Assembly: GCA_000708835.1 (NCBI GenBank)
Contig: DF237718.1
Span: forward strand, 1 to 35,028
Direction: 5' to 3'
DNA length: 35,028 nucleotides
Source: Klebsormidium nitens
Taxonomy: Eukaryota > Plantae > Klebsormidiophyceae
The notes below the pieces were generated by a model that saw only the letters and a program-made list of their open reading frames with translations, searched no databases and was not told where the DNA came from. The translations under genes were made by a program, and so were the position numbers. Below, one piece after another: positions 1 through 35,028 of this stretch (the stretch's first letter is position 1; each line of letters starts with the position of its first letter).

Positions 1-1418
1 AACGGCGGTTTCGACCTGGCCTCACAGATTATACTAAAGATGAGCCATAGAAAGAAAGACCGCCGAGATCAGAGGAGTAATGCTTCAATTTTTGGATTTA
101 TAAGCTCAAATTTCCATGACTTGGAAGCATGCGCCTTCGGACCGTAATTTGAAGTTCCGGTGGCCGTTGGCGAGAATGACAGCCGGTTTGCCCCAAGTTA
201 TACCCCCGGTGGTGGTTGAAGTGCAGATCTAGGCAGCTGAAGCATTTTGTTTTTTGCGCAGTGCTCAAGATTCTTCAGGTTGCGCTGATTCTTCAAAGAT
301 GGGTCTTCCTCCTCTGCAAAACCAGGGATGCTCTTCTTTAGCTGATCAGCTTGTCAGGCATTCATGCCGCCACATTGGAAGCTCTCCTTCAGCAGAATAG
401 GCCTGATGAGCAAGTGAGGGGGCGTTCCTTGTCTCGAAGCAGCAGTCCGCTGAAAAGCTGGTCAGCATTCTGCTTCTTTTTGTTTATGGTGTTGCATCTT
501 TTTTTCTTGGGCTGACAGGCCAACAGGCGACGCAGCATGTAATAGCATTTGTAGCAAAAAAACCTTCTCTCAAGCTTCACAAGCTCTGAAAATGGATCCA
601 CGGACTACGCCCCATTCCAAAGCAGTCATTCCAAGCCGCATATGCAGCCAAGCAAGCGTTCTGCAAAAGTTTGGCCAGGGGAACTGGCATTGGCAGACGT
701 GCTGCGCTTGGAGATTGAATCTTTTACTGCTAAGGACGATGCGAAAGCACATGCATAGCGCTCTTAAAAAGCGATTGAAGCGTGTAGGAGACAGTGAAGG
801 CGCAGAAAACCGTAAAGCCTTTGAAATGGGGAGAGGCCTGCAAAAGATCGTGAAGAAGACATGGCAGATGGCTTTCATGCTATTGTGAAGGATGCCGTGC
901 TTTGTTTAAATGATGCTGGCATGTCAGATTACGAGAAGCGCATCGCTGAGCAACTGAAGAATCTTCATGCAGTGCACGGAACATGCAGGATCAGATGAAC
1001 CAGAAGCATGAGCAAACCGGTGAGCAGCAGCTTTTGACTGGTATATGCTAAGCTCTGATGAGTGAAAATCTTCTCCTGGCATTAGCGTTGTACTGAGATT
1101 GTATCTCTCAGAAGATCGACATGCTCAAAGAATGGCTTTTGCAGCGAAAAGAATCAGCATGATCTCAGAGATGCTGAGTGGCAATGTTGCATGTGGATCA
1201 AATGTGGGACAGTCAAACTATAGTGTTGAAGCACTATAAGAAGGCGGTGAGCATGACTGACAGCATATTGGAATCATCCTTGCTTAACTCGTCAGTTGTT
1301 TAATTGCAAAAGCAGAAAGACAAGCTTGGTCTTGTGTTCATCTCACTAGTAGGATTCAACTATGTACGCTGTATGCTCAAGCGGAGTGTTGAAGATATAT
1401 TGCAAACCTGGCTTTCAG

Positions 1419-3279
1419 CTGCTGCACCTGATGCAATGCCAAGAGCTGCCCCTGCTGGCAGACCTGCTGCAAATGCTGGGAAGCGCCAGTCCCAATCAGT
1501 TCCTAGAGCTGATCGTGCTAATCCAGGTGAGCAATGCTCATTTCAACCAGCGACGCTCCAACATCGCCACCGGGTTTCGGGAGAAGCTCTACGAGCTGGT
1601 CGGGCATTCACGCCTCTCGAGCACGGCTCACCGGGCCGACGTCCCGGCTAGAGTGGCAGCACTTGCCGAGCTTGCGGCGAGTAAGTCGTGACAGGCATCT
1701 CTAAGGATTGCCCCCGTTTCATCAAACCTCTATTTTCAGAAGCTGACACTGTGAGTTTGCAAAAGTGCTTGAAAGCTTTTCCCGAGTAACAGTACTGTTC
1801 GGTTGGTCTAACTCTTTTGCTTTGTGGTCAGTAACCTGGATACATCAAACAACTCCGCCTGCCAAGGTCACCTTGTAATCAGACCAAATCTTCGTTCTTA
1901 AGTTTGGAGTGCCTTTCAACTTACCTATCCTCTAGTCCAGCCTGTGCACATGCCAAATATTCGATTGTCGTTGGCATCATCAATCTGTTGAATGCTCTTG
2001 GCTTCCGCAGGCAAAACGTGGCTGCGTGGCGGATGAAACTCCGACTCCGTGACCAACGACTACAAAGCGACGTCATCTACAAGGCCGCTGCTGTTGCATT
2101 AGGCGACAAAAACGCTTCACTCGCTGAGCCGCTCGGTGTCCGGACCGACATGTCGGCGTTCATCACCCATGTGGTGAGTTTCCAAGCTTCGTTGGAAGAT
2201 TAGGCTGAAAAGTCAGAAGCAGTAGGGAACATGGCAGACTGTGGATGATCTTGGCCCTGATTTCATACGCTTGATAGATGCCTCTTCCGAGAATGGGAAG
2301 GATCCCGCCTGTCCGTTTGACAAATGCAAGCTGCTCAATGGTTGACCCGTCCTTTGACCGGATTGACAGTCTGCTTCCACACCAGATTTGTAACTGCTGA
2401 TGTGCATTGTTGGTCGACCTCGGTGCCACGGCCGTCCTTTTTTCCTACATAGAAATCCGGCGTGTCTCCTTCAAATCGGAACCGGATTCAGAGAAGCTTT
2501 TTCAAGAACATGAGTTGCGGCAGAGATCCAGACTGTTGCTCAGCTTCCGTGCGTCTTTGGCCTTGTGATAGGCCGGGAATCTTTTGCAAATTTCCGCGTA
2601 GTCTGGGCCACTCCAGGCCCTGTCTGCCAGCAACGTTCGACATCAATTTTCTAACGTACCCCATGTGCTTCAGTGTTCTCCTTGAAGATTAAACTGGGAG
2701 TCCTCTTGAAGCTTTCTCAGAGGTTCTTTTTCGCTCTCCGTCCAGGAATGTTGCTTTACCGAAACATATGTTGACGTGCTCTCCTTTCTTTCCATCCAGG
2801 TTTTGAGTTCTGAGAAAAATCTCTGCCTAGCCCGCAAACTTCGCCCTACCTTTATGCAGGTTGCCGATTCTTAGTAGAAAATGGGAGTACAATTGTGTGC
2901 TTGCGCAACAGCAAATCGGCCTTTACTGGCTCCGGTCTTCTCGTTCTTGCAATGACTCTACGAGATTACCCTTCCCTGCCGACTTGATTGCTAACATCTT
3001 ATCGAATCCTTTCAGGGCGACCAGGGCCTCTTGGACAAGACGCTCAGCAGTACGCACGTCCATCAGGACCGCAACAAGATCGAAGACCTGGCCCGGCACA
3101 TCTGGCAGCTGCATCTGGACGGCCACCTGCCGAACGACAAGTTCGAGGTCGTGCCCCACCGGAAACCCCCCCCGGCAGCCGACGAGAATCTGATTCACAC
3201 CTTCCGCCTCCAAGGGCCGGACGAGGACGTGTACCGTAAGATAGCGAAGGACTACGGGTCCTTCTTGAGACACCTAAAG
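1419..3279 (+). CDS. Partial spliced gene, unknown protein (internal exons; start and end not resolved)
   Basis: Phase-compatible candidate exons: 1419-1680 (LLHLMQCQ...AELAA, donor gtaagt), 1941-2173 (..CAHAKYS...FITHV, donor gtgagt) and 3016-3279 (GDQGLLDK...SFLRHLK, ttcag acceptor, gtgcgt donor, strongly GC3-biased codons). No family recognised. The 3016-3279 exon is much better supported than the exon joins. Confidence 0.5.
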
Positions 3280-3379
3280 GTGCGTGACCTCATGGAAGAG
3301 ACCTTTCATGCTACACTTGTGGTTTTGGTTCGAGAAACTAATGGGTTTGGAAACGAAGCGCTGCCAAAGTTGGTGAGGA

Positions 3380-4262
3380 TGTTGGACCGGGGGAAGGGGG
3401 TCGGGAAACGAGTGCTGGACTCACGACGTCGAGGTGAGGGATTCGAATTGTTTGAGACGTGCTCTGATTCAAATTCGGGTTTGCTCTGAGATGCTTCGTC
3501 TTCTGCAAACCACGCACTAAGGAATCTGCGGACTAGCTGGACATTTGAACGTGGGCGACGGGGAGCGGTTGCTGGACGACGTCGACGCAAGGGGTTTGAT
3601 GTTGGGTTCTACAGGTTCGGGGTTCGGGTTCGGATTAACCAGATCTTTGCTTTTGCGTTTGTCGAGTGCGGTGGACTGGGCTACAAGCGACGTGGAGCGG
3701 TTGCTGGACGACTCCGAGGTGAGGGGTTCGACAGTGGGTTCAACGACGACGGACTTGGGTTCAGACTTCAGGCCTGATTTGAGTTGCCTAGTCTTTCAAA
3801 ATACGGGTTGTGGAAGCTTGAGAGTATGCTGGAGTGGGGGGCGAGAGACGTGGAGCGATTGCTCGAGGTAAGGATTATCAGTTCAGGTTCGAAGACGGGC
3901 TCGCAATCGGGATTAGATTTGGGTTAAGGTGCTTTTAATGACGAGTTCGGGTCGCAGAAGCTGGAGAGTACGCTGGACTGAAAGGCGGGCGACGGTGGAG
4001 CAATTGCTCTACGACGGAGGAGAGGGCTCTCGGAGGGTTCGGGTCCGGTTCGATGTTCGTTTCACGATTGACGCGGGTGGATGCTGAAGATTCAATCTGT
4101 TGGACTGGGGGAACGGGGACGTGAAGTGCTGGACGAAGCCCAGGTGAGGGGTATGAGTCTGGATGAACTACGGGTTAGGGTTTCCGCTTCGCTCTGAGAC
4201 CAGGTACGTCCAGTAATATTGGCATTCTCAAAAGTTCTGGATTGGGAAGGGCGACTTGAAGC
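3380..4262 (+). repeat. Degenerate ~125-155 bp tandem array, each unit carrying a splice-donor-like motif
   Basis: Recurring ...ctggac...gacgtggagcggttgctggacgac..gag|gtgagggg. Donor-equivalent positions are 3434, 3587, 3719, 3868, 4020 and 4144. Confidence 0.8.
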
Positions 4263-4357
4263 GACGCCGATCTTTCCAGTCAGCTTTCTGCATCGCGGTG
4301 CATGATCATGGTTTTCGAAACGCTAACCCTGCTGTTGCTTCTCGCTCGCTAGTGCAG

Positions 4358-4465
4358 TTCGTGGTCTGAGCCGGGGAGACGCCCGACATCCGAGCGAAGG
4401 AGTGGAACGACATCTTGACAAGGTCGTCCGGTGTTTACTGCTGCACGAGGCCTGATTTGCGATGA
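4358..4465 (+). pseudogene. Possible further exon of the 1.4-3.3 kb gene, with an in-frame TGA
   Basis: Pyrimidine tract plus gcag acceptor, phase 0. Reads FVV*AGETPDIRAKEWNDILTR...* with GC3-rich codons after the TGA at 4367-4369. Confidence 0.25.
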
Positions 4466-4817
4466 GGTCAATGGTGAGAGTTGGAACCGAGAGTAGGCTA
4501 ACCGATCAAGCACAAGGTTTTGTCAACAGCTCGTTGACAGACACCGAACCACCGCTTCTAAGCTAATAGGACATGTGCTACTAGTACCGTACTGTGCTGC
4601 GCAAAGGTGAACCGACTGACTGCCGTTGATTCCTTTCTTGTGACATTGACCAGAAAACGGTGTTCAGGTTGAACATAGGAGCCAAGGAAATCAATACTCG
4701 AGTGGATTGGCAACGAGCATCGAATTAGCCACTGAATGGATGCCACGCGCATACCGGCGAGCCTGCAAATAAGCGCCGTTAGTACTGTATGCATCAGCTT
4801 TGAACCGAGTGGCTTCC

Positions 4818-4892
4818 GTATGGAATCCGCATGGACACAGCATGGTATTTGCATGGAATCCGCACAGCATGGTTTCCATGCGGCATCCATGT
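4818..4892. repeat. CATGG/CCATG-rich short direct repeats
   Basis: atggaatccgcatggacacagcatggt and atggaatccgcacagcatggt, with the CATG core recurring at roughly 11-bp steps. Confidence 0.55.
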
Positions 4893-5545
4893 GCGTGGAT
4901 CCCGTTTGGGTTCCATTTGGGAGTCTGCCCGTGCACCATATGGGGCCAATGGACGTGGCATCCATTCAAGTCCCAAGGGATACCCTTGGTGGCTAAGACA
5001 TGCGAATCATGGATCTCGCTTGGTTCCCATACGGATTCATGGGGGGGCTGGTTTGTGATGAAACGGCCACGAAAGTTGCCTTGAATCGGCTGCGGAACAT
5101 TGTCCAGGGTGATTGTGCTCAGCTCCGACTTTCATGATTGTTTGGCATCGTTTGTCCTCAAATCGAGCGTCTTGAATCAGCTGAGAAGACGAAGTAAACA
5201 AGCCGTGAGACGGCGAGTCCGAAACGGTCATTCTGTGCCACCCGGCCTGAGTCCCGGCAAGTCCTAGTCCGGGAAAGCGCAATCCGTAGTGTTCTCAGCA
5301 TTCGTTACGGGGACTGCCAAGGCCTCAGATTCCCCCGCCCGTTCCTGTTGTCATCTTACAGCATGTCCAAAGAACGATTTCCGGGGACCGCTTCCCTGGC
5401 TATATATCTCCACGGCCCCCGGGGAGGTACATTGACATGTACATGACTGTACATCTAATAGGCAATGCATGCACCGTCCAGATTAGCCGTCCGTTATACA
5501 TCAATGTAAATGAAAGGCATGCGGCAAACTAGATTGTCTAGCTAG

Positions 5546-5860
5546 TTACTCTCTGGAAGGACCCGCTTGGATTAGACAAAGAGAAGTATGGAATGACGAA
5601 CTTTCAAGTCCTTCGGAACCATGTGATTGAGCTGCAGGTTAGTACTAGATTCGGAATGAGCGCTCAGCAAATGCTATCGCACTAGAGTGACTCAGTAGCC
5701 AACATTGCAGTAGCCAACTTTGCACAGATATAAACAAAAGCATGTGCCCCTAGCCTGCAGATTCTTATATACATTCGCGAGACGTACAGGATCATCTGCG
5801 CAGACTTCGTGCCGTCGGTATTGTGGTAGATCGGACAATTATCCGTCTTCTGCTACAACC
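5546..5860 (+). pseudogene. Exon-like fragments, possibly a pogo/CENP-B-type HTH transposase remnant
   Basis: AG..GT-bounded segments 5546-5637 (TLWKDPLGLDKEKYGMTNFQVLRNHVIELQ) and 5761-5860 (SRDVQDHLRRLRAVGIVVDRTIIRLLLQ). The second loosely resembles CENP-B/Tc5 HTH helices. The phases do not join and no DDE motif was found. Confidence 0.2.
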
Positions 5861-7884
5861 GTAACCAAATCAAATCCTTCGAGTCAACTTTGAAATTCCA
5901 ACTCAGTTACGTCGTTCAGGTGCTTTCCATGACAATTTACCAAGTTCATCTGTCATGGTCACGCCGCCTGCGAGAGGGACTGGAGGTCCATGCGCAAATG
6001 CTTGACGGATAAGCGGTTCACCTCAGCCATGCGAGCAGGTATTAAGATGTATATGCATGGTGGGTCGCGTGCCGTAGCAAATGAGACACAGCAACCATGC
6101 TGTTTGGCCTTGTGCGCTGCCCTTCATGCAAGCCCTATTTCATTGCAAGCCCTCAAACACGTACACCTTTAGGGTGATTAGGAGCAAGAACATTGTGGTC
6201 GAGGATAAAGTAAGGCGCGCGGCTTTGGCGCCGTGGAATATCTGCACATCAGGCCAGCGCATCTTCTGATGCGCAAGAATTCGCAACAGCTAGCCACACA
6301 ACAGGCGAGTCTGGTAACTCTGGTGTACCCTAAGCGCGGTGTGAACGCGCACGTTTTGTATAGTGGCGCTCGGGAAAGTTGCAGGGCAGCACTAAAACTG
6401 TCTGATAGATAGTATCCGACAGCGCGCGCTTCCTACTGTAGTACTACGACCCGGGACGATGATTGGTCAAGACTCACCTTTGTAACGTACTTACATCTGG
6501 CTCGTCGAGAAGCTTCTGCTCCGATTGTTAGGTGATGGCAATTCGATTTCGGCGGTTGCCCGCCAAAACCGACCACTTCAGTCTTCAGCAAAGCCACGGC
6601 GATTGTGAGTGTTTCACTTTCTTTCGAGAAGAGGAGTTTGCGGCGGTCAAGGCTGAGCTTACAGGTATGGACGTCTGCGAGCACCTTTCTGCGAAGCATT
6701 CTTGCGGCAGCTTTCTGAACGAAGCCTGATCGATGCAAGGGAAAAGTTTGGATCATGCATTGATCAGGTATCAGGATTGTTGACAGCAGGGACTTCGATT
6801 TGTCTGAGGGTGAAGTTCTGAACGATATCCTCGTTGTGCAGAACGCATCACAGCGGAGGACAAGCCGCAGATCTGGTCAGTCCTTCCCCTATGGAGAGTT
6901 TTCCAGCAGCTTTTAGCGTTCAATTGAGGCTGCAGGCTTCAAAATGGCAGGACTACTAGAAGATCAAGCAGATTTCACCTCAAAAGCTTGAGCTTAGTGT
7001 TCCTGTTAGATCCAGCTTTTCCCTTGGCAGATTGGTAGTCACGATTCCTCTCAGTCCGAGTTGCTTTTTGAATGCCAGATCTCAATTCAGTCTTAATATA
7101 GCGAATTCTGCATGAATTAAACGGGTGCATGGTGCATGGTGCATGGTACTTCTGGAGAGAGGACAAGTTAGCATAAAGGATCCACCTTCCAACCTTGATT
7201 ATGGACTTGCAAGTAGCACTGATTTGTTGCTTCATTAAGGCTGATTTCATGCTTTTTTCTGTCTTTGTATGAATATGTATTTCGCGGTGACAGAGGCCAG
7301 AGAGGTTATTGTTTTCAATGTATCAGCAGCGCTCTGCTCAGATGACTGCTCGGCAGTCCTGTTAACTATTCTGAATTCACGCTCAATCGAGTCTCTGATG
7401 TAAAACCTTGCAGATTCTGGTAGGTAGAGGAAAGTCCTTGACGATTTTACTGCGCATTTGTTTTTAAGTTTTGTGATTTGTTTTTTTGGTCTAGACTGTT
7501 AACCATCGAGTCTGCAAGGCAGAATTCTTGTCGGGGTACGCTGCTGAGAAAAGTTAGGAGCTTACTGGACTGTAGCCTTTGTGCAACCCTTCGGTCTTGC
7601 GCGTCTAAGCAAACCTGTCCTCGTCCTTTTCTCCTTCTTCGTCACTTCCTGTGTTTACTTTATGCAAAGCCGCACCGCACCTCTTCCCAAATGTGGCTCC
7701 TTCATCCTGATTCTGAGCCGCCGCTTGCTGTCCTGGAGTCAAACGCTCAAAATGCTGAAAGTGGAAGCGTTTTTGTCCTACCATCTTATCGAGTCTTGAG
7801 TCTTAGACATATACTCTGCTTTACAGCGAATAAACGTTGTCGGATAAATCGCATACGCACTCTTGCTATCACAAGTAGATCGCA

Positions 7885-8733
7885 ATGGCTTCTCAGGTCG
7901 CCCACATCCAATACGCACCGCCAAGTCCGTTTACTCAGGAGGCCGATGCTGGCTTCCGGAAAGTCCCCCTGGCCGCACCCCCCTTCCCGCTCCGACCCCG
8001 CCACCGCCTGCCCCGGGTGAGTGGACTGCTTTAGACCGCTTTTTGAGTTTCGCGCATGACGTCATGCATTGAATGCCCAAAGATTTCGAAGTCAATGCAA
8101 AGCATGCAGATCCTGTTCAATGATGTTGCCCATCCCGCAACGGCTTCTCTTATCTGCTCATTTGTGAGTAAAAGGAATCTAAGCGCGCTTTCGCGGTGCA
8201 GGGCCCTTTGATCGGCTTTGTCTGCCAGTCACAAAGTCTTTTAAACGGCCCGAATCTCAACTTCGAAACTTCGGCTGCTCGATGCATGGTGCTTTAGGTT
8301 CTATGTTTCTGGTTCATCCAACATTACGTGCCGATGCCAGCTCGCGCAATCCGCGGACTTTCCGCAACAGGCGCCCTAGCCTACTCTAGCATCCTATAGA
8401 GGAGCCTAACCTGAAACCTTTTCTGTATCACTAACCAACTCTTTTGCCAACTCTTCAATACAGGTTCGAGGCCCAAGGGCCAAATTGACTGCCGAAGAAG
8501 AGGAGGAGAGAAAGAGCTTGCGAAAGCAGCTCCCGAGTCTCCGGCGTGCCGGAGCAGCAGGCGCGCTCTTAGGCGTGGGGGCAGGGGTTACAGCGACGGT
8601 CTTCGGGAAACAAGCAGTAAATATGACCATCATGTATCTAATGTTCGTTCTTGCCTCCAGCTCCACGGATATTCTGATGATGGTCGGGAAAGAGAAACGG
8701 TTGCTAGAGCTCGAAAACAAGAAGCGCAAGTGA
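7885..8733 (+). CDS. Small 133-aa putative membrane protein, 2 exons (7885-8016, 8464-8733)
   Basis: gcaATGG start, phase-0 intron gtgagt...atacag, TGA at 8731-8733. Pro/Arg-rich N-terminus, acidic EEEEE, two hydrophobic stretches (AGAAGALLGVGAGVTATVFG; AVNMTIMYLMFVLA) and a basic KKRK end. Confidence 0.7.
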
Positions 8734-9364
8734 TGCGCTTGAAAAATTGACACCTGAGTCGACCGCCTCTCTTGGACTTTGACTTTGACAGTGCTCCAAT
8801 GAATTGGTACCAATGTTTTGGAAAGCACCATGTTGCGCTGTGAACAAAGTTCATGATCATGTGAATCTGACATCAATAAACATGCTTAGGACCGTTTTGA
8901 CTAGCACCGCGAGTTGCGCGCGCTGTCGACTGTCCTTGTCGACCATGATCCATTACATAATCCATCGACCAACCGTACCATGACAATATCTGCATCTTCT
9001 AAAATGGCCCTACCGAATCGTAGGCGCAGCGGGCGCTTCAGTACCACCGCAGGCCAACCCGATTTATCACGCACTTTTGCAGTGTCGCATGCGAGAATAG
9101 ATCGATGTGCAATCGACTATATCTTAGTCAATTAAGTCTGCCGTCACATGCACAGCTTAGCGGCCGCCGACAATAAGTGCTGAATTTACACATACTTCCG
9201 AGGACCGTCGTGTCGACTTGACCCGGTAATATGTGAAGCCTTCCCTTGCATATGTATGCATCTGTGTTTGACTCAAGCATACGCCATTCGACGTTATCCG
9301 ATCCAACGTATGTAGATATGGCTAGTGCAGGCTGACTTAGTGTCTGGTTGAACACGTATGTCCT

Positions 9365-9396
9365 GCTCTGCAGTGAGGAGCTCTGCAGTGAGGAGC
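9365..9396 (+). repeat. Perfect 15-bp tandem duplication
   Basis: gctctgcagtgagga x2 followed by gc. Confidence 0.9.
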
Positions 9397-9619
9397 GCGC
9401 CCGAGCACACAAAAATCTGTTCCGTATCTAAAGTTTCGTACTTTCCCCTGAACTGCAATGTCAAAGGGCTATGAATTCTAGGAGTGCGGAAGCACCCAGC
9501 ACCCTCGGAGAACCGTCCTCAATTTTAATCGAACCTTCTCTTAGACCGCCTGTCTATCTCAAGTCTCAGAGATTCAAGCGCACGTCGAACCGCCCATCTC
9601 TACACGCTGAAGTCCATGC

Positions 9620-9905
9620 GCTTCGTTACTAATCCTCTACTCTTCAAGGTGCAAACACCCCACTTTACATCCTCCATTCTTACCGCTTGTACTTCCAGAT
9701 CGACACACAACCCTCAAAACCGATCTCAAACTTTACTGCCGAGGTCCTTCCACACATATTTACTCTTCGCAAGGCCCCCCGCACTTCCTCAGGTCATTCT
9801 GGGCTCCTCCAAAACCAGTCTCGAACTTACTGCCAAGTTCCTCCACACACATTTACTCTCCGCAATTCCTCCCCACTTCCTCAGGTCATTTTGAGCTCCT
9901 CGGTG
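9620..9905 (-). repeat. Degenerate ~92-124 bp repeats spanning the HSD stop codon and 3' UTR
   Basis: cacttcctcaggtcattttgagctcctc (9874-9901) is echoed as cacttcctcaggtcattctgggctcctc (9782-9809). The actct(t/c)..caa motif recurs near 9638, 9762 and 9856. Confidence 0.75.
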
Positions 9906-12900
9906 GACCTCTTCTGCGTCCCCGGCTCCGGGATGTTGAACGTATCGTGGCCCGCCATCTGGACGATCTTCTTGGTGGGCGCCGGCTGCTCGCCACGTGG
10001 CAGGATAAGCAGGCGGAAGCCGAAGTCCATCACCTCGGGGGCGAAGATCCGGTAGTACAGGAACACCGTGTACCTGGGGAGAGGATATATAAGGGCTGTC
10101 AGCTTATGATACGCTCCGGCTGCTTATGGGCGTTTCCAGTGAGTAGTTTGAGCCCAGCTCGATCACCTCGGGGGCGAAGATCCGGTGGTAGAGGAACACC
10201 GTGTACCTGGGGGGGAGGATATACAAGGTTATGTTACGCCCTGGTTGCTTGTGGACGTTTCCATCCAGCAACTCAGTGCAGCTTCATACCTTTGGAAGCT
10301 CGAATAGGGGTGAAGACGGACACCGTGTACCTCAGTGAGGGGAACCCACAGACAGGCTGTCCGCTCATGACAGGTTGCGACGGCCTATGAGCGATTTGCA
10401 AACTGAGTTACACCGGTTCGTCGAAGTGACTGGCTGAAAAGAAGCAGTCAGGGAAACGTTCTGTACGTGCTATCAACTTGTTCTATGTTGCGGCGGCGTA
10501 TAGGGCCGATCAGAAAGTGCGCAAAAGCCAGCTCCATCAGCGCGGAGGCGAAGGCATTCGGTGTATTTGGCGAGAAGATGATCAGAAGTGACTGCTGGCT
10601 TATGGATCCGCCCGTATGACAGGCACGCAGTCCGCGAGGGCAAACGAAAGGACTCTTCTGAAACCTTACAAGCACTTTAATCTTACGCTCCGGCGACTTG
10701 TCAGCAGGTCCGAACGGCTTTGGCTGATGCGTCTTAAATGTAAGAGTGGGGCGTCTTCGAGCCCAGAAACATTCTTGAAAAGTCCAACAATTCAACAAAA
10801 TAGAGACACAGTTACTGCCGGCTGATGCCTACAAATTGACGACTTGTGTTGACGACTTGTGGAGGCCAAGACAAACCGCCGCGAAAAGCTCACCAGAAGG
10901 GCACCACGACGCCGCGCTCGCGCTTGAGGGCGGTACGGACCGCGATCTCGGCCAGGTCCTTGGTGGGCAGAACCGGCCAGGGGCCCACGTGCTCCTGCGG
11001 TTGGAGGATACGAGTTTGTTAAAATGTCATCACAACGCACGAATTTGCTTCATTTTAATGGAGTGCACAGAGAGGGTTCACTGCTTGAAAATAAGGTCTT
11101 TACTTTTGTTTTCAACGAATCTCTTACATTGCGGTGGAAAGGGCACAGGAATGATTCGTATGAGTACAGGTTCAGTCGTTCACACAGAACGTGGCACTCA
11201 TTTCTATCATTCGACTGGCTCTGAATGCCAGCGCGAAGCTCGTTCTGGTATAGTAGCACATCCTACAGACGTCCTGGCTAACAAAGCGACACAAGACTAG
11301 CAGAGACTTTTGGGGCCGAATTAGATCTGCCTGAGCACCTTCCGTTGATCTACGCTAAACCGTCCGCTTGACACCGGTTGTTCTCGTTGTGGCCGCTTAG
11401 CATGCAATTCCGGCTTAAACCCGCTGGGTGGAACAGACTAGTTACAGAACCAAGAATCGTACCAAGCAGAATACACTATCTGAAGCTTTTTGGCGGAGCG
11501 TGTCAATATAGCTTGCATTCAGCACATCCAGAGAACGTCAGCACAAGAACTCGTTTCCAACATATGCGGCTACATGCAGAATCCCGCCAGGCTCAAGATC
11601 TCATAGAGGGCCCCTGACGGCAAGGACGAATCGAAACGATGAAGGCAAAACTTTCAAAGATGACGAGGTGCTTGTTGGCTGTCACTTTTAACCTAAAGCG
11701 GGCGTGGAAAGGGGAACCAGCGGGAGAACGTGCAACGAACGAGATTCTCGTAAAAAGGCCGAATACACGGTGGCTAAGAAAGCTAAAAACCGGTGACGTT
11801 CGTTTTGCGAGCTCCCGCCAACGACTTTGGTATCGTCACAGCCACATCTTAATGATTACTCGTGCGTCCCTTGCTGACCGCAAAGGGAATCGGCGAGGCG
11901 GCTTTGGAAGTGGAGAAAGAGGTGCCCAGCAAAGAATATTGTTCAAGGCCATCAGATGTACCCCATAAGGTTCACTGTCTTCCGGTATTGATACCGAAGA
12001 GCACAAAGCCATGTTGTAGAGCAACACTTCAAACATCATCAGGACATCCTGACTGCAAGCAATTTTGGATTTTACGAAGAGATTGAAATCCCGGCAAGGC
12101 TTGCGAGGAGCTAATCAGAACGAAGTCAATGCTACTGGCTGGCTTGCTATAGAACAATAATCGTTCAGTGTTTGGGTCCCTGGCTTCAGTTGTCACACAA
12201 GCCACGTCTTGTGGACTTTAATAAAATCCACAATCTGTGGCGGCAATGTCATAGCCCCCGTTGCGCGTTCCGGCCAGTCATGTAACTCAGTCTTTGGAAA
12301 CATGGCTTTCAATGTCCAGCATCAATTAGGAAACCAACAGCAAATAATGAGAGCCATGTTTCCGTCTGTCAGCAAGGCAAGGTTACCGCACGCCAGACGG
12401 CGTTCCCACAGAATCAAACAACAAATCAATCACCGGGAACAGAGAGAGGTGCTACGAACTTTCCCGAGACCTTGCTTCCCGTCTGACAGCTCTTTCCACA
12501 ATTGGAGCTTGATCCACAAGCAGAGAGTAGACGTGGATGTGAAAGGAAACTGAAAAACAAGAAGCGAGAAGGAGAGGCTAATTAGATTGTACTTTAGCAT
12601 CGCAGATGCTCTGTTCTAGACAAATTGGTTTGTCTGTCGAAAGCGTATCCTTAGGGGAGGAAAATCCAAAAGACTAGGCTCGAACAAAGGAGAACTTGCG
12701 AATGCAACCCAAGGAGATCAGCGCCATCGGAGCAGTATACACGTCGCTTAGGTTCTGGTACCAGGCAATTTGGTCGTGCTCATCAGGACCTTCTTAATGA
12801 AACGAAGAGATACAATGCAAAGGCGGTCCAGGACCAAAAAAACCCGCGAAATTAAAATCGTGCGCCAGACGAAATGACAATCACGTCGCCGAGGCCCTCA

Positions 12901-15900
12901 GGCTGGTCCCAGGCAGACTGATCCTGCCCGTCCAGAACTTATCGCAAAGAGACCAACCGAGCGCGAAATTACAAACGCAAATGGACAAAGCCAGGTCTCA
13001 TCTTTTGATGACGTGAAGGCTTACGTCACGGAGGCATGGTCACATGCGCACTGTTCGTGCTCGTCCAGGCGCTTTCTTCTAAAACAAAGAGGCGCCGAAA
13101 TGAAACCATGCGAGCGCAAACTTGCAAACTCCAGAAAAGTAGATTCAGAGTAAATTGCGTTGATGACGTCGAGGCTTACGTCACGGAGGCCCTGGTCCCA
13201 CGCGTACTGGTCGTGCTCGTCCAGGAACTTGCCCTCCGTCATCTCGGACACCACCCAGCCCGGCAGGACGTTGGTCACCGTAACGCTGCTGCCCACCTCC
13301 GCGCGCAGCGTGTCGAAGAAGCCCAGCGCCGCGTGTTTCGCCGCCTGGAAAAATGGGTTGAGAAATGGGTTTGAGAGTGGTTAGAAGATTTACCCAGCTG
13401 GATTCGACGATGGTTCCGCTTCTAACCCGGCTTGATTCGACGATGGGTCAAGTCCTTGGATACGCTGCTGCCCACCTCCGCGCGGACCGTGTCGAAGAAC
13501 CCCAGCGCCACGTGTTTCGCCGCCTGGAAAAACGGGTTAATCAATNNNNNNNNNNNNNNNNNNNNNNNNNNNNNNNNNNNNNNNNNNNNNNNNNNNNNNN
13601 NNNNNNNNNNNNNNNNNNNNNNNNNNNNNNNNNNNNNNNNNNNNNNNNNNNNNNNNNNNNNNNNNNNNNNNNNNNNNNNNNNNNNNNNNNNNNNNNNNNN
13701 NNNNNNNNNNNNNNNNNNNNNNNNNNNNNNNNNNNNNNNNNNNNNNNNNNNNNNNNNNNNNNNNNNNNNNNNNNNNNNNNNNNNNNNNNNNNNNNNNNNN
13801 NNNNNNNNNNNNNNNNNNNNNNNNNNNNNNNNNNNNNNNNNNNNNNNNNNNNNNNNNNNNNNNNNNNNNNNNNNNNNNNNNNNNNNNNNNNNNNNNNNNN
13901 NNNNNNNNNNNNNNNNNNAAAACGGGTTAATCAATAATCTAGAAATGGGTTGAAAGCGGCTCTGTTCAACGATGGCTGAACCCCTGAATACGCTGCTGCC
14001 CACCTCCGCGCGCAGGGTGTCGAAGAACCCCAGGGCCGTGTGTTTCGCCGCCTGGACAACGAGGTCAAGGAATGCGTTATAGAGTGGTTAGGAGCGCTCC
14101 CCGGCTTGGTTCAGCGATGGCTCTGCAAAAAACGGTTAGAGATTGGGTTAGAGAGTGCTTAGGTGCGGTTCCCGGCTTGGTTCAGTAAGGGTTCAATCCC
14201 TTGAACACGCTGCTGCCCACCTCCGCGCGGACCGTGTCGAAGAACCCCAGCGCCACGTGTTTTGCCGCCTGCAAACATGGGTTTTAGCTTCGGTTAGCCG
14301 GTGGTTGAGAAGAGCCAACTCATATTTTGTCGTGCTCTGGTTTGAGACCTGGATGTCTCTTAGCGCTGCCCACATTGGCGCGAACCATGTCAAAGAAGCC
14401 CAGCGCAGCGTGCTTCGCTTTCTGGAAAACATGGTTTAAGTATGGCTCAGTGGATGGTTCGAAGTGCGTTTCTGCCACAGCGATGATTTGCCCCCTTTAT
14501 CATCAATTTGCCTGCCTCCGTGCGCAGCGTGTCAACGAAGCCCAGTGCTGCGTGCTTCGCCGCCTAGGAACAGATTTGAAGACTGGGCTTAAGGATGTGG
14601 CTAGGAGCGAATTTCTTGGCCGGTTCAGCAGCAAGTTGTCCCCTCTAAAGTGCTGCGCCCGGAGGATGGCAGCGTGTTGAAGTAACCCAGCGCCGTGTGC
14701 TTCGCCGCCTGTGGAACCATGAAGGACTGGTTATATGGATGATGGTTCGAAGCGGCTGCCTGACCCGTTTTAGCAGTGCTTCACCCCTTTCCAGTGTTGC
14801 CGCCTCCGCGCGCGCGAAGCGTTTCGAAGAACCCCAGCGCCGCGTGCTTCGCCGCCTGAAACATGGGTTTGAGGATGATTGAAACTTTGGGTCAAGGAGG
14901 GAGTGCAGCACAAACCTAAGGAACGTGTTCTCTATCTCGGCGCGAGCGTATTGAAGTAGCCAGCACCGCGTGCTTCGCCACCGGAAAAGTGGTTACAGAG
15001 AGGCTTAGCAGGCTGATTAGACTCCGAACAGTGGCCCGACGTGGTCTGCCTTGAAGTTTTCCATGTGCTGACACCTCAAGGCCCTGTACGGTGGTGGGGG
15101 CCCAAATTGGCCGAAGCTGCAATCTGGTCCGTTGAAGACAGTTTCGGATGCACGGAGCGTTCATTTCCGGAGCTTTGAAATCGCACGCCTACTGTAAAGA
15201 TCTACCAGCGAAGCCCCTCAGGAAGTTCCCTACTTTCAAACGAACACCGCACTCACGTTGTAGATGCCCATGCGCGGGTACGGGATGAAGCTGGCGACCG
15301 AGATGATGTTGAGCAGCTGGCCGCCGGTCGCCCTCAGGTACGGCAGCGCGTAGTACGTCGGGTACACGTGGCCCCAGAACGTGGTGTTAATAACCTCGCG
15401 CGCGGCGTCGAGGCTCCAGTTGGGCGCGTCCGCGACCAGGAAGCTGTGCGCGACCCCCGCGTTGTTCACCAAAATGTCGACTGCAAAGGGAGGGGAATTT
15501 TGGGTTGGTACTTTTGTTAACTTGATTGGGTCAAGGAGCGTGGTCACCAGTTCGAGCAAAGGTCCAGGCTCCACTCGGGCGCGTCCGCGACCAGGAGTCT
15601 GCGCGACCCCCGCATTGTGTGCCAGGATGTCAACTCCAATAACGGGGTTTGTGTACTGGTTAATGAGCCAAAAAAAGGGTTAAGCAAAGCGTCTGACGAA
15701 TAATCTCGCGCGCGGCGTCCTGGCTCCATTTGGGCGCGTCCGCCACCAGGAAGCTGTGCGCGTTGCGCGATCCCCGCGTTGTTCACTAGGATGTTCAAGG
15801 ATGTTGACTGCAAAAACGGGGTTTGTGAAGCGGTAGTGTGCCAGAAAACGGGTTAAGGAAAGGGCTAATTTAGGACGTTAATTCGATCTTTCGGGATCTT

Positions 15901-18900
15901 CCGGGCGCATTCGCGAGCGCGAAAGCTGCCCGCGGCCCCCGCGTTGTTCACCAGAATGTGGTCTGCAAAGGCGAGGTTCGCGGAGTGGTTAGCTGGCCAG
16001 AAAGCGGGTTAAGGATCATGTTCGGCTGAAGACTTTAACTAGAGCTTCCATGCTCCAGGCGGGCGCGTCCGCGAGCAGGAAGAGCTGTGCGCGATGTCCG
16101 CGCTGTTCTTTACTGGATTGCCATTCCAAAAGCGAGCCTGGCTTGAGGTACTGATTGGGTTGAAGTTGGATTCAGTGAAACCTGCTTCTTTGAAACCGCG
16201 CATTGCGCCTGGGCTTCAGCACGGAGCGTCGACGAGCAGGAAGCTTTGTACGGTCTCCAATATCTTTTACCAGAAAGTCGAGTGCGCGGAAAGCTGGGAC
16301 TGTCCGGGTTAGTCTCGAGTTTCAAGTCATGGTTTCACCTGAACGGAACGTCATGACTCATTTATTTGTGCGCTGAGTAACGGCAACGGTCAGCAGGGAA
16401 CTGCCATACTGATGGTTGATAAGAATGAGAGGCAGAAGCCGACAGCAATTCATATTAGCGGCTGTTAGTGGCGATTTGGTCGAGATAAAAGGCCTTAATG
16501 TTCATACGGTCGAGCAGAGCAGCAACGCAATCCGGACTGCTTGTTTGCAACAGTAAAAACAGACAATCACCGGAGCGACTCCCCGCGTCAAAGTCAAAAA
16601 AGAGACAGTAGATAGTTGTGTGCTGCTGTCGGGTATGCGCATATTCACCCCCTCCACGAGTAACTAGCTCAAATGAGCGCACAAAGTTCCACAAACCTCA
16701 AGGAGGGATCTTTCTGGGTCATTCCGGTTCCGGCTTAATGTAGCTCCACTCGTTGGCAAAACGCTCTGGCAGTGTCATCCACCAGAGACACCGCCTTCCT
16801 AGCCACGTTCGAGATCTGGCGTTCCGATAAGGTCAGCTTTCCTATCGGACGAACCCAACACTTCGGGGACGATTGCTCGAAATTTAACACGAACCAAAGT
16901 CTGGTTGAAAAAGCGCAACGAAGCAATGTCTGGCGACGGCAAACGCCGATGCCCCCAGAGGCGGCAGAGCTACAGTGTTTTCGACCCTACATATGCGGCT
17001 GATCAAAATCAAGCACTTGGATGGCTATTAGCCACGGACGGCTTGTCTTCCTTGCCATGGTCTCTAAGAACGCACGCAATGGCTTCATACTCTCTGAAAT
17101 CAGAATAGAATTGCCTCTCCACACACTCAACAGAAGGCAATCAGAGCGTATCTCCTGTGTTTCCGGGACTCGCACAATCTGAAAAGGAAAGGTGCTCAAC
17201 GCTTGAGACGTCTTTTTCCCCACGTGTCTACGTGGCGCCAGGAGGAGGCTCTATAATAAAGTCTGCTTAACTTTCACATCAGGCCAAACTTGGGCGACGT
17301 TTGGATTTTGACAGAGCAGAAACCAAACAAGAGAGTAAAGTCGTTTCGAGCTTGAGTTCAAAAAGCACATACGGCGGAAATGCTGCGAGAAGGCAGGCAG
17401 TTTTGGATACGGCATGGGCTTCTGAAGCGCAGAGTAAATGAACGGAAGGAACGTAAAGTTCCCCTCCTATGATTAGTATCCAAACCTTCCGCCCCACACT
17501 ATCGTTAACGTTGCAAAAGAATACGCACTTGCTCGGGCGTTTGCGAGCTCAGAAGTAACGATTAGTCAGCGCTGAAGGAGTCTCAGAGCCAGTGTCATGA
17601 GTTGAAACACTACGACTTCTTCTTGTAATCGGCTCGGAGGATGGTGGCCAAGATCGGATGGCAACAATCGCTGTCGCCAGACCCGCTGTCCTCACAGCCA
17701 CGTTCAGAGTTCAGCTTCTTGAGCTCGTTTACACTGCTTATCCAATCGCGCAAGCAATTGAAAGCTTCGCGCACGCTCCTTATAGTCGGATTCAGAAAGC
17801 AGAAGCAACCGCTGAGCGTCGCATGTCAGCAGGAAGTGCATGACACCATCAAAAAGGCTTGACCAGGCAAAAGCGAAAGACGGGTGGCTAGACAAGAAGG
17901 TTAGAAAGGTAGATTGTAAGGTCGTATAGGCGAAGCAACGTAGTGCTTTGTACCCTTTCGACTTTGTATTCCCGAACTTTTCGAAAGCTCAACGGTTCCT
18001 TCTAAAATTTGGTAGAAGAGAATCAGGGCTCCAGCAGCAATCGGCTCGTGGCAAACAGCCATGAGTGGTCGTCTTCGCCGCCGCCTCAATCTTTTGAAAG
18101 ATGGCGTTCAGTTTCGTTTCACGAGTTCAAAAAATGACTCGCTCAGGAGCAAACCATATTACAAGGATAGAGTCCCCAAGGCAGAGCCGATCGATACGCC
18201 AACACAGATTCAAACTCTATTCGACTCAGTGAGGGGCCAATTCCTGAGCCCGAAAACGCCCCGGTGCTTGAGTCCCGCTTTCACCTTCTGCAATTCTTGA
18301 GCGCTTCGTATGGAAAAATCCCATGCCGACCACAGCCATTCGTAGCAATCTCCTCATTATGCGAGCCATAACGCTTTGAAGCTCGGCCGTAAGTTGGATT
18401 TTTGACCCTCTCAGAGTTGCTTGTCGCTTGAATGCACGGTCAGACCCTGAAGAACCAGCCTATCTCATCACACTCATCGTGAGTTCCAGGGCACCAATAC
18501 CTCCTCTCTTGCATTAGCTTTCCGACAAACCGACTGAAGCGGTGCTAACGAGACCGGGTGCTTCCAAGTTTCCTACTAACCACCCAAGCTAACCCGCTCA
18601 CCTGTGCCGTATTTGTCCACCGCCCGGTCGATGATCTTCTTGCAGTCGGCCTCCTTCTGAACGTCAGCCTCCAGGATGGTGACGTCAGAGGCCCCCAGGA
18701 GGAAGCAGTTCTCGGTCACCTTATGCAGTCGCTCCATGCGCCGGGCCGCGAGCACCAGGTTCGCGCCACGCATCGCGAATTCATACGCGATGTGCTGTGG
18801 GAAGAGCGTATGGAGCCATGGTCAGATGGGAGATAAGGTAATTGCTACGCGCAGAAATTTCTACGAACATTTGATTCCGGAGATAATGAGGCAGAGGTTT

Positions 18901-19849
18901 AGCGCAGATACACAGTGTGGACAGCGTCTCAGAAGTCTGGTCATTCCAACGGTTCATCTTCTGTTCTGGCTTTCCCTTCGACCAAGAGATCCGCTCGTAA
19001 TGAGCTTATTTCGGAAAAGGATCCAAGTCAGCCTCAGAGCAACGACCGGCAGCGCGCTTTTGAGCAGATTCTGTCTTTTCTTACTCGATTGAAACGGGGA
19101 AATCGAAGGCGAAAGCATCCATGACGAAGGTCTGTAGCGTCTCAAATCCAGACAAATTGGAAGGTCCTCAAATGAAGTGCTTGAACTGAGTTTTTGCATG
19201 AGGGCAGGTCTGCTGTGCATGGGATTCGCAGATACACTGTGTCCCAAAGAAAGGGAGAAGAGCGAGAGTAGAGATGTAAGTGTTGATCAAGTTTCTCGGT
19301 TGTATCTATTTCAGAAACCAGAGAATATCAAAAGGTGCCTCCACCTAGTGGTATGCTTTGAGTTGGCAGAAGATCAAGTTTTCCTGGACTGAGTAGTAAG
19401 CAAGCCAAAAACAACATCACAGTAACCGTGGACCTTTCTTTTCCTTCTGCCGGACTACCTAATCAACGTTCCTTCTAAAACCTTTTCAGGAACGGCTTCG
19501 GAGCTTCTACATTCTGCGAAGGAGTCTGCCTTCCAAGCCAACACCTTCAAACACAAAAACATGCAGACAAGAAGCACCTCCTTAAATACTGGCTAAACGA
19601 AATTTGTCAGCAGACCAGGACACGTCACAGCAATCATTGCCTCACCTCTCCGATGCCGCTGGACGCCCCGTGGATGACCACCGCCTTCCCCCTGACGCTC
19701 CTCTCCCAGCTGACCATGCGCCAGAGGCGGCGCAGCACCGCGAGCGTGGGCGCGATCCACAGCAGACTGAGCACGCCGATGGGGTACAGGACCATAGCGT
19801 ATGTGCAGTTGAGCACCCATGTCCACACGTCCTGCAAAGAGTCCCACAT
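9881..19849 (-). CDS. HSD1: Steroleosin / 11-beta-hydroxysteroid dehydrogenase-like SDR, 6 exons, 359 aa (386 aa if the upstream ATG at 19930 is used)
   Basis: Exons 19849-19646, 18794-18602, 15480-15257, 13344-13180, 10994-10894 and 10073-9881; all introns GT-AG and phases consistent (1080 nt). N-terminal hydrophobic Pro-containing anchor, GASSGIG cofactor motif, LVNNAG, ISVAS, catalytic YN|AAK across the exon 3/4 junction, LPGWVVSEMTEGKF typical of plant HSD1. Confidence 0.93.
10140..10335 (-). repeat. Two decayed copies of the acceptor and 5' end of HSD exon 6 in intron 5
   Basis: Real exon start 10073. Pseudo-starts at 10206 (cag|GTACACGGTGTTCCTCTACCACCGGATCTTCGCCCCCGAGGTGATC) and 10330 (gag|GTACACGGTGTCC). 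Confidence 0.9.
12740..13085 (-). repeat. Three decayed copies of the 3' end and donor of HSD exon 4 in intron 4
   Basis: Real exon end 13180 (GAC|gtaagc). Pseudo-ends at 13025 (GAC|gtaagc), 12885 (GAC|gtgatt) and 12743 (GAC|gtgtat), each preceded by a degraded GACGAGCACGACCAG...GGACCAGGGCCTC-like stretch. Confidence 0.85.
13462..14990 (-). repeat. At least eight decayed copies of the acceptor and first ~62 nt of HSD exon 4 in intron 3
   Basis: Real start 13344. Pseudo-starts at 13523, 14051, 14268, 14421, 14563, 14708, 14855 and 14981. The nearest copy differs at 4 of 62 nt. AG is retained in 7 of 8 copies. Confidence 0.95.
13546..13918. other. Assembly gap (373 N) inside the exon-4 echo array
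   Basis: Run of N flanked on both sides by the identical 17-mer aaaacgggttaatcaat (13529-13545 and 13919-13935). Confidence 0.98.
15560..16290 (-). repeat. About five decayed copies of the acceptor and 5' part of HSD exon 3 in intron 2
   Basis: Real start 15480 (cag|TCGACATTTTGGTGAACAACGCGGGGGTCGCGCACAGCTTCCTGGTCGCGGACGCGCCC). Pseudo-starts at 15633, 15807, 15962, ~16110 and 16281. Confidence 0.9.
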
Positions 19850-20359
19850 GATTGCGCGCAGCAGGGTTCTCGCCTGCGACTCTTGCAGGGCGTTCCTGGC
19901 TTCCGCGACTGCCTGGAAAGGCGCTTGCATGAACGTTGCCCGGACAGTTTGATTGCCTGAGAAGTCCCTGTATAAAGAGCTTCTTGAGCTTATTCTTGCC
20001 GCCTCAAATCCCTTCTATAAGACTTCTAGTTCCTGATGCTAAGGTTGAAGCAGGTCTTCTTTGAGTGCATGACGGTTGCTTTACCTGCGTAGGGATGAGG
20101 AAGAGAAGCCAAGCGTGACGCGCGCCTTTCGTTCGTCAGCGACACCGACTCGCCTCAAAGCAAGCTGAGCATGCACGTTCGCCGTTCGTCAACGCCCAGT
20201 CGATCGTTGCAGCACAGTCTCAGGTTCGCAAAGAGTGAAAAAGAAAAGTCCTGCACACTAGGGCATGCACAGTGCTGAGATCGACAGATGTTGGCAACAC
20301 CTCGCAAACGAAAACGCTTCTCCTTTCTCAGTACCAAGGCAAGAGCCTATGCTGACAAG

Positions 20360-20668
20360 TCATTGTGGAGGGGAAGCTGCGAGGCTGCAACAGGGGCGAT
20401 CGGTCATGTCATAAGTTGCACCTGCACTGCAGCGGATCGACGCCGTGAAGTAAGGATGCGCGGCCGTCCAAATCTCCAAAGCCAGCCGCATCATGCCGTC
20501 AGTAACTAAACCGTCTCCAAGCAGCGTCAAATGGCGGCCACCCTCAACCAGCTCCACCAGGTTCCAGCACGCACGCCTGAATGCCTGTGGCCGCCAAGCG
20601 CGGCATACCGATACCAGGAACCATGTGCCGGAATCAAACGACCCAAAAAGATCAGCCCATCTCGTCAA
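20360..20668 (-). pseudogene. Possible F-box/LRR-like fragment
   Basis: VSVCRAWR resembles the end of an F-box motif and VTDGMMRLAL resembles an AMN1-type LRR turn. No ATG start or splice context was established. Confidence 0.2.
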
Positions 20669-21482
20669 ACTTCGTTTGTCTACCTAGGTTGTTGTGAGGA
20701 TCGTGTCGAAGCAACTTAGTCTGCATGTAATCTGAATCCAACAGGGATCGTATGGAACGATCCATTGCCGTCTTCAGTTTTGATCATATCAGGCTTGAAA
20801 GTTGATTAAGAAAAGACAGAGTGACGAAGCATCACGCATGGTACGCACAGGAAAAAGTGACTCGAGCTAGCTCCGAGTCGACTACAGAAGTACGTAGCTC
20901 AATGGGGGCATTCCAAGGATCGGTATATCAAATGGCTGATATATATGACTAGGAGTCCGATCCTCAAACTTCCTAAGTAACTTTAATACAAGACACGCCG
21001 GTCAACGCCTGCACTTCATGACACAGACTCACTCAACTCATGCTATACAGGCTTGCAAGCTAAGCTTATCGTGGGTGTCGGGAGTGGGCTCTGAATAGGA
21101 GCGCAGTTCACTCTCAACCACCAGCATAACAGATTTGTATGTGGGACAAGTAAACTACGTCAAAGAGACGAATCTTAGCCTTGTATACACTGGCTTTTGT
21201 TGGACACGTCATATTTTGCTGAGCTTCAAACTCTTATCACTTGCGTGTTTCCATCAGAGCAGGACAGCAACTTGCGCATCTGTCACTACAATCACAGAAA
21301 TTGCTATCAAACACTTGTACCAGCGTCGTCAGCTTTACTTTACCGTTATCCTGAAGCCCACGGCTCTGCTTGTGGCATATGACTCCGTACCCGATTAGAG
21401 CTTTCTGCCCAAGCGCTGGGAAGCTCGTAAATGCTAGCAGCATGCTGCATAAGATGATGCTGAACCAAGTACTTTACTCTCC

Positions 21483-24400
21483 TCACGCTCCCGTGGTCGG
21501 ATCCCACCCCGTCGCGAGGTTCTCGTTGAAAGAGTCCAACTGAGCCATGTCGGCGGCAGAGATTTCGAAGTCGGTAACCTGCCAACACAGACGCGAAAGA
21601 GCTCTTATATGAGGCAGACAGCAAGAACCGGGCTTCTTAGAAAGATGTCAAGCCACGTTAGGAACGAACAAAGTTGACTTCCACAAGTGCAAATGGTGAA
21701 ACGGACGTGTCCAACTCCTAGGATCCCAAGGAGACCAGACCCGCATGAGAAGGCAAGGACGCTGCAGCGTCCACGTGGACCGTATCTGAAAGAGGGCGGC
21801 GGTTCCCCCTCAGGCGACCAGATACGGTCCCATAGGCCTACTGTGGTCGCCTAAGGCACTTTTCAAGATGGGCTTCATTCCCTCAGGACTCGGATGCACA
21901 AATGTACCTTAACCTCCGACGCCCTTTTCAAGATGCTAAACCTGCCACTTTTTCCAAACTCCACCTGTTTTGACTCTCCCTGAGCTGACAACAGACGGGC
22001 CGATCAAAAGCGTACGAAGTGGGGCACCAAAACGGACCAGAGCGGGAGTGGGCGTCCCGGACCGGAGCTCACCTGAATGTTTTGCAGTATCCGCTGGGGC
22101 GTAACGGATTTGGGCAGTACGATGAAGCCCTTTTGCAAGCCCCACCGAAGAAGCAACTGCGCGGGGGTCTTGTGGTAGCGGTGCGCGATCTGCAGCGGAC
22201 AGAATAGACGGTTTTAGAAAAGAGTGAAGGGTAGAACGATTTTAGAAATCGAGGGTTTTGAAGAAGCACGGCAGGAAGAATCTTCGGACTCCGAGTAAGG
22301 AGGAGGCAGAATTAAAAGGGCTGAAAACCGAGGGAGTATTCAAGGCAGTATTTTTGCAGATTCAGAAAAGAAGCATGGTTGGATATACTGACTCCCTTAC
22401 AGCGGCAAGAACTCCCGCGATCAGAAGTGCACGATCGAGAGGGCCAGCAAAGTTGCGGGGGCGTATGCTACCCGCTTTTTGAACGTCATTGAAAGGGAAG
22501 CGCTGGCTCCTAAATCCCTGCTTGATGGCCCCTACGGATACACGAACGGCAAACGTTGACATTCGAGAAAGGACCGAAAAGCCAGATTAACTTTGCCAAT
22601 CGTTTCAGACAAGACGAGGTTTTGGCATCAGAGAGCCTCCTTCACGGCACAGATTCTGACGAGACTGTCACAAGGCTTCGGAGCCTTACCTCCTGCAGTG
22701 CAGGGTCTTTCAGTCGCCGGCCTTTTGTGAGAGGGGAGTATGCCTGCAGTGCGATGCCATTCCGTTTGCAGAAATCCACTAACACCGTCCGCGTATGGTA
22801 GGGATGCAGTTCGACCTGCAGACCACAAAAGGGCGTGCTGTTAAAACTATTAGAAAAGGGAAAAAGCGCCCGCAACGCAGTTTGGATCGACATTATGCCC
22901 GGTTCAAATCCGTCCAGTTTTGCTTGGTTTTGCCAGTTTTGTGCGACGTGGCACCTCTGTAATCACCAGGACGCTATGAACATCTTTTGCGAAATCTGAG
23001 CAGAACCGAGCCGAATCTGGCCGAAACTTGACTGCACTTCAAAGCTGCGTATAGGGTGACACCTGAATTGGAATATGCTATTGCTTGGGTAATCAAGGTC
23101 ACAAAAGCACTCCTATCAGGAAACGAGCACTTGCGACCAAAAAAAATAAACGCGAAACAGCAGGGTTGGATCAGCGAGAACAGGAAAGAGTCAGTTGTAA
23201 GGAGAACACTAGAAATTTGAAACTCCTCCTTAAAGAGACCGGAAAGCCTACTGACTCAAGGAGATACGAGCATGGACACGCAGCAACTGTCCAACATTTA
23301 CTCCGCACGTGAAGCGATCCTGGCAAATGACCGAGGATGATGCGAAATGTGGCGCCGCGCACCGCTCTCATGCGCCTGCAACAATTGAACACTTCCCAGG
23401 GCAAATATGCAACTGCATAAGCGCACAGGAAGATGACGCACCTGATTGACAGACGGCCTTATGGTGCAATTAGCAAACAACTCCTCCAGGTGATGGATCC
23501 CATAGTTGCTGACGCCGATCGACCGCGCACGCCCGCTCTTCAGGATGGTCTCCATGGCCTTCCAGGTCTCTAGCCGCTTGTCCACCCGCATCGGCGAGTG
23601 CACCAGGTACAAGTCAACTGAAAAAGAAAGAGATCTGCGTAACGGCGGAGTCAATCGGAAATCTTTACCCCAGGAGGGCTGGAAAAGCTGGTCTTCAGCT
23701 CAGGAGATGAGTCTGTCACGCCACTCCAGAAGATGAGTCGCTGTCATGCCACGCCATGGAAGAGAAAGGAGAGGAAAAGGGGGCATGTGTTGCTAAGCGG
23801 GGACCGGCGAAAGGCTCGGCAAAACAGCTCTTTCATCTATGCGCGTTGCTTGAAAACCTGCCCCAGCTGCCTCTAGCTGAGCCTACCCAGATGAGACCTT
23901 TCTTCGGCGAGGGCAGACATAGTCTAGTCAAGGGCTGCTCACCATACTCAAGCCCCAAATTTACAAGGCTTCGCTGGAAGGCCTGAAGAGTCTGCTGATA
24001 GCCATGATCGCTGTTCCACAGCTTGGTCGTCTGCATGGAAGACATGCACTTTAGCAGGGAAACAACTGGACCAACCGAATGCCCTGTGGCGCCTCTTGTT
24101 TCAAGCGCCACACTTATTGAGCGCCAGCACCAGTAGGTCGTTTGATCAGTGAGCACTCAACTGTGGCTTGACTGGCCAAATACAGATTGGGCGCAGCGGT
24201 GGTAGGGTCACGAGGCTGTGCGCAACTGATGTAAGCTTAATTCAAAGCTAACCCGCAATTGATGTAAGCAAACCCACAGTTTATGCAAGCTAACTTGCAA
24301 TTGGCAGAAGTCGTCTGCGGAGCCTCACCACAAAGATCTCTTCTCGGGGGATGCCGCTGTTCCGAATAGCCGCACCTGAAGAACAGAGAGGCCCTTCATC

Positions 24401-24935
24401 ACTCTCTGCTCATGGCAGGAGATTGCATGAGTGCTTCCCCTAAGCATTGGTTCCAGACCAATTGCACATTTGCACACACAGCAACAGGGCAGCTGGATTG
24501 ACAATCTCTGGTGCGCGCCTCTGCTCATGCGATCTTGCACGTCATGCCTCAACAGGGACCTCATGGATTAATTGCCTTTTGGTTCGACCATGGATGCCAC
24601 TTACCCACGGAGGCCTCGTTTCTGTACAGAGCGGCGGTGTCAATGTGGCGGTACCCCTCTTGCAGCGCACATGCAACCGCTTCTTCTGTCTCAGGGCCCG
24701 GCGCTGACTGAAACACCCCAAGGCCAATCCTAGGGATCTTGACACCCTGCTTCAGAGGTTGATTGAACACCTCGATGCTGTCAGTATATGGCTTTGCGTG
24801 CGACATGTTTGTGCGCGTGGCTAAACCCCCAAGCTGGGAGCTTGAAAGACCGCTGGAGTTGTGAAGCGCCTGACGGATCGCAACGGCCAGCAGGATCATG
24901 CAAAGGACAAGCGAGCAGCGTATCATACCACGCAT
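21483..24935 (-). CDS. Aldo-keto reductase, AKR5-like (2,5-diketo-D-gluconate/glyoxal/prostaglandin-F-synthase type), 7 exons, 326 aa (283 aa from the internal ATG at 24806)
   Basis: Exons 24935-24605, 24375-24329, 24030-23943, 23617-23442, 22815-22690, 22189-22073 and 21578-21483; all introns GT-AG, in phase (981 nt). Motifs [38 protein letters not shown]. Catalytic tetrad D (IDTA), Y (LYRN), K (TTKL) and H (LVHS) is intact. Confidence 0.95.
21713..21840. other. Cluster of palindromes and a hairpin in AKR intron 6
   Basis: Perfect 16-bp palindrome ggacgctgcagcgtcc (21757-21772), overlapping 12-bp gtccacgtggac (21769-21780), 12-bp inverted arms ggaccgtatctg (21777-21788) and cagatacggtcc (21819-21830), plus tcctagga and taggccta. 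Confidence 0.8.
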
Positions 24936-25330
24936 AGAGTGCACTACCGGAGACACGATGACAAGGAAACGAGAGCTCTAAAGTGAGCGCGTCTCCCACC
25001 AAATAGGCACCAGCGGAAATTTGCCCAGGAAGAACCAGAACAATTAGTTGAACATGAAGTTGAAGCGGATCGGACCAGCAATATTAAATAGCTGAGCGCT
25101 GCACGCGTGCCGCGGCCGCCCCGCCGGGCCCTGGAATTCAAACGTCAAACCCCTTTCTTGAGACGCGGAACTTTGTCCACTGCTGACGTCATCATCTATG
25201 ACCGGTCACTGACTAGCTGCTTTCTGCGCGCAAAGCGACTGCCCCGGTCGACCAACACCGACGTCATGAGCCGGACGTTGGATCATCTTGGATGAACCAA
25301 TTCAACCCACAAACGTGCGGAGACTGCTCG

Positions 25331-25342
25331 GCTTATATAAGC
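25331..25342. promoter_or_regulatory. Palindromic TATA-like element upstream of the AKR gene
   Basis: gcttatataagc lies ~400 bp upstream of the AKR ATG. A second AT-rich candidate is at 25081-25090. Function is unverified. Confidence 0.25.
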
Positions 25343-27424
25343 AAGCGAAGCCGCTGGTTTTAGTCAGCTCGTCCTGAGTCAGGGAGAGTCAGCAGGTCAA
25401 TGACCGTCTAGGGACGGCTTGCTGTGCTTTTACCCAAAACCGAACACACCTTGCAGGGGCGGCTGCCTGGTCGCTTCCTGCAATTTTTGCAGGCTGTTTA
25501 GTGCATTACTTTATATGCTCTAAAACAGCCCTATGGGTTCTCGAGTTCCAAGTGTAAACCGGCCCCTTACTCGTGCTCTGGGCTCTTGGCCACACGCACC
25601 TCAGCACAGGGCACAATGAGAAGCCCACCAGCGCAAACCGATTCAGTAGACTGCTTGTTCGCACACCTCCCATCACTTCAAAGCAGAAGGCACCGCGCAC
25701 GAAGTCCAACTTGAAAGGCCTTCCAGGTCCAAACGAATATAAAAGGGTCCTCACTTCTCTCATGGTAGAAAATAGTACGCAGGCCAGGCACCAATCTGAA
25801 AACGTTTCGAAGAGATGGACCTGCAGATTCAGATGAGCTTTGGGCGTCGGGGGAATGGAGGGCTCCTTTTGAAGCGAGATCTAGAGGGCATCTGCAGTCA
25901 AGAGCAGCTCAACCTGACGTCGCGTATTTACAAACACGACAATGTCCGTTTAGTATTTGGATTCCGTGCCAACGTTCCAAATCTGATCGAGCTTAGGAAC
26001 CAAAGAGTCTCATCTTCTGATGTCGAGGCTGCAACTCGCTAAGAAACGGACCGTCGATCTGGCCCTGTCACTACCAATTCTGGGTTTCAGCCGTGGCTGC
26101 CCTCTCTACTTTCGAAACCGAGATTAAAACGAGCTCGCAGAAAACCTGGCTGAAGGTATTTAGAGAGCAATTTATTGAGCTCAAATTGAGCAACAAATAC
26201 GGTATGCTGATTCTTTATCGTTGATTTCCAGATTGAACACCACAGAAGAGCAAACGAGGAAGCGAGGAGCTTCTAGCGAACAATTCTGAAGGACAACATC
26301 TCCAGATACTTCGTAGAATTCAAAGTACAGTGATGAACTGTTCGAATCTTCAGGAGCCCACAAGCGCTCACTTACAGTCAACGAAGAATGAGACCTAGGT
26401 TCTGACGAAATCAAATTTGTATTTGAACGATCAACCAAAAGATATAGTAGAGTAGCAGCTTCGCGAATGTTTGCAAGGTCGCCTCAAAGATGACGTGACG
26501 TGTCTCTTACCGAAATGGATTCGACAAGAGTTTAGAAGTTTCAAGCCTGTCTGAACGAGAGTGAGAATTCCGTGTGCCGTTGCTGCGCTTTTGACCTTTC
26601 CAAAATGAAGCAACCACTCTGCTCGTTTTCTGAGCAGTCGACAGCAGTCTCATGGGCTCCCACAATGCAGACAAACTTCCTCGGATATGCTCACTTCCCA
26701 TAAGGCAGCCTGCGATACTTTTCTGATTCACCGTTATATTGATGGACGAACTCTCTTGATCGGAAATAAGGGCATCTCAGACATACATACTACAAGCGTT
26801 CCATCTCAGCAAAGCGGCATCTTGCCAAAGGCAGGAATGATAATGACCTGCTTGCGTGCCAGATCTTGCGCGCCGCCACATCAGTGGACAGCTGTCAGGG
26901 AGAGAAAGGCAATCAAAGTTCAAACTTTTCGGCCGCATCCAGAAACACTTTGTGAAACAATCATTTGATAACGAAGACTGGTCATACCCATTTCACTTTG
27001 GGCTATGTGTCCGTTCACCTGTAAGAGCATCATAAATAAGCGATTGATATCCTAAGGGTTTTGGCACAGCTCCAGACCCAAGTATAGGTTATAAACGCCA
27101 ATCAACCTGCACACATCAAGATCTGCAGATCGTTTATCATTGTTCTTCCTCCCGATTCAGAAGCGGAAAGCCTCTTCAATGCATACGTCGTCTTCTACCA
27201 ATGAGTGCGGCACCCTCGCGGTGCAGCGTTCGCAAGTAGGTTTAGCAAAAGAGATAAAACTCTAGCCGAGCCGCGAGCCACACTCGAGCTCCGCGTACCA
27301 GGCGGATTGCTGAGAGCAGGCCCTGAACCACGACACCCATGTGAACGCAACGATTGAGCGGAGAATGCATAGTCAGCCAAGCCTGCGGAGTAAACGCAGG
27401 CAGCCCGTTCACGCGCGGCAGAGG

Positions 27425-27540
27425 AGCTTCATCACACAGTGCCAAAAAAAGCTTAACCTCACAGTCTATAAAAGCTTAACCTCACAGTGCCAAAAAAGCT
27501 TAACCTCACAGTGCCAAAAAGCTTCACCTCACAGTGCCAC
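27425..27540 (+). repeat. 23-25 bp minisatellite, ~4.5 copies
   Basis: cacagtgcc(a)n gcttaacct units at 27435, 27460, 27483, 27507 and 27530, with a variable A-tract. Each full unit contains AAGCTT. Confidence 0.95.
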
Positions 27541-27799
27541 CTCCGATTCCTTCGCGCCATCCGAGTCGAGAACGCCAGCAAAGGATTCTGAGAGGTCCGA
27601 AGTTCGATAAGCAAACGGAGGACCGAGTGAGGCTCTTAAAGGTGGTACTAAAACAAGGGAAGCGAGACGTGGCACCCCTTCAGTTATAACGTCAGCCAGC
27701 CAGGGGCCCACGTAAGCTCTGCCAAGACCCTCAAGACGCCGTCTTCACTGCAAGCTGTTCACAGAGAAGACCTCGACCGTCTCAGAAAGCTGGAAGGGA

Positions 27800-28230
27800 T
27801 GAATTTCCGAGCTGCGGACGCGGAGAAGTAGACGAAGCCACGCAGAAAGAAGGTCACGTGCCCGGAAAGAAGCGGGCGGTGAGACAAAAAGCTCTCTTCG
27901 CTTGTTAGGATTCGAGAAAGGACCCGACTTTCCGGAAACGGTCGACGAGACGGCTTCTCCGAGCTGCGGAATCGAAGGAAAGATGCAGCGACGCAGCGAG
28001 AAGGTGGCCACGTGCCGCCGGGAGGATTCGAACTGCGACCGGTGAAAAACAAGAAGCCGTCTTGGTTCAGTAACCTTGATTACAGACTCCGAAGACGACC
28101 AAAGAGACGGCTCTTCGAGCTCCGTACGCGGAAGAAGAAGATGGCGCGCCGCGGAAGGTGGGCACGTGGCGGTAGGAAAGCGGCCAGTAAGAGCGGCGGT
28201 GGGCGGCCAGTCAGAAGCAGCAGAGAAAAG
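27800..28230 (+). repeat. Three degenerate ~154-bp units, each carrying a CACGTG G-box
   Basis: (c/t)cgagct(g/c)cg at 27807, 27959 and 28115; gaaggt..cacgtg with CACGTG at 27855, 28009 and 28163 (spacing 154, 154). Confidence 0.8.
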
Positions 28231-28637
28231 TGCAGTCATTAGAAAAACGGGCGGGAGTACGAAAGCGAGCGGCGGACCCTCATATAGTGACAGGACGAGC
28301 AAGCTGGGGAAGCAGGGAGGGGAGGTGGGCGCGGGCGCGCATGTGCGCGAGCTCTAGCGCAGGCACCTGTTGCCAGAGCGCGGCGAGAAAACGGGCGCGC
28401 GACGAAGAAGCTTGGGCGTAAAGGCAGCGCAGGGACTAGGGGGAATTGGGAGCCGTTACCGAAGAAAGGAAAGGCAGAAAACGGGCTGCCAACGAAGAGA
28501 AGAGAAAGCGATCGAGCTTTCCGATGCGACCGCGGCGCGTCCCTGGAACTGGCATGGCTCTCGAGAATGATGTATCTCCCCTGATGTTTGATTTTGTTCT
28601 GAGCCCCGGACCTACTTTTCGTTCACCTTTTCAAGCT

Positions 28638-29798
28638 GCTGTGCCTCAACTGGCTGCACCCCGAAGATGTCAAAGCGAACGCGCCGCTCGCCATTCGTCG
28701 AGTGATCAATTCTCTCGCCAGTCTTCATTCCCAAGCACAGCTTCCTCGTGTCCGCCCTCCAATTGACACCAGAGTCGTTTTTAAGCGGACTTCGGAACGG
28801 TGTCTTTTGTTTCTGATTGACGGTGGATGCGTGGCCCTTCAGGCCCTTTCGGTGCACAGTCCGCCGTTCCGGTCACCGCGCTTCTGGTCATGCCGGACAA
28901 AAGGCTGGTCGTGGAAAACGTTTTAGGGGGTCTCGCGTGCCCGCGCGACGGACCCCCCTTTTGCTGAAGGGACAAGCTCGGATTACGAGCAACCGGGGGT
29001 GATCAGCGCCCTGGCGGAGAAATGCTTCTCAGCGAAGAGGCCATGGGGGCCCATAGTTACGGGGAATTTTGGTTGCTAACCAGGCTGATTAGGGGAATTG
29101 AGTCTCAGGTTATTGGACAGATAACCGGGCTTGAACCTTATTCCAGGGCTGTTTACCGCCCAAGTCTGGTCAATAGACATTCAAACACTTTTACCAGCCC
29201 ATAACCATCCATGGGTAGGGGCCAAAACCTCCTGTGCGAGTGCGAAACCGGGCTAACCGCTCCGCGCCGCACTTGATCAACATTGAAGACCGTGAAGGCG
29301 CTCTCAAGCGTCACACCGAAAAACGAGTTCGAGCAGTGTTAGTGTTCAGCGGAGGGGCCGGCAGGCAGATCCGAGCGCTGAATCTCTCCAACTGCGTCCC
29401 CGTAAAGCGTTGAAGGTGCATTCTGGTGGAGCCCCAGTGCGCGCGCTCGTGCGCTCGGGCGCTCTGTGGACGCCCCGCGCGCACTGTCGGGCGTCGACGC
29501 GGGAAAGAGCACGTTGTCCGGTGAGCCCTCTTGAGGGCGGGAGAAAAAGCGCGCGCGCGCTCGAAAACTCAAAGCTGAGGAGGGTGGGGCGATGGCAATC
29601 ATCGAGCGGGGGCTGCTTTTTGGTGCAGCCAAAGGGGGCTGCCACGTGGCTGTCTGGCACGAGGAGAACGTACCTGATCATGACGCCAGAAAATCTACGA
29701 ACTTCGTCGGACCCGTGGTGGCCGGTTGCCGAAAAAGGACCGTCGTGCTGGTTTCAAGCTGCCGGGCAACAGTAATCATAGGCGGGAACCGGCCCTGA
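28638..29798 (+). pseudogene. Interrupted protein-like reading frames, possibly a decayed gene or mobile element
   Basis: Segments such as LLCLNWLHPEDVKANAPLAIRRVINSL.., AVPVTALLVMPDKRLVVENVLGGLACP and HLINIEDREGALKRHTEKRVRAVLVFSGG are separated by stops and frameshifts. No family recognised. Confidence 0.2.
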
Positions 29799-30615
29799 AA
29801 AAAGTGTCGCGGTTCTGGAATCAAAGTGGTGGTGGTCGGCGCACAGTGCTGGTTGTGACCGGGCACAATAGCACAAGGGGGGCCCGCAGAATTTCGAACG
29901 CGTTTTCGTCTTAGCAACCGTGTTTTTCCTTGCCTTCGGGACCCCTAACTAATATTTAGTTAATGTGTTCCGGTAAGTTCGTACTTACCAGAACCAGTAC
30001 GACCGTTCTGGTTGTACTCGGCGCCCTGAGTCCGGCAGTCCACCTCCAAGAAGCGCCTTTGCCGAAGTCGCACCTCGCTGTCTTTGAGTATACGTCACCG
30101 GGTGCCTGTAATCTCTAAACACAAACCGTCTCGTCGTGGACTTTGGGCCCGCACGTGATTAAGCTCGAAAAGTTCTTGCAGCAGGAGCACTCACCAGACT
30201 CCATACAAGGATTCCGGCGCGAGGCATATTACGGCGTCACCTTTTAGAAGGGGCCCCGTTGGTCAAGCTGAAAAACTGGAAGTGCTTCTTCTTTAAATCC
30301 GTCAAAAGCCGCTCCTTTCAGGACCGTTCCCGGCAGGAAACATACGTGCTGAAATGACTCTCTATGCTGTCTAAGCGGAGAACGTTCGTGTTGCATATTG
30401 TCGTTTATGAACATCGTCCAGACTGCAAGTCGTGCGTCCGGTTTTTGGGACGGCAGAGCGCGGGCGCCGTGCACTTTTGCTCTTACCCGGCCCCGGTTTC
30501 TCTAACCATACATTCATCACGGAAAAGTGTGAGCTTACGCAGTGAAATGAGTGTGTACTCGTTGTCAACGGTCGATCGACGCATACGTGGTTGACGTGAG
30601 ACCTTATGCAATATA

Positions 30616-30658
30616 CTAGGCGAAATACTCATTAAAAACGTCGAAGGCTTCGACGTTT
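30616..30658 (-). other. 11-bp-arm hairpin with CTAG downstream on the minus strand (Helitron 3'-end-like)
   Basis: aaacgtcgaag-g-cttcgacgttt (30636-30658). On the minus strand, CTAG|T follows 16 nt after the hairpin (30619-30616). Confidence 0.3.
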
Positions 30659-31405
30659 CTTTTTGGGCGGCGGCCTCATATTACCGCCAGACACCCGGTT
30701 GCAATCGCTTGTTTGAAAAGGGTCTGTTTGGAAGACGTGGCAGATGTGTATGCGGGATCGACGCGTGTTGCTTTTGGATTTCGAAGCGAACATGGCAGAA
30801 TGCTTGTTTATCGAGCAGTCGGGATATTCACGAGTGTTGCGTGGACGCTTTCAATTTTCTCAAGTATCTGTCGAAAAAGCTTGTTGTTCTGTCACCTCAA
30901 GTAGGCGGGTCAGACTCATTCATGTGGACGAGAGGCATGGGAGGTTGATTCATTCTCAGTTAGGAATACGGTACCTCAAGCTTCTCACCGACGTAACCAT
31001 GTGAAAAGCAGTATCATGGTCCTGAGAATCGCCCCAAAGCACTCTGATATTCATTTGATTTCACACGTCAGTGATCATGGCAGTGACATTGGACAACTGT
31101 TAAAGAACTAATACGCCATAATTGAATAGGTGCATATCATCCTCAAAAAGTTCAGGCAGATGGCGGACCCAACATGATTAGTCCTGACGCTAAACCCGTG
31201 TACGCTGCAAACCATTTCTCGATACTAACTGGTCGCAACGGTACGCGAGGCAGCTCTCCATCTCCAAGACTTATTTCCTAAAATCTCGGGACCCTATTGT
31301 GATCGCTAGTGCTCCTAGTCAAAGTGTCGACCCTTTCATTTGAGTGCAAACTCCTTCCTCTCTGCTTGGTACAATTTGTACCGGGCACTTCTGTGTCGCC
31401 ATCGC

Positions 31406-33496
31406 TTAAGCGCTGAGCGCCAGGATGTACTCGTTCTCAGAGTCCTCGTTGGGGAAGATACGCTTGTCGGCGGCAATGACGCGGCGCTGCATCTGCCCGG
31501 TGACCTCGCGGTAGCTGCGGGTTCCTCCCACCAGGGCCAGGAAGCTCTCGGGGCGGTAGTCGGAGTGCACGTTGCCGATGACCATGATCTGGCCTGCAGG
31601 AAGGTGACGTCATACCTTGCGTCAGAACGGTGACATAAGAGTGAAGAGTCTTCTGGGTACAGTAGGGAGGCGAAGGAAGCTATGTTAGGGATCTGTTTGA
31701 AGGAACATAAGGGAAAGGAGGGACGTCTGGGTTCCGGAGCTTAAGTTCCTCGTGACGTGGCACCACTAGTAGTTCTAGATAGCTTAAGTGGGAAATTGCG
31801 GATTGGAAGAGCAACTCTGCAGAACTATATTTGGAAGGATGAACTGTTCAAGATTGATCAAAATTCAATGTTGCGGCTCAGATTGACCGTCTTGACTCCA
31901 TTGATCAGGTCCCTGATTTCTTCCCAGATGCTCAGCAAAGCGATCGTTCCGCGTTGAACATCTCTTGAACCATCTCAGAAAGTTTGTTTGTGCGACAAAC
32001 AATTTGAGCCTGTTCTCAAGACTGCTGTTCTGTCATTACGGCAACAAAAATAACATAGCTATTTCACTAGATACTGATCCTAGCTTCGTCAACCAGACTG
32101 CAGGTCCCAGAAAGAAAAGAAAGTCCGAGCCTTGCCTGCGTCGAAGTCGAAGGAGTACTGGCAGTTCTCCACAGAGCCTCCGGGGAAGGCGTTGACCACA
32201 TCGCACTTTCCAGTCACCTGGCCGTAGACGACGCTCTTGTCATAGAAGTCTGAATAGGCGGTGTAGCTGAAGATCTGCGCGCAACAGAAGAGGCACGTCA
32301 GGCAGAAGATCTATGCTTGCAGAAGAAAGGGTCCTCATGTCTGTAGGAAATCCAAGCCAAAAGTGGCAAGACAATCTGTGGGCGGATTGTTTCTCAGACA
32401 ATCGTATAGAGCCACTGGATCTGCAAGTTGGGGCCCCTTTTAGAGCTTCCTCGATTCCTGGTGAAACTTGCCAATGGGCCATGTGGCTTGAAGGGTTTTC
32501 TCTCTGTCATACCCACTCTTGATCAGGACAAAGAGAGGTAACTAAGAGCTAACCCAGTTTAGTTAGCAGGGAGTTTGCTACGTGTCACTCACCCTTGCAG
32601 AGCCGAGCGCATTGGGGTAGTCGCCCTGCTTGAAGGTGGGCCCAACTCCACGGACCCTGATGATCTGGAAACAAAGGAAGATGATTGGTGGTTTGTATTT
32701 CAAGCGGCATCGGGTTCTGAGTTGACCAATGTGCTCGTTGGTCGTTGCAAAGCTTAGAGGAAAAGGTCAGACCACCAGGGTTGCTTTTCAGTGAAGTACT
32801 TGCTTAGCTCTTTACGGAAGAAAGACACCTAGTCAAAGACTGACTCCTGCTTTGTGAGAGCTCTGAGAAAGTAGATTGTTTCTGAGAAACGAGAGCAACC
32901 GGCCAGGTCTTTGAAATCATTCAGGCCTGACGGCATTGGGCTTTCCTATTGAAGGGGAATGTCTAACCACAAATCTCTACTTGACAGAAAACAAAACTTC
33001 TTTCAAGCCATTGCAGTTAGAATGGAGCCAACGAAGAGAAACCCTTGAGGCGCTGGATTGCGGGTCAAGCGACAAATGCTTATTCACAGCTGCCTGGTCA
33101 GAAGTCAGTTGGAGAGTCACTTCAGCAAACAGTGTCTCCGCCAAAGAGGCCTCCATAATGCAGCAGACGTAAGGAATCTACCTGATGACAGCATTCCGCA
33201 CTTAGACCACCAGTACCAAACAGCATTAAAAACACAGTGCTTCCTCGCTAGGGGCACCAACCAACCGCATGACCATTGGCTGCCCTTTCCAGCCTACAAA
33301 CCCATGACCAACCTCCAGCAAGCTTGCAGTCCCCGAAAGAAAGAATGAAGCTTCAGTCCAGTCAGTTTCTCGGTTCTGCCAAAAGGCGGTGGTGAGAAAT
33401 GCTTACCGTCTGCGGTGACGCAGCGAGGGCGAAGGAAGCGACGGCGGCCCCCACAAGGGCGACCAGAAGCAGCGCTGCAACAGTGCGGGAAGCCAT
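31406..33496 (-). CDS. Secreted allene-oxide-cyclase/dirigent-fold beta-barrel protein, 4 exons, 162 aa
   Basis: Exons 33496-33407 (signal peptide MASRTVAALLLVALVGAAVASFALAASPQT), 32664-32593, 32274-32136 and 31593-31406 (TAA); in phase (489 nt). Motifs NALG..IF, YGQVTGKC, CQYSFDFDAGQIMVIG and ESFLALVGGTRSYREVTGQM parallel the AOC pattern NSLGDLVPF / GITAGLC / YSFYFGDYGHLSVQG / DSFLAITGG.GIFEGAYGQV and the dirigent VVGGTG motif (recalled, not searched). Confidence 0.8.
31594..32135 (-). other. GC-AG intron (intron 3 of the barrel-protein gene)
   Basis: Donor GCAG|gcaagg, acceptor ccttcctgcag. A phase-1 join gives FDFDAG-QIMVIG, matching the barrel pattern with no insertion. Confidence 0.7.
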
Positions 33497-33607
33497 GGTG
33501 CTGGGAAGTGGTCGCCGAGAAGAGGGCAGGTGGGCTGCGGATGAGCAAAAGGATGCTGGAGAATGTCAAGGGCAAAAAGAATGCTCGAATCAACGTGAGG
33601 TTCTGCG

Positions 33608-33614
33608 TTTTATA
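33608..33614 (-). promoter_or_regulatory. TATA box of the barrel-protein gene
   Basis: ctataaaa on the minus strand ~115 bp upstream of the ATG, followed by a pyrimidine-rich leader. Confidence 0.55.
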
Positions 33615-35028
33615 GCTGGTAGAAAGCCTTTAAACAGTCTTTCAGTGTCCACTGAACATAGGTGCCTGGGTAGGTGAAGTGTATTACCTAGTCGTGTCAA
33701 GGTATGATCACTAGATAGCTACTAAGCCTAGGCATTGGCGCGCTTTCCACTGGAGTTTCACATTTCCTTGGTAACGGCATGCCCAGACAGTAGTAACTAG
33801 ATCTTGGATGATGTCATGTTCACTGTCGTGGTGGAAACAGTGCTGCGGCTGCAGTGGGCCCTGTCACCAGCCCGTCACCAGTGCAGCTCAGTCGATATCA
33901 GGATTCAGGACTTGGGCGGCGGAATCTAGAATCTACCGTAGGCCAGCTCGTACACAAGGACGTTCGCATTAATACTGTACAAATAGGCTAACAATCTTGT
34001 AAGAATACCTAGTACGTTTCCAGGTCACTTTGCTGATTTACATTAATTTGCTGTTAGGCTGAATAATGCCCTGCCCGCAAACCTCGCTTGCCATTGCTGG
34101 TCAGGATTCCAATTTCCAGTCTGCTCCAGTCTGCTCTAGTCAGTGCTCATTCCCTGTAGCAGGTCCATACGCTATGCATTTACATCCTCAAAACCCGGGA
34201 GTCTCCAATGTCCAGGCGTAGTCAATACGACGGCGGATTAATTCAATGCAGCGTTTCGAGGTCAAGAGTGACGAGTCTGGCGTGACTCGGTTTAGAGCAC
34301 GTAGCACGTATCCGAATCCTGGCAAGTACCGTACATGGTACCGTGACGTCAGATTTGGTACCTCTTTCATACCCTGTGTTCGACACGAGCCGTCAGACAT
34401 ACCGTACCGTAGTGGCCTCCGACGCTATTGAGCTACTCGGTCCTCTCAACCGAGGGGCATTAGAATCAAAAAGCACGGTACACCATCCGTATGGGTGAGA
34501 CAAACGGACGGAGTTGCCGGATTAGGGTTCTGCCGGTTAACTGGACGCCGACAGGTTCGAAAGCTTCTTGTCGAACGCTGCAGTGTTACCGTACGTACGT
34601 TGATTGTACCTCTAGGCTTCGGTCCTTCATTTGTTTTCAGAATTCCCGGTCCTTTCCCGACAAAAGCGCACGATTTTTCGATCAATCAAATCACACGAAG
34701 TTTGAAGGATAAGTTTGAAGGACAGCAACGCTAAACCACAAAGCTTGACCAAAAGTTTTCACAGCCCCCACCCGTGCTTAAAGCCCCTAGCTAACCCTGG
34801 CTAACCCTGCCCGTCCCAGTAAAATTCCTCATGGCGACTGTGATTGGCAGAGCCTGAGAAACGTCAAGCATGTCAAGACTAGGTCCTCGCCCCTCCACGA
34901 TGTCGATCGAAATCAAAATCGCCACTTCATGGGAAGCTGACTTTCCGGAATGCGTGCGGGTAGACCGGTCACCGTAGTTGAGTAAGGGTACCGTCACTTT
35001 GAAGTGGCACCCGGTTAAGGTATTTTAG

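Follow-up and report, generated by a model that had tools for sequence, protein, structure and literature searches.

Our analysis establishes that the streptophyte alga Klebsormidium nitens has and expresses a gene of four exons, whose product is predicted to be a small secreted barrel protein of the allene oxide cyclase (AOC)/dirigent superfamily. The gene structure and its splicing could be read from sequenced contigs, and the exons evolve under purifying selection. As to what this expressed nuclear gene specifies, we have good, though not complete, confidence that it is a secreted superfamily barrel of bacterial type that forms trimers and handles a small molecule. The protein is already in the databases with one intron misplaced and, apart from the correction of the gene model, the family assignment is one that automatic annotation had already made, so that what we add here is modest and falls short of a discovery.

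The stretch of DNA analysed (the window; 35,028 nt) is an entire scaffold of K. nitens. A preliminary description, made from the sequence, had proposed that four exons assemble into a 162-aa protein, and the exon coordinates, the splice sites and the joints in run contigs all agree with this (Table 1); the exons sum to 489 nt, which codes for 162 aa and a stop. Transcripts do join the four exons, since all three joints are present in contigs of the public runs X1 and X2; the ‘RNA?’ label of the runs, which include X3 at the 3′ end, is a guess. At intron 1, the contig from run X2 aligns over 286 nt with zero differences, and a 12-nt loose end of the same run at 32593 is exactly the start of exon 3. 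The intron 2 joint seen in run X1 comes from a slightly different copy. For intron 3, run X1 places the joint at 31591 to 32134 with 6 nt of slack (203 nt aligned, zero differences), and GC..AG borders are obtained in the +2 register only; the GC donor recurs in the paralogue, and a related metagenome contig (L001) has GT at the equivalent place. The start ATG sits within the context CACCATGG, and by sequence check the 5′ UTR is free of upstream ATGs and carries in-frame stops ahead of the start. An Rfam search of 30500–35028 found nothing.

Table 1. Coordinates of the gene and its features within the window
Feature	Position	Strand	Remarks
5′ UTR	33497..33620	minus	minimum extent; X2 contig extends to 33620
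Exon 1, coding part	33407..33496	minus	ATG + 30 codons; predicted signal peptide and first mature residues
Intron 1	32665..33406	minus	GT-AG, 742 nt; joint 32664 to 33407 in run X2
Exon 2	32593..32664	minus	24 codons (IIRVRGVG...GSAR); strand β1 and the loop after it
Intron 2	32275..32592	minus	GT-AG, 318 nt; joint 32274 to 32593 in run X1
Exon 3	32136..32274	minus	139 nt, phase-1 end; strands β2–β4
Cys78 codon	32203..32205	minus	exon 3
Cys92 codon	32161..32163	minus	exon 3
Intron 3	31594..32135	minus	GC-AG, 542 nt; joint in run X1, no mismatch
Exon 4	31406..31593	minus	188 nt including TAA stop (31406–31408); strands β5–β8
Family motif ALVGGTRSYREVTG	31496..31537	minus	end of β6 and next loop; predicted trimer interface
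3′ UTR	31254..31405	minus	minimum extent; X3 contig 31254–31520, zero differences

One earlier claim about annotation did not survive. The exons had been said to be lacking in frame from the list of open reading frames; at a 20-aa cut-off all four are present, in ORFs of 41–59 aa, and they escape the default 60-aa cut-off because they are short. The gene is also present in the public annotation, as KFL_007690050 (GAQ91343.1, 176 aa; here P0002), and its novelty was overrated given that UniProt/UniRef already calls the product ‘Dirigent protein’; a literature search found no paper that names the locus. Exon 1 is identical to residues 1–30 of the public model, and the exon translations equal GAQ91343.1 throughout except for a 14-residue read-through, in which the first 42 nt of intron 3 (32094–32135) are mistranslated because the public model avoids the GC donor at 32135 and takes a GT donor at 32093. 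These 14 residues have a counterpart in none of the 57 bacterial relatives considered below and fall at pLDDT ~55 in the AF2 model; the 162-aa model is to be preferred. In the public entries for both paralogues a GC-AG intron has caused a false insertion inside the barrel, which weakens domain detection and needs correction.

Close relatives are only two, namely the paralogue KFL_002250010, also a ‘Dirigent protein’ in UniRef, and the ENA metagenome contig L001, on which all four exons are collinear and the introns not alignable. Exon dN/dS is ~0.15, and the cysteines of GKCD and ENCQ are kept in both relatives. When P0002 or the paralogue pair served as query, word searches returned the paralogue only, and exon 4 gave a 59-aa fragment call as its sole match; a wider search with exon 4 retrieved this gene's public entry together with a repeat protein (P0003) that we take as a chance match. 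The protein's own peptides found nothing in bacterial and archaeal genomes or in JGI metagenomes, and a tblastn match on a Neorhizobium plasmid was discarded, since it lay antisense to an ABC-permease gene.

Exon 1 has the features of a secretory signal peptide such as plant dirigents carry: the n-region MASR is followed by about 20 hydrophobic core residues, with AxA sites at positions 20 and 25. This supports the earlier proposal of a signal peptide rather than a plastid transit peptide. Cleavage after residue 20 or 25 is likely, and secretion of the protein is predicted on these sequence features; the AF2 model has a helix at residues 4–22 that overlaps the predicted signal peptide.

Sequence and fold tools were run on the 176-aa public model as a stand-in for the 162-aa protein. 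The Pfam families named in the preliminary description as a check all stayed below threshold, and no Pfam gathering score was reached by P0002, by P0004 or by exon 4 of L001. Against AOC_like (PF18678; cut-off 25.9 bits), P0002, with its domain split by the 14-residue insert, scored 12.7 bits (E 0.1); against Dirigent (PF03018; cut-off 29.1 bits), P0004 scored 13.7 and L001 exon 4 13.3 bits, and P0002 had no match; Allene_ox_cyc (PF06351) gave no match. The unrelated family Baculo_p26 scored as high as AOC_like and Dirigent, and we rejected it as an identity, since it is without structural backing and no p26 occurs among the viral structure matches. When the exons were searched singly against Pfam and PDB sequences, the matches did not rise above chance, and phmmer with P0002 against PDB sequences gave nothing.

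Profile comparison, in contrast to the Pfam scores, places the protein within the superfamily. With hhalign, the two K. nitens proteins matched a set of 57 bacterial AOC_like/dirigent-like ORFs, picked by the DNA pattern of a motif that they share with the query, at a probability of 97.4 (E 1e-11, score 67); at E ≤1e-3, 28 ORFs of this set are recognised by AOC_like and 28 by Dirigent. Shuffling all but the motif brought the score to 31.5 at most, and cutting motif and C-terminus on both sides still left 37.9, with shuffles reaching no more than 12.8. Among bacterial sequences the top match comes from Mycolicibacterium, and the top PDB match of the family profile is PodA (E 2e-17). The ESM-feature neighbours that bear family names are members of a single clan (0.90 and 180 shared features for AOC_like; 0.90 and 173 for Dirigent).

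The eight-stranded AOC/dirigent barrel anticipated from the strand pattern is also the predicted fold. The AF2 model, which was built on the public 176-aa sequence including its 14 spurious residues and rests on an alignment of bacterial family members chosen by the motif the query shares, has pLDDT 79.8 and pTM 0.71 and forms an eight-stranded antiparallel barrel with main strands at residues 30–37, 53–61, 70–84, 87–98, 115–124, 130–138, 146–153 and 167–175. An AF2 model from close relatives only (pLDDT 38) was set aside; alignment-free ESMFold2 gave pLDDT 76–84 for residues 27–176. Foldseek matched the AF2 model to PodA, AOC, PTS, DIR6 and AbyU (E 4e-7 to 1e-4), and ESM-atlas shape matches were to AOC_like, Dirigent and AOC clusters. 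In VIA alignments PodA came first (Z 16.9, rmsd 1.9 Å, 119/122 residues, 20% identity), with GePTS1 at Z 16.8, AtDIR6 at 15.7 and AOC at 15.3, the best structure matches (PodA, DIRs, AOC1/2 and AbyU-type proteins; Z 15–17) all being superfamily members.

A homotrimer is likewise predicted, as ESMFold2 gave an ipSAE of 0.86, with 0.00 for the best control, and its runs share at least 95% of contacts; in a calibration done with two copies, whereas the prediction used three, 21 of 30 solved homo-pairs attained the mark applied and none of 23 solved single chains did. This pass may stem from ESMFold2's memory of solved AOC, DIR and PodA trimers.

Exactly two cysteines, Cys78 (GKCD) and Cys92 (ENCQ), occur in the mature protein; they lie on the adjacent strands β3 and β4, as the preliminary description had expected, and probably form a disulfide. 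Among the 57 bacterial relatives, 24 have Cys in both columns and only two have a single one, and the pair aligns with the two Cys of PodA. Of 49 bacterial dirigent-like proteins, 42 were reported to have this β3/β4 Cys pair, which is absent from plant dirigents (PMC9344732); the K. nitens protein carries the pair of this bacterial dirigent-like/AOC_like type and looks more like the bacterial dirigent-like proteins than like plant dirigents. The motif A/P-x-x-GGTG-x-Y/F-x-x-x-R/S-G described in the same work is matched by ALVGGTRSYREVTG at A, V, G, G, T, Y and the last G, with Arg140 for the fourth Gly and Thr146 for the Arg. The predicted trimer interface residues 132–140 overlap this motif; the invariance of its A/V/G/G/T/G columns in the 57 bacterial ORFs is by construction, the selection pattern fixing all six.

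The catalytic Glu of AOC is indeed missing, as had been noted from the first strand: the column of AOC2 Glu23 (profile position 43) is Gly36 in P0002, Glu is absent from the cleavage region through residue 90, and 12 of the 57 bacterial members have Glu in that column. The active-site residues of PodA we take to be D68, D72, H121, E154 and Y156, which fit the PodA sequence. In the profile alignment D68 and D72 correspond to Arg54 and Tyr58 of P0002, H121 adjoins H124 in a loop where the alignment is uncertain, and neither E154 nor Y156 can be matched clearly.

We suggest that removal of a signal peptide of ~25 residues would yield a secreted protein of ~137 residues, of a type hitherto known from bacteria, with a probable Cys78–Cys92 bridge and with the GGT motif at the subunit interface of its homotrimer. 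The barrel pocket could then hold a hydrophobic or aromatic small molecule outside the cell, either merely binding it or steering one reaction (cyclisation, coupling, tautomerisation or dehydration), and might do so without a cofactor, as relatives do. Ligand binding and catalysis are both inferred by analogy. Since the catalytic residues of AOC and PodA are not conserved, we consider a role confined to binding or structure no less possible than a catalytic one. We describe the protein as probably a secreted trimeric small-molecule barrel.

Among the alternatives, a non-catalytic secreted binding or defence barrel, which might sequester a microbial metabolite or bind a wall component, is unlikely but has to be taken seriously. 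It would agree with the replacement of AOC Glu23, PodA D68/D72 and the motif Arg, and with the constraint on family-specific residues implied by dN/dS, although dirigents themselves were first thought non-catalytic. Improbable, in our estimate, is a plant-type dirigent that would act in the apoplast, with a laccase or peroxidase, as a guide of stereoselective phenoxy-radical coupling and would stand as an algal forerunner of the land-plant DIRs. The UniRef name of both paralogues, the sub-threshold Dirigent matches of P0004 and L001 exon 4, the signal peptide and Z values of 15.7–16.8 to AtDIR6 and the PTS dirigents speak for it; against it, those Dirigent scores (13–14 bits) are far under the cut-off, the Cys pair is of the bacterial β3/β4 type and not the N-terminal pair of pinoresinol-forming plant DIRs, Thr146 stands in place of the motif Arg, identity to plant DIRs in the structural alignment (12–17%) is lower than to AOC and PodA, and a coupling substrate is not known in K. 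nitens. We give little credence to a PodA-like tautomerising demethylase that a soil alga would secrete to detoxify bacterial phenazines, pyocyanin among them. In its favour, PodA leads the matches in structure and profile and shares the Cys pair, and the top bacterial sequence match is from Mycolicibacterium; against it, D68 and D72 of PodA are replaced here, E154 and Y156 lack clear equivalents, and among PodA, DIRs, cyclases and AOCs the Z values differ by no more than ~1.6. A genuine AOC acting in the oxylipin/OPDA pathway, which the shared fold and the top structural-alignment identity (22–25%) might suggest, can be dismissed with near certainty, and the protein is not an AOC, because Gly36 replaces the Glu and a secretory signal the transit peptide, with no Allene_ox_cyc match in Pfam.

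We return, then, to the secreted bacterial-type barrel and its possible origin. Dirigents and AOC are usually viewed as land-plant innovations, tied to wall phenolics and to jasmonate-type signalling. It is conceivable, if doubtful, that Klebsormidium carries a family of secreted barrels of bacterial type, which either derive from a transfer from soil bacteria (e.g. Actinomycetota) around the time of the streptophyte landfall or are remnants of the stock behind land-plant dirigents and AOC; if true, either origin would link a bacterial family to two hallmark families of land plants. In a quick tree restricted to the two algal and 57 bacterial proteins, the algal pair forms a long branch within a polytomy, from which a donor cannot be named. 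A transcribed, constrained and predicted-secreted algal relative with the bacterial Cys signature offers a concrete handle on the origins of these families, and a way to test the role of such a barrel outside a cell that makes no lignin.

Finally, considering the known systems, the AbyU/PyrI4/Cyc15-type Diels–Alderases of actinobacterial polyketide pathways have the same barrel (Z 15–16), but they are cytoplasmic, dimeric and encoded in biosynthetic gene clusters, a context the Klebsormidium gene does not have. AOC (AOC2, 2BRJ/1Z8K; PpAOC, 4H6A) has the same barrel and gives the highest structural-alignment identity, whereas its catalytic Glu and transit peptide are replaced here, and neither plastid targeting nor the PF06351 gathering score was found. 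Plant dirigents (AtDIR6, 5LAL; PsDRR206, 4REV; pterocarpan synthases, 6OOC/8TH2) share barrel, trimer and secretion with the predicted protein (Z 14–16.8) and differ in identity, Cys pattern and the missing motif Arg. PodA, the pyocyanin demethylase of Mycolicibacterium fortuitum (5K21), is the best structure match with the same Cys pair; it too acts outside the cytoplasm, and a trimer is predicted here also, but its acidic D68/D72 are Arg/Tyr in the algal protein, which makes demethylase chemistry unlikely. From the bacterial dirigent-like proteins (PMC9344732) the present case differs in being eukaryotic, with three spliceosomal introns, and the algal protein reads GGTR...VTG where the family has GGTG...ARG and bears an extra insertion of ~9 residues before β8; what the two have in common is a single domain of ~130–200 aa behind a signal peptide, the eight-stranded barrel, the β3/β4 Cys pair and, in part, the A-x-V-G-G-T-G-x-Y/F...G motif at the end of β6.

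We show that the 14 extra residues carried by the public protein GAQ91343.1 (P0002, 176 aa; 'hypothetical protein KFL_007690050', Klebsormidium nitens) are intronic. A search of the whole library with exon 4 retrieved this protein, which is 100% identical across the exon and bears the UniRef name 'Dirigent protein' (A0A1Y1IKX2); it is identical to the 162-aa model except for 14 additional residues between FDFDA and GQIMV, these being the translation of 32135–32094, where the public model bypasses a GC donor and takes the next in-frame GT. In particular, a transcript contig from the public sequencing run X1 splices at the GC donor, and the paralogue KFL_002250010 (P0004, locus L003 on DF237174.1) keeps the same donor (GACGCAG/gcaag, with flanking exons about 95% identical), while the read-through of its own public model at this spot (L003 3207–3300) spans 23 residues and differs in length and sequence. 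Moreover, the related ENA metagenome contig L001 (ERZ26273096:ctg155937) has a GT donor at exactly the same position, 0 of 57 bacterial relatives have residues there, and the confidence of the structure model is lowest there; each of these observations argues that the residues are intronic. The public model of P0004 is wrong in the same way: it passes over the conserved GC donor and translates part of the intron into the barrel. What is new is the corrected GC–AG intron in both paralogues, together with the bacterial-type signature discussed below; since the public protein, automatically named 'Dirigent protein', was already known, the novelty is low to moderate.

Exon and UTR coordinates of KFL_007690050 in the window
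Feature	Position	Strand	Remarks
Exon 1 (coding)	33496..33407	-	ATG in CACCATGG context, 30 codons
Exon 2	32664..32593	-	24 codons
Exon 3	32274..32136	-	139 nt, phase-1 end
Exon 4	31593..31406	-	188 nt, TAA included
5' UTR	to at least 33620	-	run contigs
3' UTR	to at least 31254	-	run contigs

The four-exon, 162-aa model of the preliminary description stands, its frame being unbroken across the exons (162 codons plus stop), and the intron termini are, in order, GT–AG, GT–AG and GC–AG. Its statement that the ORF track calls no exon in the correct frame needs correcting: at a 20-aa cut-off all four are present and correctly framed, as ORFs of 41–59 aa, and it is the default cut-off of the mechanical list, 60 aa, that hides them, which is the usual fate of short eukaryotic exons. 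Contamination is ruled out by the three spliceosomal introns and the host-like composition, which mark this as a resident nuclear gene. Elsewhere in the window, a minus-strand ORF at 24561–24956 with a weak aldo/keto-reductase Pfam match (E 4e-4) probably represents one exon of an adjacent gene, and a sharp low-GC island at 13001–14000 (GC 0.35 vs about 0.5 elsewhere) holds long overlapping ORFs on both strands (13365–13937, plus; 13422–14003, minus), for which no Pfam match was found.

Transcript contigs join the exons, as the model required. Contigs from four public runs, marked 'RNA?' by guess, were mapped on 30900–33900 of the window, and since they jump introns at exact splice sites they must come from spliced RNA. 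A contig from run X2 covers 33620–33407 and 32664–32593 with zero differences, skipping intron 1, and its 12 loose letters past 32593 match the start of exon 3 exactly. The X1 contig covers 32195–32134 and 31591–31451, again with zero differences; its exon 3/exon 4 joint has 6 nt of slack, and of the possible registers +2 alone yields ends that resemble splice sites, GC..AG at 32135/31594. The intron 2 joint comes from a variant copy, a second X1 contig joining 32593 to 32274 in which exon 3 has six substitutions and a 3-nt deletion, and which thus originates from a near relative of KFL_007690050. A check of the 5' UTR sequence found no upstream ATG. Two further X1 contigs lie inside intron 1 (32850–33071 and 33061–33100, the second continuing into 156 unrelated letters at 33100) and may stem from unspliced RNA, from a repeat or from a separate transcript.

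Sequence searches returned only three close relatives or copies, namely P0004, L001 and the variant copy in X1. P0004 is 91% identical to P0002 in alignment A2 and 85% by BLASTP, both read-through inserts being counted. In L001 all four exons are collinear, with protein identity of 63–87% over exons 2–4 and 54% over exon 1 (the signal peptide), and the exons are the only parts alignable with the window; over exons 2–4 dN/dS is about 0.15 (dS 0.85, dN 0.13), so the protein is under purifying selection. A 2-nt deletion in L001 exon 3 (5562–5695), at the Asn codon preceding the second Cys, breaks the frame; since the codons downstream are still conserved, an assembly error is likely, the other reading being a recent lesion. 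The L001 contig also bears a gag/aspartic-protease retroelement and an SF-assemblin gene. The protein itself, used as a query against bacterial genomes, metagenomes and PDB sequences, gave no match. P0003 (482 aa), found in the large search with exon 4 (E 1.5e-15, from six summed stretches at 50% identity), consists of tandem repeats of a unit of about 57 aa in six or more copies; it resembles translated repeat DNA and was taken for a chance match.

By Pfam's own rule membership of a family is not shown, since all matches are sub-threshold (AOC_like E 0.1 for P0002; Dirigent E 0.05–0.07 for P0004 and L001 exon 4) and the unrelated Baculo_p26 scores at the same level. Language-model features consistently point to the AOC_like/Dirigent clan. 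A collection of bacterial and archaeal genomes was scanned with a DNA pattern encoding A-x-V-G-G-T-x-x-[YF]-x4-G, giving 111 in-frame matches, of which 67 fall within the C-terminal third of short ORFs (120–260 aa); 57 of these motif-picked ORFs were aligned as A4, in which AOC_like and Dirigent are each matched at E<=1e-3 by 28/57 members. With hhalign the two Klebsormidium proteins match A4 at a probability of 97.4% (E 1e-11, score 67, query columns 63–164), the gap falling exactly on the 14 spurious residues. Because the motif used to pick A4 also occurs in the query, shuffle and cut controls were run: with the motif retained and the remainder shuffled the score was 26.6 (median; maximum 31.5), and with the motif and entire C-terminus removed from both sides it was 37.9 (27.5 without the signal peptide), against at most 12.8 for shuffles of the same truncated region, so that the similarity reaches exon 3, well beyond the selected motif. 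The matching segments include G72, G76, Cys78, Cys92, F96, F98 and GQIMV.G, and the family profile matches PodA (pyocyanin demethylase; E 2e-17), AOC2 (3e-10) and PTS dirigents (2.5e-7) in the PDB.

Every analysis of the whole protein was run on the public 176-aa form, in which the extra residues form a low-confidence loop. The eight-stranded AOC/DIR barrel proposed earlier is supported by AlphaFold2, which with the A4-based alignment predicts eight main strands (pLDDT 79.8, pTM 0.71; pLDDT 38 with close relatives only). ESMFold2, which is independent of A4, gives pLDDT 76–84 for residues 27–176. The best Foldseek PDB matches of the AlphaFold2 model are PodA (TM 0.81–0.86 by target), AOC2, moss AOCs, pterocarpan-synthase dirigents, AtDIR6, the rice JAC1 dirigent domain and the Diels-Alderases AbyU, Cyc15, PyrI4 and PloI4; in VIA-align, Z is 16.9 with PodA (rmsd 1.9 A, 119 residues), 16.8 with GePTS1, 15.7 with AtDIR6 and 15.3 with AOCs, vs 7–9 for unrelated barrels, and searching the ESM-atlas by shape brings up clusters of AOC_like, Dirigent and AOC. 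A homotrimer is also predicted by ESMFold2 (ipSAE 0.86 vs 0.00 for the best control, with runs agreeing in at least 95% of contacts); the ipSAE mark was reached by 21/30 solved homo-pairs and 0/23 single chains in a calibration that differs from the three-copy case, and the pass may stem from the model's memory of solved trimers. The predicted interface would include residues 132–140, the GGT motif, for which a subunit-interface role has likewise been proposed in bacterial dirigent-like proteins (PMC9344732). The observation of the preliminary description is confirmed, and the core of its interpretation, where testable, is supported.

Considering function, we suggest that a hydrophobic or aromatic small molecule most probably sits in the pocket of the predicted secreted barrel, outside the cell, and that the protein would either bind it or steer one of its reactions, without a cofactor, like other members. 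A purely binding role, with no catalysis, is a serious rival, favoured by the absence of known catalytic residues. The columns of PodA D68 and D72 (residue numbers that fit the PodA sequence in the profile alignment) hold Arg54 and Tyr58, making PodA chemistry unlikely. Allene oxide cyclase is excluded by the signal peptide and by Gly36 at the profile column of AOC2 Glu23, the Glu already reported missing.

In a quick tree restricted to the algal pair and bacterial sequences, the two algal proteins share a long branch within a polytomy of bacterial members. Barrels of the same superfamily occur in giant viruses (BFVD A0A7D3UR16, Fadolivirus 2, Foldseek E 1.6e-4; A0A481ZBU2, Pithovirus LCPAC403, E 2.3e-3), and the closest neighbours of the algal protein by features include an ESM-atlas cluster of 61 Nucleocytoviricota proteins (score 0.90). 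In a Chitinophaga MAG (L085 2051–4331) a 166-aa AOC_like/dirigent-like ORF occurs three times in tandem, side by side, so the bacterial family expands locally too.

Finally, comparison of the Cys pair, the Glu23, D68 and D72 columns and the motif across types shows that the protein is closest to the bacterial dirigent-like type. The family motif GGTG...ARG is GGTR...VTG in this protein. The mature protein has two Cys only, which the model places on the neighbouring strands beta3 and beta4, in line with the pair noted before, and a disulfide is predicted; the two Cys of PodA align with them, and in A4 the pair occurs together in 24/57 members, with 2 singletons. Exactly this beta3/beta4 pair is present in 42/49 bacterial dirigent-like proteins, from which plant dirigents differ (PMC9344732).
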